The notes beneath the pieces are model-generated. The model did no database searches, was not told where the DNA came from, and saw only the letters and a list, made by a program, of their open reading frames with translations. Below are positions 1 through 64,000 of a DNA stretch of 64,000 nt, piece after piece; the stretch's first letter is position 1; each line of letters starts with the position of its first letter. The position numbers and the translations under genes were made by a program. The DNA is from Bacteroidetes bacterium GWF2_43_63 (GTDB lineage: Bacteria; Bacteroidota; Bacteroidia; Bacteroidales; DTU049): NCBI GenBank assembly GCA_001769275.1, contig MEOQ01000015.1, positions 8,659 to 72,658 of the forward strand, in the 5' to 3' direction.

Positions 1-2017
1 GCAATCATATGCTTTCCGTAATTACGACTGGCGTTCCACCATGCCCCGATATGTATGGAGTATATTTGAAGACAAGGATTCCTCACTGGTTTTTGCAACC
101 TATCACGGACAGCTTTTTAAAATGAAAAACAACATTCTTTCCGAAGTGAAAGGATATCGTGAATCGATGGCAGCCAACGAAGTTTTTTATATGCAGGGGT
201 TTTGCAATTCGCTTGGACAATGGATGATTCCTACCAACTACCGAATCTTCGTTTACGACCACGGGAAAGTAAAATTTCTGCCGCTGTTGCATGAAGGAAA
301 TTTCAGCACTTGTCTGGCCACCTACGAAGATGCTGCAAATCACACCGTGTATTTCGGCACTACAAATGGCTTATTTATATATGACCTTATTTCAGAAGTG
401 CTAAAACGAATCGATACAAAAGGCGGCAATACGCTGGCCATTGAAAAAGACAAGCACGGGCATTTATGGATTTGCACGAATAAAAATGTGCTGTTGCTGA
501 AAAATGATTCTTCATTTAATGTCGATGAGAGTCCGGTAAACACTGGAGTTATATCATGTCGTAAAGACCCGCAAGGTAACATGTGGTATGCAAAAAAGGA
601 CGGTTTGTATTTTTATAACTACAAACGTCATTTAAAAATATGCGACGGTCATTTTTATTTTATTTCACTGTGGAAGAACAGTAAAATTATTGCCGGCGGA
701 ATTGAAGGAATTACCGTAATTGATCTTAAAAAACTCTATAATCACAATCGCTCAGCCCTTCAAACATTCGACAGATTCAATGGATTCATTGGAATTGAAT
801 GTGGTCAGAATGGAACATTGATCGATTCGCGCGGCAATGTGTGGATACCAACATCGGAAAGCGTGGTGCAATTTAAGCCTGAGCGTGCGATGTACGATAC
901 GAATGCGCCCATGCCCTATTTTGTATCGTTTGAGTATAGTTCAATAGATCTGCTTTGGAAAGAAATAAGCATTCCCTGGCTGCGCGATGATATATTGTTT
1001 GAGTTGGAGCCTAAACGAAACAACATCCGGATTGTTTTCGATGGGCTTGATTATATCAGCAGGGAGCGCATCACTTTTCGCTATCGCTTACTTGGATACA
1101 GCGATATTTGGAAAGAGTCCAAAAGTAATGAAGCTGTTTTTACAAATCTTAGCCCGGGAAATTACAAATTTGAATTGTTAGTGGCCAACGAAAACGGCTA
1201 CTGGAGCAAAACTCCAAGGGTGCTGTTATTCCGGATTAAACCCGCATTGGTTCAGACAATTGGTTTTAAAATTTTTATTATTCTGCTGAACCTTGCAATT
1301 ATAGTTGGAATCGTTTTTCTCATAATGCGAAAAAAGCAAATCAGGAAAGACAAGGAAAAAGAAGTCGAGCGGGAACTGGTTGCCATGCAGGTAAAGACCA
1401 TCAATGCGCAGCTTGATCCTCATTTCATTTTCAACACCATCACCGCCATTGGCAGCGAAGTGCAGGAAAAAAATCACGACAAAGCCTATGCTTACTTTGT
1501 AAAAGTATCGCAATTATTACGGAATTCATTAAAAAACTCTGATAAAATTACCCGTACGCTCGATGAAGAAATGCAATTTGTTTCAAATTATCTAAGCTTA
1601 CAGAAATTCAGATTCGAAGACAGGTTCAGCTACGACATTTTCATTGATCCTAATGTGAATCTTCAGATCACGGTCCCAAAAATGTGTGTTCAGATTTTTG
1701 TTGAGAATGCCATGAAGCATGGAATAGAGCAGCTTGCAAGTGGTGGATTACTCAAAATTTCTATCAGTAAAAATGAAAAGGGCAATATCTTTATGATCGA
1801 AGACAATGGAATTGGTCGTGAAGCTTCGGCGAGATTAGTCACACATTCCAATGGTCTTGGACTGCAGGTTTTCAAAGAGTTTTTTGAAATAATGAATCGA
1901 TATAATATCGAGATTGCATCATTTGTAATTCATGATTTGTTTGATGAAAAGGGAAAAGCAATCGGCACACGCGTTGAGCTTTTTATACCCGACGATTATT
2001 CGTATGTGATTCAATAA
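1..2017 (+). CDS. Sensor histidine kinase, LytS/YehU type (5' partial): propeller/Y_Y_Y sensor region, one TM helix, His_kinase and HATPase domains
   Basis: The frame of ORF 41..2017 stays open back to base 2, so the gene runs off the window. It has propeller-like repeats and a Y_Y_Y-like segment (FRYRLLGYSDIWKES...GNYKFELL). It has a TM helix (IFIILLNLAIIVGIVFLIM), a LytS-type H-box (LDPHFIFNTITAIG) and ATPase motifs (IEDNGIG, GLGL). Confidence 0.85.
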   Translation, partial: QSYAFRNYDWRSTMPRYVWSIFEDKDSSLVFATYHGQLFKMKNNILSEVKGYRESMAANEVFYMQGFCNSLGQWMIPTNYRIFVYDHGKVKFLPLLHEGNFSTCLATYEDAANHTVYFGTTNGLFIYDLISEVLKRIDTKGGNTLAIEKDKHGHLWICTNKNVLLLKNDSSFNVDESPVNTGVISCRKDPQGNMWYAKKDGLYFYNYKRHLKICDGHFYFISLWKNSKIIAGGIEGITVIDLKKLYNHNRSALQTFDRFNGFIGIECGQNGTLIDSRGNVWIPTSESVVQFKPERAMYDTNAPMPYFVSFEYSSIDLLWKEISIPWLRDDILFELEPKRNNIRIVFDGLDYISRERITFRYRLLGYSDIWKESKSNEAVFTNLSPGNYKFELLVANENGYWSKTPRVLLFRIKPALVQTIGFKIFIILLNLAIIVGIVFLIMRKKQIRKDKEKEVERELVAMQVKTINAQLDPHFIFNTITAIGSEVQEKNHDKAYAYFVKVSQLLRNSLKNSDKITRTLDEEMQFVSNYLSLQKFRFEDRFSYDIFIDPNVNLQITVPKMCVQIFVENAMKHGIEQLASGGLLKISISKNEKGNIFMIEDNGIGREASARLVTHSNGLGLQVFKEFFEIMNRYNIEIASFVIHDLFDEKGKAIGTRVELFIPDDYSYVIQ

Positions 2018-2095
2018 AACTTTGGGCACGCGCCAGGACTCAAAATTGCGTTTAGCGTCAAAAACAATTTTCCATGCGAAGCTCCTTTGAAAACA

Positions 2096-3028
2096 TCACA
2101 AAGCAACAACCTGCTTATAGACCTCCAACGTTTGGGTAAGAATTCCACGAACTGCTTTATCGTTTGTAGAATAGCCGCTGGTGCGGGTTGTGACTTGTCT
2201 CAGTACCAGGACGTCGACCCCTTGTTCTGATGAAAATTCTTTAAGCATATTCTGAGTGCGGAGTTGAATTTTTGAGAATTTATTTTTCAATTCAAACTCA
2301 GGTTTAAAAATCAACACCGTATAAAAATATGGAAAATCAGTCGCGCCGACTTTATTGATGGAAAGTTGGCCATAGCATCCAAGAAAGGCTTCAGGAGAGC
2401 CATCCATGGTGAGTTTTAGTTTCACTTCTTTTGGATACATGGCTTTTGTTTTAGCATTTTCGGCCAGCAAAGTCAGGTATCCAACTTTTATTGATTTGTT
2501 CAGTTCAGTTACTATGTCGGCAGCTTTCATGCAATTTTTTGCGTAAATTAAAACTCTTGAAGCCATGTCGTAACGTCTGAAACCAGATAAAAAATGCGGA
2601 ATGAACAGTATCAGAAAATTGCCACCGAAGAAAGATACGTTCTGATCGTTTTCTTCTATGCCAATAATTACAATAAAAAAACCGACCACCAATACAACAA
2701 AAAACAGCAGCCCTCCCAAACACGAAGTCACCTCAAAACCGCTTCTGTCCCAGCGTCTGAGCTTTCGGTCCATGCTGATTATTTCTTCAATCTGTTGTCT
2801 GGTCGATGATTTCCATTCTGTGTTGTGATGAAATCGTTCTATATGAAGGCGCGAATCGACGCCTTTATTCAGCATGAGAAGCGATGCACATGCTATCAGA
2901 ACGGCGCCAGCAAGGAAGTTTCCGGTGACAAGCTGAAGCACAATTCCACCCCCAAAGATGGCAATAAAAAGAATCACCCGAAGCGAATTCGACATGCGCG
3001 GAAAAAAATGGAAAAATAGTTTTTTCAT
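2096..3028 (-). CDS. Hypothetical membrane protein (about 4 N-terminal TM helices plus a soluble C-terminal domain); third gene of the rSAM operon
   Basis: 310-aa ORF. Hydrophobic segments include VILFIAIFGGGIVLQLV, AGAVLIACASLLML, LGGLLFFVVLVVGFFIVIIGI and FLILFIPHFL. Its start codon (3026-3028) overlaps the stop of the upstream rSAM gene (ATGA, 3025-3028). Confidence 0.6.
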   Translation of the reverse strand: MKKLFFHFFPRMSNSLRVILFIAIFGGGIVLQLVTGNFLAGAVLIACASLLMLNKGVDSRLHIERFHHNTEWKSSTRQQIEEIISMDRKLRRWDRSGFEVTSCLGGLLFFVVLVVGFFIVIIGIEENDQNVSFFGGNFLILFIPHFLSGFRRYDMASRVLIYAKNCMKAADIVTELNKSIKVGYLTLLAENAKTKAMYPKEVKLKLTMDGSPEAFLGCYGQLSINKVGATDFPYFYTVLIFKPEFELKNKFSKIQLRTQNMLKEFSSEQGVDVLVLRQVTTRTSGYSTNDKAVRGILTQTLEVYKQVVAL

Positions 3029-4359
3029 AGGACAGCTTGTGTTATGTTCGATTTCCGTGGCTTTAGCAAACGACTGTCATGGTTGCAATCGACACGATAA
3101 AACAGGGGACAGGCACCCTGACAGATTGCCAGACTATCGCACTCCGTGCAGATTTCAGGTGCTGATTTTTTATTTCTTATTTCGGTTGAACGATCCGAAA
3201 ACCAGATGGAATTGAAGTCGTGTGTAAGCAAATTTCCAAGTGGTTCATTCCATGAAGAGCATGGTAAAATATTTCCACCCGGATCCACCGACAGCAATCC
3301 ATCGCAGGCAGCGCAACCTTTGTTGCCAAGCCCTTCCGTAATTGTATTAAAAATGCAAAGCGGAGTGGGTGAGTACCACATGAATTCAATTTTCCGCTTT
3401 GCTGCAGCAGCATTTACGGACCGGATTATTTCGCCTGCTTCCGAATACTGCAGCAGGTGCATTTCGTTTGCCAGTGCGCTTCCTGTAGGAATGATCAGAT
3501 TCATGCTGAAGCGCTCTGCCTTGAGTTGTTGTTTTAGAAACTGAGGTAATTCAGCTGCTTCATGCATATTTTGTTTCGAAAGTGTGGTATTTGTATGCGT
3601 GCGGATATTGTTAGAATTCAGCACTGCAACAGCGTTTAATGCATTTGCAAAACTACCCGGAATGCCTGTAATACTTTCATGTGTACTTTGAGTGGTACCT
3701 TCCAGACTTATTTGTGCGGAGTCAAGTCCTGATCTTTTAAACTCGGCAGCCATGCTTTCATCGATTAAAAAACCATTGCTGATGAGATTTACGCGCATAT
3801 CCAAACTTTTAGCATAAGCAATTAATGCCGGAAGATCTGCTCGCAAAGTGGGCTCACCACCTGTAAAGCTGATTGAAGGAACTTTGGCCTGGTAGCGGAT
3901 TTTTTGAATGATTTGTTTGATTTCATCAGAACTCAAATCGTGCGAATCGGTGGTGCAATCATGATTTATACCGGCATAGCAAAACGAACAACGCAGATTG
4001 CATTTTCCGGTAACAGCAACTTCACTCAAAACCGGAAGTGACGTGAAAGGAGCTTCGAATGCGGACTTCACAACAGCCTGATTTTGTGTCCAGAGGTCAA
4101 GATTGCCTTCCAGCGATGATTTTACAGCATTCAGAAATGAAAGCAATTCAGTTAGCTGAACTTCGTTTTTCCCGATTTGAGTGAGCAACCCATCAATGCT
4201 GTATCCATTTAATAGTCTGTGCAAAATCAATGCACCCGAAGGATTGAGCTTCTGTACATGGTTGGGCTTTTTGATCAGCATATTATCATCTAGTCGTACC
4301 TCAATATAAGGCCGCACATTGGCGATGAATTCTTTAACCCAAATAAAACGCTGATCCAT
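3025..4359 (-). CDS. Radical SAM/SPASM-domain peptide-modifying enzyme with a PqqD/RRE-like N-terminal extension
   Basis: CxxxCxxC motif CNLRCSFCYA at about residue 120. GGEPTL motif. Cys-rich SPASM-like C-terminus (CAACDG...LPCSSW...CTECDSLAICQGACP). The N-terminal ~110 aa (KKPNHVQKLNPSGALILHRLLNGYSIDGLL) resemble PqqD-type recognition elements. Confidence 0.85.
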   Translation of the reverse strand: MDQRFIWVKEFIANVRPYIEVRLDDNMLIKKPNHVQKLNPSGALILHRLLNGYSIDGLLTQIGKNEVQLTELLSFLNAVKSSLEGNLDLWTQNQAVVKSAFEAPFTSLPVLSEVAVTGKCNLRCSFCYAGINHDCTTDSHDLSSDEIKQIIQKIRYQAKVPSISFTGGEPTLRADLPALIAYAKSLDMRVNLISNGFLIDESMAAEFKRSGLDSAQISLEGTTQSTHESITGIPGSFANALNAVAVLNSNNIRTHTNTTLSKQNMHEAAELPQFLKQQLKAERFSMNLIIPTGSALANEMHLLQYSEAGEIIRSVNAAAAKRKIEFMWYSPTPLCIFNTITEGLGNKGCAACDGLLSVDPGGNILPCSSWNEPLGNLLTHDFNSIWFSDRSTEIRNKKSAPEICTECDSLAICQGACPLFYRVDCNHDSRLLKPRKSNITQAVL

Positions 4360-4371
4360 ATTCGTCAGTTA

Positions 4372-6033
4372 TTAATGTGAACCACCGCTTACGCAGGCGC
4401 TGTGACAAGCCGAATGACATGCACTGTGACAGGCTGAGTGACAAGCACTGTGGCACGCGCTGTGGCATGCATCGTGGCAGGCCGCATGACAAGCGTTGAT
4501 ATCCGGAATAATGTCCGAATGAATGCTGTTGTAAACCACATGATCGGTATTGACCGGAAAATACTGCTCATAATGCGTCGGATTCATCACTCCGCGATAA
4601 GTGAAGTATGGATGATAATACATATAATAGCGATTCCACGTGTTGTAGAGCGGATCAGATTTATCCTCCATAAAAATCTGCTGCGAAGGATTTGACTTTT
4701 CATAATCATCCGTTTTCGATTGAATGAGTTCACTGTAGTATTTTTTCGTGGCCTCGACATCGGCATCCCAGGCCTTTTCACGAATGTTGGCTATAGCTTT
4801 ATTCATGATTGCATTCAGCTCTTCCTGCGAAAAAACGCCATCATCGCTGAGCGCATTGAAAAATAATTCTTCATAATCATTGTCAAACGCAAGCGGTTTA
4901 TCAATGATTTGCACAGTGAGCGGATCATTTTTCAACACTTTTAAATATTGTTGTGATTCGAAAGCTGCAAGCATTGAACTGAAAATTTTCTTGATTGGAA
5001 ACTCAAGATAGAAGGCGATTTCAACATAATTCAGATTGTCACAGATTTTTCCGGGAATGCTGTAAGTAGCCATTTCTATTTTGGGCGGAATCCAGTTTAG
5101 TTTGTCCCAGCCAAGACTTTCTGCATTGTCCCTTGCATTTGCAAGTCCTTTGTTTTTAAAAATGAAATACAATGCAAAAATCAGAAGCAGCACCAATGCA
5201 AGAACTCCCAGCGTTTGCGGATTGATGGCTTCAAAGCTGGGAGAATAATCATTGTAATTGTAATAACCGTCTGTATTGTCAGTTGCAGCGTCGTCTGAAA
5301 CCAGTTGGTATGGCTTCACTTGCGTTGAATCGAACCAATTCGCAGGCATGTAAATTTGCACTCTTGGCGAGAAACTGTATTCAGGAGAATTTTTATTTAC
5401 AAGCATCAACAAGCGACCGGCTTCTTTGATCTGGAAATCGATTTCATAACTTTCGTTCATCCACTTCTCGGTCATGATGAGACTGTCGGCATACACCCGC
5501 TCGCGCACATTTGTAGCAAAATCAGGTTTAAAAGGGGTTAAAATTTTCAGCGTGTAATGATCCATGCCGGTGGCATCGGAATCCCATTCAGTAGGCGCCC
5601 AATCAAAGAAAATAAGATTTTTTCCATCAGCAGAAGTAGTAGTTCCCAAATAACCTGCTGATGCAAAATCGGTTTCAAACCAGAAAAAGTAGGTCACAAA
5701 ACCGCTTCCAACGCCCTTTCCATCTGCCAGAATGATATCGTATTTTCCGTCACCCATGTTGGTTATTGATAGACCGTAGTTATTTCCGCGGCTGTCAACC
5801 GCATAATTTTTATCGGAGAATGACGAGATTTTCAGGCGGTCGAGGCCGCTGAAATAGAAGCCATGCAATTCGCCTTCAACCACAGTGTAGCGGACGCAAT
5901 AGCCAATTACAGCTTTGCCATTGGCTTGCAGGTCAACCGTACATTCAATAAAATTGACATTTCCGGTTCCGGCAAAAAGCTGAGCGGCAAATAAAAACAG
6001 CAGAAGCGAAATTTTAAATTTCCTCAGATTCAT
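4372..6033 (-). CDS. Membrane-anchored protein (DUF2207-like architecture as I recall it) with a C-terminal Cys/His CXXX repeat tail; putative rSAM substrate
   Basis: 553-aa ORF with signal peptide MNLRKFKISLLLFLFAAQLFAG. It has a ~270-aa N-terminal domain and a single central TM helix (LGVLALVLLLIFALYFIF). The Tyr/His-rich C-terminal region ends in NACHAACHDACH(SACH)5SACVSGGSH. Only 12 nt separate it from the rSAM gene. Confidence 0.8.
   Translation of the reverse strand: MNLRKFKISLLLFLFAAQLFAGTGNVNFIECTVDLQANGKAVIGYCVRYTVVEGELHGFYFSGLDRLKISSFSDKNYAVDSRGNNYGLSITNMGDGKYDIILADGKGVGSGFVTYFFWFETDFASAGYLGTTTSADGKNLIFFDWAPTEWDSDATGMDHYTLKILTPFKPDFATNVRERVYADSLIMTEKWMNESYEIDFQIKEAGRLLMLVNKNSPEYSFSPRVQIYMPANWFDSTQVKPYQLVSDDAATDNTDGYYNYNDYSPSFEAINPQTLGVLALVLLLIFALYFIFKNKGLANARDNAESLGWDKLNWIPPKIEMATYSIPGKICDNLNYVEIAFYLEFPIKKIFSSMLAAFESQQYLKVLKNDPLTVQIIDKPLAFDNDYEELFFNALSDDGVFSQEELNAIMNKAIANIREKAWDADVEATKKYYSELIQSKTDDYEKSNPSQQIFMEDKSDPLYNTWNRYYMYYHPYFTYRGVMNPTHYEQYFPVNTDHVVYNSIHSDIIPDINACHAACHDACHSACHSACHSACHSACHSACHSACVSGGSH
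4390..4497 (-). repeat. In-frame 12-nt (4-codon) repeat x9 encoding x-A-C-H/V units
   Basis: I read it codon by codon. The units are 4390-4401 SACV, five SACH units (4402-4461), DACH (4462-4473), AACH (4474-4485) and NACH (4486-4497). Synonymous codons differ between units. Confidence 0.95.
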
Positions 6034-6050
6034 GGATTATTTCTTTGAAG

Positions 6051-6058
6051 CAAAAATA
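6051..6058 (-). promoter_or_regulatory. Possible Bacteroidota -7 box (TAnnTTTG) for the rSAM operon
   Basis: Plus-strand CAAAAATA is TATTTTTG on the minus strand, 18 nt upstream of the ATG at 6033. Confidence 0.25.
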
Positions 6059-6083
6059 TGATTTTTCAGGATGATATTTCAAG
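6058..6083. promoter_or_regulatory. Tandem 13-mer direct repeat ATGATwTTTCArG x2 in the divergent promoter region
   Basis: atgatttttcagg (6058-6070) is immediately followed by atgatatttcaag (6071-6083). It lies between the rSAM operon start (6033) and the LytTR gene start (6132). Confidence 0.3.
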
Positions 6084-6095
6084 AATTAATATTTA

Positions 6096-6103
6096 TATAT
6101 TTG
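6096..6103 (+). promoter_or_regulatory. Possible -7 box (TAnnTTTG) for the LytTR regulator gene
   Basis: tatatttg lies 29 nt upstream of the ATG at 6132. Confidence 0.3.
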
Positions 6104-6131
6104 CTGTTGGCGAAAATAAATAAACAGATCG

Positions 6132-6851
6132 ATGTTAAAGGTAATTCTGGTTGATGATGAAGCCAAAGCTCGCAGAAGTCTGGCTCTGTTGCTTGAGAAA
6201 ATCGGCAACGTTCAGGTTATTGCCGAAGCATCCGATGCCCAGGAAGGAATCAGAGCTATAGCGATGAATCAACCGGACATAGTTTTTCTGGATGTGAAAA
6301 TGCCCGGCATGAGCGGGTTTGACATGCTAGACTCTATTGACAAAATTGTTTTGCGCGAATTTGGAGTGATTTTTCTTACTGCCTATGATGAATTTGCCAT
6401 CCGCGCAATAAAATATTCGGCATTTGACTATTTGTTGAAACCGGTTGATGAAGCAGAACTCAGAGAAACAATCGATCGGTATTTGTCCAATAATCATCCA
6501 TTGCAGGATTATGATGCGTTGAAGACCGCGCTGAATCAAAATACCAAGATTAGAATCCGCACTGCTCTTGGCTTTGAATATATCAATGCGATGGATGTTA
6601 TTTACATAGAAGGCGACGGAAATTACTCCAAATTTGTTCTATCGAAAGACGACATACGGACTGTGAGCCGGACATTGAAAGACATTAGCAGTGAATTGCC
6701 GGAAGAATTCCTGAGGATCCATAAAAAATACTATATTAATAAGAGTTATTTAGTTTCTTTAAACCGGTTTGATCATGAATGTTTGCTTGAAAAAGACTCA
6801 GTTCAATTTAGAGTTCCTGTTTCAGTCAGGATGATGAAGAATGTTCGCTAG
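6132..6851 (+). CDS. LytTR-family two-component response regulator (CheY receiver plus LytTR DNA-binding domain)
   Basis: Receiver motifs are ILVDDE and PDIVFLDVKMPGMSGF. The C-terminal LytTR-like segment is IYIEGDGNYSKFVL...RIHKKYYINKSYL. Confidence 0.9.
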   Translation: MLKVILVDDEAKARRSLALLLEKIGNVQVIAEASDAQEGIRAIAMNQPDIVFLDVKMPGMSGFDMLDSIDKIVLREFGVIFLTAYDEFAIRAIKYSAFDYLLKPVDEAELRETIDRYLSNNHPLQDYDALKTALNQNTKIRIRTALGFEYINAMDVIYIEGDGNYSKFVLSKDDIRTVSRTLKDISSELPEEFLRIHKKYYINKSYLVSLNRFDHECLLEKDSVQFRVPVSVRMMKNVR

Positions 6852-7096
6852 TTATAGTAATACGTATTGAATAATATAGATTTTTAGATTATTGATTCAA
6901 ATATAATGTTAATATTTGACGCTTACAGCTATTAAGTATACGAATACTAAAAACATGATGCGTAAGTATTGACATTTCTAAATTTCTGATTAATTTTACA
7001 GCACTGATTCTCTCACAGATCGCTATTAAAATAGTGTATTTGGAATAAGTGGAGAAATTTACTTATATCCTGATTCTGATAGTTTATAAAGTTTAC

Positions 7097-7130
7097 ACCT
7101 CCGGGGCGCAAGTTTCGGAGGTTTTATTTT
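7097..7130 (+). terminator. Rho-independent terminator-like hairpin
   Basis: Stem acctccg (7097-7103) pairs with cggaggt (7116-7122), followed by a T-rich run (ttttatttt). It lies about 250 nt downstream of the LytTR gene. Confidence 0.4.
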
Positions 7131-7181
7131 GCCATATTCCGATTATAAAATCATCGTATCTTTGAAAAAAATTCAGAGACA

Positions 7182-7517
7182 ATGATACAGTGGTACGATG
7201 AACTTCCTTTTGCAATTACAGTGTCGGACAGGGAAGGCAATATAGTTTACATGAACAACCGATCAGCTGCGACATTTGAAAAATATGGCGGCAGAAATTT
7301 ACTTGGGAAATCGCTGTTTGGCTGCCATCCGCAGCAGGCATCGGATAAAATAAGGGAAATGATGCTGAGTCATGAAACCAATGCATATACAATTGAAAAA
7401 GAAGGCGTGAAAAAGATGATTTATCAGAGTCCCTGGTACGAGAACGGAGAAGTTGCCGGCTTAATAGAATTATCGCTTGTGCTGCCCGAAAAGATGCCTC
7501 ATTTTGTGAGAAAATAA
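7182..7517 (+). CDS. Small stand-alone PAS-domain protein
   Basis: 111 aa. The PAS-like pattern is PFAITVSDREGNIVYMNNRSAATFEKYGG...GKSLFGCHP...EVAGLIE. Confidence 0.6.
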   Translation: MIQWYDELPFAITVSDREGNIVYMNNRSAATFEKYGGRNLLGKSLFGCHPQQASDKIREMMLSHETNAYTIEKEGVKKMIYQSPWYENGEVAGLIELSLVLPEKMPHFVRK

Positions 7518-7908
7518 ACGAGGACTTCTCAAAACGAAGTCTTCTCCAAAAACAACATTCCACCGTCCGATGCGACGAAGGAGCTGAAGGACATGGAACC
7601 GTTGTTTTTGCTATTGTTACGACGGTTCCGGCTTAAAAGCATGGAAGAATTCCCTATCATCGGCCGGAACGGTGGAATGTCGTAGCAAACCGTTATTTTG
7701 ATATTTTATCGCTTAAAAAAAATGACGAAGCAAATCACTTCGTCATTTAAACTTTCTTGTTTAAGATTTTCTGGAAAATCTGAATGAATTTACTTCAAAC
7801 TTCTTCTTTCCTTGTTTTTCTTGATCGGTCTGAATGCACGGATTGTTCATGATTTACGAATGTGTCTTCACTTCATCCTTCAAACTTCCTTGTTCCTTGT
7901 TCAATATT

Positions 7909-8961
7909 CTAATAGAGCGTTCTGCTCCTGGTTTTATTCTGAACAATATAGCGAACCATAATTTCAAAGCCACCTTTACCGCTGGTTGCATTGGCAAGTT
8001 TGGAAACATTGATATCGTAGCTCAAACCGAAAGCCAGATCATTAAGTTCTATTAAAGCATGAGCAATTACTGCATCACCAGTGCGAAAATGACCACCCAG
8101 CGACAGATAAGCATCGTTGATGAATCCGGTGTATTTTGATTGTTCACGCAGTGTGTAGCGCGCCATTAGTCCAGGCACAATTTCTTTCTGTGTGCCCTGT
8201 ACCTGTACAAGAACGGTCGGAATGAGTGAAGTATTGGTCCCGCCAAGTCCAATCTGAGCTTTGCCATGAGCAGAAATGCGCATTCCAAGCTTTTCGTCGG
8301 AGTTTCCAAAAAATTCAAATGACGGCTGATTAACATGACTCACCGAAAAACCAGCATTCGCCTTCAGTCCATCATTCGATGACATATTTGTTGAATTGTG
8401 AATCATCGACCAATTCATTCCAAATCCAAAGTCAGCATAGGTAAATGACTGAAAAGCAAAAGTCTCATTACTTGGCAGGGCACCATCATAGCCCGAAACG
8501 CCGTCGTACTGATTGTCCCACATCATTCCACCCTGATCGATTGACCTTTGTCCAAAGCCGCCATACAAACCTGCAGAAAGCAATTGCTCGTCGCTGATGC
8601 GCAGATGATAGGCGATATTGAGATTGCCAATCAGGTTACTGAAATTGAGATCACCGGCCACATCATTAAAAACATTGACGCCCAGAGCCAGAAATCCGCT
8701 TTTACCTGCAGCGTTTGAAGTAACGGGTGCATCGTATGAAATGGCATACGTATTATATGCATTTCCAATCGAACGCCATTGATTTTTGTAGTTCAATGCA
8801 ATCCGGTGTGAGCCGTCGAAAAATCCAGCCAATGACGGGTTCACCATGAGCGGTGCATCGTTGTACTGGCTGAAATGTATATCCTGAGCCGAGACTGATG
8901 CAGCGAACAGAACCATAAAAATCCAGTTGATCGTCTTTTTCATTTGGGAGAATTTGTTCAA
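7909..8961 (-). CDS. PorP/SprF-family type IX secretion system membrane protein
   Basis: Signal peptide followed by the family signature AQDIHFSQYNDAPLMVNPSLAG. It sits immediately downstream of a type B CTD protein, which is the usual pairing. Confidence 0.85.
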   Translation of the reverse strand: MNKFSQMKKTINWIFMVLFAASVSAQDIHFSQYNDAPLMVNPSLAGFFDGSHRIALNYKNQWRSIGNAYNTYAISYDAPVTSNAAGKSGFLALGVNVFNDVAGDLNFSNLIGNLNIAYHLRISDEQLLSAGLYGGFGQRSIDQGGMMWDNQYDGVSGYDGALPSNETFAFQSFTYADFGFGMNWSMIHNSTNMSSNDGLKANAGFSVSHVNQPSFEFFGNSDEKLGMRISAHGKAQIGLGGTNTSLIPTVLVQVQGTQKEIVPGLMARYTLREQSKYTGFINDAYLSLGGHFRTGDAVIAHALIELNDLAFGLSYDINVSKLANATSGKGGFEIMVRYIVQNKTRSRTLY

Positions 8962-8970
8962 AATTAATAA

Positions 8971-11535
8971 TTATCTGACAAGTGTAATATTACCGTGAAT
9001 CTCAGACTGCGAAGCATCGACAAAAGTTGCTTTCACATAAAAGACAAACACTCCCGGGTCGAGTTCATTTCCTTTGTAGGTTCCATCCCAGCCGTAATCC
9101 ATCGATGCGCTTTCGAAAATCTTTTCTCCCCAGCGGTCATAGATTATGAATGTCAGGTATTCAACACCTTCGCCGCGAACAAAGACTGCATCGTTGTTTC
9201 CGTCACCGTTGGGTGAAAAAATGTTGGGTACCCAAACATGAGGAATAAAGCACAAATCATCTGATTCAATGATACTGGCCTGACGAATCCAGCCACAGCT
9301 GTTTGCGTCGGTCACTGTAACGCTGAAAACTCCGGGAGTCAGTGCAACAATTGAGTCTGTATTTTCGCTGTTGCTCCACAAAACTGAGTAGGGCAATGTG
9401 CCACCGGAAATTTCAACCCAGGCCGCTCCATCGTTGAGATCTATACAGGTTTCATCGGTTGAGAAAATGTTTACAACAGGCGTTTCATAAATGGAAATGC
9501 TGGTCGTATCAGCATCGCCACATGATCCCGAAATGGTGTAAATAATTTCGTGATTGCCTTCGCCTGCCGTTGCCGGATTGAAAGTTCCTGCTGCAGCATT
9601 GGTTATTCCAGTGCCGCTCCAGGAGCCACCTGCATCGACGGAGGTCAGATTAAGCGCACTTTCATTATCACAGAAAGGACCTGCAGCACTTATTGTAGCA
9701 TTGGCAACAGCAATAACAGTTACCGGAATCGAGGCCGTATCGCCGCAAGCGCCAACAATTCCATAAGTGATTGAATGTGTGCCAACTCCTGCTGTAGCAG
9801 GATCAAATGTTCCTGTTGAAGTGTTCGTTATTCCGGTTCCGCTCCAAATACCACCTGCATCTGCAGCATTCATATTAATGGCAGCATCAAGTATACAGAA
9901 AGGACCTGCCGCAGCAATGGTCGCATCGGCGCTTTGTGTTACATTGATGGTGACAGTATCCGCATCGCCGCAATTGCCGGAGATATTATAAATAATTTCG
10001 TACGAACCGGCACCTGCTACTCCCGGATTGAATGTGCCATTTGTTGTATTGGTTATTCCAGTTCCGCTCCATAAGCCACCTGGATCACTTGCAGAAAGGT
10101 TTACAGCAGCATCGGCCGAACAAAAACCGGGTGCAGAAATGATGGTTGCGTCGGCCCAGGGCTGCACCGTTACCTGGATATTATCGGTTGCCGGACAAAG
10201 GCCACCATTGGTAACGGTAACTGAATAGTTTGCGCTTGAAGCAACCGTAATCGTTTGAGTGATTGCAAAATTCGACCAAAGATATCCGTTGCCGGATGTT
10301 CCGGCGTCAAGTATCAGTGATTCGCCCTGACAGATGGTAGTATCGGCTCCCAGATTGACAACCGGCACTGCAACAACATTAATATTAATGGCATCGGATG
10401 CGGTGCAGGTGCCTGCAGACACAGTGACACTGTAGGAAGCGCCGGTATTAACCGTAATTGACTGACTGCTGCTGCCCGTACTCCATGTGTAGGATGTAAA
10501 ACCGGGGCCGGCATTGAGTGTGACACTTGAACCACTGCAGATGGTAGAGTCATTGCCCAGATTGATTATTGGTGCACCGCGCGTGAGTCCGTAGGGCAGC
10601 TGACTGAAATTATTCCATCCAATTATGGCGGCGTGACTAAGCGGAATGCCAGAAACAATTGAAGCGCCAGCCATATTGTACCATTCTGTTGATGGTGCTG
10701 TGTACCAGTTTCCAAGACTTTCCCAGATGCCATCAGCTGTTTGGTCATAATAAACATTCATGTTTACAGCATCTGTACCTGCGGTTCGATTAATCTGATG
10801 ATAGAAAAACGGATTAACCAAACAAATGACTGCTTCTTTCATCGTGCGGTCATAGCCTTCAGAAGTTGCATCCAAATTGGCCATGCGAACAACATAGGTG
10901 TTTGCAGCTGCCGAAGCGGGGGTCAATTCAACAGGTCTGTAGCGGGTTGTTCCGGTACTGGAACCGACTGGAAATAAATAAGTAGCAGCCTGAGCTGTGT
11001 TTCGCGAAAGCAGACCGCCATTGTTGCTACTGACAAATCCCGTAGTTCGCTGAATGGCATTGGTAGCTGCATTGGTAACAAACATCGTATAAATATTGGT
11101 CGCCAGTTCCCGGTCATTCAGATTCAGCACCCCAGTTGTAGTCTGGTTTATGGTCTGTGTCTTTATCCCGGTACCAAGTAAAGTCAGATTGAAGAATGAT
11201 GTAGAAACGCTTCCAGAGAGGTTTTGAGCAGCACCTTCGAGCGATACCAGACCAGTGAAAGCGTTAAAAACACTGTTGTTGATCCAGTTGCCATTGAGAT
11301 GAATATTGCCATAACCATTTATTGTGGCGTTGTTCGTCAGGCTACCAGTGATGTACACATTGGCCGCAGACGCAGCAGCAACATTGATGGTTCCGGTTTG
11401 ATTCTGCAAGTCGCCATTCACTTGAACAACAGCGCCTGGATTCATTTGAACCGTAGAGCCACTGTTATAGAACAGCTGTGCAGATAACAACAATGGAATA
11501 AATACTACTATTATTAAAACAATAACTGTTCTCAT
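8971..11535 (-). CDS. T9SS type B sorting domain (gliding-motility-associated C-terminal domain) surface protein
   Basis: C-terminal signature VPNIFSPNGDGNNDAVFVRGEG...IYDRWGEKIFE...GWDGTYKG...GVFVFYV. It has an N-terminal signal peptide and internal Ig-like repeats. Confidence 0.9.
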   Translation of the reverse strand: MRTVIVLIIVVFIPLLLSAQLFYNSGSTVQMNPGAVVQVNGDLQNQTGTINVAAASAANVYITGSLTNNATINGYGNIHLNGNWINNSVFNAFTGLVSLEGAAQNLSGSVSTSFFNLTLLGTGIKTQTINQTTTGVLNLNDRELATNIYTMFVTNAATNAIQRTTGFVSSNNGGLLSRNTAQAATYLFPVGSSTGTTRYRPVELTPASAAANTYVVRMANLDATSEGYDRTMKEAVICLVNPFFYHQINRTAGTDAVNMNVYYDQTADGIWESLGNWYTAPSTEWYNMAGASIVSGIPLSHAAIIGWNNFSQLPYGLTRGAPIINLGNDSTICSGSSVTLNAGPGFTSYTWSTGSSSQSITVNTGASYSVTVSAGTCTASDAININVVAVPVVNLGADTTICQGESLILDAGTSGNGYLWSNFAITQTITVASSANYSVTVTNGGLCPATDNIQVTVQPWADATIISAPGFCSADAAVNLSASDPGGLWSGTGITNTTNGTFNPGVAGAGSYEIIYNISGNCGDADTVTINVTQSADATIAAAGPFCILDAAINMNAADAGGIWSGTGITNTSTGTFDPATAGVGTHSITYGIVGACGDTASIPVTVIAVANATISAAGPFCDNESALNLTSVDAGGSWSGTGITNAAAGTFNPATAGEGNHEIIYTISGSCGDADTTSISIYETPVVNIFSTDETCIDLNDGAAWVEISGGTLPYSVLWSNSENTDSIVALTPGVFSVTVTDANSCGWIRQASIIESDDLCFIPHVWVPNIFSPNGDGNNDAVFVRGEGVEYLTFIIYDRWGEKIFESASMDYGWDGTYKGNELDPGVFVFYVKATFVDASQSEIHGNITLVR
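9487..10155 (-). repeat. Three tandem ~75-aa (225-nt) coding repeats inside the type B CTD protein
   Basis: Residues ~461-535, 536-610 and 611-683 share A(D/N)ATI.A.GPFC...A.N....DAGG.WSGTGITN...GTF.P..AG.G.H.I.Y.I.G.CGD. They also produce the antisense ORFs at 9554-10228. Confidence 0.85.
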
Positions 11536-11541
11536 AACAGA

Positions 11542-13275
11542 CTATTTATTAATGTTTTGATTAATTCTTATATTATTCCGATCAATAGATTTAAATGATT
11601 GATCAAAGTCGTAAATAGTACTATGGGTTTCAATTTGAGGACTATTCATTAGAGTTCTCATTTCTTGTTTCTTTGCTTCGTCAATTTTCAACTGATTCAT
11701 GATTTCAGGACTGATTTCATAGTTTTCTTCCATTTCAGCAATTCTGCCTAAAGCCAGCCAGTTAAAATTCAATGACTGGTCTTTTGATACAATAGTAAAC
11801 CCTTTATTATCCTGAGACTTGATATAATAATCAGCGTCGGGCGACAATACAGTTATCATCACAATAGGATCTGCTACGAAAGAATTGTTGCTAAATTCCG
11901 AGGAATAATTAATTCTGGTTTCTCCTGATGACACGCTAATAGTACCGAATTCATTAACTTCCATATTTTTTTTAATACTACTTACTTCATTTGCAAGATA
12001 TTGAACACCTGCCAGTGTTAATGTCGACAAAGAATAAACATCAATGCCGCCGAAGGCATTATCCTGTAAATAATCTGGTGTTTCATCCAGAATTAATCCA
12101 ACATGGTAATTATAACGAGTTTTCTGTTCTTCACCATCAACGATTTCATTATTTTCGTTATTAAATTTATATAGACTTGGCTTCATTTTCATGATGTCTT
12201 CCATTGCAAAACTGTAAAGATCAGAGTCAAATGAAACTATATCTCGTTTCAATTCTCTTCTAGAAACAGCAGTAGCAGTTTGATAATAAAGAGCATACCA
12301 GTAAATAGTATTGGTTCCCAAAAACCCCCACCCGCCAAAGGATGGAGCCAAGGTTGGTTCATTGGCAATATTGTTCATGTGAATACTTTTTTGAGCTGCA
12401 TTACTGACGAAAAACACACTTGAGCCAGAAACATTCAAGCCTGGATTAATATTTGATGCACCATAGATTTCTGCGGCAGGATATGTAGAACCATATGTTT
12501 CAACAAGCAGGCCCGGCATGGAATTACCAACCCCCCAGACTCCAACAGCAGTGCTGCCAATTCCATTCCCGTATATACCAGCCCCTAATCCAGATGCAGT
12601 ATTAGATGTGTTTTCGCCCCAAACGCCAACACCAATACCAGTCCCGTCAAAATATCCACTCACTCCTGAGGGGAAATAGCTGGAGTTTGTGTTAGTCCCT
12701 AAGTGCTGACCTGAAACAGCAGCATATAAATTGGTACTTGCAGAATTTAAACCGAAAACCCCACCTCCATATATTCCAGAATGCTCAGCATTAAGTCCAG
12801 CTGTTGGATTTGTCGATGTACCATTTGCAATACTTATTTTAATTGCATTTGGAGTTGTTGTAGCAGGCACTCCTGATGTGACATTAACAGCTACACTTCC
12901 TGCATCAGCGGTGATGCTTCTCCCAACTCCGTTACCACCACAGTCATAAGCTCCATCGAGTGTTACACAAGTCGGCGCACTGGCAGCTCCAACCTGCACC
13001 CATTGAGATCCGTCCCAGTAATAGAAACCTGCCGTCATGGCTCCACCAGTATTAAAAACCAGCAGACCTGTAGCTGGTCCGGCAACGGGTGTTGTACCGT
13101 TTGTGGCTGCAACCAGAGTTACTCTGGGGATCAGCAGACCTTTGTCGGTTGCAGTCAGATCAAGCAGTGCTGATGCGACCGGAGTGGTTGTCCCTATCCC
13201 GACATTATTCTGTGCTTTAGCAGAAATAAGCGACAAAGTGCTGAAAATCAAGCTGAGAAGGAAAATTCGTTTCAT
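11542..13275 (-). CDS. Tail-fibre-domain protein with a peptidase S74 / intramolecular-chaperone-like domain (cellular, secreted)
   Basis: Signal peptide and the N-terminal motif QNNVGIGTTTP. A Gly-rich central region. S74-like segment SRRELKRDIVSFDSDLYSFAMEDIMKMKPSLYKF...YHVGLILDETPDYLQ...IDVYSLSTLTLAGVQYL. Confidence 0.7.
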   Translation of the reverse strand: MKRIFLLSLIFSTLSLISAKAQNNVGIGTTTPVASALLDLTATDKGLLIPRVTLVAATNGTTPVAGPATGLLVFNTGGAMTAGFYYWDGSQWVQVGAASAPTCVTLDGAYDCGGNGVGRSITADAGSVAVNVTSGVPATTTPNAIKISIANGTSTNPTAGLNAEHSGIYGGGVFGLNSASTNLYAAVSGQHLGTNTNSSYFPSGVSGYFDGTGIGVGVWGENTSNTASGLGAGIYGNGIGSTAVGVWGVGNSMPGLLVETYGSTYPAAEIYGASNINPGLNVSGSSVFFVSNAAQKSIHMNNIANEPTLAPSFGGWGFLGTNTIYWYALYYQTATAVSRRELKRDIVSFDSDLYSFAMEDIMKMKPSLYKFNNENNEIVDGEEQKTRYNYHVGLILDETPDYLQDNAFGGIDVYSLSTLTLAGVQYLANEVSSIKKNMEVNEFGTISVSSGETRINYSSEFSNNSFVADPIVMITVLSPDADYYIKSQDNKGFTIVSKDQSLNFNWLALGRIAEMEENYEISPEIMNQLKIDEAKKQEMRTLMNSPQIETHSTIYDFDQSFKSIDRNNIRINQNINK

Positions 13276-13531
13276 AAATTATTTTTTTTGCTAAGATAAC
13301 AACTAATGAAACCCATGTCAATCTGATATTCAATAATTCATAAATTTGCCATCGAAATGGGGTTAACAATTGGTTATCTCTGTGTTTAAACAGCATGTAA
13401 GAGGAATACCTGATTTTTGAATTCATCGATTATATTTCAGAATTAAAGGGATTTCACTTTATATTGATTGACCAAATTTGATAACCGAAATAATTTTCCA
13501 GCCATTGGGCTCGTAAGCAAAGAAAAAACAA

Positions 13532-14869
13532 ATGAAAACACTGACTTTTGTTTTTGCATTTATTCTCATACTTAATTGTCAGGCACAAACTGACAGCATT
13601 CGTCATGAAAAAAATGACACCATCAAAGGCATGCGCTGGGCATTCCTGCCAGTTGCTGCTTTCGATTCAGATCTTGGATTGAAATACGGAGCCATTGTAA
13701 CTGCTTATCAGTTTGGCGATGGATTGTTGTATCCGGACTATATTTACAACATCAGTTACGAATTTGACCGCACTACCAAAGGGGCTGTTAGTAGTCAATT
13801 GTTTTTCGACAGCGGTAAATTGATGAAGCGCGGCAAGCATAGAATTGTAGCTGATTTCAGCATTATTCATGAACAAGCTACTGACTTCTACGGCTTTAAC
13901 GGTTCTGCATCGACTTATACAAATGCATTTGAAGATGAAAATTCGGACCGGTACATTAGCCGTATGTATTATAAGTTCGATCGCAATTTACTGCGACTCA
14001 CTGCCGACTGGCACGAACAGCTGAACGACAACTGGGTTGTTTTTGGTGGTATTCATCATTACGGTTACAAGCAAAAATCGGTTGACATTGACAAACTGAA
14101 TAAGGGCAAAGATGCAGTTGATATGTTGCCGGACACAATCACCTTGTTTGATTATTATTCCGAAGTTGGCGTGATTGATTCAGTTCAGGCCGACGGGGGC
14201 AATGTCACTGCAATCCGCGCCGGCATTGTGTTTGACACGCGCGACGTACAGTTCAATCCTACAAAAGGTCATTGGCTCGAAGCATTGATTGCAGTAAGTC
14301 CGAAGCTTCCATGGGTTGAGTCGCCTTTTGTAAAAGCATCGGTGATTTTGCGGAACTATTTACCATTGTACGGCAAAAAGCTGACACTGGCTTCGCGACT
14401 GGCCTGGCAGGATGCATTGGGCAAGCAGGCCCCGTTTTATTATATGTCGTATGTCTCGCAGTCGTTTTGCAACAACACCATCGCAGAAGGACTTGGCGGT
14501 GCAAAAACATTGCGGGGCGTGTTGCGCAACCGCATCTGGGCGGATGGATTTTTTTACGGGAATGTTGAATTGCGCTGGAGCGTGGCCAATTTCAGAGCCA
14601 TTAATCAGAAAATTGAAATAAAACTGAGTCCGTTCTACGATTTTGGAATGGTGACCGATCCGGTTAATTTTTCATTACCGGAATTGATGTTGAATAATTA
14701 TCCACCTTTGTCACTCACAACTACAAAAGACACCTGGCATCATGGAACCGGAGCAGGTGTGCATTTCATCATGAACGACAATTTTATTCTGTCGGTTGAT
14801 TATGGCTTCAGCCTGAAATCAAATGACGGCAGCAAAGGATTGTATCTGGGAACGGGATTTTTGTTTTGA
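13532..14869 (+). CDS. Omp85/BamA-family outer-membrane beta-barrel protein (surface antigen domain)
   Basis: Signal peptide, the motif FDTRDVQFNPTKGHWLE typical of the bacterial surface antigen domain, and a C-terminal GLYLGTGFLF. Confidence 0.7.
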   Translation: MKTLTFVFAFILILNCQAQTDSIRHEKNDTIKGMRWAFLPVAAFDSDLGLKYGAIVTAYQFGDGLLYPDYIYNISYEFDRTTKGAVSSQLFFDSGKLMKRGKHRIVADFSIIHEQATDFYGFNGSASTYTNAFEDENSDRYISRMYYKFDRNLLRLTADWHEQLNDNWVVFGGIHHYGYKQKSVDIDKLNKGKDAVDMLPDTITLFDYYSEVGVIDSVQADGGNVTAIRAGIVFDTRDVQFNPTKGHWLEALIAVSPKLPWVESPFVKASVILRNYLPLYGKKLTLASRLAWQDALGKQAPFYYMSYVSQSFCNNTIAEGLGGAKTLRGVLRNRIWADGFFYGNVELRWSVANFRAINQKIEIKLSPFYDFGMVTDPVNFSLPELMLNNYPPLSLTTTKDTWHHGTGAGVHFIMNDNFILSVDYGFSLKSNDGSKGLYLGTGFLF

Positions 14870-14970
14870 AACAGCTTTCAGCTCTGGGCCTGAGCTGAGG
14901 GGGAAGCAATGTCACGGATGACATATCCGCGCCATTGCAAAGAGTGTACTTCTTCAACGCACTCAGGTCG

Positions 14971-15217
14971 CTTCACGTGAAACGTGACACAGTCGCGACG
15001 CAGAGAGGTTAAAGAAGGGGGCTGTTTCTCATTAGGTTAAGCAGCTTTCAGCTGAAAGTGCTGAAGTAGTTAGATGTCATATATATTGCCGCAATTATTC
15101 CCACATTCGCGAAGCGTCATATTTTCGCATCATCGTATTATCGCATCATCGCTACAGTATTTTTATTGTCACTCGTATTCACACATTATGCGACCGTGTC
15201 ACGTCTCACGTGAAGCA
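14971..15217. repeat. Inverted-repeat-bounded intergenic element (~247 bp), MITE-like
   Basis: cttcacgtgaaacgtgacac (14971-14990) pairs with gtgtcacgtctcacgtgaagca (15196-15217) as inverted copies. The same ACGTGAA hairpin module recurs near 33375-33430, 38910-38957 and 39165-39190. Confidence 0.6.
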
Positions 15218-15275
15218 TCACATGAACGAAGTGGAATTTAATCCGCAGAAGGCGGATCATTTCCACATCTGCTTA

Positions 15276-16253
15276 TCAGCATTCAATTGAGAAAATATCC
15301 GAAACGACTTCTTCGTACTCATCAAAAGTTTTTGTCTTTTTGATTTTTTTCAAAACCTTGTGCGGATCATTGAAAGATTTGGAAAAATAGTCCCAATATT
15401 CTTTCATAAAGCCAATTGCTGAGAGTTGGTCGTTCATTTGTTTACGATAGCTCAGATACAATTCTTCAACAAAATTGCGAAGATGTTTCTTCTGATCCAC
15501 GGGCAAAGACAGTCCTTTGATTCTGGCTGGTAGAAATGGATCCGACAAAAGACCACGGCCAATCATCCAGGTATTGATATCAGGAAACTGACTTTCAGCA
15601 GCATTAAAATCGTCGGTTGTAAAAATATCGCCATTATATACAAGCGGCGTTTGGAGCTGATTTGCGACATGTCCAAACTTTTCTTTATCAACACTACCTT
15701 TATATAATTGTTTTCCTAGGCGCGGATGAATGATGAGTTCTTTCAAAGGAAACCGGTTGAAAACCGGCACCAGTTCATCGATTTCATCAGATGAAAAATA
15801 TCCGAGACGACATTTAATTGAAAATGGGATATGTATTTTATTAAAAATATTTTCAAGAATTTCACTCACCATTGCCGGGTAGGGAAGCAATCCGGAGCCG
15901 CGTTTTTTGCTGGCTACCTGCGGAAAAGGACAACCCATATTCCAGTTCAGTTCGGTAAATCCAAGTTGCTCAATATGATTTGCGAAGCGAATTATTTCAT
16001 CGGCATCTTTACTTAAAATCTGCGGTATGACCGGAATTCCGTTTTCGGAAACAAAGTTCAGCTCGTTGATTTTTCGCGATGGAAGTTTCTTTTCGTTATT
16101 GATGCTGGTAAAATAAGGCGTATAAAATGCATCGATTCCGGAAAAATGTTTTGCGTAGCATGACCGAAACACCTGACCGGTAATGCCCTGGAAGGGAGCG
16201 AGGTATATTTTAATTTCATTTTGAATCATACGCCTGATAATAGTTGATTTCAT
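15276..16253 (-). CDS. tRNA-dihydrouridine synthase family protein
   Basis: 325 aa. Dus-like motifs are LAPFQGITG, ELNWNMGCP and a TIM-barrel pattern. Confidence 0.75.
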   Translation of the reverse strand: MKSTIIRRMIQNEIKIYLAPFQGITGQVFRSCYAKHFSGIDAFYTPYFTSINNEKKLPSRKINELNFVSENGIPVIPQILSKDADEIIRFANHIEQLGFTELNWNMGCPFPQVASKKRGSGLLPYPAMVSEILENIFNKIHIPFSIKCRLGYFSSDEIDELVPVFNRFPLKELIIHPRLGKQLYKGSVDKEKFGHVANQLQTPLVYNGDIFTTDDFNAAESQFPDINTWMIGRGLLSDPFLPARIKGLSLPVDQKKHLRNFVEELYLSYRKQMNDQLSAIGFMKEYWDYFSKSFNDPHKVLKKIKKTKTFDEYEEVVSDIFSIEC

Positions 16254-16285
16254 GTATAGGCATTACGTGTAATGCCTCTGCATAA

Positions 16286-16684
16286 TCAATCAATATTTAC
16301 ATCCGCAAAAGCAATGATATAACCGTCCGGATCGGCAACATAGCCTGCGCGGTGATTCCAGTCGCGGGCGCTGACTTCGCTGATGACTGGTGCACCAATG
16401 AATTCGGCATATTTGATTGCTTCATCAGCATCATCGACCATCAGATACAATTCAGCTCCGGGAAAATTATCTTTCTGCAAACCAGCAATGGCAGGGCCGA
16501 GCAGACGTTTGATTCCCTGCACAGGCATGAGTCCGAGTTTGCAATTTTCGCCGAGGCGGAATTCGGTCATTCCCTGAACATCGAGTATTGGATCGGCCTG
16601 CAGCAATGCCTTGTAAAAATCGCGGCTTTTGTATTGGTCCTCGACATAGAGGATGATTTGGGTTTCTTTGATTTTCATAGACAA
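16286..16684 (-). CDS. VOC/glyoxalase-family protein
   Basis: 132 aa with glyoxalase-like beta-alpha-beta pattern (ILYVEDQYKSRDFY...GYIIAF). Confidence 0.55.
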   Translation of the reverse strand: MSMKIKETQIILYVEDQYKSRDFYKALLQADPILDVQGMTEFRLGENCKLGLMPVQGIKRLLGPAIAGLQKDNFPGAELYLMVDDADEAIKYAEFIGAPVISEVSARDWNHRAGYVADPDGYIIAFADVNID

Positions 16685-16690
16685 CTATTT

Positions 16691-17116
16691 TTATTTCAAT
16701 GGGAACGAAATTTTCCACTGAATGCCAAATTTGTCGGTAAAAGCGCCATACAGGTCGCCCCAGAACATGGCTTCCAGCGCTTGCTGCACTGTGCCTCCGA
16801 CAGATAGTTGTTCAAAAATTCGTCTGGCTTCCGTTTCGCTGTCGGGCGAAATCATGATGGACATATTGGTTCCAATTACCACTTCTTTTCCTCCGAAAAA
16901 ATGCGCAGCGTCATCGCCCATGAGCATGGTGTCGCCACCAATTGGTAGTCCGACATGCATTACTTTGTTTGCAACTTCAGCTGACAATGGTTCTTTCGCA
17001 GGCATGTCGCCGTAATGACCAAGATAATTGAATTCGCCACCGAAAACAGATTTATAAAAGGTGAAAGCGTCTTCGCAGTTTCCGTTGAACGTGAGATAGA
17101 TGTTGGTTGTTGTCAT
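16691..17116 (-). CDS. VOC-family protein, PhnB-like
   Basis: The N-terminus IYLTFNGNCEDAFTFYKSVFGGEF and the C-terminus FTDKFGIQW are typical of the PhnB/3-demethylubiquinone methyltransferase-like domain. Confidence 0.7.
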   Translation of the reverse strand: MTTTNIYLTFNGNCEDAFTFYKSVFGGEFNYLGHYGDMPAKEPLSAEVANKVMHVGLPIGGDTMLMGDDAAHFFGGKEVVIGTNMSIMISPDSETEARRIFEQLSVGGTVQQALEAMFWGDLYGAFTDKFGIQWKISFPLK

Positions 17117-17136
17117 AGAAAGCTGATTTTGATGGA

Positions 17137-17589
17137 TCAGTGTTTTGATTGTTCAATTTTTGCATGATCGTCGAGATACAGTGGCAGAGCGGCAGAGCCA
17201 TACCATTGAAATATTTCAGCTTCAAAAATTTCCTCCCGGATGGTTGGATCGTTCTGAAGCATTTGCAGAACCTCTTCTTCCGATGTTGTGTTGAAAATAA
17301 ACAGGCCTCTGAATTTTTGATCGTTTTTAGCAAAAGGCCCGGCGACAATCAGTTTCCCTTCGGCAGAAAGCCGGTTGATGTTTTCCATGTGACCGTTGAA
17401 TAATTCATTCAGACGAACAGAATCGGTAATGACAGTCGGTCCGGTTTTCAAGATCACGAAAGTGTACATTTTCATTCCGTACTCATCGGCACCCAGACTA
17501 TCGGCCAGCGCTTTGTCGTATTCCTGTGCTTTTGTAAAAACAGAAGACAACAATAAGCAGAAAAGCAAAAACAGATTTTTAATTTTCAT
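17137..17589 (-). CDS. YciI-like protein with N-terminal signal peptide
   Basis: I chose the start at the internal ATG (17587-17589, MKIKNLFLLFCLLL...AQ), which gives a signal peptide and removes the overlap with the upstream gene. YciI-like segment: HMENINRLSAEGKLIVAGPF. Confidence 0.6.
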   Translation of the reverse strand: MKIKNLFLLFCLLLSSVFTKAQEYDKALADSLGADEYGMKMYTFVILKTGPTVITDSVRLNELFNGHMENINRLSAEGKLIVAGPFAKNDQKFRGLFIFNTTSEEEVLQMLQNDPTIREEIFEAEIFQWYGSAALPLYLDDHAKIEQSKH

Positions 17590-17590
17590 T

Positions 17591-18823
17591 TCAAAATTTA
17601 TAAATTGCACAGAGCAATGCACGAATATTAGCTACATCATTGGTGTTGGTGACTTTTCCAGAAACCTGCGTTGTCCCATATTGTGCAACGGTATATTCAA
17701 TTTCGGCGCCCAGCGTGAGTTTCTCAATTGTGCAGGAAACGCGCGGCGATACTCTGTAAAGAATATCAATATTACTGCCTCTGGCATAGATTGCACCACC
17801 ATTGATGTTTTCATCAGCGCCCAGATTTTTGCTTAACCCAATCAGCACCCCATATTTCCATTTTGGGCCATTGGTGCCAAAATCGAAAAATCCGGCAGCT
17901 GTAGTCAGATTTGTGTATGCTTTATATTCGCGCAAAGTATCAGTAATTTCCGAAACAGAATAACCGCCAAGCATGAGTAAATCGGTACCATTCTGGGCAT
18001 ACGTGGCCATCAAACTCGTCGTAATTTTTTCCGATTTGAATTTCACCCAGCCAAAACCCGCATAACTACTAATTGTGGCATCGGTAGAATAATTGGCTGC
18101 CGTTTTAATTTCAGGGCGCAATGTTTTGAAATCGGCTCCCAGACCGAATTGCAGTTTTTCGTTCAATGTTGCAACTGTTTTTAGATTTAATCCAGGCAGA
18201 CCGCTGTTGCGCATATATTTTGTGCTGGAGCCATCAGGTCCGGAGCTTGCAATATCGCGCTGCATCCAGGCTGTGGCATAGGTAGTGAATTTTCCGGTTT
18301 TGTAAGCAAAGCGAATCTGATTGTTGCGGCTGAAAGGAACAAAAGGAGAACCGGTGTTTACGCTCAGTGTCTGCGCAAATGCCTCAACCGGAAACATGGG
18401 GTGCCATGTCTGGCCAATAAGCATTTCTGATTTCTCCCAGTTCAGTTTCACATATCCGTGACGAAGGCGGAATCCGCTGATATCGGCATCGCTGGTACCA
18501 TAAAATTCAGTTTCAACGAGTCCTGACGTTTTTGCACCAAAGGCATCGGGGCCAGTGATATTGCCCGTTAATCGAGTTTGAATGCTCAGAATATTAAATG
18601 ATGGATTATCGTTCAGGTCGTTTGAATCGGCATCATACAAAACATTATCGGGAAAAAGAAAAAAGTGACCTTCCCGCAAACCATTGGCAGCAGAGCTTTG
18701 GCGGGTGTCGTAGAAAGCATCGGTTTTTACATAGCCGCTTAACTTGACACCGAATTTCTTTTCCTGAGCCGACGCCAGCAATGAAATGAAACTGAGTATA
18801 ACAACAAATGAAATTTTATTCAT
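17591..18823 (-). CDS. Putative outer-membrane porin (beta-barrel)
   Basis: Signal peptide ending ASAQE, alternating beta-strand pattern, and a C-terminal ...CAIYKF with terminal Phe. Confidence 0.55.
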   Translation of the reverse strand: MNKISFVVILSFISLLASAQEKKFGVKLSGYVKTDAFYDTRQSSAANGLREGHFFLFPDNVLYDADSNDLNDNPSFNILSIQTRLTGNITGPDAFGAKTSGLVETEFYGTSDADISGFRLRHGYVKLNWEKSEMLIGQTWHPMFPVEAFAQTLSVNTGSPFVPFSRNNQIRFAYKTGKFTTYATAWMQRDIASSGPDGSSTKYMRNSGLPGLNLKTVATLNEKLQFGLGADFKTLRPEIKTAANYSTDATISSYAGFGWVKFKSEKITTSLMATYAQNGTDLLMLGGYSVSEITDTLREYKAYTNLTTAAGFFDFGTNGPKWKYGVLIGLSKNLGADENINGGAIYARGSNIDILYRVSPRVSCTIEKLTLGAEIEYTVAQYGTTQVSGKVTNTNDVANIRALLCAIYKF

Positions 18824-19632
18824 GAATCATTTTTTTTTGGATTTGGGGCAAAAGTAATATTTAATAAGCAAACCGATGGTTTCTGGATGTGTTTGCTCAT
18901 GTGAAATCACGCTCTATCTGACCAACAATAATCAGGAAATAGAATATTACTACAGCAATCTGCGTTTGCAACATATTGAAAATCCTCAAAACCCGAAGAT
19001 GAATCTCTATTACGAATACGCATCCCTGCACCATCCAAAACATCCATCCCAAACAAAAAATTCTGTAGCTTTACGAAGTGAAAATAATGCGGAATACAAA
19101 ATGCTTTGGGGTGCGGGCTGATATGTCCGCTGTCTCCTTCGAGGGAGATTCCGCCGCTGTCCGACATTTCGACGGAGTTTATCCCGCAATTTTGCACTTC
19201 GACTCCGCTCAGTGTGACAATGGCGGGGCTCAATGTGACAGCGGCGAAGCTGATCAGGCCGGCTTCAGCTGTTACTCTGAGCCCGACAACTGTCATCCTG
19301 AGCGGAGTCGAAGGATAGACAGCTCTTTGTCAGTATCATCATTTTCCGGAATTTCACCTCGCTTTAAGAGATATCCTGCAATCGGCTTCCGATCTGACTT
19401 TGGTGGTAAGGCCAGCATTTCTTCCCGCTGCCAACATGCGCGCGCATTCACATACATTTATGTCAAACAGCACCCGGCGATGGAAGCCCCGAAGCGACCA
19501 GCCCCGCACGACCTCTCTGCATCGCAGAGCGAAGCGGCGCGATCTGTCACGATAGCTATCGTGAGCGTCGTGCCTGAGAAAGATGCCTCCGGCGCGCGCA
19601 CATGAGAACCGGGCAGTTTTCCATCAAATAAT

Positions 19633-19640
19633 TATCTTTG
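19633..19640 (+). promoter_or_regulatory. Possible -7 box (TAnnTTTG) for the RhuM-like gene
   Basis: tatctttg lies 19 nt upstream of the preferred ATG at 19659. Confidence 0.3.
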
Positions 19641-19658
19641 CAAGAGTACCAATTAATA

Positions 19659-20519
19659 ATGAAAAACGAAATCATCATATACCACAACGAAGATTCTTCA
19701 ACCAAGATTGAAGTGAGGCTTGAGGATGAAACGGTATGGTTGACAATTGAGCAAATAAGTGCATTATTTGGGAGAGACAGAACGGTAATAAACAGACACA
19801 TTAATAATATATTTAAAGAGGGTGAACTAGGTCGCGAAATGGTGTGTGCATTTTTTGCACTAACCACTCAACACGGCGCCATTAAAGGAAAAACACAGAT
19901 TAAAAATGTTGAGCATTTTAACCTCGATGTAATTATTTCCGTTGGATATCGCGTTAAATCTAAGCGAGGCACACAATTCCGAATCTGGGCAAACAAAGTT
20001 TTAAAAGACTATTTGTTGAAAGGATATGCTGTAAACAATAGATTTGAACGTTTGGAAAGTGAGGTCAATCAAATTAAAAGCAAACTCTCTGATATTGATT
20101 TCAAAATTTCGACAAACCTCCCACCCAACGAAGGAATATTTTACGAAGGACAAGTTTTTGATGCCTATGTTTTGGCTTGCGATATTGTTAAAACTGCAAA
20201 AAAATCAATTATTCTGATTGATAATTACATTGACGAAAGCGTTTTAAACTTGCTAACGAAAAGGCAAAGCGGGGTTAGTGCAACAATTTTTACAAAATCA
20301 ATTTCAAAACAGCTCGAACTCGACATTAAAAAGCATAATCAACAATATCCGGCAATAGAAGTAAAAGTATTTACAAAATCTCACGATCGTTTTTTAATTA
20401 TTGATAACGAAATAGTTTATCATATTGGGGCATCCTTAAAAGATTTGGGTAAGAACTGGGTTGCTTTTTCAAAAATGAATCTTGAAAGTTTTGAAATGAT
20501 AAATAAACTTGAGCTGTAA
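19659..20519 (+). CDS. RhuM-family (virulence-associated / DNA-binding-like) protein
   Basis: The N-terminus MKNEIIIYHNEDSSTKIEVRLEDETVWLTIEQISALFGRDRTVINRHINNIFKEGEL is characteristic of RhuM. I prefer the ATG at 19659 over 19638 because of the -7 box. Confidence 0.75.
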   Translation: MKNEIIIYHNEDSSTKIEVRLEDETVWLTIEQISALFGRDRTVINRHINNIFKEGELGREMVCAFFALTTQHGAIKGKTQIKNVEHFNLDVIISVGYRVKSKRGTQFRIWANKVLKDYLLKGYAVNNRFERLESEVNQIKSKLSDIDFKISTNLPPNEGIFYEGQVFDAYVLACDIVKTAKKSIILIDNYIDESVLNLLTKRQSGVSATIFTKSISKQLELDIKKHNQQYPAIEVKVFTKSHDRFLIIDNEIVYHIGASLKDLGKNWVAFSKMNLESFEMINKLEL

Positions 20520-21440
20520 ATGCGAAACGAAACTGGCAATATCGTTTTTTATGTGTATGATGAGTTTCATTATAGCGTATACACCTCCAGCTCCTTCATC
20601 ACCAATGCCACCGGCTATGCCACCGAGCACCTGCAGTATCTGCCCTATGGCGAACTGTTTGTTGACCAGACTCCGCCCCACAACGACTTTGAAACCCGCT
20701 ACAAATTCTCGGGAAAGGAGCTTGATCCGGAAACGAATTATTCATATTTTGGCGCAAGATATTATGACTCGGATTTGAGCGTGTGGCTGAGTGTGGATCC
20801 ATTATCAGATAAGTATCCGAATACTTCGCCATTCATGTATTGTCTTGGTAATCCAGTTGTTCTTATCGATCCAAATGGGATGGATACTGCTTTTGCGGAT
20901 AATCAGGTCAGAACTGACTTTCAAACAGCCCAAAGTTCAGTAAATAAAACGATTTCAGATATTTCCACAAAACTTAAAGACCCGGAAATTTCAAAAAGAA
21001 AAACAGCACAATTAGAGGAACAATTATCTGAATGGAACAAAATAAAAGATGATTTTGATTATATTTGCTCTAAAAGCACGCCAATGAATACTTATAGTTC
21101 TGACATGACTGGGTTTAGGTCTGAAGTAGTAGGCCATACAGAAACAAAATATAACGAAGAGACAAATGAAATTACATCAAATAAAGTGTATATTAGAGCA
21201 GGTCGAGTTTCAACGGTAATTCATGAAAACAGACACACACGACAAAGCCCATTATTACCTTTATGTGACAGGGAAATTGAAGCCTTTACCTATCAAAGCA
21301 TTTTTTCCCCATCTGATGTGAAGAAAAGCATCGATAATGCAAGAAGTGTAAAATATCCTCCGGGTGGTGCAATCGACCCTGCACTTATGCCGAAGTGGGG
21401 GATAATAGAAATGGTTAAAGATGTATATAAATGTGAATAA
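20520..21440 (+). CDS. Orphan Rhs/YD-repeat C-terminal fragment: core end plus a variable toxin domain containing HExxH
   Basis: Rhs core end is LQYLPYGELF...YKFSGKELDPETNYSYFGARYYDSDLSVWLSVDPLSDKYP...NPVVLIDPNGM, followed by a ~190-aa unrelated tail containing HENRH. The large N-terminal Rhs body is absent. Confidence 0.8.
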   Translation: MRNETGNIVFYVYDEFHYSVYTSSSFITNATGYATEHLQYLPYGELFVDQTPPHNDFETRYKFSGKELDPETNYSYFGARYYDSDLSVWLSVDPLSDKYPNTSPFMYCLGNPVVLIDPNGMDTAFADNQVRTDFQTAQSSVNKTISDISTKLKDPEISKRKTAQLEEQLSEWNKIKDDFDYICSKSTPMNTYSSDMTGFRSEVVGHTETKYNEETNEITSNKVYIRAGRVSTVIHENRHTRQSPLLPLCDREIEAFTYQSIFSPSDVKKSIDNARSVKYPPGGAIDPALMPKWGIIEMVKDVYKCE

Positions 21441-21454
21441 ATAAACTAAATGCA

Positions 21455-21940
21455 ATGAAAAAGAACAAGATTATAATTGTTGGACTTTTATTTGTTTTAT
21501 TTCTGAATAACAGTGCATGCAAAAGTCAAACAAAATGGTTTGAAAAAGACTTTATTAGAATTGAAATTGACAACGGGGCATTTCATTCAATAAAGTTATT
21601 AGAAGAAGGGTTGTTGTGTAAAACTGTAGATACAAATTTCGTTTCATTTGTGGAGTTTTTTCCAAATTCAGACCTTGATTTTAGTAAAATCGGAAAATTG
21701 GAAGAGTACTTGAATAGCGAACCTTTGTTCAATAAGAATGCTACTATTGATGACCCTTCTCTTGTAACTAGTGGTGGAAATTATGGGGGGCTGGAAATAT
21801 CAATAATTAGGAATAGTAACTTGTATGCTATTTATTGGATTGATGGCGACTGTGAATATCTTGAAAAGTGTTTAGCCCTTTTAAATGACATAATTCCGAC
21901 AGATAAAAGAGATATGTTCTCTATTCTTTTTAAACATTAG
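21455..21940 (+). CDS. Putative cognate immunity protein (signal peptide, possible lipoprotein)
   Basis: 161-aa ORF starting 14 nt after the toxin ORF. The N-terminus is MKKNKIIIVGLLFVLFLNNSAC. This assignment rests on position only. Confidence 0.4.
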   Translation: MKKNKIIIVGLLFVLFLNNSACKSQTKWFEKDFIRIEIDNGAFHSIKLLEEGLLCKTVDTNFVSFVEFFPNSDLDFSKIGKLEEYLNSEPLFNKNATIDDPSLVTSGGNYGGLEISIIRNSNLYAIYWIDGDCEYLEKCLALLNDIIPTDKRDMFSILFKH

Positions 21941-22533
21941 CATTGCACCACTGCATTGCACCATCCAAGACAAATCCTTGATAGCAATCCCAATATTGGT
22001 AAAACACAGAATATCAACAAGATACATCAAAGCCGGCCACAGCGCCGGCTTTATACATATTGGGGTATCAAATGAACAGAATTCTGATCATTTCTGAATG
22101 AGATCCAAAATAGTCATTACTTTTTTGTGGGAATTTTATTTCATTCTGTCTAAAGACCTATCATTCCGGCTTCCGTTGGCAGTCGGTGCAATTGGAATTC
22201 AGGTTTTCTGAGATTCGGGTCGTGGCAGCTATTCTGATTTGATCGGTTAGAAAAATGGATTCTGTGTTTTCGTTCATAAGCGCTTCTATTGGGGTGAGAC
22301 CGATGAGTGAGCCATGTGCTGATTTTACAGGTTTTCCCAACGCCAGAATGTCACCTCCGGCGACGATTCCGGGATGGAAAAACGCGCGTTCAGAGCAGGG
22401 TTAGCATTTGCATAAAAAGTTTCTTGAGAATAGTCGTAACTCAAATATTCTGAAAATGCATGCTCAACGCACGTCTGGCTGGCTGGCGCGGATTTACATT
22501 ACTAGGCTTAATCTTGTTCTCAGCCTTGTACTT

Positions 22534-22592
22534 TGTAACGATTGTAACGATTGTAACGACTGTAACGTTTGTAACGTTTGTAACGCGTAACG
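22534..22592. repeat. Tandem 9-bp repeat TGTAACGNN x6.5
   Basis: tgtaacgat x2, tgtaacgac, tgtaacgtt x2, tgtaacgcg, then taacg. It ends 4 nt from the stop codon (22597-22599) of the minus-strand gene. Confidence 0.95.
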
Positions 22593-22596
22593 AAAA

Positions 22597-23406
22597 TCAC
22601 TTCTGCATTGGTTCTAAAACCTCAGCATTATTAATGTTTTGAAAGAATTCATGATTCATTTCCGGAGCTTTACTCTCCATAAAATTCAACATCCAGTTGT
22701 ATTTCTTTTTCAGAATTCGATCAGTCGCAATCCATTCATTCAACAGAGTCCAGGTTCGTTCTGTAAAAAACCAGCAATAGGTTTCAGCCCGGTCTTCTTC
22801 TTCGCCATACATGGCATAATTGGTTATAAATCCAAGTTTGGAGTGTTCTCCATCAATATATTCGCCATCGGTGTAAGCGTCGCTCCCGCCATTACCATAT
22901 TGAAATCCGGAACGATTAAATGCCTGCCAGGTTGAGCTTCGGTGATACATGGATCCAAAATGCTGCTCTTCTATCATATGCCAGAACTCGTGGTGGATCA
23001 TTTCCCGGACATATTGTTTCCCATAAACCATGTATTCAATGTCGTAATACAAGGTTTCGTCGTATGGATCTGGCATGGCAAATCTTTGCTGCTCAGTTAC
23101 AGTAAGGTTTTTCACAAAAGCAATTTTCTGCACACCGTTTACCTGAATCCAGGACAGGGGATACTTGTTCCATTCCTCAGCAAAAACCGTCATAAACTCA
23201 TCGAAAATCAATAAATCAGCTTGTTCCGGTGTAGTCCAATATGCCCATTGCAATGCATATTCACCGCCTTGAAAGCTGTCAGCGACCAAATCAAGACCGT
23301 ATTTGGCTTCAAGCTGCCTGAGGTCTTTGTTGTTTTCAAAATTGTTACCGGCATAGATGCTATGGGCAAGCAGCAGAAAACATAACCCGAAGAATAATTT
23401 ACGCAT
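22597..23406 (-). CDS. Secreted hypothetical protein with an HExxH motif (possible zinc metallopeptidase-like protein)
   Basis: Signal peptide MRKLFFGLCFLLLAHSIYA. The motif HHEFWH sits in REMIHHEFWHMIEEQ. Confidence 0.45.
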   Translation of the reverse strand: MRKLFFGLCFLLLAHSIYAGNNFENNKDLRQLEAKYGLDLVADSFQGGEYALQWAYWTTPEQADLLIFDEFMTVFAEEWNKYPLSWIQVNGVQKIAFVKNLTVTEQQRFAMPDPYDETLYYDIEYMVYGKQYVREMIHHEFWHMIEEQHFGSMYHRSSTWQAFNRSGFQYGNGGSDAYTDGEYIDGEHSKLGFITNYAMYGEEEDRAETYCWFFTERTWTLLNEWIATDRILKKKYNWMLNFMESKAPEMNHEFFQNINNAEVLEPMQK

Positions 23407-23580
23407 AAAATCTGATTCAAAAAAGGTTCGCCGAAATTACAAAATTCGTGCTCAATTTTGTTGTTGCGAATTTAACAATTCATTAAATTATTGTTGAAAA
23501 ACAGTGATATTATTTGATGTGAAAAAGCGAAATATCCATTTTTTAAATAAATGTAACACAGCGATATAAGCTTTGAATAT

Positions 23581-23620
23581 TTATACGAAAGTGTGATATT
23601 TCTATCACACTTTCGTATAA
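23581..23620. promoter_or_regulatory. Perfect 18-bp inverted repeat with a 4-nt spacer (candidate operator)
   Basis: ttatacgaaagtgtgata (23581-23598), tttc, tatcacactttcgtataa (23603-23620). It lies in the divergent intergenic region between 23406 and 23763. Confidence 0.5.
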
Positions 23621-23762
23621 AATAAAATGGAGAATTGTGCGAACTCCTAATACCAACATTCCATCCTTTAAATCTTTATTATCATTTTTTTTAGCATGAA
23701 TTCTGCGTCAGATTTGCATTTTTATAGGTGAGTTTTGTATCTTCGGCAATTAATTTTTCATC

Positions 23763-26700
23763 ATGTCAAAAGATTTTCATGTTATTCCTTTTGAACAGTT
23801 GCTCCAATTGACGCTGCAACAAATTGATAATGGTCATTTTATGGGAATTCCTGCTGGCACGTTTGCAGGCAAGCCCGATCCGCAGATTGGAATAAAGCGG
23901 TTTGGTCAGCAGCTTGATAGTCCCATAGGAGTTGCAGCAGGTCCACATTCGCAGCTTTCTCAGAATATTATTGCAGCCTGGCTCTGCGGTGCGCGCTATA
24001 TTGAGCTGAAAACGGTGCAGACCCTTGATGAGCTCAATGTCACCAAGCCTTGCATCGACATGCAGGATGAGGGCTACAATTGCGAGTGGTCGCAGGAGTT
24101 GAAACTACAACAATCGTTCGGTCAGTATCTGGATGCATGGATTCTTGTTCATTTATTGAATCATAAGTTGAATAATTGCACGGAAGCCGGTGCTGGTACT
24201 ATTTTCAATATGAGTGTCGGCTATAATATGGAAGGCATTCTGAAAGATAATGTTCAGTGGTTTTTCAGCAAGATGGAAAATTGCGAAGCTGAATTGAATG
24301 CAAAAATGGACATTGTCCGAAAGCACTATCCCGGTGCCGACCAATTGAATATTCCGGCGCGCATTTCCGATAACATCACGTTGAGTACTATGCACGGGTG
24401 TCCGTCCGATGAAATTGAAAAAATCGGATTGTATCTCATTCAGGAAAAGAAGCTGCATACGATAATTAAGCTTAATCCAACTTTACTGGGACCTGATATG
24501 CTGCGCTGGATACTGAACGGCAAACTTGGTTTTAATACCGTTGTTCCGGATGAAGCTTTTGGTCATGATCTCAAATATCAGGATGCGCTGTCTATCATCA
24601 GGAATTTGAAAGCCGCCGCGGAAGCCACTGGCGTTTTCTTCGGTTTAAAGCTGACCAATACGCTGGAAAGCATGAATACCCGCGGGGTTTTTCCTGAGAA
24701 TGAGAAGATGAATTACATGAGCGGACGTGCATTGCACCCGGTTTCGGTTCATTTGGCAGCCAAGCTGCAAGCGGAATTCGATGGAATGCTCGACGTTTCT
24801 TTTTCGGCCGGAGCCGATGCCTTTAATGTTGTTGATCTGCTTCGATGCGGTCTGGGACCAATAACAATGAGCTCCGATTTGTTGAAACCAGGCGGCTATG
24901 GCCGGCTGCAGCAATATATCAAACTCACACAGTCGGCTGTAAACCGCTCAAACACCGGTAGTTTGCAGGCATTTATTTGCCCTCCCGGCAAAATGAGAGC
25001 TGTGAAACTCAAAGATTATACGTCTGAAGTACTTGAAGACCCCGCCTATCGGAAAGCGATGCGTGGCCCTGAAATTAAAACATCGCGCAAACTGGGCATG
25101 TTCGACTGCATTCATGCGCCTTGTGTGAACACATGTCCCGACAATCAGAATATTCCACAGTATTTGTATCATGTTTCCAAAGGTGACTTTCAGAAGGCGT
25201 TTGAGGTCATCATGAAAACAAATCCGTTTCCTTCCGTTACCGGAGCTGTTTGCGATCATGCCTGCCAGACGCGGTGTACAAGAATCAATTACGATGAAAA
25301 CCTGGCGATTCGCGAGGTGAAACGCTGGGTTGCGGAAAAGCAGCTTGATGAAAATTTCATACAATCTCGTCCGAAAAATGGGATGAAAGCTGCTGTTATC
25401 GGCGCTGGACCTGCTGGAATGAGCTGTGCTTATTTTTTATTGCTGGCCGGATTCGAAGTGGATGTTTTCGAAGAAAAGCATTTTGGTGGCGGTATGGCTG
25501 CCGATGTGATTCCTGCATTTCGATTGAACAACGATGCCATTGAGAAAGATATTAAGCGTATCGAAAAGTTGGGTGTAAAGGTGCATTATGGCGTTAAGAT
25601 TGACAAAGCGGCATTCGATCAGTTTGTTAATGAAAAGCGTTTTATTTTTATTGCAACGGGAACCCCTGAGTCAAAGAAGATGGGCGTTAAAGGTGAAGAA
25701 TCGATTGGTGTTATTGACCCGCTCAAGTTTTTATCAGATTTGAAAAAGGGCACTGCCACTGTCCCCGGACGCAGAGTGCTTGTGGTTGGTGGCGGAAATA
25801 CAGCCATGGATGTGGCACGTGCTGTTAAGCGCATGCAGGGTGGAAACGGGACTGTCGTTGTGGTATATCGCCGCCGAATGTCGGATATGCCTGCCGAAGC
25901 CGAAGAAATTATGGCTGCGCGCGCAGAGAATATTGAATTTGCCTGTTTGAAGGCGCCTATTGAAATTGTAGTAGCTGGGGGAAAAGTTGGCGGACTTAAA
26001 GTGACCACCATGCGAACGGCTGGAATTGGCGCTGATGGCCGTGAAAAAGTTGACCCCGTTCAGGGCAGCGAAGAAATTCTGATAGCCGATACTATTTTCC
26101 CGGCTATCGGACAGAATGCAGTGCTTGATTTCATGGATTCTTCGTTGTTGAAAAAGAGCTATGATAATTACAGTACTTTAATTGACAGAGTTTATATTGG
26201 TGGCGATGTGCGCAAAGGCCCGGCCAGCATTATTGCAGCCATTGCCGATGGACGGCGGACTGCAGAAGCCATTATTGCACAAGCTGGTATTAATGCTACA
26301 GAAGATGATATCCAGAGCCGCGGATCAGATTTGAACGAGCTGATGCTTAGAAAATCAAAGCGTGAAAAATCCATACTTGATGCTGAGATGCCAGGATTGC
26401 CCGCAAAAATTATTAAAAGCAATCAGGAGTCCATGAAGGAAGCAGCACGTTGCCTTTTGTGTGACGAACTCTGCAATATCTGTGTGACAGTCTGTCCGAA
26501 TCTGGCGAATCAGTATTACGAAGCAACGCCATTTTCTTTTGTTTCGGGTGAGTTTAAATTTGAAATCACACAAAAAATTCAGACCTATAATATTGGTGAA
26601 TTCTGCAACGAATGCGGAAACTGTCGCACATTCTGTCCAACATCAGGTGCGCCATACATGGATAAACCAAGGATTTGGATCACGCGCGAAGCATTTGATA

Positions 26701-26930
26701 AAGCCGTTTCCGGTTATCACATTGTAACAGAAAATGGTAGTAAAACACTGCTGCATAAAACGGAGCAGGGCATAAGCAAACTCGTGCAGACCGCTGATGG
26801 ATTTGTTTTTGAAAAAGATTCAACGCAAATTCGTTTCGATGCGCAGTGGAATCTGATGTCTGAAATGCAACTGGATATTATTGCCGAAGCGCTTGAAATG
26901 CGGGTGCTAACAACCCTCGAAGGGTTTTGA
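23763..26930 (+). CDS. YgfK-like multidomain Fe-S flavoprotein (DHOD/DPD-like TIM barrel, GltD-like FAD/NAD(P) module, C-terminal 4Fe-4S dicluster)
   Basis: 1055 aa. The N-terminal DHOD/DPD-like region has GVAAGP, LSTMHGCP and KLNPT. The GltD-type Fe-S segment is CIHAPCVNTCP...CDHACQTRCTR. The dinucleotide fold is AAVIGAGPAGMSCAYFL and VLVVGGGNTAMD. The ferredoxin motifs are CLLCDELCNICVTVCP and CNECGNCRTFCP. Confidence 0.7.
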   Translation: MSKDFHVIPFEQLLQLTLQQIDNGHFMGIPAGTFAGKPDPQIGIKRFGQQLDSPIGVAAGPHSQLSQNIIAAWLCGARYIELKTVQTLDELNVTKPCIDMQDEGYNCEWSQELKLQQSFGQYLDAWILVHLLNHKLNNCTEAGAGTIFNMSVGYNMEGILKDNVQWFFSKMENCEAELNAKMDIVRKHYPGADQLNIPARISDNITLSTMHGCPSDEIEKIGLYLIQEKKLHTIIKLNPTLLGPDMLRWILNGKLGFNTVVPDEAFGHDLKYQDALSIIRNLKAAAEATGVFFGLKLTNTLESMNTRGVFPENEKMNYMSGRALHPVSVHLAAKLQAEFDGMLDVSFSAGADAFNVVDLLRCGLGPITMSSDLLKPGGYGRLQQYIKLTQSAVNRSNTGSLQAFICPPGKMRAVKLKDYTSEVLEDPAYRKAMRGPEIKTSRKLGMFDCIHAPCVNTCPDNQNIPQYLYHVSKGDFQKAFEVIMKTNPFPSVTGAVCDHACQTRCTRINYDENLAIREVKRWVAEKQLDENFIQSRPKNGMKAAVIGAGPAGMSCAYFLLLAGFEVDVFEEKHFGGGMAADVIPAFRLNNDAIEKDIKRIEKLGVKVHYGVKIDKAAFDQFVNEKRFIFIATGTPESKKMGVKGEESIGVIDPLKFLSDLKKGTATVPGRRVLVVGGGNTAMDVARAVKRMQGGNGTVVVVYRRRMSDMPAEAEEIMAARAENIEFACLKAPIEIVVAGGKVGGLKVTTMRTAGIGADGREKVDPVQGSEEILIADTIFPAIGQNAVLDFMDSSLLKKSYDNYSTLIDRVYIGGDVRKGPASIIAAIADGRRTAEAIIAQAGINATEDDIQSRGSDLNELMLRKSKREKSILDAEMPGLPAKIIKSNQESMKEAARCLLCDELCNICVTVCPNLANQYYEATPFSFVSGEFKFEITQKIQTYNIGEFCNECGNCRTFCPTSGAPYMDKPRIWITREAFDKAVSGYHIVTENGSKTLLHKTEQGISKLVQTADGFVFEKDSTQIRFDAQWNLMSEMQLDIIAEALEMRVLTTLEGF

Positions 26931-26944
26931 ACCCTTCGAGGGTT
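26912..26944. terminator. Bidirectional terminator-like hairpin between convergent genes
   Basis: 15-bp stem aaccctcgaagggtt (26912-26926) pairs with aacccttcgagggtt (26930-26944). The 5' arm encodes the last residues (LEGF) and the stop of the YgfK-like gene. Confidence 0.6.
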
Positions 26945-26949
26945 TGTGG

Positions 26950-29868
26950 CTAATCAACCACAAACCGCATTCTCTCAACTTCGCTTCCGGCGCACTCCAG
27001 AATATAGACTCCGCTCGAAATTCCGTTCAGCTGAATGATGAATTCCTTTTCAGTTGGAATGATTCTTTTCAGCTCTTGCCCCTGCATATTTATGATGCTG
27101 ATGTATTTTGGAATTTCGCTGTCAAAGCTGATTTGAACAAAGCCAGTGGCCGGATTGGGCCAGAGTCTGAAATGATTGTCACTTTCTTCGATTCCGGTTG
27201 TAATGCTGACATTATAAGTCGTCATCACGGTATCGCATGAATTTATCGCATAATGATTCACTGTGTATGAGCCTGCTGTTGCGTAATAATGGGCGGGATT
27301 GGCCTGTGATGAAGTTGATCCGTCGCCGAATTCCCAGAAAAGCGATGTCGCATTACTGTTGCTGCTTGTGAATTGAATAATGTTGCCGTTGACAGTCCAT
27401 GTGAAATCAACCGTAGGTAATGATGTTACAGACACAACAACGGTGTCGGTGTACACATCGCATGTGGAGCCAGTTACGAGTGCATAATAGGTTCCCGGAT
27501 TGCTGACTGAAATAGATTGAGTTGTTTCGCCATTTGGATACCAGTGGTAAGAATCGGCGCTGGCTGCAGATAGCGAGAGTGATTCTCCTGCACAAATGGT
27601 CTGTGCTCCGCTAAGATTCAGTAGATCACTGGGACCATTCACAACAACCGAAGCCGTTGATCGGGCGCTGGAGCAATAAGGCTGTACTTCCCAATCATAG
27701 AAAAAATAATAATATCCTGAGCCGGCACTACTGCCTGTAATCGAAATCGGTGATATTTCATATGGAAATGCTACACCATTATCATTGCGGTACAGGTTGG
27801 GACTTGCAGGCCCAGCCAGCTGATAGCCGCTGCCGGCCGGAATATCAAAATTCAGTGTGATACGACTGACTCCTGTTGTTGTAATGTTGACGGTTGTACT
27901 TTGAATTGGCGTTCCGGCACTGTTTCTTAATGAAATAGTACGATTTCCTGTGGTGCTGGCATTCACTTCAACCGAAACCAGTTTGCATGCTTCGGCAGCG
28001 TCAAATGTCAGATAATGTATTGGTGTTGATGTAAAAATTGAACCATTGGTATTTGAATTCTGATTTCCGCCATAAACCGATGTTCCGGCAATGTGAGAAT
28101 TCTGCACATAGAAATCAGTGCTGTTTGTCAGAATCGGCGTGGTAAAACTAGCTCCGGTAAACAAAAGGTTTCCGCCATACTGAGCATCGTACCATTCAAT
28201 GGTTCCTGTTCCCGTGGCTGAAATTGTTGCGGTCTGACCGCTGCAGATAGCCGCACCAGAAGCGGTCGGAGCTACCGGCAATCCAATTGTTACATACGAA
28301 GTGCGTATCAGACTGTCGGTCCCGAAAATATTCCACGATTTCAGCTTCACGGTATAAGTGCCATTTGTAGTATAATAATGAACCGGATTTTGCACTGTCG
28401 ATGTCTGGCCGTCGCCGAAGGTCCATACCCAGTTTGTAGGCGAATTGATGCTTTCATCATTGAAGTTTACAATGCCTGTGCAAGAGGATGTGACATCAGC
28501 TGTAAATGTTGTTGTCACTGCTCCGGCTGCAGAAGTGTAAAGATTTATACAGAGATCGTAATCGCGGGTTTCACCACTGCCGCAGGCATTCCAGGTGGTC
28601 GCATTCGAACTCACCCAGCATTTGCCGGTTTCGAGTGTTACGTTCGATGCAAAACCGGCATAGACTTCTTCTACCGGAATCGGGTAATTGTATCCGGGTG
28701 TGGTGTATTTTACTTTAATATAGATGTCGTCGCCCGACATTAACGCTACCGGCGTTGGCAATGCGAATGTGTAATATCCAGGCAAACTGCATGCTTTAAT
28801 GCCGATGGTATCAATCAGATTGCTCAATGTTGTTCCGTCAAAATCGGAATAAATTTCCATACTCACTGTTGAATTACCTGAGGCGATAAATGTTCCGATG
28901 GCTTTTACAATTGAATTGCCGGTCACACTGTATTTTATCAAACCATAACCAGTCGAGCCACCAAGACCAACATCATTTACTTCGCCGAATTTTGCGTAAG
29001 TCAACACTTTATCACCCGTTGAAAAATTGCGGAATCCAGGGAAATAAGCCACTTCGGAATTAATTTTAGAGTCATTGTAACTGCAATAAAAATAACCATT
29101 TTCGCCCCAACTTGTTCCCCAGCTGTTTTTCACAATCCATGCTCCAGTGCCGCCTGCAGTCACTTTTGTATCATCCCAGCCAACTAAAGTTACCGCATGA
29201 TTCGGAGCTTCCGTTCCGGAATAATAATAGGTATCGTTGGACGACAGATACGTATCGTTGCTGTAATACGAAGTATAAACCGCACCATGATCGTAAATTA
29301 TCTGTTTGATGAGTGCATCATTGGCAGAAACATAACGAACATCACTGATATATTTTATTGGATTGATGGTTGTCGGACAAGTCCCGGCAAAATCGTTGTA
29401 TGGATCCGACGCTTCTGTCATCATGCCGCCGCCGCGCGAAACATAGGCCGCAGAAATCATGGCGTTTCCGCCTTCGCAGGGTTCCCAATCGAAATCGTGG
29501 CAGTTATTGATATTGTCTTCAGACAGATCATAAGTGCCTTGTCCCTCGTGCAGCCAGTACGATTCGGTTGATGCACAGGTGGCAAAAGTCCAGCACGAGC
29601 CACATCCACCCTGATTTTTTACCGAGGTCACATAGCCGAGTGTGCGCAGATCATAAGTCACTGGCAATACCAGCGGGCCTTTGGTCGCTGTTGGATATTG
29701 TTTAGCCTGAAGATCGAGCACGGGAGGCAGGTAGCCGTATTGCGAAGAAGGACTTCCATCCTGAATATATTTAATATAGGCCGGATTAACCGGAGCTTTT
29801 TGTATTATTTGCGCTTGAAGCGATAAAGCCGCGATAGCTGTTGCAACAAAAAGTAAAACTGATTTCAT
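26950..29868 (-). CDS. Papain-family (C1) cysteine peptidase with PKD-like domains and a T9SS type A C-terminal sorting domain
   Basis: Signal peptide. Catalytic Cys context QGGCGSCWTFA, His context NHAVTLVGWD, and NSWGTSWGENGY. PKD-like FGDGQTS and FGDGSTS. The C-terminus is LWPNPATGFVQISF...GVYILE...RFVVD. Confidence 0.9.
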   Translation of the reverse strand: MKSVLLFVATAIAALSLQAQIIQKAPVNPAYIKYIQDGSPSSQYGYLPPVLDLQAKQYPTATKGPLVLPVTYDLRTLGYVTSVKNQGGCGSCWTFATCASTESYWLHEGQGTYDLSEDNINNCHDFDWEPCEGGNAMISAAYVSRGGGMMTEASDPYNDFAGTCPTTINPIKYISDVRYVSANDALIKQIIYDHGAVYTSYYSNDTYLSSNDTYYYSGTEAPNHAVTLVGWDDTKVTAGGTGAWIVKNSWGTSWGENGYFYCSYNDSKINSEVAYFPGFRNFSTGDKVLTYAKFGEVNDVGLGGSTGYGLIKYSVTGNSIVKAIGTFIASGNSTVSMEIYSDFDGTTLSNLIDTIGIKACSLPGYYTFALPTPVALMSGDDIYIKVKYTTPGYNYPIPVEEVYAGFASNVTLETGKCWVSSNATTWNACGSGETRDYDLCINLYTSAAGAVTTTFTADVTSSCTGIVNFNDESINSPTNWVWTFGDGQTSTVQNPVHYYTTNGTYTVKLKSWNIFGTDSLIRTSYVTIGLPVAPTASGAAICSGQTATISATGTGTIEWYDAQYGGNLLFTGASFTTPILTNSTDFYVQNSHIAGTSVYGGNQNSNTNGSIFTSTPIHYLTFDAAEACKLVSVEVNASTTGNRTISLRNSAGTPIQSTTVNITTTGVSRITLNFDIPAGSGYQLAGPASPNLYRNDNGVAFPYEISPISITGSSAGSGYYYFFYDWEVQPYCSSARSTASVVVNGPSDLLNLSGAQTICAGESLSLSAASADSYHWYPNGETTQSISVSNPGTYYALVTGSTCDVYTDTVVVSVTSLPTVDFTWTVNGNIIQFTSSNSNATSLFWEFGDGSTSSQANPAHYYATAGSYTVNHYAINSCDTVMTTYNVSITTGIEESDNHFRLWPNPATGFVQISFDSEIPKYISIINMQGQELKRIIPTEKEFIIQLNGISSGVYILECAGSEVERMRFVVD

Positions 29869-30082
29869 AGGGCGGTGATTGGTGATATTAAGACAACGAA
29901 AGCAAATATACGTTGCTTTAAGATTGTAAAAGTTTAAGGCAAAGGTTGAGGCTTATCCACTTTACCTCAACCTCAACCTTAACCTTTTTTTACGGGCTGC
30001 AGAAGGTCATGGAAGCACCTATAGATGAAATAAAGTTTTGTATATTAAAAATAATCCCGTACGTTTGTAAAAAAATATAGCT

Positions 30083-30358
30083 ATGGGAAAAGGAGATATG
30101 AAATCAAAACGCGGTAAAATTCACCGTGGCAGTTATGGTAAAACACGTCCGCGTCATGCTGAAAAGGTAGCGCCGGTTGCTAAAGAACTCGAAGAAAAAA
30201 AGAAAACTGCAAAGCCGAAAGAAAAAGCGGTTAAGCCTGTAGATGCTGTTGTCGAAGAACCCAAAGCAAAAAAAGCACCTGCAAAACCCAAAGCAAAAAA
30301 AGAAACCACGGATCAACCTGAATTGTTTGATGCTGGCGATGCTGCGAAAACAGAATAA
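30083..30358 (+). CDS. 30S ribosomal protein THX-like with a Lys/Ala/Pro-rich C-terminal extension
   Basis: The N-terminus MGKGDMKSKRGKIHRGSYGKTRPR matches the Bacteroidota THX signature as I recall it. The tail is KKKTAKPKEKAVKP...KAKKAPAKPKAKKE. Confidence 0.65.
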   Translation: MGKGDMKSKRGKIHRGSYGKTRPRHAEKVAPVAKELEEKKKTAKPKEKAVKPVDAVVEEPKAKKAPAKPKAKKETTDQPELFDAGDAAKTE

Positions 30359-30413
30359 CTTTCGCATTAGTTACGAAAATTAATTTGTTGAGTCGAATCA
30401 GTATCAGTCAAAT

Positions 30414-31349
30414 ATGATTTGTCCTTTTTGCGAAATTACAAAGCCGGATGATGTTTATGTCACGTCCGGCTTTCACTTTTTTTGTTGTACCGAATGCCAT
30501 TCGCTCTTCCGTTCCGATGCCGGTGTTGCGCTCGATCATCATTACGATGCAGAATATTATGGTGATAGCCCGAAGGAAAAATTCTGGCTGAAACCAGTCG
30601 TTTGGCTGCTCAACGCAGAGCGGGGAAGTCGCGCAAAATTTATTTCAAAGCGCATTTCAAAAAGTTCATCCGTAATCGACATCGGCTGCGGCAATGGCGC
30701 GCTGCTTAATCGTATTCATCAGCTATCGGGTGCAAAAGTCACCGGAGTCGAAATGGACAATGTGGCGGCCCAGCGTGCCCGCGATCGCGGCTGCATAGAA
30801 GTTTTTTCCGATTCCTTCGAAAAGGCACCGCTTGCAGAAGGTAGTTTCGATGCGGTAATCATGATCCATTCGTTTGAACATATTCCACAACCTGTTCCCA
30901 CACTAACAAACGCAGTTGCTTTGCTCAAGCCCGGCGGTATTTTCTACATAGCCATTCCAAACATCAATTCCATTCAATACGCTGTTTTTCGGAAACACTG
31001 GCTGCATCTTGATCCAGAGTTTCATTTGCATTTTATTTCGCGAAGGGAACTCATAAAGCTTGCATCTGAAGCTGGTTTGAAATTTATCAAGACGAAGCAT
31101 TTCAATCCAGTGCAAAATATTCCCGGCTTCATTCTCAGCGCCATGAATCTCGTCACCGGACGTCGTGATGTACTTTTCAATATGCTTCGAAATAAAAAGA
31201 AATTGCGCAATCCGCTGAACATTTTAGTGTTTATTTTCCTGATGCTTTTCGCCGCGTTTTTGCTGCCCTTTGCCATCATTGAAGAATGCATTTCCTGCCT
31301 CGCCGGCCGCGGCGCAACGGTGGATTACGTGTTTGAGAAGGGAATTTAA
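30414..31349 (+). CDS. Class I SAM-dependent methyltransferase with C-terminal TM helices
   Basis: Motif I is VIDIGCGNGALL, followed by DAVIMIHSFEHI and LKPGGIFYI. Confidence 0.8.
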   Translation: MICPFCEITKPDDVYVTSGFHFFCCTECHSLFRSDAGVALDHHYDAEYYGDSPKEKFWLKPVVWLLNAERGSRAKFISKRISKSSSVIDIGCGNGALLNRIHQLSGAKVTGVEMDNVAAQRARDRGCIEVFSDSFEKAPLAEGSFDAVIMIHSFEHIPQPVPTLTNAVALLKPGGIFYIAIPNINSIQYAVFRKHWLHLDPEFHLHFISRRELIKLASEAGLKFIKTKHFNPVQNIPGFILSAMNLVTGRRDVLFNMLRNKKKLRNPLNILVFIFLMLFAAFLLPFAIIEECISCLAGRGATVDYVFEKGI

Positions 31350-31505
31350 ATAGTCCTAAATCTACATTTAATTTTTTTACACCCGATCGGGTATAATCTT
31401 GCTAACTTTCAACGAAATACTACCTGTTCGGGTATAAAAATCCACATTAACACTGGTGCGGTCCCGATAGCTCGGGATGTAACAAGTGTCAGTGGTATTC
31501 CATGG

Positions 31506-31774
31506 CACAGATTACAAATCCGCGCCATAGTAATAATTATTTTTGGTCTTCGTGCCATAGTTGCAAATAGAATGGCGTTAATGCTTCGAAGGTTTTCGAG
31601 GAGATCCCGGGTCGCATGAACACAGAACAGCGAACAAGGAGGTGAGACTGTTGAAGTACCTTCACTTTAAACTTCACTTCTCACTTCAAACTTCCTTGTT
31701 CCATGTTCAATATTCGTTGTGCTTGCCTGGGAACTCAGTGGTAAACAATCACTGGCGCGGATTTGTAATCCGTG
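31506..31774. repeat. Inverted-repeat-bounded intergenic element (~269 bp)
   Basis: cacagattacaaatccgcgcca (31506-31527) pairs with tggcgcggatttgtaatccgtg (31753-31774), a 22-nt inverted repeat with one mismatch. Its interior carries caaacttccttgttccatgttcaatattc (31687-31715), which also occurs at 7881-7909. Confidence 0.7.
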
Positions 31775-31798
31775 ACAGGGATTACCTTAGTGGCAAAA

Positions 31799-33190
31799 CT
31801 ACTTCCCAATACAAAAGTTCCGGAATATCGAATCCAGCACATCTTCGTTAGACACTTCACCGGTCACAAGCCCGATCTGATGCAGCGCCTGATGCAGAAA
31901 GGTGGCCGTGAGATCTTGCGGCAAACCTTTATCAATATGCTCCACCGCCTGATTAAGCAAGTTGGCTATTGCGCTGAAAGCCTCATAATGCCTCACATTC
32001 GTGAGTACAATATCGGGCGTATTGGCCGAAACCGCAACAACTTCGTTGAGTTTTTCCATCAGGTCCCCGATATTCTCATCACGCTTGGCTGAAATAAAAA
32101 CGATATCGTATTCAAGTAGCTCGCGCAGATGTTTTGGCGCATTGACAAGCAAATCAATTTTATTGATTACAACAATCAGCTTCTTTTGATCGAAATCTTC
32201 GATACGATTTTTGAATTCCTCAATCCGGCTCTGAATGCGATCTTCTTCACAATCGACCGCATCAAAAAGCATTAAGATCACGGAAGCTTCTGATGCTTTT
32301 ACAAGTGTGCGCTCTACGCCGGCCGACTCGATCGAATCAGTCGTGGTGCGCAATCCGGCGGTATCAATAAAGCGGAATGTATTATTTCCAACAGTCAAAG
32401 TATCTTCCACATAATCACGCGTGGTACCCGGAATGTCGCTCACAATCGAACGTTCCTCGCGCAGGATTTTATTCAGCAGCGTCGATTTTCCAACATTCGG
32501 TTCACCGACAATGGCCACCGGAATTCCGTGTTTGAGCACATTGCCAGCCTTGAATGACTCAGCCAGAGAGGTTACTTCAGAAACCAACGTCGTGCATATT
32601 TCACGCAGGCGGCTGCGGTCGGCAAACTCAACATCTTCTTCCGAAAAGTCGATTTCGAGCTCCATCAGCGCGGTTAAATCTACCAGTTGTTTGCGGAGCT
32701 CGCTCAGTTTTTTTGAATAATCGCCGCGCATTTGTTTCACCGCTAGTTTGTGCGCGCTGCCTGTGCGACTGCGTATAACGTCATCGACTGCTTCGGCCTG
32801 AAGCAAATCCATTTTTCCGTTCACGAATGCACGGAGCGAGAATTCGCCGGGTTCGGCCATGCGGGCACCTTTTTCGATAAGCAGCTGCAGGAGCCGGTTT
32901 TGGATAAACAGCGAGCCATGACATGAAATCTCTGCAGCATCTTCGCCGGTATAGGATTCCGGATTCTTATAAAACACCACTACGGCATCGTCGAGCACAG
33001 AGCCATTGTCCAATATTTCACCGTAATAGCTGTGACGCATTTCGGGATAATGAGTCGCTTTTTTAACCGGACAAAAAATAGTTTCCAGCAGGTCGTGCGA
33101 CTTTGGTCCGCTCAGGCGAATAACAGCAATAGCGCCGGTTCCGGGTGGGGTAGCGATGGCGCAGATGGTATGGGATAGATTGGGAATCAT
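31799..33190 (-). CDS. mnmE: tRNA modification GTPase MnmE
   Basis: The N-terminus is TICAIATPPGTGAIAVIRLSG. The G-domain has GEPNVGKSTLLN and DTAGLR. The C-terminus ends in CIGK. I moved the start to ATG 33188-33190 because the upstream 25 codons derive from an A-rich low-complexity tract. Confidence 0.9.
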   Translation of the reverse strand: MIPNLSHTICAIATPPGTGAIAVIRLSGPKSHDLLETIFCPVKKATHYPEMRHSYYGEILDNGSVLDDAVVVFYKNPESYTGEDAAEISCHGSLFIQNRLLQLLIEKGARMAEPGEFSLRAFVNGKMDLLQAEAVDDVIRSRTGSAHKLAVKQMRGDYSKKLSELRKQLVDLTALMELEIDFSEEDVEFADRSRLREICTTLVSEVTSLAESFKAGNVLKHGIPVAIVGEPNVGKSTLLNKILREERSIVSDIPGTTRDYVEDTLTVGNNTFRFIDTAGLRTTTDSIESAGVERTLVKASEASVILMLFDAVDCEEDRIQSRIEEFKNRIEDFDQKKLIVVINKIDLLVNAPKHLRELLEYDIVFISAKRDENIGDLMEKLNEVVAVSANTPDIVLTNVRHYEAFSAIANLLNQAVEHIDKGLPQDLTATFLHQALHQIGLVTGEVSNEDVLDSIFRNFCIGK

Positions 33191-33609
33191 TGAACAAAGA
33201 TAAAAGATAAAAGACAAAAGATAAAAGGAAAATGATAAAAGGAAATAGCTCAAGGCATGGGGCATAGAGTATGGAGCTTCTTCTTCAACCTCTCTGCGTC
33301 GTGAAGCGACCTGTCACGATAGCTATCGTGAGCGTTGAAGAAGCATAAAGCACAACGCATCAGGTGCCGACCATGTCACGTCTTACGTGAAGGCGTAAAA
33401 GAAAGCTGCGACTTGTCACGTTTTACGTGAAGCACCATCGGATACTCCTCCGCCTCTTGCGGAGTAAACTCCGGAGTTAAACAATAATAGCCTCGGGCCC
33501 CGTCGCTGTCACATTGAGCCCTGCCTGCTGTCACACTGAGCCCCGCCGCTGTCATGCTGAGCGGAGTCGAAGTATGAACAGCGGGGTAAACTCCGTCGAA
33601 GTGTCAACT

Positions 33610-33780
33610 GCGGGATAAACTCCGCCCCAGGAACTAGAAGACGTGAAGCACCTTTGAAATTGTATGGTCACGCGTCAGGAGACGCGCGCCCAACGTAGGA
33701 GTTCGGCCACCATGGCAAAAAGATTAAGGATTAGAGATGGTAACGGACTCTTAAGCCCTAAACCTTTAAGCTTTTAAGCT
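33610..33780. repeat. Mosaic intergenic repeat block, copy 1 (direct repeat of 38876-39089)
   Basis: Shared string: gcgggataaactccgc...gaactagaagacg...tgaagcacctttga...ggtcacgcgtcaggagacgcgcgcccaacgtagg.gttcggccaccatggcaaaa...cttaagcc.taaa...aagct. Confidence 0.8.
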
Positions 33781-34306
33781 ATTATACCCGCTGAAACCAT
33801 TACATTCGTCTGAAATTCCATCCTGTTCAACGAGCAAAACAAATAAAATAAACGTAATGTGAAAAATGTTTTTGGTATGCAATAAGAGCTAATTAGTATT
33901 AATAAAAACCATATACAACTTTAATTTATTTGTGTTGCGACACGATTTTGTATGCGCAGAAAGCCACAATTATGCTTTTTGTTGAATTTGCGGTTTTGAC
34001 AAACTCTTTTTAATATAATCTCATGACCATTGTAAGCTCAAATGCAGTGTTGATGCGGGCTTGCAGATCGCTCTTCAAAATCACTTCAATGACATTTTTT
34101 TCGGACATAATTCAATGGTTTTCAACAAATTCAATGTAACGCGTTGATAATTAGTTGATAATTGCGTTGAAAAACCCGGGAAAATATCGATTCCAAGCGA
34201 TTTTGTTCCGACGAGACCTTATATTACTTTTGATTATCTGTTCTGATTAATTGCCTGGGGGGGCAAACAATCAAGTGTAAAACGATTTAATTATAAATCT
34301 CACTGT

Positions 34307-37300
34307 ATGAACAGAACCTTTACCTCCCAAAAACCAGCCACCGCGCTGAAATCTGTTTTTTTATTTTTTGTCTTTGCTGTCCTGATGGGGAATTTGGGGT
34401 GGGGGCAGTGTACGAATACTAGCCCTTATATTACAACTAATGCTCCTACATCAGGAACAGTAATCATTACAACTGTTCAGTATGAAAGCGAGTACAACAC
34501 GATTAACAGTGTTGCAGCATCGACGGTTTACATATCCGAAATCAATAACACAGGTGATTATATTACAGTTCGTCAGGGGAGTTTTGATGGCCCTCTCATC
34601 GCATTTGGAGCAACCCCTCTTACGTGGACATCAACTACTGCAGGCACATATTTCATTCATTACAATACCAACTCTTCATGTGGAACAGCATCAGTAAACA
34701 GAACAACAACACTGACATATGTTGGCCCAGCATGCTCAGCCACCATCGCCATTGGTTCAAACTCCGTAGCTGCTTCGAATATCTGCGCTGGCACCACAAA
34801 AGTCCCTTTGCAAAGTTTCAGTCTTGCGGTGGCTGCAGGGTGCAACGGAAATCTGACCAATGTTGGATTCACTACTACCGGCACCTATGTACAAGCAGAC
34901 ATTTCGAAATACCAATTATGGTATAATACAAGCAACAGTCTGGCTGGCGCCACACAGCTGGGACCAGACCTGGCATCGTCAGGCGGGGCTGCGGCGCGGA
35001 CATTTTCTGCATTTACAAGTCCGACACTGACTGCCGGATCGACGTATTATTTCTGGATAACAGCCGATATTGCTTCGGGCGCTGGCAATGGCAACACCAT
35101 TGCAATTAATGCCATTGCTACAGGAAATCTGACTTCTACCAGTACCAAAGCCGGAAGTACAACAGCTGGTGGCACTCAGACAATTATTGCTGCTCCAACG
35201 ACTGCTACGAATTCATCTACTCAAAGCATCTGTGGTGGAAGCGCCACTTTAGCAGGCAATTCACCAACTATTGGAAACGGTACATGGAGTGTTTTCAGCG
35301 GTCCAAGCACTTTATCGACGCAATTTGCAAACACAAGTGTTTATAATACAACGTTCACTCCAACCGGTGGCGATGGAAATTATGTAGTTCGCTGGACCAT
35401 CAGCAACTCTTGTTCATCCACTAGTGCCGATGCAACGGTAACGGTATCTTCTGTTGCTCCATCCTGTGCAACCCAGACCTCGCCCGCAAATGGAGCAACG
35501 GGTCAGCTGGTGCCGGGAGTAACCCTTACATGGAATGCTGTTTCCGGTGCAAGTGGTTACGATGTATTTCTTCAGGCCGGTACCAATCCGCCAACTACAC
35601 TTGAATCTTCCAATCAGGCCGGTACTTCATATTCAACAGGCCCTTTGAATCCGTCGACAACGTATTACTGGTATGTCGTTCCGCGCAACATCTGCGGTGC
35701 TGCATCGGGATGTAGTGCTTCTGCTTTTTCATTTATAACAGGCACATGCACCTCCGATATTTATGTAACAGCAACGGCCGGCACGCTAACAGGAAGTTAT
35801 ACAACACTGAAAGGCGCTTTTGATAAAATAAATGACGGCACTCATCAGGGAGTCATTACAATCAGTGTTGGCCGAAATACGACTGAAACAGCTACGGCAT
35901 TACTTAACAGAAGTACCGGAACAGCGCCATATTCATCGGTGCTGATTCAGCCTTGCGGCGGGTCCTATACAATTTCCGGTTCACTTTCAGGTGTTCCGGT
36001 CATTAACCTCAATGGCGCCGATAATGTCGCCATAGATGGCATAAATAGTGGCGGAAACATGCTTGCAATTGCAAATAGCAGCGCAACCGCCGGATCCAGC
36101 GCCATTCAGTTTATCAACGATGCAACCAGCAATATTGTGCGGAATTGTAATATTTATAGTTCCAATATCAGTACTTCGTCAGGTACAATTGTGTTCAGCA
36201 CTACTATTTACACCACCGGAAATGACAACAATACCATTGAGTACTGTAGTATTTACAATGGCACAACCGCACCTTACGTTGGGATTTATTCAAGCGGAAC
36301 AACCACTTCCAATGCGCATTACAACAGCAATAATACGATTTCGAATTGTAATATTTACAATTTTATTAATCCTACCGGGAATGATGGATACGACACACCT
36401 CCGGATGTTTGGCCACATGAATTTACCCCTGGGACTGATTTCGGAATTCGATTGATTGATGGTACAACAGCATGGACAATAAGCAATAATAGCTTATACA
36501 GGACCAATACAACCACTTCTTATAACCACACAAATTCAGCAACCCATTACGGAATTTTCATTTCCAATACATCAGGCGGCGGGTTTACGGTATCCGGAAA
36601 TTACATAGGTGGTGCGGCTGCAATGAACGGTGGTTCGTCATGGGGTCTGGGACCGACGACTAAAAACAGCAATTTCAGAGGAATTCATGTGAATACAAGT
36701 GCGACATTAGCATCCAACATTTCAAGCAATGTGGTTGATAATATTACGTTCACGACCAGTGCCGGAGGGACAAGCCAGGACTGTGTATTTGCAGGAATTA
36801 TGCTTAAAGGCCTGCATATAGCAAATAGTAATATCATTGGTACAGAAACGAAAGGTATTTCTGTAACCGGAACAGCCGGATACAGTGATATAAACGGCAT
36901 TTACTATTTTGATGAATCGGCATCAGTTCCCGCCACATTTACTTCGAATGACAATATAATCGGGAAAATCACCAATACCAATACAGGTGGTAATGCCTCA
37001 TTCTATGGTATACGCGCATATTCCTACACACATGCTATGAACTGGACATGTACCAACAATATTGTTGGTGGTGCTGCTGCCAATTCTATAACATGCACTG
37101 GTACTTCCGGAAATTGGGTACATGGAATTTTCTTTTCATGGGGAACGTCAGCCAATGTAACAGGCAATACTATACGTAATATAACAAATGATGAGGGTTC
37201 AATGAATGGTATAAAGGCGCAGCCTGATAACCTGAGTGGTATTACGGCCACTTATTTAATCAGTGGAAACACTATTCACAACCTGACATTGACTTCCGGA

Positions 37301-38518
37301 ACCAATTATGGCATATTACTCAATGGAAACCGATCAACCAACAATGTCCTGGAAAAGAATAAAATATATTCTTTGACGGGAACAACTGCTTATGGAATTT
37401 GCCAGGAGAATAATTATGGTGGTTTTTCAGATGTTATACGTAACAATATGATTGCAATCAATAATGGCATTGCGACCTCTACCACCGTAGGTATCCGTTA
37501 CAACGCCAGTACAACCGGAAATTGCAACATATATCACAATTCTGTTTATTTGCACGGAAGCTCCACTATAGCATACTGTATTGAAAAATATTCTGCGGCC
37601 ACCTCCTGTAATGTGAAAAACAATATCTTCTTTAATGCATGTTCGGGAAGCTCCAGGGCTTCACTGAATTATTATAATCAAACTGGACTTACTTCCAATT
37701 GCAACGACTTATATGCACCGGCATGCAGTACTGGCTATGTAAATCCAACAGGCTACGGAACACTCGCCAGCTGGCAGGGTACAGGTCACGATCTGAATTC
37801 TGTTTGTATTAATCCTGGATTCATAAGTTTGACAGCACCTTACGATCTTCATGTAGCTGCAGGTATTCAGATATTTTCATGCCTGGGATTGGCAACTGAT
37901 GATTTTGACAGCGAAGGTCGTCTTGTTCCTCATATGGGCGCCGATGAAGCCCCAACTACTTTACTGCCGGTTTCATTGCTTGGTTTCGCAGCCATTTGTG
38001 CAAATGAAGAGGTGAATCTGGAATGGTCCACCGCTACCGAAACAAACAACAACTATTTCACCCTCGAGCGCAGCTCCGATATGAATGAATGGACATTGGT
38101 GGGCAAGGTTGTGGGTGCCGGAAATAGCAACAGCATTCTGAATTACAGCTTCACCGATAAGGAGCAATACCGGGGAATGGCCTATTACCGCCTCACACAG
38201 ACCGATTACAACGGAGAGTCGGAAACTTTCGAGCCGGTGGCTGTACGATGCAATGAAATAAATTCAGACATCTCCTGCTATCCAAATCCTTTCACCGATC
38301 AGCTGGTGGTAACATTGCAAAACATCGGCGCGGAGCAGGGAAGTCTTGTGCTGCGCGATGTGACTGGCCGTGTGATCATGTATCGTGAACTGAGCTCCGA
38401 TGATTTTAGTCAGCAATCGGTGGCACTGAAACTTTCGGGAATCGCATCGGGTGTGTATTCGCTCGAATTCAGGTCCGGCAGTATAGTGAAGACTGTGAGA
38501 GTTGTGAAGAATAAATAA
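34307..38518 (+). CDS. Large secreted beta-helix-repeat protein with a T9SS type A C-terminal sorting domain
   Basis: 1403 aa with a signal-like N-terminus (VFLFFVFAVLMGNLGWGQ). It has Asn/Thr/Gly-rich repeats (NIVRNCNIYSS, ISNCNIYNF, GNTIRNITN, GNTIHNLT). The C-terminus is CYPNPFTDQLVVTL...GVYSLEFRSGSIVKTVRVVKNK. Confidence 0.85.
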   Translation: MNRTFTSQKPATALKSVFLFFVFAVLMGNLGWGQCTNTSPYITTNAPTSGTVIITTVQYESEYNTINSVAASTVYISEINNTGDYITVRQGSFDGPLIAFGATPLTWTSTTAGTYFIHYNTNSSCGTASVNRTTTLTYVGPACSATIAIGSNSVAASNICAGTTKVPLQSFSLAVAAGCNGNLTNVGFTTTGTYVQADISKYQLWYNTSNSLAGATQLGPDLASSGGAAARTFSAFTSPTLTAGSTYYFWITADIASGAGNGNTIAINAIATGNLTSTSTKAGSTTAGGTQTIIAAPTTATNSSTQSICGGSATLAGNSPTIGNGTWSVFSGPSTLSTQFANTSVYNTTFTPTGGDGNYVVRWTISNSCSSTSADATVTVSSVAPSCATQTSPANGATGQLVPGVTLTWNAVSGASGYDVFLQAGTNPPTTLESSNQAGTSYSTGPLNPSTTYYWYVVPRNICGAASGCSASAFSFITGTCTSDIYVTATAGTLTGSYTTLKGAFDKINDGTHQGVITISVGRNTTETATALLNRSTGTAPYSSVLIQPCGGSYTISGSLSGVPVINLNGADNVAIDGINSGGNMLAIANSSATAGSSAIQFINDATSNIVRNCNIYSSNISTSSGTIVFSTTIYTTGNDNNTIEYCSIYNGTTAPYVGIYSSGTTTSNAHYNSNNTISNCNIYNFINPTGNDGYDTPPDVWPHEFTPGTDFGIRLIDGTTAWTISNNSLYRTNTTTSYNHTNSATHYGIFISNTSGGGFTVSGNYIGGAAAMNGGSSWGLGPTTKNSNFRGIHVNTSATLASNISSNVVDNITFTTSAGGTSQDCVFAGIMLKGLHIANSNIIGTETKGISVTGTAGYSDINGIYYFDESASVPATFTSNDNIIGKITNTNTGGNASFYGIRAYSYTHAMNWTCTNNIVGGAAANSITCTGTSGNWVHGIFFSWGTSANVTGNTIRNITNDEGSMNGIKAQPDNLSGITATYLISGNTIHNLTLTSGTNYGILLNGNRSTNNVLEKNKIYSLTGTTAYGICQENNYGGFSDVIRNNMIAINNGIATSTTVGIRYNASTTGNCNIYHNSVYLHGSSTIAYCIEKYSAATSCNVKNNIFFNACSGSSRASLNYYNQTGLTSNCNDLYAPACSTGYVNPTGYGTLASWQGTGHDLNSVCINPGFISLTAPYDLHVAAGIQIFSCLGLATDDFDSEGRLVPHMGADEAPTTLLPVSLLGFAAICANEEVNLEWSTATETNNNYFTLERSSDMNEWTLVGKVVGAGNSNSILNYSFTDKEQYRGMAYYRLTQTDYNGESETFEPVAVRCNEINSDISCYPNPFTDQLVVTLQNIGAEQGSLVLRDVTGRVIMYRELSSDDFSQQSVALKLSGIASGVYSLEFRSGSIVKTVRVVKNK

Positions 38519-38640
38519 AGCTTGCGGCATGAGGCAGGCGGCATGCGGCACAACGCTTAGGGCTCAATGCACAACGCTTAGCCCGCTGTCATCCTGAGAC
38601 ATCCAGCGATGCGCGCCTCGCAACCTAAATAAAAAATGAC

Positions 38641-38771
38641 AATGGGGCAAACATAATATTCCATCGTCCGATGGCGACGAAGGAGGCAGAGGATATGGAA
38701 TCGTTATGTTTGCCGCAAAACCGACGATTCCATATTCTGCGATTCTCTCCGAACGATGGAATATCGGTTTT
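38641..38771. repeat. 131-bp hairpin-rich repeat, copy a (inverted copy at 50258-50388)
   Basis: The reverse complement matches 50258-50388 with 2 mismatches in 131 nt by my alignment. It contains four ATTCCAT/ATGGAAT cores forming 12-bp stems: 38656-38667 with 38753-38764, and 38693-38704 with 38724-38735. Confidence 0.9.
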
Positions 38772-38875
38772 GCTCTTTTGATTGATTTTAAATAGATTAT
38801 GCGAGAGTGTCATTAGCAGTGTTTGAAGTGACGACCTGGAAATATCATCAAGCTTCAAATGTATCGAAGGGGGCA

Positions 38876-39089
38876 GCGGGATAAACTCCGCACATGGAAC
38901 TAGAAGACGCGACTTGTCATCACGTGAAACGTGACAAGCTGTTTTACGTGAAGCACCTTTGAGTTGGATGGTCACGCGTCAGGAGACGCGCGCCCAACGT
39001 AGGGGTTCGGCCACCATGGCAAAACGCTTAAAGCTCAAGGCTTAAAATGGCCCGAATTCTTAAGCCTTAAATTTTTAAACTTTCAAGCT
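38876..39089. repeat. Mosaic intergenic repeat block, copy 2, carrying a 39-nt nested hairpin insertion
   Basis: It aligns to 33610-33780. The extra segment cgacttgtcatcacgtgaaacgtgacaagctgttttacg lies within agaagacg|tgaagcacc. Confidence 0.8.
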
Positions 39090-39278
39090 GTTGTACTAAG
39101 TTCCCGGTCATTGTCTGAGTCACAGCTTTTCTGACTCAGCCGGGATACTCCCTGAAGACCTTCGACTTATCACGTTTTACGTGAAGCATCGGCCTGCACT
39201 TCCCGACGACTCCATATCCACGCGGAGTTTGCGCAGCTCGGTTACGTTCGGACGGTGGAATGCCTGTAAGCATTGCAT

Positions 39279-39402
39279 CATTCCGCCGTTCGGAGAATTT
39301 CAACTCTGCATTGGGCGCGCGTCTCATGACGCGTGACCTGGATAGTCATTCGAAGAACACGGAACCGTTGCAGCGGAGCAGGAGGCATGGTTTCTTCCCG
39401 AC
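39279..39402. repeat. Composite intergenic element, copy 1 (other + copies at 43791-44000 and 58457-58645)
   Basis: Shared order: cattccgccgttcggagaatttcaac..tgcattgggcgcgcgtctc.tgacgcgtgacc ... attcgaagaacacggaaccgttgcagcgg ... cccgac. Confidence 0.8.
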
Positions 39403-39762
39403 TGCCTGCCCGCCCACTGGCAGAGCTCCATGTCCTCGCGGAGTTTGCGCAGCTCGGCTGTGTTCGGACGGTGGGATGTTGTAACAAGGCACTGTTTAAA
39501 GACAGACTACGAAATCACATTTAAAAGATCATGTCGGTCCAGGCCTGAATCCGGCCATGCAAGCACGATTGCGATATATGTTGGCATTTAGATATGTTAT
39601 GTTTGCAAAAACAATTTAATAGTATGAAATTAATTGTCATTAGTCGAAATTCAACCTATTCGAATGAAACTTAACAATGATAAATAACATACTTAATTGT
39701 AATCACTTCACATGCTTCGTAAATTTACCTGATTGTGTTTTTAAATCCAAAAATCCCCTACT

Positions 39763-40434
39763 ATGAAAACATTTTTTACCCTCATTCTTACTTTGTATTT
39801 GTTCTCTTTTCTCAACGCACAGGAAGTCAAAATCAACAACGATTTGGTTGTGGAAGCAGACGGGACAGTGAAATATCTGAACAATGCCACTGTTTTTGAT
39901 GATTTGATGGTCTTTCCTGATGCAACCGGTAAAAATGGATCCAAGTCACCAACATTGTCTCAGTTTAAAAATGACGGGTCAACCAGCCAGGGTGTGTACT
40001 TATGGATGTTCAGCGAAGCTGCAGAACAAGAGGTCTTTTTTACGGTTCAGCTTCCTCATAGTTATAAAACAGGTACTGCAATTTATCCGCATGTGCACTG
40101 GGCAACAACAACAGGTACTCCATCAGGATCGGATGTTGTATGGAGTCTTGAATACTCAGTAATAGCGATTGGTGGAACGTTTTCCAATACTTCTTCAATA
40201 AATGCTACTAATTTAAATGCATCAATATCTCCATCAGGCACCTTTCAGCATTTGATTTCCTCATTCCCGACTATCAGCGGCACAGGCCTGGAAATCAGTA
40301 CAGTCATAATAGGCCGCTTGTACAGAAATGTAGGCCATGGGGCCGATACATTTGCCAATCCTGTAGGTCTGCTGGGCTTTGATATTCATTTCGAAAAAGA
40401 CACCGATGGTAGCCGCACAGAATATAGCAAGTAA
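39763..40434 (+). CDS. Hypothetical secreted protein
   Basis: 223-aa ORF with signal peptide MKTFFTLILTLYLFSFLNAQ. It lies 36 nt upstream of the next T9SS cargo gene. I recognise no family. Confidence 0.55.
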   Translation: MKTFFTLILTLYLFSFLNAQEVKINNDLVVEADGTVKYLNNATVFDDLMVFPDATGKNGSKSPTLSQFKNDGSTSQGVYLWMFSEAAEQEVFFTVQLPHSYKTGTAIYPHVHWATTTGTPSGSDVVWSLEYSVIAIGGTFSNTSSINATNLNASISPSGTFQHLISSFPTISGTGLEISTVIIGRLYRNVGHGADTFANPVGLLGFDIHFEKDTDGSRTEYSK

Positions 40435-40470
40435 GAAGAGCCGCCATCAATAAATCAATACTGAAAAAGT

Positions 40471-41901
40471 ATGAAAATCTGGAATATCAAACAATATTTG
40501 CTAGCGCTGTCTTTGCTGACATTAGCTGAGCCAGTGGTTTCGCAGGGAGTTCAGATAACTTCAGGTGGAAAAATCGAAGCAACCGGGAGCGCCACCATAG
40601 AAATCACGGATGGCAATTTCATCAACAGCGGCACCTTTACTCCTGGTGCAAGCACGGTTACTTTCAACGGCACCGCTCTTCAAACGATAACTTCGGGTGG
40701 AAGCTCATTCAATAATGCTGTTTTTAACAACCAAAAATCGGGACACAGCGATATCAATATTTCGGATCCATTGTCAATTACAGGCTCAACAACTTTTACA
40801 AATGGGATTTTGTATTACTCCGGCACCGGCACCTTAACATTCGGATTGGCAGCCACATCCACCAACGGCAATGCCGGAAGTTTTGTTGACGGCCAGGTAT
40901 CGAAAATTGGCACAACTGCATTTACTTTTCCGGTTGGCGATGTAAAAAGCGGTAATGCCATATGGGCGCCGATTGCAATTGCAGCGCCGGCTGTGTCTTC
41001 TACAATTTCAACTGAATATTTTTTAGAAGCACCAGCCAACTACAACGATCCTGACTATTTCTGCGATGTTGCAGCATTCGATTTTGTCAGCAGCACAGAA
41101 TACTGGACAATATCATCCACCAGTGCCACCCCCGAAGTGACGTTATTCTGGATGGATGGAACACGCAGTGGAGTTCAGAATCTGGCTGATCTTCTGGTTG
41201 CCAGCTGGGAAGATTGTTCTGTCAACAAGTGGGTGAACAAGGGTGGAACGACAACTGGCACAACAGCAGCGGGTTCAATAACGATCACAATCCCAATGAC
41301 TTCATTTAATAAAGTTACGTTTGCCAGTAAAGGCGGACAAAACACCCTTCCTGTTTCACTTCTTGGCTTTTCAGCCAAATGCGCTAATGAAGGGGTGAAT
41401 CTGGAATGGTCCACCGCCACCGAAATCGACAACAACTATTTCACCCTCGAGCGCAGCGCTGATCTGTATGAGTGGTCGCTGGTGGGCAAGGTTCAGGGCG
41501 CAGGCAACAGCAATACAATGTTGAACTATAGTTATTTGGATCCATATTCATATAGCGGAATTACCTACTACCGTCTCAAACAAACCGATTTCAACGGAAC
41601 TTCTGAAACATTCGAGCCGGTGGCTGTACGATGCAATGAAATAAATTCAGACATTTCCTGCTATCCGAATCCATTCACCGATCAGCTGGTCATCAGCTTG
41701 CAGCATGTAGAAGGCGCTGAAGGAGAAATCAGATTGATTGATGTGACCGGCCGCATTGTTATGCACCAAGGATTGATTTCATCGGAATTAATGCAGAATA
41801 CGATTGAGCTCACTATTCCCGACATCGCCGAAGGTGTGTATTCGCTCGAATTCAGGTCCGGCAGTATAGTGAAGACTGTGAGAGTTGTGAAGAGCAAGTA
41901 A
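40471..41901 (+). CDS. Secreted protein with a T9SS type A C-terminal sorting domain (C-terminal 184 aa paralogous to 34307..38518)
   Basis: Signal peptide. The C-terminal LPVSLLGFSAKCANEGVNLEWSTATE...CYPNPFTDQLVISL...GVYSLEFRSGSIVKTVRVVKSK is colinear with the end of the 1403-aa protein. Confidence 0.85.
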   Translation: MKIWNIKQYLLALSLLTLAEPVVSQGVQITSGGKIEATGSATIEITDGNFINSGTFTPGASTVTFNGTALQTITSGGSSFNNAVFNNQKSGHSDINISDPLSITGSTTFTNGILYYSGTGTLTFGLAATSTNGNAGSFVDGQVSKIGTTAFTFPVGDVKSGNAIWAPIAIAAPAVSSTISTEYFLEAPANYNDPDYFCDVAAFDFVSSTEYWTISSTSATPEVTLFWMDGTRSGVQNLADLLVASWEDCSVNKWVNKGGTTTGTTAAGSITITIPMTSFNKVTFASKGGQNTLPVSLLGFSAKCANEGVNLEWSTATEIDNNYFTLERSADLYEWSLVGKVQGAGNSNTMLNYSYLDPYSYSGITYYRLKQTDFNGTSETFEPVAVRCNEINSDISCYPNPFTDQLVISLQHVEGAEGEIRLIDVTGRIVMHQGLISSELMQNTIELTIPDIAEGVYSLEFRSGSIVKTVRVVKSK

Positions 41902-42313
41902 AGGCACAACGCTTAGAGCACAACGCACAACGCAGGGTTTTGTAAATAAAAAAAAATACAAAGAGCCTTCCGGATTCCGGGGGGCTTTTTTTGCCCGATG
42001 CACAGTGAATAACGCGCATTGCACCCAACATTTTGTCGTCCGCCGGACATTTTTTGCGAAAAGGAGCGGACACGGAATCGTTGGGTGCTCAGTCTCTCTT
42101 CCCCTGACGATTAAGGTCAGCAGTGTCTGTTTGTTAACTTTATATAGCTGACGCTAAAATGTCGGGAAACACAGTGCACAAATCACAACGCTTAGCCTGC
42201 TGTCTCCTTCGATACGTCGCAAGCTTTTTTCTGTAAAAGCGCTATGGGAGCGACACTCAGGATGACAGCAGGTTATGCTCGAACACTAGAATGTCGGGAA
42301 AGATATAAACGGT

Positions 42314-42376
42314 AACAATCCAACGCAAAGAGATTGCTTTGCAATGCACTCAGGTTGGATTGACGCTAAAATGTCA
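42314..42376. repeat. 63-nt hairpin repeat, copy 1 (direct copy at 43714-43776)
   Basis: aacaatccaacgcaaagagattgctttgcaatgcactcaggttggattgacgctaaaatgtca. There is one mismatch between the copies. Internal stems are caatccaac/gttggattg and gcaaag/ctttgc. Confidence 0.9.
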
Positions 42377-42392
42377 GGATGCGCTAAAACAA

Positions 42393-43550
42393 TCAATTCT
42401 TCTTAAAACCAATGCTCTTTTTATGAGCATCTCCAACCAAATCGTTTTCCTCAGCATTGTAGATGTCGGCCAGTGTCAAAGCTTCATTCAGCAATGGTTG
42501 ACGATTAATTTCTGTTTGAAGTAAAACGGATTTTTCGATTTTAAGTTTATCGAAATAATAGCGAACCACCATTCTTCCTTTCCGAAGCAAGGCCTCGTCA
42601 ATTTCTTTCAAATCAGCATTGAATGTGCAAATAATTTTCAGTCGTAAAGCGTCGCCCAGCAAGCCATCGCCCATATTGAGCAGATTCACCAGCGCGTTGG
42701 ACGGGCCATTGCTTTTGCGCGACTGAATGAGGTTTTCACAGTCTTCGATAATCAGAATACTGTCGCGGTATTGCGTAATAAAAGGGAGAAAATCAGGCTC
42801 GTTGAGAGCGCCAACCATATTCAGCGGAACATAAATAAAATTCTTTTCAGTACTGTTTATGAGATGTCTGATGTAGGTCGTTTTACCGCTCCCATACAAG
42901 CCATGAAGCAACACAATTCCCGAAGCTTTTGGTTCGTTCAGAAACGCCTTAATCTTTTTATCGGCAGCTGTAAAATCATCATTATACTGTTTTTGAATGT
43001 CAATATCAAACGATTTAATCTCAAAATACTCGAGGTCAAATCCGAATTGATTGGTGATCATGCTGAATTTATGCAGTTTTTTGCGCTCACGTTCTTCGGT
43101 GTCGCCTTCAATTATTGAAAGTATTTTTTCGACTTCTTCTTTTTTCATTGCTGATGGATACAGCAGGGCATAAGCTGAGTCGAGTAAATGAATCATAATT
43201 CCTTCGCCAATTTTATAAATCAGCTCCTGCCCGATGTGGTTCTCCTCTACCGGATCAGGATTGAAGGCGTGTTTGCTCATGTTCATGTGAAAAATCAATT
43301 CCGTATTTTGCCAGTATTCAGAATTTTTCAATCGTTCTTCGATTTTATCATGCTCGTCAGCTCGGGTGTAACTTTGCTTAACAAAAGCAATGGCATCAAA
43401 CAACCGGTAATAAAGAACCCGGCTGTTTATATTTCCGGAGTCATCATAAAAATCGATGTCCGAAGCTTTGTTATTCATTCTTCGGTTATCAATCGGACGT
43501 AAACTAAATCCCATTTTTGATTGTAAAATTAATGCTTCCATGTGTTGCAA
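42393..43550 (-). CDS. AAA+ ATPase (classical AAA-type module) with a unique ~200-aa N-terminal domain
   Basis: Walker A is LLHGLYGSGKTT. Walker B is SILIIEDCE. The second-region-of-homology-like segment is ALLRKGRM. Confidence 0.75.
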   Translation of the reverse strand: MQHMEALILQSKMGFSLRPIDNRRMNNKASDIDFYDDSGNINSRVLYYRLFDAIAFVKQSYTRADEHDKIEERLKNSEYWQNTELIFHMNMSKHAFNPDPVEENHIGQELIYKIGEGIMIHLLDSAYALLYPSAMKKEEVEKILSIIEGDTEERERKKLHKFSMITNQFGFDLEYFEIKSFDIDIQKQYNDDFTAADKKIKAFLNEPKASGIVLLHGLYGSGKTTYIRHLINSTEKNFIYVPLNMVGALNEPDFLPFITQYRDSILIIEDCENLIQSRKSNGPSNALVNLLNMGDGLLGDALRLKIICTFNADLKEIDEALLRKGRMVVRYYFDKLKIEKSVLLQTEINRQPLLNEALTLADIYNAEENDLVGDAHKKSIGFKKN

Positions 43551-43713
43551 AAGTGCTTGTTGAAAACTATTGTGTGTTCATAACCCTGCTCATGGATGCA
43601 GAATTGAAATTAATACATAAAATTTTTCTATATCATGACATGTCCTTCTTCCCCGACGGTTCCATGTCCTCACTTCTTTCGGACGGTGGAATATCGGGAA
43701 AGACACTGATGTC

Positions 43714-43776
43714 AACAATCCAACGCAGAGAGATTGCTTTGCAATGCACTCAGGTTGGATTGACGCTAAAATGTCA
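43714..43776. repeat. 63-nt hairpin repeat, copy 2
   Basis: See 42314-42376. The offset between copies is exactly 1400 nt. Confidence 0.9.
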
Positions 43777-43790
43777 CACAGGGGCTGCAA

Positions 43791-44000
43791 CATTCCGCCG
43801 TTCTGAGAATTTCAACCTTGTATTGGGCGCACGTCTCCCGCTTGCAACGTTTTACGTTGACGCGTGACCAGGGTAATTCCGAAAGCTCATTCGCAGAACA
43901 CGGAACCGTTGCAGCGGTGCGCTGGCTTGCATTTCCCGACGATTCCATGTCAGCGATATCTGTTTGTTATCCTCAGCAGGCTGACGATAGAATGTCGGGG
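43791..44000. repeat. Composite intergenic element, copy 2 (with a 19-nt insertion in the GC-rich core and a terminal hairpin)
   Basis: The core ttgggcgcacgtctcc[cgcttgcaacgttttacgt]tgacgcgtgacc is at 43823-43869. The terminal hairpin is cccgacgattccatgtcagc...gctgacgatagaatgtcgggg. Confidence 0.8.
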
Positions 44001-44456
44001 AGGGCGGTGTGCAATGCTCAAGCCCGCTGTCATTCAGTAACAAAAGCTTTCGTGAGTTTGAAGAATTGACTTTAAAAATACCAGACTTCAAATGTATCGA
44101 AGAACGACAGCGGGTTTAAATAAGTCGCACTTCGATACGATGAAGACTCGTGAACGATAACGCTTAATGCTTCATCACTCTGTGTGACAGATGTTTTTGG
44201 CCCCGCTGTCATTCAAAGTGTCTGCCATCAGGCGAAGGTATCCCCGCCAGCTTTGCAGCGGGCAGGAAAGACCGACAACTAGCCCATGTCGGGAAGACGC
44301 TGCAATTTTCATTGACACTAATCTTGCATTCCAGACAACTTTAATATTAATATTATATGATTTTACGTGGAATAATCTAACTTTCATTGATATATTGAAA
44401 GAAATTCACTAATTTTGCAAACTAATTCGAATATTTAAGTTACGAAACTGCGACAT

Positions 44457-46406
44457 ATGGGGTACATACAGTTCGATAAAAAGCAACTAATCAACCTTGA
44501 GTACGTTCTGAACAAGGAGATTCTGCGCACCAACAGGGCCGGGGCTTATGCATCGACAACTATAATTGGATGCAACACAAGGAAATATCATGGATTGTTG
44601 GTATGTCCTCAACCGGCCATTGACAACGAATTGCACGTTTTGCTTTCCTGCATCGATGAAAGTATTATTCAACACGACAGCGAATTCAACCTTTCACTGC
44701 ACCGCTATCCAGGCTCGTGGTCGCCCAAAGGGCATAAGTATCTGGTGGATTTTGATTCGGAACCCACTGTCGCCCTTTTCTATCAGGTAGGCGGCGTTTT
44801 GATGAAAAAAGAAATGCTTTTCGGGGTCGATGATCGCATTCTGATTCGATATACACTGCTCGAAGCACATAGCCCGACCAAATTACGGCTGCGGCCATTT
44901 ATGGCTTATCGCCAACGTCACAACCTGAGTAAGGCCAATGAATTTGTCGACCGCAAATATTCCGTCATCAACGGCGGTATTAAAACCCGCATGTATAAAG
45001 GTTATAGCTATCTGCATTATCAGTTTTCACGCGATGCCGGCTATGTCCATGTTCCTGACTGGTATTTTAATTTCGAGTATCCCAAAGATCTCGATCGGGG
45101 TTACGATGGTCATGAAGACCTCTTTACGCCTGGATATTTCGAAGTCGATATGGTCAAGGGAACTCCATTGATCATTTCAGTAGGCACCTCGGAAATGGAT
45201 CCTAAAAATCTCACAAGGACTTTTACACGGGAACTGAACAAACGCACGCCGCGCAGCAGCTATTGGAATTGTTTGAATAATTCAGCCAACCAGTTTATTG
45301 TTACCCGCGAGAAAAAGACAGAGATTGTGGCCGGCTATCCGTGGTTTGGGCGCTGGGGGCGCGATACATTAATCTCGCTTCCGGGACTCACACTCACCCG
45401 CGACATGGATCTGACTTTTAAATCGGCCATTGATTCGCTGATAATGGATATGAATGGGCCATTGCTGCCCAATGTTGGTACCGGCAAAGAAGCTGCTTTC
45501 AATTCCATCGATGCGCCGCTGTGGCTCTTTTGGGCTATGCAGCAATATGTACTGATGGCTGCCGCCAGCGAAAAAAATGTGTGGGAAGATTATGGTCCTA
45601 CCATGAAAATCGTTCTCAACGGGCTCCGCAACGGGAAAGTGAATGGCATTTACATGAAGCCAAACGGACTGCTCTATGCTTTGATTCCTGGAAAAGCTCT
45701 CACATGGATGGATGCCATAGTCGACGGAAAGCCGGTTACACAACGTGGCGGGCTAGCCGTTGAAATCAATGCTCTATGGTACAATGCCATTATGTTTGCA
45801 TTGCAAATGGCCGAAAAATGTGGTGATGAAAGCTTTGTTCTCAATTGGAAAGCCATTGCCGAAAAAATTCCAGTTTCGTTTAAAGATACTTTCTGGTCGA
45901 AAGACAAAGGTTATCTGGCCGATTATGTAGATGGTGATTTCAAGGATTGGAGCGTTCGTCCGAATATGGTTTTTGCTACATCACTTCCTTACAGTCCTGT
46001 CAGTGAAAAAATCAGACAGCTGGTGTTGGATAAAATTCGCCAGGAACTGCTCACCCCACGCGGATTGCGCACTTTGAGTCCAATCGATACAAAATATAAG
46101 GGTAACTACGAAGGCGCCATCAGAGACCGCGATCTGGCTTATCATCAAGGCACAGTGTGGCCCTGGCTGCTCAGTCATTATGTTGAGGGATTTCTGAAAA
46201 TATATGGAAATGAAGGCGTGGAGCAGGTGAGACCATTGTACGATAATTTCGAGACAACGCTTTTCGAACATGGCATTGGTACTATCAGCGAGGTTTATAG
46301 CGGAGATCCGCCGCATCGTCCGGGTGGCGCCATTTCTCAGGCCTGGAGCGTGTCGGAGATCATGCGGATTAAATGGATGATTGACAAATACACAGGCGAA
46401 TCATGA
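44457..46406 (+). CDS. Glycogen debranching enzyme family protein (GDE N-terminal domain plus amylo-alpha-1,6-glucosidase domain)
   Basis: CNTRKYHGLL near the N-terminus, GYPWFGRWGRDT, and HQGTVWPWL, typical of the GDE_C family. Confidence 0.8.
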   Translation: MGYIQFDKKQLINLEYVLNKEILRTNRAGAYASTTIIGCNTRKYHGLLVCPQPAIDNELHVLLSCIDESIIQHDSEFNLSLHRYPGSWSPKGHKYLVDFDSEPTVALFYQVGGVLMKKEMLFGVDDRILIRYTLLEAHSPTKLRLRPFMAYRQRHNLSKANEFVDRKYSVINGGIKTRMYKGYSYLHYQFSRDAGYVHVPDWYFNFEYPKDLDRGYDGHEDLFTPGYFEVDMVKGTPLIISVGTSEMDPKNLTRTFTRELNKRTPRSSYWNCLNNSANQFIVTREKKTEIVAGYPWFGRWGRDTLISLPGLTLTRDMDLTFKSAIDSLIMDMNGPLLPNVGTGKEAAFNSIDAPLWLFWAMQQYVLMAAASEKNVWEDYGPTMKIVLNGLRNGKVNGIYMKPNGLLYALIPGKALTWMDAIVDGKPVTQRGGLAVEINALWYNAIMFALQMAEKCGDESFVLNWKAIAEKIPVSFKDTFWSKDKGYLADYVDGDFKDWSVRPNMVFATSLPYSPVSEKIRQLVLDKIRQELLTPRGLRTLSPIDTKYKGNYEGAIRDRDLAYHQGTVWPWLLSHYVEGFLKIYGNEGVEQVRPLYDNFETTLFEHGIGTISEVYSGDPPHRPGGAISQAWSVSEIMRIKWMIDKYTGES

Positions 46407-47680
46407 AAGTTCTGATGTTTGGGTGGGAGTTTCCTCCGCATATCACCGGAGGTCTGGGTACAGCTTGTTTAGGGCTGACGCGGTCACTCGCGCGTATGCA
46501 CACCGATGTACTCTTTGTGGTGCCCCGTGCTTTTGGTGATGAGGATACCAGCATGGTGAATCTTGTGAATGCATCGGATGTTGAAGTGGATCTGGAAAAA
46601 TCGGAGTACAGCGAATTCTGGAAACGCATTCAGTATATGTCGGTGGCTTCTGATATTATTCCTTATGTCGGGCCGGTTGAATATTCCAAAACTCATATCA
46701 AAAATCTCAAAAAAGAATTTCACAGCAATAGTATTTTTTCGCACCGTTACACCTTCAGTGGTTCCTACGGCAATGATCTGATGTTCGAAGTATCGCGCTA
46801 TGCCTTGATTGCGAGCGGTATTGCGGCTAAGAATAATTTCGACATCATACATGCACACGACTGGCTCACATATCCGGCCGGCATTGCAGCCAAGCAGGTG
46901 AGCGGGAAACCACTTGTGATCCATGTTCATGCTACCGAATTCGATCGTTCGGGCGAGCATGTCAACCAGCGGGTGTTTGAAATTGAACGTGAAGGAATGA
47001 TGCAGGCCGACCGTGTAATCACGGTTTCGAACCTGACGCGAAATATTGTGATTGAACGCTACGGCATCAATCCGGACAAGGTGTTTACAGTGTACAATGG
47101 TGCCGATGCTTTTCAGGCGCCCGCAATTGAACATATCGACAAACCGTTTCCTGAAAAAGTGGTAACTTTTTTGGGCCGCATTACTTTTCAGAAAGGTCCC
47201 GATTACTTTGTCGAAGCGGCCAAAAAAGTTCTTGAGAAAGATGAAAACGTGCGTTTCGTTATGGCAGGCTCAGGCGATATGTTGCCGCGTATTGTGCGTA
47301 TGGTATCAAAACATAGAATGGGACACAAATTTCATTTTACGGGATTTCTGAAAGGCAACGATGTGGACAAAATGTTTTCGTACAGCGATGTGTATGTGAT
47401 GCCCAGTGTTTCTGAGCCCTTTGGCATTTCGCCGCTCGAAGCCATGCGCAGCAGTGTGCCGGTGGTTATTTCGCGGCAGTCGGGTGTTGCAGAGGTTTTG
47501 CGTCATGCGCTGAAAGTCGATTTCTGGGATGTCGATGCTATGGCCGACAGCATTTATGGTTTATTGAATTATCCCGCATTGTCGCGTATGTTCTCGCGTT
47601 TCGGCCGCAACGAAGTCGAAGATCTGAAATGGGACAATGCAGCTGCATCTGTTCTGAGTATTTATCAGCAATTAGTATAG
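46403..47680 (+). CDS. Glycosyltransferase family 4 (glycogen-cluster associated)
   Basis: MKVLMFGWEFPPHITGGLG, IIHAHDW, and the C-terminal E-x7-E-like VMPSVSEPFGISPLEAM. There is an ATGA overlap with the upstream gene. Confidence 0.8.
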   Translation: MKVLMFGWEFPPHITGGLGTACLGLTRSLARMHTDVLFVVPRAFGDEDTSMVNLVNASDVEVDLEKSEYSEFWKRIQYMSVASDIIPYVGPVEYSKTHIKNLKKEFHSNSIFSHRYTFSGSYGNDLMFEVSRYALIASGIAAKNNFDIIHAHDWLTYPAGIAAKQVSGKPLVIHVHATEFDRSGEHVNQRVFEIEREGMMQADRVITVSNLTRNIVIERYGINPDKVFTVYNGADAFQAPAIEHIDKPFPEKVVTFLGRITFQKGPDYFVEAAKKVLEKDENVRFVMAGSGDMLPRIVRMVSKHRMGHKFHFTGFLKGNDVDKMFSYSDVYVMPSVSEPFGISPLEAMRSSVPVVISRQSGVAEVLRHALKVDFWDVDAMADSIYGLLNYPALSRMFSRFGRNEVEDLKWDNAAASVLSIYQQLV

Positions 47681-47690
47681 GAGGCGTTTT

Positions 47691-49187
47691 ATGAGGTCAA
47701 TCTGTTTTTATTTTCAGGTGCATCAGCCGTTCAGACTGCGGACCTACCGCTTTTTTGAGATCGGAAACAATCATCATTATTTCGATGATTATCAGAATCG
47801 CTATATCATGCGTCGTGTAGCTGATAAATGCTATCTGCCCATGAATAAACTGCTTCTGGATCTTATTAAAGAGTTCGGCCATCAGTTTAAAGTGTCGTTC
47901 TCGATTTCGGGAGTGGCTCTTGAGCAGTTTAAAAAATATACACCCGAAGTAATTGACAGTTACAGGGCCCTGGCCGAAACTGGCTGTGTTGAATTTATTG
48001 CAGAGACATACGGTCACTCGCTGGCTGCTTTACGCAGTGAGCCGGAATTTCGTGCGCAGGTGAAACGTCAGCAACAATTGCTCAACGATTTGATTGGATA
48101 TCAGAGCACGGCTTTTCGAAATACTGAGCTTATCTATTCAAACGAAATAGGCGACATGGTTTATCGCATGGGCTTCGATGTGATGCTCACTGAAGGAGCC
48201 AAGCATGTGCTGGGCTGGAAAAGTCCGAATTACATGTACTGCAACGCTCAGAATCCACGCCTGAAATTGTTGCTGAAAAATTTTCGTCTGAGCGACGATA
48301 TTGCATTTCGTTTTTCGCAGCAAAGCTGGGAAGGATGGCCGTTGACAGCCGATAAATTTGTTGATTGGCTCAATGAGGTCGATCAACGCGAAGAGGTGGT
48401 GAACCTTTTCATGGATTATGAGACTTTTGGCGAGCATCAGTGGCCGGAAACCGGCATTTTTGAATTCATGAAAGCGCTGCCGGGCCAGGTGTTTGCCAAA
48501 TCCAATTTCACGTTCAATACACCTACGGAGCTTGGACAGATGATGCAGCCCGTTGCGCCGGTACATGTGCCTTTTCCGATTTCGTGGGCCGACGAAGAAC
48601 GCGACCTCACTGCCTGGCTGGGCAACGATTTGCAGGACGACGCTTTTGATACATTGTACAGTCTCACCGAAAAAATGGAATACGTCATCAATTATTCACG
48701 GAGCATGGAAAACATGGCGGCTGAAAGCGGCACAGCCATGAAAGTGAGTGTTGATGAGCTTAAGAAGCTACATGATGATTGGGTGAAACTGCAGACCAGC
48801 GACCATTTTTATTACATGTGCACCAAATGGTTTGCCGATGGTGATGTGCATAAATATTTCAATCCATATGGTACGCCCTACGATGCATATATAAATTTCA
48901 TGAACGTGTTGAGCGATTTCATGCTGCGTCTCAGTCAGCATTCGTTTCTGAATAGCACGCCGGAATTGGCTCCTGTAGCGGAACAACCGAAGGTGGAAAC
49001 AAAAAAAGTAGTGAAGCTCACGGTCGGTAAAAAGGCAACAGCAAAAAAATCCACTGCCAAAAAAGCTCCTGAAAAAAAGGCTGCAACAAAGAAAGCTGCA
49101 GAGAAGAAAACAACAAAAGCAAAAGTTGCGACCACGAAAATCACAGTGAAGAAAACTGCTGCTAAGAAAAAGCCGGATACTGAATAA
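47691..49187 (+). CDS. Glycoside hydrolase family 57 (alpha-amylase-like) with a Lys/Ala-rich C-terminal tail
   Basis: The N-terminus ICFYFQVHQPFRLR and MDYETFGEH are typical of GH57. The last ~65 aa are KK/A/T-rich. Confidence 0.8.
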   Translation: MRSICFYFQVHQPFRLRTYRFFEIGNNHHYFDDYQNRYIMRRVADKCYLPMNKLLLDLIKEFGHQFKVSFSISGVALEQFKKYTPEVIDSYRALAETGCVEFIAETYGHSLAALRSEPEFRAQVKRQQQLLNDLIGYQSTAFRNTELIYSNEIGDMVYRMGFDVMLTEGAKHVLGWKSPNYMYCNAQNPRLKLLLKNFRLSDDIAFRFSQQSWEGWPLTADKFVDWLNEVDQREEVVNLFMDYETFGEHQWPETGIFEFMKALPGQVFAKSNFTFNTPTELGQMMQPVAPVHVPFPISWADEERDLTAWLGNDLQDDAFDTLYSLTEKMEYVINYSRSMENMAAESGTAMKVSVDELKKLHDDWVKLQTSDHFYYMCTKWFADGDVHKYFNPYGTPYDAYINFMNVLSDFMLRLSQHSFLNSTPELAPVAEQPKVETKKVVKLTVGKKATAKKSTAKKAPEKKAATKKAAEKKTTKAKVATTKITVKKTAAKKKPDTE

Positions 49188-49198
49188 CATTTTTAGAA

Positions 49199-49917
49199 AT
49201 GAAGTTGTGCGTAATTTCAGTGGTTCTGTTTCTGCTGGCAATGGCTGCAGTGGCGCAGGACAAAAGTCCGAATAACATTAATAAGCGACTGCCGATGAAA
49301 GAAACGCCTGACTCGTTAACGCCCGGCGCACGCCATTTTATCGGATGGAATTTTAGCCGGATATTTAGCACTATGTGGGCTTTTTCTTTTGAATATACAA
49401 CCGATCGTTGTAACTCCCTAAACCTTGAACTGGCCTATAAACCCGCACTTGAAAATATTCACATGTCGTCGCGATATTCATATTTCCCGAGAAATGTGTC
49501 GCGAAATGCTTCAGAGATCTGGTCTGGAAAATTATCGTTCCGGCAATACACCAGAGCAGGACAGAACTCATTTATTTTGGGCCTTATTTCAGATTCGATT
49601 ATCTCGAAGCAAACAATGCCATCATCAAAGATGTCTACGGAAGCGACACGTACGATCTGACCAGAAGTACCCGCTTGTTTAAAGCTGGTTTTTCGCTGGG
49701 CAGCCGAAATATTTTTGATGGGTTTTCGTTTTTCTGGGGTGTTAGTGTTGGCGCTGGTATATACGATGATTCTCATACCATTATTCAACTTCACCCAATT
49801 TATTACGAAGAACACACGATAGATTATCCCTATGGTCAGGGTTATCCTGTTCCCGACTTTACGATTGACATGGGATTTGCTTTTGGATTCCGAAAGCCAG
49901 CAATGTTTGGAAAGTAG
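49199..49917 (+). pseudogene. Secreted hypothetical protein split over two overlapping frames (apparent 1-nt frameshift near 49571-49578)
   Basis: ORF 49199..49660 has a signal peptide (MKLCVISVVLFLLAMAAVAQ). The frame of ORF 49675..49917 is open back to 49453. It reads sensibly from ~49570 (IYFGPYFRFDYLEANNAIIKDVYGSDTY...), whereas the first frame degenerates after ...RAGQNSF. Confidence 0.55.
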
Positions 49918-50257
49918 TCGGCAATCCCATAATCAGGGCCTGCTGAAAAACACTGCTCCGAAGAAAAAATAGAAGCCGGAACCGAAGGCGTAGGGTCGCC
50001 ATTATGAATTTTTCATCTATTGTGTTCAATACTGACCTGCGCAGCATTGAAAACTAAACATGTGCTATAAACTCAAAAAATCAACAAAGACCTCAATGAA
50101 GTTCCCGGGCTCCGCCCCGGGATCTCATGCTATACTACAGACTTTTTTTGTTGATTTTCGCTGCCGACGCTTCGACGGAGTTTAACCCGCTGTCAATCCT
50201 TCGACTCCGCTGCTAATGACACACTCGTATAAACCTCTAAAAATCAAACAGAAGGTT

Positions 50258-50388
50258 AAAACCGATATTCCATCGTTCGGAGAGAAACGTAGAATATGGA
50301 ATCGTCGGTTTTGCGGCAAACATAACGATTCCATATCCTCTGCCTCCTTCGTCGCCATCGGACGATGGAATATTATGTTTGCCCCATT
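50258..50388. repeat. 131-bp hairpin-rich repeat, copy b (inverted relative to 38641-38771)
   Basis: See copy a. Weaker flanking similarity extends to ~50210 (ctgctaatgaca...). Confidence 0.9.
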
Positions 50389-50576
50389 GCTGGTGGTCTC
50401 AGGATGACAGCGGCGGGGACTCAGCGTGACAAAAGCAAGCCTTAGTGTGCCAGCAGCACTCACTTGATTTCTAATTCTTGATAAGAAGTGTGCAATACCG
50501 GTGGTCTCCGGCAACATTATCAGAAACAAAAAAGGGCCTGATTCATCAATCAAGCCCTTTTTAAAGATTGAAAATA

Positions 50577-51221
50577 TTATTGAATGTGATAACTGATCAA
50601 ATTATACTCTAATCGGGAGAGATTAGACAAATACAGTCTGGTCTTTTTCACCAATCCAATATTTTCACAATAATGATTATGAAACAGATATGGTACCGAG
50701 TAATTGTCCTCTTTTCTGTACAACGCACCCTGATAATCCAGACAATCAAAGGTACCGGCAGGCACTGTGATTGCTGCTGACTGAGCGACCCGCGAGTAAT
50801 CAATATAGCATAATGTATCATTATTGTATATGTAGTAATCAGTGAATGAAAATCCAGGAGTCAGTCTGAAAATAATTTTCCCGCTTTTGTTCACAATACA
50901 GTCAGAGGAATCTCGGTAATGAGTTGTATCAGGTGTCGAAAAACCAACGAAATTGTGTTCAACGATACGGTTATACGTGAAGTTGTTTATTGTAGTGTCA
51001 CTGATGACTTCTATAGTATCGTTTCCCCAGCTTTGATTGAGGACATTTCCTGAACTGTCATAATAGTTTTGTTCATACACCCAGTAGTTGCCTGGGGTCA
51101 GAGGCAGGTAATCCATTACCGAAGTCTGTTGTGTTTCAGGAATTTCTGTTGGTTCATCTTTTTTGCACGATGCAAAGGCCATCAGCCCTGCGATGACGAT
51201 AATCATTGTTCTTTTTTTCAT
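50577..51221 (-). CDS. Hypothetical lipoprotein
   Basis: The N-terminus MKKRTMIIVIAGLMAFASCKKDE has a lipobox-like ASC. Confidence 0.6.
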   Translation of the reverse strand: MKKRTMIIVIAGLMAFASCKKDEPTEIPETQQTSVMDYLPLTPGNYWVYEQNYYDSSGNVLNQSWGNDTIEVISDTTINNFTYNRIVEHNFVGFSTPDTTHYRDSSDCIVNKSGKIIFRLTPGFSFTDYYIYNNDTLCYIDYSRVAQSAAITVPAGTFDCLDYQGALYRKEDNYSVPYLFHNHYCENIGLVKKTRLYLSNLSRLEYNLISYHIQ

Positions 51222-51629
51222 TTATTTGGTTTTTGGTTTATGAAAAAAAGTAGATCTATTGCATAGAAATGATTTAATGTTGCATTAACGGGATTGTCAA
51301 AAATAAATTGCAATAAATTATCAAAACAAGTTTCGATATTCCGGAATGAAGGTACAAACAGCAATTGCTGCCAGCCCGTCAATTCAGTTCGCGTAATTGC
51401 CGCATTCAGTTTTTCAACGCTTTCGTGGGCATAGCCGTAGAGCATATTGGTGTTTTTATGTGTTACTGTTTTTTGTATTGAATCTTAATGAGACGTTTCC
51501 ATCAGTTCTTCAAAATGTGAAATTATTTCAAGTTTTCAACCAATTGCACCTATTTATCCACATTTAACGTCGCGGTCTCTGACAGATTAGTATTTTTGTG
51601 AATGTGGGGTAAAACGGCCACACGAGCAT

Positions 51630-54600
51630 TTGTATTTTTTCAAAAAAAACTGGCACATGAATATGCAGCAGATGGAAAAACCAGACTTTCTTTTTGAAGT
51701 AAGCTGGGAAGTATGTAATAAAGTTGGCGGTATCAACACCGTGATTGCCACCAAAGCGCTTCGCATCAGCGAACGCATCGAATCGGGCTATATCCTGATT
51801 GGTCCCGACATTCATTCAGGCCAGCTGCCTGCCGATGTCTTTACCGAAGACAACAGCATTCACCCGCAATGGGTAAGCAAAGCCCGCATGGATGGATTAC
51901 ATTTCCGCATCGGACGCTGGCATGTGCCTGGTAATCCCATTGCAATCCTGCTCGACTTCTCTGGTTTGTATTCTAAAAAAGATATTGTTTTCAAAGAACT
52001 TTGGGAAAAATACAAACTCGATTCGCTCTATGGCGGCTGGGATTATGTGGAACCAACCCTTTTCGGATACGAGGCCGGACGCCTGATTGAGCATTTTTAT
52101 AATTACAATGTTACGTCCGAAGACCGCATTGCCGCTCATTTTCATGAATGGATGACCGGTGCCGGCATTCTGTATCTCAAAGACCGTGTGCCGCAGGCAG
52201 GACGTGTATTTACAACTCATGCTACGGTGATGGGTCGTTCGGTGGCTGGTATGAATCTGCCGCTGTACAGCAAAATGGAAGAGTTCAATCCTGAAGGAAT
52301 GGCGCGCGAACTCAATGTGCTTTCGAAATTCAGTCTCGAAAAACTCAGTGCACAGCATGCCGATGTGTTTACCACTGTTTCTGATATTACAGGAAAAGAA
52401 TGCACGCATTTTCTTTCTAAAAAACCCGATCTCATTACACCGAATGGTTTCGAAGATACCATTGTTCCTCACGAAGAGGAGTTCAACAAACGTCGCGCTG
52501 CCTCGCGTAAACTGCTGAAAAGTCTTGTAAGAAGTGTCATTGGAAAAGACGTTGCCGACAATACGTTATACGTCATTAACTCTGGTCGTTACGAATTCCG
52601 CAACAAAGGAATCGATTTGTTCATTGAAGCGTTGGCCGATTTAAAACTTCAACATAAAACTGAGCGCGACGTGGTCGCCATTATTGCCGTTCCTGCGAAC
52701 AATGCAGGTGTTCGTCAGGATGTAAAGCAATGCATGGCTGATGATGAAATTACTACAACGCCTGGCAATCTTACGCATTATTTATTCAACGAAGACAACG
52801 ACGCGATAATGCATGCTATTCGCAAAAATGGCTTGCAGTGCGACGATGAAAGCAATGTGAATGTGATTTTTATTCCAAGTTATCTGGATGGAAATGATGG
52901 ATTACTAAATTTCAATTATTACGATTTTCTCATTGGATGCGATCTTTCTGTATTCCCTTCCTATTATGAACCATGGGGTTACACGCCACTTGAGGCAGTG
53001 GCCTTTCATATTCCGACCATTACCACAACATTAGCTGGTTTTGGTGTATGGATGCAGGATGCAGGCAAAGTGAACGGTGGCGTAAAAGTGATTGAGCGCG
53101 ATGATTACAATGCCGATTTTGTGGTGAGCGAAATCTCGCGCTACATACTTGAATGGGCCGGTTGCTCACGCGAAGAATTTCAGCATCATCGCGAAAGTGC
53201 GTTGCATGCTTCGCAGGAAGCGTTGTGGGAAAATCTATCAAAGCATTATTTTGATGCTTATAATCGGACAATTCTGCAATCGGTGAAGCGTCAGCCTCAG
53301 TTTAGTAAAAAATCACTGCCGCAGGAGCATGTGCTCGAAAAAGCTGGTGTGGCTGAGCCAAACTGGCGCAAGATATATGTTAAACCAGAATTGCCTGAGC
53401 GCTTGAGCAAACTGATGCGTCTGAGCAAAAATATCTGGTGGACATGGAGCCATTCAGCCATTCGATTGTTCGAATCCATCAGTCCGCAGCTGTGGGAACG
53501 CAGCGGCTATAATCCGATTGCGATGCTCGAGCTCATGTCGCTTAAAGAAATAAATGAACTGGCAACCAATCCGGAATTCCTATTCCGACTCGATCTGGTA
53601 TTCCGCGAATTCGAAGAATACATGGATCAGCCGCTCGACGACGAACGTCCGTCGGTAGCGTATTTCTGCATGGAATATGGTTTTCACGCATCGTTGAAAT
53701 TATACTCAGGCGGTCTGGGTGTGCTCGCCGGCGATTATCTGAAACAAGCGTCTGATAGCGGCATTCGCATGTCGGCTGTTGGACTGCTTTTCCGTCATGG
53801 ATATTTCAATCAGACTTTTTCGGCAGGCGGCGAACAGATTTCGGAATTCATTCCGCAGAAATTCAGCAACCTCCCAATGATTCCTGTGCGCGATGTGAAA
53901 GGCGAGTGGGTGAAAATTGGAGTCAGCTTTCCAGGTCGCCAGGTGGTGGCTAAAGTATGGGAAGTGCATGTAGGGCGGATTCGATTATTTTTACTTGATA
54001 CCGACATTGAAGACAACAACGAACAGGATCGTCAGATCACGCACAAACTCTACGGGGGAGATTGGGAAAACCGCTTGAAGCAGGAAATTCTGCTGGGCAT
54101 TGGTGGTGTGAAAATGCTTGAATATCTTGATTTAAATTTCGATGTATATCATTGCAACGAAGGCCACGCGGCTTTTTCAATCCTGGAGCGGCTCAAAGAT
54201 TATGTTCAAAACAATGTAATGTCGTTTCAACAAGCGTTGGAAATAGTCAGAGCGCAAACACTGTTCACGACACATACGCCGGTTCCCGCCGGGCATGACG
54301 CTTTCAGCGAAGATATGATGCGTATGTATTTTTCTCATTTCCCCGAGAAAATAAATTTAACCTGGAATGAATTTATTGCACTTGGAAAGAGTAATCCAGA
54401 AAATGCCGATGAAAAATACAGCATGAGCATTCTGGCTATGAGCGGATCGCAGAATGTGAATGGCGTAAGCCGCATTCATGGCCGCGTTACACGCGAGATG
54501 TTCACTGATTTGTATCAGGGATTTTTTTCCGAAGAATTGTACATTGATTATGTTACCAATGGGGTGCATTTGCCCACCTGGTGTAGTCAGGAAATGCAAA

Positions 54601-55892
54601 ATCTCGCAAAGAAATATGACTTCGATGCATTGAAAATGGATCAGGCCGATCCTACTAACTGGGAATTTGTGAATCGTATTCCTGATGAAGAACTCTGGAA
54701 TGTGCGCAAAACACTCAAAGGCAAGTTGCTCGATATGCTGCGCAATAAGTTGGCGCGCGACATGACGCATCGTCAGGAATCGCCGCGACACATCATCAAT
54801 GTGCTGGAACAATTCGACGAGAATGCTTTGTATATTGGCTTTGCACGCCGCTTTGCGACCTATAAGCGTGCGCATCTGCTGTTTAAAAACCTCGACAAAT
54901 TACGCGAACTGGTCAATAATAAAACGCGGCCTGTTCGTTTTGTATATGCCGGAAAAGCGCATCCAGCCGACAAAGCAGGACAGGATTATATTAAATATAT
55001 CATTGAAATTTCGCGAATGCCGGAATTTGCAGGGAAAGTGATTTTCGTTGAAAACTACGATATGGAAATTGCGCGTCTGCTGGTTGCTGGTGTCGATGTA
55101 TGGCTCAACACGCCTACACGCCCACTCGAAGCCAGTGGTACCAGCGGCATTAAGGCCTGTCTGAATGGTGTGCTTAACCTGAGTGTTCTTGATGGCTGGT
55201 GGGCCGAAGGTTATGTGCCGAAAGGCGGCTGGGCACTGAAAGAAGCGCGCACCTACGAAAATCAGGCGCTGCAGGATGAATTGGATTCGGAGACGTTATA
55301 CAATTTGCTGGAAGAAGAAATTTTGCCGGCGTACTATCACCGCGAGCAAAACGATATTCCGACAGACTGGCTTGCATTTATCCGAAAAAATTTCACTTCC
55401 ATTGCGCCGCATTTCACCATGAAGCGTATGCTTGACGAATATTATTCGAAGTTTTATAATCCGCAAATAAAACGCAGCAGAGAATTAAGAAAGGATAATT
55501 ATGCTGCAGCGCGAGCGCTGTCTTCGTGGAAACGTCGTGTGATGCGCAATTGGGATCAGATAATTCCAGTTGAAATCATAGTACACGACAGTACTGTAAG
55601 TCCGTTGCTGCTGGGGCAGGATTTTATTGCAACAGTTACGCTGAACACAGGCGAGCTGCGGGCTGAAGATCTGGCGCTGGACATCATTTTTGGACAAAAG
55701 GAAAAGGGTCAAGTGCGACATATTATATTCAAATTCGAAATGAAAGTAAAAAGCTTTGGCAATGGGCAGGCGACTTATGAGGTCATAATTCCAAATCCAC
55801 GTTCGGGTGTGTTTGATTATGCAATCCGCTTGCGGCCCTCGAATCCGGCTCTGCCTCATCTGCAGGACTTCAATCTGGTGAAGTGGTTGTAA
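51630..55892 (+). CDS. Fusion protein: GT3-type glycogen synthase (N-terminal ~600 aa) plus GT35 alpha-glucan phosphorylase (C-terminal ~800 aa)
   Basis: The N-terminus FEVSWEVCNKVGGINTVI is the eukaryote-type glycogen synthase signature. The C-terminal half has GGLGVLAGD, HCNEGHAAF and the PLP-lysine context EASGTSGIKACLNG. The start is uncertain (alternative ATGs at 51657, 51663 and 51672). Confidence 0.8.
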   Translation: MYFFKKNWHMNMQQMEKPDFLFEVSWEVCNKVGGINTVIATKALRISERIESGYILIGPDIHSGQLPADVFTEDNSIHPQWVSKARMDGLHFRIGRWHVPGNPIAILLDFSGLYSKKDIVFKELWEKYKLDSLYGGWDYVEPTLFGYEAGRLIEHFYNYNVTSEDRIAAHFHEWMTGAGILYLKDRVPQAGRVFTTHATVMGRSVAGMNLPLYSKMEEFNPEGMARELNVLSKFSLEKLSAQHADVFTTVSDITGKECTHFLSKKPDLITPNGFEDTIVPHEEEFNKRRAASRKLLKSLVRSVIGKDVADNTLYVINSGRYEFRNKGIDLFIEALADLKLQHKTERDVVAIIAVPANNAGVRQDVKQCMADDEITTTPGNLTHYLFNEDNDAIMHAIRKNGLQCDDESNVNVIFIPSYLDGNDGLLNFNYYDFLIGCDLSVFPSYYEPWGYTPLEAVAFHIPTITTTLAGFGVWMQDAGKVNGGVKVIERDDYNADFVVSEISRYILEWAGCSREEFQHHRESALHASQEALWENLSKHYFDAYNRTILQSVKRQPQFSKKSLPQEHVLEKAGVAEPNWRKIYVKPELPERLSKLMRLSKNIWWTWSHSAIRLFESISPQLWERSGYNPIAMLELMSLKEINELATNPEFLFRLDLVFREFEEYMDQPLDDERPSVAYFCMEYGFHASLKLYSGGLGVLAGDYLKQASDSGIRMSAVGLLFRHGYFNQTFSAGGEQISEFIPQKFSNLPMIPVRDVKGEWVKIGVSFPGRQVVAKVWEVHVGRIRLFLLDTDIEDNNEQDRQITHKLYGGDWENRLKQEILLGIGGVKMLEYLDLNFDVYHCNEGHAAFSILERLKDYVQNNVMSFQQALEIVRAQTLFTTHTPVPAGHDAFSEDMMRMYFSHFPEKINLTWNEFIALGKSNPENADEKYSMSILAMSGSQNVNGVSRIHGRVTREMFTDLYQGFFSEELYIDYVTNGVHLPTWCSQEMQNLAKKYDFDALKMDQADPTNWEFVNRIPDEELWNVRKTLKGKLLDMLRNKLARDMTHRQESPRHIINVLEQFDENALYIGFARRFATYKRAHLLFKNLDKLRELVNNKTRPVRFVYAGKAHPADKAGQDYIKYIIEISRMPEFAGKVIFVENYDMEIARLLVAGVDVWLNTPTRPLEASGTSGIKACLNGVLNLSVLDGWWAEGYVPKGGWALKEARTYENQALQDELDSETLYNLLEEEILPAYYHREQNDIPTDWLAFIRKNFTSIAPHFTMKRMLDEYYSKFYNPQIKRSRELRKDNYAAARALSSWKRRVMRNWDQIIPVEIIVHDSTVSPLLLGQDFIATVTLNTGELRAEDLALDIIFGQKEKGQVRHIIFKFEMKVKSFGNGQATYEVIIPNPRSGVFDYAIRLRPSNPALPHLQDFNLVKWL

Positions 55893-55902
55893 AAAAAATA
55901 CA

Positions 55903-55935
55903 ATCCCTCGAAGGGTTTCAAACCCTTCGAGGGAT
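55903..55935 (+). terminator. Rho-independent terminator hairpin (same core as 26912-26944)
   Basis: atccctcgaagggtt (55903-55917) pairs with aacccttcgagggat (55921-55935), followed by tattatttttaatttt. Confidence 0.7.
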
Positions 55936-55956
55936 TATTATTTTTAATTTTGTCCT

Positions 55957-57204
55957 ATGGATGCTGCGATACTTACAATAGGCGATGAACTACTGATCGG
56001 ACAAGTGATTGATACCAACTCGGCATGGCTTGCCATGCGCCTCAACGAGCTTGGGATAACCGTAAAAGCCCGTTTCAGCGTTGGCGACAATATGTCGGAA
56101 ATTCGCGACGCTCTGTACTACGCAACTGAACTCGCCCCGGTAGTCATTACAACCGGCGGTCTTGGTCCCACTTCAGACGATCGAACACGCGAAGTGCTTT
56201 GTGATATTTTTGAATGCGAGATGCAGGAAAACGAAGAAGTACTGCGGTATATCAAAGATATGTTTGCAAAACGCGGCTGGCCACTCACCGATGTCAACCG
56301 CCGTCAGGCATTGGTTCCAGACCGCGCAAAAGTATTGTTCAATAAGCTGGGGACCGCTCCTGGTCTGTATTTCGAAGATGGATCGACCAATATTTTCGTC
56401 ATGCCTGGCGTACCGTTTGAAATGAAAGAAATGTTCACCAATCAGGTAACGCCGCATTTGAAAAAACTTGCAGGCAATCAGGTCTATGTTCACGAAACAC
56501 GCGTATTCAGCGGCATAGGCGAATCATGGCTAAGCGATCACATTAAACCCTGGGAAGAAAAATTACCTAAAAATGTTAGTCTTGCTTATTTGCCCGCGCC
56601 CGGCATCATACGGCTGCGACTGAGTCACCTGGCTCAAAACGAACAAGAGGGCAGGGAACTGCTGTGTAATTTGTTTACCGAAGCGATGCCATTAGTTAAT
56701 GAGTATTTTGTTAGTGCGGTAGATGAACCTATTGCTGCTACACTTTTGCACGAAATGATTGCTTCCGGTAAAACTTTTTGTACTGCCGAAAGCTGTACGG
56801 GTGGCTACATTGCACAACAGGTCACATCAATACCTGGTAGCTCGGCTGCGTTCAAAGGCAGTGTGGTGGCTTATTCCAACGAAATAAAAGAAAAATTACT
56901 GAACGTCAGTTCTGCGACACTGCAGCAATATGGCGCTGTGAGCGCTCAAACGGTTTGCGAAATGGCTTTGAATGCACGACTGATTTTGAATACAGATTAT
57001 TCAATGGCTGTAAGTGGTATTGCAGGCCCGGATGGAGGTACTGCTGACAAACCCGTCGGGCTGGTGTGGATTGCCGTGGCTTCGGAAAACGGTGTTGAAT
57101 CGCAGGAGCTTAAACTTGGCGGAACACGCGAAGTAATTATCGCCCGAAGCGCAGTATCAGCCATGTTCATGTGTCTGAAAGAAAAAAGAAAGGAACAGAA
57201 ATGA
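55957..57204 (+). CDS. cinA: CinA-family protein (MoCF-binding domain plus nicotinamide-nucleotide amidase-like domain)
   Basis: MDAAILTIGDELLIGQVIDTNSAWLA, TTGGLGPTSDD, and the C-terminal AESCTGG...VSGIAGPDGG. Confidence 0.85.
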   Translation: MDAAILTIGDELLIGQVIDTNSAWLAMRLNELGITVKARFSVGDNMSEIRDALYYATELAPVVITTGGLGPTSDDRTREVLCDIFECEMQENEEVLRYIKDMFAKRGWPLTDVNRRQALVPDRAKVLFNKLGTAPGLYFEDGSTNIFVMPGVPFEMKEMFTNQVTPHLKKLAGNQVYVHETRVFSGIGESWLSDHIKPWEEKLPKNVSLAYLPAPGIIRLRLSHLAQNEQEGRELLCNLFTEAMPLVNEYFVSAVDEPIAATLLHEMIASGKTFCTAESCTGGYIAQQVTSIPGSSAAFKGSVVAYSNEIKEKLLNVSSATLQQYGAVSAQTVCEMALNARLILNTDYSMAVSGIAGPDGGTADKPVGLVWIAVASENGVESQELKLGGTREVIIARSAVSAMFMCLKEKRKEQK

Positions 57205-58298
57205 GATTAAAATCACTGCGATTAAATCAGTTTAAAAACTACGAAGAGGTTTCGCTCGACTTCAATGGAAACGTGCATTGCTTCTATGGAAACAATGGTG
57301 CCGGCAAAACCAATATTCTCGATGCCATTCATTATCTGAGTTTCACCAAAAGCTATTTCGGCGGCAGCGATCAGCTTTGCATTCGTTTCGGCTACGAGTT
57401 TTTCGCTATCAATGGTGAGTTTGAAATGGCTTCGGGTGTGAACGAAAAAGTATCGGTGTCGGTGAAGTCTGGAAGTGAGAAAAAAGTAAAACGCAACGAT
57501 AAGGAATACCAACGTTTTTCGGAACACATCGGTGCATTTCCGGTCGTCATGATTACGCCGGGCGACATCGATCTCATTAATAATGCGGCTGAAGTCAGGC
57601 GCCGTTTCTTCGATGCAGTGATTTCGCAATTCGATAAGACCTATCTCGACGATGTGATTCGCTACAACAAAGTTCTGATGCAGCGCAACAAAGCACTGAA
57701 AGAAATGGGCGAACGCGGTCGCGGCGATTTCAACGATCTTGAAGTCTGGAATGCACAATTAGTGAATTACGGACAACGCATTCACGATGCGCGCGGCAAG
57801 TATCAGAGCGAGATGCGGGTGTTCTTCGATCGGATGCACGCCCGCCTTACCGGCAATGGCGACACTGCAGAAATCATTTATGAATCGATGCTCAACGAGC
57901 GCGACATGAGCGACATGCTGCGCGACAGCTTCCGCAATGACTTCGGCGCTGGCTTTACCACGCAGGGCATTCACCGCGACGATTATGTTTTCATGGTGAA
58001 TGAAAATCCGGTTCGCCGTTTCGGAAGCCAGGGACAGCAAAAGAGCTTTCTGTTGTCGCTCAAAATGGCGCAATACCTCATTACTGTTGATAAAACAGGC
58101 ATGACGCCAATTTTATTATTCGATGATATATTCGATAAGCTCGATCCAGAGCGGGTTCGCTTATTAATCAACTTGGTATGTCACGAGCCGTTTGGTCAGG
58201 TGTTTATCACCGACACGCACAAGATGCGAATGGAAGACATTATTGGTCACGAAGCGCATATTCAGCTGTTTGAAGTGAAAGACGGCGGCGTATTGTAG
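57201..58298 (+). CDS. recF: DNA replication and repair protein RecF
   Basis: MRLKSLRLNQFKNYEE...GNNGAGKTNILDAIHYLS and the signature-like GSQGQQKS. I moved the start to ATG 57201, which overlaps the cinA stop as ATGA. Confidence 0.9.
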   Translation: MRLKSLRLNQFKNYEEVSLDFNGNVHCFYGNNGAGKTNILDAIHYLSFTKSYFGGSDQLCIRFGYEFFAINGEFEMASGVNEKVSVSVKSGSEKKVKRNDKEYQRFSEHIGAFPVVMITPGDIDLINNAAEVRRRFFDAVISQFDKTYLDDVIRYNKVLMQRNKALKEMGERGRGDFNDLEVWNAQLVNYGQRIHDARGKYQSEMRVFFDRMHARLTGNGDTAEIIYESMLNERDMSDMLRDSFRNDFGAGFTTQGIHRDDYVFMVNENPVRRFGSQGQQKSFLLSLKMAQYLITVDKTGMTPILLFDDIFDKLDPERVRLLINLVCHEPFGQVFITDTHKMRMEDIIGHEAHIQLFEVKDGGVL

Positions 58299-58456
58299 CA
58301 TGAGGCATGCGGTCCCGCCTACGTCGGGATAAACTTCGGGCATGCGGTTTGCGGCTCATTGTTATTCGCATAATGCATAGTGCATGGGGTTAGCTTCGCC
58401 CTCGCATTGCGTTTTGACACATCTTGCTTGACGATAAAATGTCGGACAGCACCCAA

Positions 58457-58645
58457 CATTTTGGCGTTCGGAGAATTTCGATCCTGCATTGGGCGCGCGT
58501 CTCCTGACGCGTGACCTGAATATTTCGTAAGCTCATTCGAAGAAACGGAACCTTTGCAGGGAAGCAGAGAATTGCATCTACCCGACGATTCCACGTCAGC
58601 AATACCATGAGTTCGACCTCTGCGGGCTGACGGTAGAATGTCGGG
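58457..58645. repeat. Composite intergenic element, copy 3
   Basis: The core ttgggcgcgcgtctcctgacgcgtgacc is at 58489-58516. The terminal hairpin is cccgacgattccacgtcagc...gctgacggtagaatgtcggg. A hairpin-only copy lies at 62694-62759. Confidence 0.8.
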
Positions 58646-58704
58646 AAGCTCTCACATATCCGCGCAAGTGAAGTTTTTTTGTTGAAGAAAATATTGAAAT
58701 ACCT

Positions 58705-59670
58705 TCAAGGTCTTTTATTCAAATACAGTTTCCAGTCGTCCCAGTAGACGGATAATTTTTTTCCGTTGTCTTTCATGTAATTAATAAGATCATCACTGGT
58801 ATAGAGTTTTTGCGGATTAAAATCGGTAAAACCGTCGGGACATTTTTCCGAAGGATGATGTGTGAAATTGGCAACATCAAACAGAATTTGTCGTTCGCCA
58901 GTATCGGAAATCAGCGCCAGAAAAAACCGTCCATTGTTGTCGTCGCCTTCCTTTACGTACATTTCAATGTTCATCCATTGTCCGAATGACACCGGAATAT
59001 TTTCATTGGTTTGTTCCCACACAACATCCCAGCGCGTTGTTTTCCACTGGGTTGCCGATACATGAAAAAATACGTTGCCGCCAGCTCCTGCATTTGGTTT
59101 TATCAGTCCTACCGAAATCCGGAAACGCTTCGATTCATGATGAAGATCGCTGTTGTTCCAGCATTCGAACAAAGTGAGCCAGTCGAATTTTTCATCCCAT
59201 TGCTTCAACACGGCCAGATCGCTGTGTAGTTTCAATCGGATCGTCTGATATAATTCGCGAAAACATTTGTTTCCCGTCAGCAACGTATTTACACGTCCTT
59301 TTTTGTGTCCGCCTTCGCGGATATGGGGCTCGTTGATGGTGAAACACAAAACAGGGTTGCTACTGTCGTCGGGATCCGCTTCAATGGTTGCTTTACGCTG
59401 CGAATTACCTCCATCTTCGTAATTTATGTATACTTCGCCGATGTTCTCATTGTTGGCAAAGGCAGACCAGTCGCTCAAAGCCAAAGTATCGTTTCCCGCA
59501 AACCCATCGGTGTATGTTGTTCGTTCCGAAATTTCAGTGCCGTTAAAACCGGTCTGAAACACCAGTTGTTCTGCGTCATTGCATTCGCATTTGCAATTGA
59601 TGCTGGTTTTCCGGCAGCCGAATATTGCGGTAAGCAAAACTAAAAGAAACAGGGATAACAGATGCTTCAT
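58705..59670 (-). CDS. Hypothetical lipoprotein
   Basis: I moved the start to ATG 59668-59670, which gives MKHLLSLFLLVLLTAIFGCRK (lipobox). No family is confidently recognised. Confidence 0.55.
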   Translation of the reverse strand: MKHLLSLFLLVLLTAIFGCRKTSINCKCECNDAEQLVFQTGFNGTEISERTTYTDGFAGNDTLALSDWSAFANNENIGEVYINYEDGGNSQRKATIEADPDDSSNPVLCFTINEPHIREGGHKKGRVNTLLTGNKCFRELYQTIRLKLHSDLAVLKQWDEKFDWLTLFECWNNSDLHHESKRFRISVGLIKPNAGAGGNVFFHVSATQWKTTRWDVVWEQTNENIPVSFGQWMNIEMYVKEGDDNNGRFFLALISDTGERQILFDVANFTHHPSEKCPDGFTDFNPQKLYTSDDLINYMKDNGKKLSVYWDDWKLYLNKRP

Positions 59671-60259
59671 AATGCTGAATGCAAAAATACAATATTGATT
59701 CATATAATGATTGCAGGGCATAGGTATCTAAAATGCTAAAACCTTTTTTATTGAACATCTTCTACTGCATGCAATAATGCCATATTCACACAATATATTC
59801 CCGGGTACACTAAGTAGCACGACGAAATGTGTAGTGTCACAAAGGATCACGGAGTTTGGCACAAAGTCACACAAAGTAAAAAGGTTAAGCAAAAGCCGAT
59901 GCGATGCACAAACACAACGGTGTTGTGTTTGATCAATTTTTGTCAGATGAAAGGCGAAAACATGCTTTCGTTTACATACTGACAAAAATTATATCGGCTT
60001 TTGTTAGTAAAATCAAACTCTGTGGCACTCTGTGAGCCCTCTGTTAAACTCTGTGTAACTGGTATTATTCGTATCCTGATTTCATTTTCAATGGTACTCA
60101 TCCTCAGGAAAGTGGCAAGTTGAGCTCTCCTCCAGCCGGCTAATCAGTTTATGTACTTGTTTGCAGATTTTTATGCGTTACCCTGATAATGATAGTTGCG
60201 AATGATGCATTAAAATTTCCGGTTTTTTCAACCACCCTGGTTCGGTAGAAAAGCGTCAA

Positions 60260-60661
60260 CTATTTTGACAATTTATTCAGATTTTCTCTCACTCTGAATT
60301 GTGCTATTTTTTCAATCAGCTTCACCGGAAGCGGCTTGCCGAGCGGGAATTGAACAGCGCCTTTCGAAGTCTTGTATACTTTCAAATCATCGGCGAATGC
60401 TTCAATTCCAGATGGCGTCGGATAGAATCCAATGTGGTTTGTATGCGCTGCAAAGTACACCAGCATACCATTTAATTTATACGCAGGCATATGATAGCTA
60501 ATGACCTCTTCGGCTTCGGGAGCGGATTTGCGGATGATAGTGCGCAACTGTTCGAGCAGGATTTGTAACTCTTCCGGAAAAGACAGAATATAATTTTCGA
60601 CAGAGTTATCAGACATTTGACTCTTCATTTCCAAAACTCTTTGATGCGTTTGCTTCATCAA
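60260..60661 (-). CDS. DUF1801 (YdhG-like) domain protein
   Basis: PAYKLNGMLVYFAAHTNHIGFYPTPSGIEAF...KGAVQFPLGKPLP is typical of DUF1801. Confidence 0.65.
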   Translation of the reverse strand: MMKQTHQRVLEMKSQMSDNSVENYILSFPEELQILLEQLRTIIRKSAPEAEEVISYHMPAYKLNGMLVYFAAHTNHIGFYPTPSGIEAFADDLKVYKTSKGAVQFPLGKPLPVKLIEKIAQFRVRENLNKLSK

Positions 60662-60667
60662 TACCGT

Positions 60668-61594
60668 TTATTTGAAAACATAACCCAAAGTGATGGTGCT
60701 CGAAAATGCAACGGCAGAGCGGTCTCCAACCCGCATATGATTAAACATATTAAATGTGTAATCGCTTAAATTTGAGAATGCCTCAGTGCCATTTTGTTCA
60801 ATGTGATTTTGCAAATCTTTATTGGTATATGATTTCCACACAAAAGAATATCCAACACCTAAATTAAATCCGAATGTAAGAAAATTTCCGAGTATATACT
60901 GATTGCCATAATTCAGCATCACAGCCAGGCCATTTACGTTTTTATCAGTACGGTAAACAACAGAATTATATGAATCGTAATCGTAAATATAATAATCCAT
61001 ATTGCGCACTTTGTAGCCGGTATAAATGAGCTCTGGTTTAAAGTATTGGCCTTTCAGCGGATGCGAATATTTCATGCCTTTCATATAGTAGCTGCTGCCA
61101 AGATTGAATTTTGGGCCTCCGGCAACAAATACGCCCTGTGTCAGATATTCGCCAAATTCAAATCCAGAAAAATTAAACATGGAGTTGTTAATGAATCCAA
61201 CAGTCGATTCGATATTGGTGCCCATTTTAATCGATTTCTCATAGGTGAGCGCCAGATAATTGCGAAAGATCGAAAAGTAATGAAACTTAATTGCCTGTCG
61301 CTTATCAAGAATTTCGGTTTCAGCATTCATCTCCAGTTCATCGCGCTTGATGACTTCAACCGTGCCGTCGGCAAAATGAATTTCGCGGACTTTTTCTTTT
61401 GAGATCACATAAATTATTGCATCCTCTGCGAAGTTTTTTTTGTACTCAATATCGTAATCGGTTATTTTGGTAATCTTGCAAACAATAGAATCCTTGTTTT
61501 TTGTAATAAGTGTGTCGTTTAGTGATTGAGCGAAGATTGAATTACTCAAGCATAACCCAGCACAAAATAAAATGAATATAAAAACTTTTTTCAT
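60668..61594 (-). CDS. Hypothetical secreted protein, tandem paralogue A (possible beta-barrel)
   Basis: Signal peptide MKKVFIFILFCAGLCLSNSIFAQ and C-terminus TLGYVFK. The N-terminal ~105 aa are nearly identical to the neighbouring gene. Confidence 0.6.
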   Translation of the reverse strand: MKKVFIFILFCAGLCLSNSIFAQSLNDTLITKNKDSIVCKITKITDYDIEYKKNFAEDAIIYVISKEKVREIHFADGTVEVIKRDELEMNAETEILDKRQAIKFHYFSIFRNYLALTYEKSIKMGTNIESTVGFINNSMFNFSGFEFGEYLTQGVFVAGGPKFNLGSSYYMKGMKYSHPLKGQYFKPELIYTGYKVRNMDYYIYDYDSYNSVVYRTDKNVNGLAVMLNYGNQYILGNFLTFGFNLGVGYSFVWKSYTNKDLQNHIEQNGTEAFSNLSDYTFNMFNHMRVGDRSAVAFSSTITLGYVFK

Positions 61595-61609
61595 GACTAT
61601 TGATTGCGT

Positions 61610-62560
61610 TTATTTGAAAATATATCCTAATGTAATGTTTGCCTGAAAGGCAATGCCAGATTGCTCTCCAGAGCGTGTGTGACTATACATTTTGTGGGCA
61701 TAGCTGTAAGCGCCATCATTGTAATAATAATTGTAGCTAGTGTTATTTTGCGACATATAGTCCACAAGTTCGTCATTGGTGAATTTTGCAGAAGCGAAAG
61801 AATAACCTATACCCAGATTGAAACCAAAGGTCATAATATTGCCCAGAATATACTGGTTGCCATAATTCAGAATGACAGCAACACCATTTACATTCACATC
61901 CGTAACAAATGAATGCGTTGTTGAGTAATAATAATTTGGATCCCAGGTGGAAAAGGAATAATTAATATTCTTGACTGCGAACGACGACAAAATAATTTCA
62001 GGCTTAAAATATTTTCCTTTCAGCGGATGTGAATATTTCATCCCTTTCATATAGTAGCTGTTGCCCAGATTAAATTTTGGTCCGAATTTCACAAAGGCGC
62101 CCTGAGAGAGACCATCATGGCTTTCGAACAAGTCGAAATTGAACATGGAATTATTAATTAGTCCAAATGTCGCTTCCACATTGGTCCCCATTTTCAGCGA
62201 CCGCTCATAGGTGACTGCAAGATGGTCGTTGAATGGCGAGAAAAAATGGAATTTAATAGTCTGCCGTTTATCAAGAATTTCGGTTTCAGCATTCATCTCC
62301 ATTTCGTCTCGGGTAATAACCTCGACTGTGCCATCCGAAAAATGAATCTGACGGACTTTTTCTTTAGAAATCACATAAATGATGGCATCTGCAGCAATGC
62401 TTTTTTTGTACTCAATATCGTAATCGGTTATTTTGGTAATCTTGCAAATAATCTGCTCATTGTTTTTTGTGATGAGTGTATCGTTCAGTGCCTGAGCGAA
62501 AATTGAATTACTAAAACATAAACCAGCACAAAATAAAATGAACACAAAAACTTTTTTCAT
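61610..62560 (-). CDS. Hypothetical secreted protein, tandem paralogue B
   Basis: I moved the start to ATG 62558-62560 (MKKVFVFILFCAGLCFSNSIFAQ). The C-terminus is TLGYIFK. Confidence 0.6.
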   Translation of the reverse strand: MKKVFVFILFCAGLCFSNSIFAQALNDTLITKNNEQIICKITKITDYDIEYKKSIAADAIIYVISKEKVRQIHFSDGTVEVITRDEMEMNAETEILDKRQTIKFHFFSPFNDHLAVTYERSLKMGTNVEATFGLINNSMFNFDLFESHDGLSQGAFVKFGPKFNLGNSYYMKGMKYSHPLKGKYFKPEIILSSFAVKNINYSFSTWDPNYYYSTTHSFVTDVNVNGVAVILNYGNQYILGNIMTFGFNLGIGYSFASAKFTNDELVDYMSQNNTSYNYYYNDGAYSYAHKMYSHTRSGEQSGIAFQANITLGYIFK

Positions 62561-62902
62561 GACTACAGATTTTAGTTCTTTTGATAACTTATTAAAAGCA
62601 AAGTTAAAAATAATTGATCCAAAATACAAACATTTTCATCATTTATTTCGATAGAAACGACAATTTATTCGTTTAGAGAAACTGTTGTCTCTTCCCGACG
62701 ATTCCACGTCAGCAATATCAAATTGTCAACACTGCTCAGCTGACGGTAGAATGTCGGGGAGCAGACCGACCTTCCAGAGTCCGCAATGCAATGGAGGACC
62801 AGGAAGAGTCGGATGCTGATACCTCTTACCAACTATTTCATGTTCTGCGATTCTCTCCGAACTATGGAATGTTGGATTGCTGAGACTACACCCAGCCACC
62901 AG

Positions 62903-63319
62903 TTACAATCCCAGTTTAATATCAATCAGCATCTGGATGTCATTCAGCACCGATTTATCGCGCACATCAATCTGGATTCCGCGGCCTTCGGCGTATGCTT
63001 TGGCTGCGGACAGTTCATGTTTGATATCTTCTGAAACAGTACTGTTCATCACTGCTTCGAATGCTTTTTGTCCGAACACCATGGCCACTTTGAAAAATCC
63101 ATCGCGGGGCAGGAGATAGACCAGCACACGTTTTTTATCACTTACGCGAAAGCTCCATCCATGTTTTTCGCCCGGAAATTTCCATTCATCGGTGGCTTTG
63201 GGATAAGTGTCATGTGCGTATTCAACAATGGATTGCCACTGCACAAACGTAGCTCCCAGTGCCGTTTTTAAATCGGCTTCGGTCGGAACAATCAGCTTAT
63301 CGGAGAAGATGCTTTTCAT
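62903..63319 (-). CDS. DUF3788-like protein
   Basis: MKSIFSDKLIVPTEADLKTALG...WKFPGEKHGWSFRVSDKKRVLVYLLPRDGFFKVAMVFG. I moved the start to ATG 63317-63319. Confidence 0.5.
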   Translation of the reverse strand: MKSIFSDKLIVPTEADLKTALGATFVQWQSIVEYAHDTYPKATDEWKFPGEKHGWSFRVSDKKRVLVYLLPRDGFFKVAMVFGQKAFEAVMNSTVSEDIKHELSAAKAYAEGRGIQIDVRDKSVLNDIQMLIDIKLGL

Positions 63320-63351
63320 ATTATAAGTATATGAAATTGAAAACAATTCTT

Positions 63352-64000
63352 TTATTGTTTTTTCTTTTCGAAGCTGCGTTTATTGCCGCCTTTGCGGAAA
63401 TTGCCGCTTGACTTTTTTTTCACCGGATTGTATTCCGGACATTCACCCAGCTGTTCAGGCACCTTTAATTTTTCGACTGAATGGCCGAGAAACTCTTCGA
63501 TAATTCCAAATTTCCGGTGTTCTTTTTCGCCGATGAGTGTAATGGCTTCGCCATCCGATTCGGCGCGCGCTGTGCGGCCTACACGATGTATATAATCTTC
63601 GGAATCGTGCGGCACATCGTAATTTATAATCAAATCAATGTCTTCGATGTCGATGCCGCGTGAAAGAATATCGGTGGCCACCAGCACATTCAATTGACGT
63701 GCTTTGAAGCGGTTCATCACATTTTCGCGCGCCTGCTGGTCAATATCGGAATGCATTTCATCGACCGATAGTCTGAGCTTTTTCAATTCGCGCGTCACCT
63801 GTTTTGTTTTTTCCTTGGTGCCGCAGAAAATCATGATGCTGCGTAGTTTTTTTTCTTTGAGCAAAGCCGCAATCAGCGCGGTTTTCTGAGCATCGTACAC
63901 CACAAAAGCGCTTTGTTTAACTTTCTCGGCCGGCTTCGATGTAGCTATATTTATTTCGACCGGATTTACCAGAATGTTACGGGCCAGTTGCCGTATGGCA
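63352..64000 (-). CDS. DEAD/DEAH-box RNA helicase (C-terminal part; the 5' end lies beyond the window)
   Basis: Helicase C-terminal motifs are IFCGTKEK, VATDILSRGIDIEDIDLIINYD and HRVGRTARA. It has a basic C-terminal tail. The frame stays open to the window end. Confidence 0.85.
   Translation of the reverse strand, partial: AIRQLARNILVNPVEINIATSKPAEKVKQSAFVVYDAQKTALIAALLKEKKLRSIMIFCGTKEKTKQVTRELKKLRLSVDEMHSDIDQQARENVMNRFKARQLNVLVATDILSRGIDIEDIDLIINYDVPHDSEDYIHRVGRTARAESDGEAITLIGEKEHRKFGIIEEFLGHSVEKLKVPEQLGECPEYNPVKKKSSGNFRKGGNKRSFEKKKQ

Follow-up and report, generated by a model that had tools for sequence, protein, structure and literature searches.

A conserved three-gene module pairs a radical SAM/SPASM enzyme with a membrane protein that carries a C-terminal Cys/His ladder

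Layout of the locus

The window, a 64,000-nt stretch of contig MEOQ01000015.1 from Bacteroidetes bacterium GWF2_43_63, carries on its minus strand three packed genes, which according to the ORF list encode a 553-aa membrane protein, a 444-aa radical SAM/SPASM enzyme and a 310-aa four-TM protein (Table 1). The tight spacing described in the original prediction was verified in the sequence for both the 12-nt gap and the ATGA overlap. Gene 1 ends with the tandem stops TAA TAA, the second in-frame TAA opening the gap. Additionally, TATTTTTG (6058-6051, minus strand) lies 18 nt 5' of the gene 1 ATG and fits TAnnTTTG, which we take to be the consensus of the Bacteroidetes -7 element; a sigma-70 scan stayed at chance level.

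Table 1. Coordinates of the genes and features within the window
Feature	Position	Strand	Basis
Gene 1, ladder-tailed membrane protein, presumed substrate	4372..6033	-	ORF, 553 aa; full-length orthologues 30-48% identity
Gene 1 signal-peptide-like N-terminus, aa 1-22 (MNLRKFKISLLLFLFAAQLFA, then GT)	5968..6033	-	N-terminal hydrophobic segment in 46/46 aligned members
Gene 1 extracytoplasmic beta-sandwich domain, aa 23-240, divergent DUF2207 N-terminal domain	5314..5967	-	AF2; PF09972 matches
Gene 1 single transmembrane helix, aa 274-292	5158..5214	-	Hydropathy; AF2 helix 278-306; then KNKGLANARD
Gene 1 cytoplasmic helix-helix-strand-strand (winged-helix-like) plus helical domain, aa ~310-450	4684..5106	-	AF2 pLDDT 60-84; TIGR04222 matches
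Gene 1 Cys/His ladder C-(H-x-A-C)8, aa 515-547, 9 Cys	4393..4491	-	Sequence; family conservation
Gene 1 conserved C-terminal cap VSGGSH	4375..4392	-	VSGGSH or close variants in 66/68 tails
Intergenic gap between gene 1 and gene 2, 12 nt, TAACTGACGAAT	4360..4371	-	Sequence
Gene 2, radical SAM/SPASM enzyme with N-terminal RRE-like domain	3025..4359	-	ORF, 444 aa
Gene 2 RRE-like N-terminal domain, aa 1-105	4045..4359	-	AF2 topology; weak sequence matches; 16 invariant residues
Gene 2 CX3CX2C radical SAM cluster motif CNLRCSFC, aa 120-127	3979..4002	-	Sequence; invariant in 25 orthologues
Gene 2 SPASM auxiliary-cluster region, aa 335-417	3109..3357	-	PF13186, 34.6 bits; C335, C349, C352, C367, C404, C407, C413, C417
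ATGA, gene 2 stop codon overlapping gene 3 start codon	3025..3028	-	Sequence check
Gene 3, two TM hairpins plus C-terminal soluble domain of ~160 aa	2096..3028	-	ORF, 310 aa
AT-rich divergent intergenic region, common to gene 1 and a LytTR regulator gene	6034..6131	.	Sequence

The predicted layout of gene 1, a signal-like segment followed by one further hydrophobic helix, was recovered. Its ectodomain is modelled by AF2 as an all-beta fold (pLDDT 70-92), for which Foldseek returned generic beta-sandwich matches only. The relationship to DUF2207 that had been suggested holds at the family level, since a profile search matched PF09972 (DUF2207) in 25 of 46 gene 1 orthologues (best E 4e-7), but the window's own protein gave no PF09972 match in that search. 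Positions 21-120 of the TIGR04222 profile match the cytoplasmic region in 12 of the 46 orthologues, with a best score of 31 bits (E 1.7e-7) vs a cutoff of 43; judged by these matches, the domain is a remote, sub-threshold TIGR04222 relative. Within the region first noticed as Tyr/His-rich, the 70 residues N-terminal to the ladder are Tyr-rich throughout the family (10% Y, 5% H). The tail is predicted to be cytoplasmic from the signal peptide and the single TM helix, and the positive-inside bias of K+R near this helix is modest (3.3 vs 2.4; 29 of 46 sequences).

Gene 3 was described at the outset as a 4-TM protein, and four hydrophobic segments were indeed found (aa 18-34, 38-53, 103-124 and 131-147), joined by Lys/Arg-rich loops. 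Its relatives form 300 representative clusters, nearly all full-length members listed being ~290-350 aa long. Profile searches with gene 3 gave no Pfam, NCBIfam or PDB match.

Conservation of the ladder and its linkage to the enzyme

The C-terminus of gene 1 reads exactly as first reported, NACH-AACH-DACH-(SACH)5-SACV-SGGSH, with a Cys at every fourth residue (515, 519 ... 547). Another 67 proteins, from unrelated phyla, have the same grammar, a recurrence far beyond chance: all 496 of 496 ladder units are C-H-x-A, each ladder holds 8 to 10 Cys in phase, and His varies no more than Cys and Ala do. In the family alignment, ladders share 93.5% pairwise identity vs 35% for the remaining protein, and this comparison shows the ladder to be under extreme purifying selection. 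Moreover, all 6 CHSA units of the window ladder differ in DNA, distinct repeat-unit DNA averages 88% over 67 loci, and both TCN and AGY codons are used for Ser. The repeats thus use different codons; therefore, the ladder is kept by protein-level selection and not by replication slippage. The AF2 model gives the ladder a pLDDT below 40. Several subfamilies have a conserved motif directly before it, such as DH[LIV]xxG...[DN][LIM]N[VA]CH, and overlapping CxxxCH strings occur within it.

The three-gene module is present in more than 25 bacterial phyla. Across these, a ladder-tailed gene lies directly 5' of the enzyme gene on the same strand in 67 of the 70 orthologous genome loci having upstream DNA, and in the reverse direction every metagenome locus picked up through the ladder pattern (67 of 67) has the enzyme gene 3' of the ladder gene. 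The linkage between enzyme orthologues and CXXX-type tails, which the original prediction had offered for checking, is thus shown in both directions. Gene 3 comes next after the enzyme gene at nearly all loci, 71 of 72 from genomes and 51 of 55 from metagenomes. The exceptions are L004, L010 and L060, which have no adjacent ladder gene, and L070, which has no gene 3. No fourth conserved gene was found in the neighbourhoods of the orthologous loci, the next gene cluster occurring in only 6 loci.

These neighbourhoods bear on whether gene 1 encodes a RiPP precursor with a giant leader, from which the modified ladder would be cleaved to serve, after release or export, as a small metallophore or signalling peptide, the membrane protein being a mere scaffold. 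RiPP pathways typically feature repeated core motifs and RRE-dependent maturases, and the conserved pre-ladder motif of several subfamilies could serve recognition or cleavage. We nevertheless regard such a pathway as quite improbable: no protease or transporter gene was conserved with the cassette in the survey of orthologous loci, and for gene 3, family comparison revealed neither a signature of peptidases or transporters nor any invariant Cys, His, Asp or Glu. Furthermore, two domains of the 500-aa "leader" are folded and conserved, which argues that the gene 1 protein works in place.

Architecture of the radical SAM/SPASM enzyme

The CNLRCSFC motif and Cys-rich SPASM C-terminus first noticed in the sequence are borne out by Pfam, with Radical_SAM (94 bits) and SPASM (34.6 bits vs a gathering score of 21.5) both passing their thresholds in the 444-aa enzyme. 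Among 25 orthologues, seven of the SPASM-region Cys never vary, and conservation of C335 is 90% or higher; the region holds CX9GX4C and CX2CX5CX3C. Compared with the canonical seven-Cys SPASM motif, the family has no last conserved Cys and has two extra upstream Cys, and therefore its cluster ligation may be unusual.

The ~105-aa extension before this core, originally likened to a PqqD-type RRE, has RRE topology in the AF2 model of the enzyme (pLDDT 83, pTM 0.84), with a helix at 3-18, strands at 19-22, 27-30 and 34-38, and helices at 40-50, 55-62 and 66-83. The model suggests an RRE-type three-strand, three-helix domain. Sequence matches of this domain are weak (PqqD-family lasso chaperones, E 0.034; TfuB1, E 0.09), and 16 of its residues are invariant across phyla. 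The best PDB matches of the enzyme family profile are SkfB (4.9e-29), PqqE and SuiB, and Foldseek with the enzyme model ranked SkfB (2.7e-16) and SuiB (4.5e-16; 463 aligned columns, TM 0.66), two RiPP maturases, highest; anSME, PqqE and EpeE are also among the structural matches.

None of the three proteins reaches any curated family cutoff, and in the curated-family profile search the enzyme reached that of no specific family. An anaerobic sulfatase maturase, the identity that the original prediction had singled out as a challenge to its own reading, was rejected (anSME model, 74.9 bits vs a cutoff of 349). The highest curated-family scores were those of tetrapyrrole enzymes (AhbD, 135 bits, the best match; NirJ2, 129 bits), which speaks against the reading favored here, but both lie far under the cutoff of 500. 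AhbD and NirJ have, to our knowledge, no RRE-type domain.

The top curated-family ranks of AhbD and NirJ would fit a ladder that serves unmodified as a metal- or iron-sulfur-binding tail, while the radical SAM substrate lies elsewhere (a small molecule, a tetrapyrrole or another part of the protein) and the tail is a mere partner, for example in cluster or electron delivery. Alternating Cys and His are a typical metal-binding composition, and the CxxxCH strings point the same way. However, the AhbD and NirJ scores reach roughly one fourth of what those models require, whereas the enzyme carries an RRE-type domain and aligns end to end with peptide maturases. Metal binding alone would also hardly account for the invariant Ala and the fixed repeat number. 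Additionally, haem c is attached outside the cytoplasm, whereas the tail is predicted to lie inside. We consider an unmodified tail unlikely.

Proposed maturation of the ladder and related systems

We found no description of the module in the databases and papers searched. On balance, we favor as probable that it is self-contained and that its enzyme modifies the ladder in situ to mature it, probably through thioether crosslinks. Gene 1 would be a single-pass protein with the DUF2207-like domain outside and the TIGR04222-like domain, the Tyr-rich linker and C-(H-x-A-C)n-VSGGSH inside. Gene 2 would be a cytoplasmic enzyme of RiPP-maturase build, combining an RRE, a radical SAM barrel and a SPASM domain with two auxiliary clusters, and the ladder would be its substrate. 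The RRE may dock on the pre-ladder segment or on the cytoplasmic domain, and the enzyme would then move along the ladder with one SAM-derived hydrogen abstraction per repeat. The likeliest product would be a row of small intramolecular thioether rings, in which each Cys sulfur bonds a carbon of a neighbour; the candidates are the invariant Ala (or Gly) three residues ahead (i+3) and the His three residues back (i-3). Because we know of no characterised radical SAM enzyme that acts on a C-H-x-A unit, thioether chemistry is proposed by analogy only. A point against this proposal is that a Cys/His ladder could bind metals unmodified.

For the physiological function of the module and the role of gene 3, we infer that the modified ladder remains on the protein, where it would form a rigid module on the inner face of the membrane, lined by His and probably metal- or redox-active, and that gene 3, whose soluble parts would all face the cytoplasm, probably either keeps enzyme and substrate together at the membrane or binds the ladder once it is complete. 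Reactions familiar from small natural-product peptides thus seem to serve here in the maturation of a whole protein.

Two repeat systems resemble the ladder in period. The original prediction had pointed to a CXXX-repeat family, and a curated target model does exist (TIGR04117, "Cys-Xaa-Xaa-Xaa repeat radical SAM target protein"; PF27846), likewise with Cys at every fourth residue and an adjoining radical SAM gene. Its extension to our module did not hold, as the tail scores 16.8 bits against TIGR04117 vs a cutoff of 50, with weak matches in 6 of 46 orthologues and none at cutoff; a weak PF27846 match is precomputed on the orthologue P0122, and neither the enzyme nor gene 3 matches a CXXX-system model among the matches listed. 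TIGR04117 describes proteins of ~98 aa, whereas the ladder, a strict C-H-x-A unit in 8-10 copies with a VSGGSH cap, sits on a ~550-aa membrane protein. By these scores, the module is a system separate from the CXXX-repeat system and not its fused member. We know of no experimental characterisation of the CXXX-repeat system. In the ACGX-repeat system (TIGR04340, rSAM_ACGX), the target is presumably a short peptide with a period-4 Ala-Cys-Gly-Xaa repeat, which has the Ala-Cys pair and the period in common with A-C-H-x but Gly where our ladder has invariant His; the rSAM_ACGX model gives the enzyme 103 bits, far under its cutoff of 400.

For a ladder of small rings, the closest model is provided by the ranthipeptides freyrasin (PapB) and NxxcA (NxxcB), in which a SPASM radical SAM enzyme sets sulfur-carbon links from Cys to a nearby residue, six repeated Cys-to-Asp links in freyrasin and Cys23 to Asn20 (i-3) in NxxcA (PMC8326336). 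The rings proposed here would resemble these links; however, the ranthipeptide acceptors are Asp or Asn on short peptides, whereas our candidate acceptors are Ala, Gly or His, and the PapB model scores 71.9 bits on the enzyme vs a cutoff of 340. SuiB and SkfB, the closest solved structures (Foldseek E ~1e-16), likewise join an N-terminal peptide-binding domain to a radical SAM barrel and an auxiliary-cluster domain, and SuiB aligns to the enzyme over its full length, but sequence identity is 17-22%. On their short peptides, SuiB joins Lys to Trp through a carbon-carbon link, and SkfB joins Cys to Met through a thioether.

The enzyme may instead act on the ladder by other chemistry. It could set a Cys-His carbon-sulfur link, oxidise Cys to formylglycine or another carbonyl as anSME does, epimerise or methylate the ladder, or build an unusual metal-sulfur cofactor on the Cys/His scaffold. 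SPASM enzymes perform all of these reactions, and anSME, PqqE, SuiB and EpeE are among the structural matches; the altered SPASM Cys set, and ladder His as invariant as Cys and Ala when pure thioether ladders such as freyrasin need no His, also favor this possibility. We hold it to be possible but less than probable, since characterised RRE-bearing SPASM enzymes on Cys-rich targets mostly yield thioethers (PMC8326336) and the anSME score is low.

Maturation of the ladder by thioether formation in place would also have precedents on proteins. QhpD (acting on QhpC) and anSME, both of the SPASM radical SAM class, alter Cys-containing sites of proteins that go on to work as proteins and not as natural products (PMC8326336). 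They set a few specific links or one formylglycine on soluble enzymes or subunits, whereas the target in the module is a membrane protein with a repeated ladder. Unlike our enzyme with its RRE-like domain, anSME lacks an RRE. TIGR04222 membrane proteins with Cys-bearing, low-complexity C-terminal tails have been proposed as bona fide protein substrates of MNIO enzymes, and thus, like our module, combine a TIGR04222-type membrane protein, a Cys-bearing tail and an adjoining RiPP-type modifying enzyme (PMC12452194). The tails of these published proteins are predicted to be exposed to the periplasm, which counts against the reading favored here; they are Ser/Gly-rich and variable with scattered Cys, and the proteins are mostly from Actinomycetota and loosely linked to the enzyme, a multinuclear iron oxidase and not a radical SAM enzyme (PMC12452194). 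In contrast, our module has a near-invariant ladder, tight gene linkage and a DUF2207-like ectodomain.

Organization and conservation of the three-gene cassette

The radical SAM/SPASM enzyme (rSAM, gene 2) is encoded next to a protein ending in a Cys/His ladder (the carrier, gene 1), and this pairing occurs in more than 25 phyla, most of them known from uncultured genomes alone. A genome scan for rSAM relatives, limited to one genome per species, yielded 80 loci, of which 78 are orthologous; the other two (27-30% identity) belong to other rSAM families. The loci come from Desulfobacterota, Bacteroidota, Planctomycetota, Verrucomicrobiota, Lentisphaerota, Elusimicrobiota, Omnitrophota, Gemmatimonadota, Nitrospirota, Chloroflexota, Spirochaetota, Armatimonadota, Hydrogenedentota, Cloacimonadota, Calditrichota, Fermentibacterota, Sumerlaeota, WOR-3, Aminicenantes, KSB3 (Vecturithrix), Bdellovibrionota, Gamma- and Alphaproteobacteria, Clostridia and Gaiellales. 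One cultured strain, Desulfobulbus alkaliphilus DSM 24258, is among them.

Upstream DNA is usable in 70 orthologous loci, and in 67 of these a ladder-ending protein is encoded directly upstream on the same strand, the exceptions being L004, L010 and L060. These 67 proteins (490-790 aa) are homologous to the window protein over their full length, with 30-48% identity. Gene 3, encoding a membrane protein, follows rSAM in 71 of 72 loci with downstream DNA. All-against-all clustering of the flanking ORFs in the 80 loci revealed no fourth conserved gene, and the next-largest real cluster covered six loci. For the reverse test, metagenomes were scanned with the ladder peptides ACHSACHS and ACHSACVS as seeds, which gave 80 loci. 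An rSAM orthologue adjoins the ladder gene in all 67 of those with at least 700 nt downstream, and gene 3 is present in 51 of the 55 with enough room. The conserved linkage of enzyme and tailed protein expected from the original prediction is therefore seen from both directions.

At least 599 metagenome stretches match ACHSACHS or ACHSACVS, of which 440 proved to be carrier relatives; the remaining ones could be short contigs or ladders on other architectures. Carrier-family counts were taken from the locus scans. A word-indexed protein search matched only 4-5 such proteins and missed the window protein, even with a 46-sequence profile. The contig index does contain the 553-aa gene 1 call, and this scarcity likely reflects a blind spot of the index, probably caused by swamping by low-complexity words.

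In the window, the three minus-strand ORFs have the predicted boundaries, summarized below with the other mapped features. Genes 1 and 2 are separated by the expected 12-nt gap, with gene 1 terminating in tandem stops (TAA TAA), and genes 2 and 3 share the expected ATGA overlap. Sigma-70 promoter and terminator scans gave nothing above chance level, and no direct repeats were found in the intergenic region.

Mapped features of the cassette, its surroundings and the carrier protein, and of individual related loci
Feature	Place	Position	Strand	Remarks
Y_Y_Y/His_kinase sensor kinase gene	window	41-2017	+	truncated by window start
Gene 3	window	2096-3028	-	310 aa
Gene 2 (rSAM)	window	3025-4359	-	444 aa
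Gene 1 (carrier)	window	4372-6033	-	553 aa
LytTR response regulator gene	window	6132-6851	+
Type IX secretion or gliding surface cluster	window	7182-13275
Small PAS_4 protein	window, in cluster	7182-7517		Pfam name from syntenic locus L082
PorP/SprF	window, in cluster	7909-8961	-	Pfam name from syntenic locus L082
SprB/CHU_C-type adhesin	window, in cluster	8971-11535	-	Pfam name from syntenic locus L082
PTL_trimer protein	window, in cluster	11542-13275	-	Pfam name from syntenic locus L082
Signal-like segment	gene 1 protein	N-terminus		alignment and AlphaFold
Beta-sandwich domain	gene 1 protein	aa 23-230		AlphaFold, pLDDT 70-92
Disordered linker, then one TM helix	gene 1 protein	after beta-sandwich		alignment and AlphaFold
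Predicted cytoplasmic helix-helix-strand-strand (winged-helix-like) and three helices	gene 1 protein	aa ~318-447		alignment and AlphaFold
Aromatic-rich linker, then ladder	gene 1 protein	C-terminus		ladder pLDDT < 40, ladder geometry not interpretable
Inserted ORF, ~500 aa	L004	341-1834		at contig edge
Gene 1 relative with variant end	L006 (Candidatus Vecturithrix)	4424-5917
TIR-domain protein and AAA_22 ATPase genes	L081	2486-5685		Mb-scale contig
Inserted DNA, ~2 kb	L135	about 5150-7200

The cassette lies on the opposite strand between a sensor kinase gene and a response regulator gene, two genes that normally adjoin. The same arrangement is present in L082-L086, relatives whose rSAM is 81-100% identical, and the 80 genome loci of other lineages revealed no such conserved neighbour. 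We therefore rejected the flanking two-component system as a part of the module, since it is kept only among close Bacteroidales relatives. The genes further along form a type IX secretion or gliding surface cluster.

Single loci show other arrangements. In L004, the ladder and rSAM genes are separated by an inserted ORF whose C-terminal sequence resembles a group II intron reverse transcriptase/maturase, and additional DNA occupies the same place in L135. A defence-like TIR/AAA_22 gene pair just upstream of the cassette in L081 was seen once, and is probably a coincidence.

The Cys/His ladder and its carrier protein

The C-terminus of the window gene 1 protein reads NACH-AACH-DACH-(SACH)5-SACV-SGGSH, as predicted, with nine Cys spaced every four residues from 515 to 547. 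Among 68 tails, the in-phase run contains 8 (51 tails), 9 (14) or 10 (3) Cys, and every repeat unit (496/496) reads C-H-x-A, with Ser (400), Asp (71), Gly (17), Asn (4) or Ala (4) at position x. A ladder is thus composed of n Cys, n-1 His and n-1 Ala, and VSGGSH or a close variant follows the last Cys in 66 of the 68 tails. The residue at i+3 of every Cys is small: Ala, or Gly or Ser in the case of the last Cys. Pairwise identity is 93.5% in the ladder versus 35% elsewhere in the gene 1 protein, and the ladder motif is the most conserved part of the whole module.

No two of the six CHSA units in the window have the same DNA sequence, and ladder codons vary freely across the family, with Ser drawn from both codon families. 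Tandem Repeats Finder reported weak 12- and 24-nt periodicity in the window ladder DNA (71-86% matches), which, together with the distinct codons, indicates that this DNA is not a clean tandem repeat. A replication-slippage or low-complexity artefact was rejected on the basis of codon diversity and cross-phylum invariance. The ladder is under strong purifying selection at each position except x. The invariance of Ala goes beyond what simple metal binding would require, suggesting that Ala, or the geometry it permits, belongs to the reaction or its product.

The NCBIfam model of CXXX-repeat radical SAM targets (TIGR04117, cutoff 50 bits) gave 16.8 bits with the tail alone and no match with the full gene 1 protein. 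Sub-threshold matches were obtained for 6 of 46 orthologues (best E 5.3e-5; the four scores listed are 14-15 bits). None of the curated models searched describes the ladder motif, and the module falls in no curated family tested.

The 20 residues preceding the ladder differ by subfamily (L017, L025, L033, L042, L045 and others). The type that includes the window reads DH[LIV]xxG...[DN][LIM]N[VA]CH; other types carry additional Cys motifs, such as C[FY]EG[CPA]F..SACH or ACHSACYVHTACH. These motifs could be clade-specific recognition sequences for the putative RiPP recognition element (RRE) of the enzyme. In L006, the ladder is followed by VSGGGGSSGGGGASGGW instead of VSGGSH. This Gly-rich, Trp-terminated end resembles the tails of ordinary DUF2207-type proteins and hints that the ladder evolved from such Gly-rich tails.

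The family alignment and a shallow AlphaFold model (pLDDT 64, 6 sequences) agreed on the layout of the carrier body. With a single TM helix besides the signal/anchor segment, the last 260 residues are predicted to share the cytoplasmic side with the positively charged N-terminus; the positive-inside bias around the TM helix is modest. The cytoplasm is the working place of oxygen-sensitive Fe-S enzymes.

No Pfam or NCBIfam model matches the window gene 1 protein, and a profile search against PDB sequences gave no match. Foldseek retrieved generic beta-sandwiches with the gene 1 model, namely M1 aminopeptidase domain I and ribophorin I at ~10% identity, matches that appear to reflect fold similarity only. 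The suggested relation to DUF2207 (PF09972, N-terminal domain) shows in part of the family: 25 of 46 orthologues match (best E 4.1e-7), at least one of them above the 24.4-bit threshold (25.2 bits), and the window protein has no match at E <= 0.1. This pattern points to remote homology at the family level. TIGR04222 matched the cytoplasmic domain of 12 of 46 orthologues, always at profile positions 21-120, with a best score of 31.1 bits (E 1.7e-7). No orthologue reached the 43-bit cutoff and the window protein was unmatched, consistent with remote homology only.

In the gene 3 protein, we recovered the four predicted hydrophobic segments, which pair into two hairpins. Lys and Arg abound at the N-terminus, in the middle loop and in the stretch after TM4, and all soluble parts of the protein are hence expected in the cytoplasm. 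No Pfam or NCBIfam family covers gene 3; it bears no peptidase or transporter signature, and its profile matched no PDB sequence.

Classification of the radical SAM/SPASM enzyme

The CNLRCSFC motif (CX3CX2C) noticed earlier is located at aa 120-127 of rSAM and is invariant in 25 orthologues. The enzyme belongs to the radical SAM superfamily (PF04055, 94 bits versus a threshold of 29.5), and its anticipated SPASM-type C-terminus matches PF13186 (34.6 bits versus 21.5). In the 25-member alignment, the SPASM region has seven invariant Cys and one more, C335, with at least 90% conservation; the invariant pattern is C352-x9-G-x4-C367 and C404-x2-C407-x5-C413-x3-C417. The canonical final downstream Cys of SPASM is not conserved in this alignment, and C335 and C349 are additional.

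More than 2,500 rSAM homologues were found at E <= 1e-10, and the closest 120 are full-length with ~50% identity or more. No curated NCBIfam family claims the enzyme. The AhbD/NirJ models TIGR04545, TIGR04055 and TIGR04051 scored 135 (AhbD, the top match), 129 and 111.5 bits against a cutoff of 500, which places rSAM outside these families, and the PqqE and PapB models scored 110 and 71.9 bits against 381 and 340, respectively. An anaerobic sulfatase maturase (TIGR03942) was rejected at 74.9 bits versus a cutoff of 349; with this and the other curated models far below cutoff, rSAM is not drawn into another subfamily. Two families named in the original prediction did not emerge. The CXXX-repeat maturase model is absent from the best 25 of the 97 NCBIfam matches of the 444-aa rSAM, and must therefore score below 71.9 bits; no NCBIfam match to the CXXX-associated protein was found for gene 3 or 45 relatives. 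PADLOC detected no defence system: genes 1 and 3 were unmatched by its models, and rSAM showed only generic radical SAM similarity to viperins.

The rSAM family profile matched the PDB sequences of SkfB, PqqE, SuiB, anSME and CteB. Foldseek ranked the RiPP maturases SkfB (2.7e-16) and SuiB (4.5e-16) highest for the predicted rSAM model, and the SuiB alignment (463 columns, TM 0.66) spans all three domains.

About 105 residues precede the radical SAM core. In the alignment of 25 members, conservation of this extension equals that of the catalytic core, and 16 of its residues are invariant, among them W7, E10, Y18, R22, P32, N33 and the stretch LN..G..IL..LL.G. Sequence matches of the extension are weak (PqqD-family lasso-peptide chaperone, E 0.034; lasso RRE protein TfuB1, E 0.09), and the Pfam PqqD model gave no match to it. 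The AlphaFold model (pLDDT 83, pTM 0.84) predicts one helix, three strands and three helices at the N-terminus, apparently the topology of a PqqD-like RRE. We conclude that rSAM is a peptide- or protein-modifying enzyme combining a putative RRE with radical SAM and SPASM domains, in a family without a curated model.

Proposed maturation of the ladder and its implications

The sequence observation is confirmed, and the original prediction is supported. RRE-bearing radical SAM/SPASM maturases have so far been linked almost exclusively to the biosynthesis of small peptide natural products. The module appears to operate as RiPP maturases do on their substrates, except that the candidate substrate here is a large membrane protein. 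We consider it fairly probable that rSAM processes the ladder of the carrier and that the modified ladder stays and works in place. In this mechanism, the putative RRE of rSAM would dock on the cytoplasmic part of the carrier, and the enzyme would then work through the ladder, repeat after repeat. The modified ladder would stay attached and act at the inner face of the membrane, with the gene 3 product as a putative membrane-bound partner.

A classical RiPP pathway comprises a short precursor, a cleaved leader and a conserved protease and/or exporter in the cluster. Such a natural-product pathway does not fit here: the precursor would have ~550 aa and two folded domains, the 80 loci share no fourth gene, and gene 3 lacks protease or exporter features. 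The overlapping CxxxCH strings of the ladder raised haem attachment as a further candidate, which was rejected because the tail is predicted to be cytoplasmic, rSAM appears to carry an RRE and the AhbD/NirJ scores are about a quarter of the cutoffs.

In sactipeptides and ranthipeptides, thioethers run from Cys sulfur to the alpha-carbon (or beta/gamma-carbon). If the ladder is the substrate, thioether rings joining each Cys to a nearby carbon may be the product, with a likelihood that we place a little under even. They are favoured because Cys-rich targets of such enzymes usually give thioethers and because no Cys departs from the i+3 small-residue rule. Live alternatives to thioether rings are a Cys-His link and a built-up metal site. 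SPASM enzymes can join Cys by a thioether to an alpha, beta or gamma carbon; freyrasin contains six repeated Cys-to-Asp links, and NxxcA has Cys23 linked to Asn20 (PMC8326336). The substrates of QhpD and anSME are proteins, not RiPPs (PMC8326336).

According to a 2025 MNIO survey, TIGR04222 membrane proteins account for ~40% of the Cys-containing proteins that lack a signal peptide and are encoded upstream of MNIO genes. Their C-terminal regions are Ser/Gly-rich with interspersed Cys, and the authors suggest that subsets are bona fide proteins modified by MNIOs (PMC12452194). The maturation of a membrane-protein Cys tail by a RiPP-type enzyme therefore has a published, purely bioinformatic precedent in another enzyme class. 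The modifying enzyme of those pairs is an MNIO, whereas that of the present family is a radical SAM enzyme; the survey text contains radical SAM enzymes in two reference titles only (PMC12452194). The present carrier family appears to be a distant cousin of the MNIO-linked TIGR04222 proteins, served by a radical SAM enzyme. We found no paper on the ladder system in the literature searched (ladder motif, CXXX repeat, TIGRFAMs, DUF2207 with radical SAM, SPASM Cys-His crosslinks).

The only phenotype found in the literature for a DUF2207 protein is that of a Streptococcus mutans mutant, which tolerates acid and oxidative stress less well and forms less biofilm (PMC10457818). This phenotype, the ladder composition, and the bufferin and TIGR04222 parallel make metal or redox handling the most plausible direction for a cellular role, with low confidence. 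Rather doubtful is the reading that the ladder represents an undescribed, widespread class of protein-borne modification, in which a RiPP-type rSAM would turn it into a crosslinked, His-lined, metal- or redox-active module that functions in place, at the cytoplasmic end of a membrane protein resembling a receptor. On this reading, and together with the MNIO-TIGR04222 pairs, the low-complexity Cys tails of DUF2207/TIGR04222-type membrane proteins would form a general family of enzyme-matured, cofactor-like devices, each served by a different RiPP enzyme class.

Should the ladder be modified in place, RiPP chemistry would reach beyond peptides to the lasting maturation of proteins at the membrane, and a new type of crosslink or metal site would probably come to light. 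The very large DUF2207 and TIGR04222 families of unknown function would also gain a first functional handle. The system is directly testable, as it is compact at three genes, its target is defined within 40 residues and one or more cultured strains carry it.

An rSAM subclade from Aminicenantes (L060 and L062, ~41% identity) keeps the N-terminal domain, has no ladder protein upstream and shows gene 3 recognizably in its C-terminal half only. This subclade may have a different substrate.
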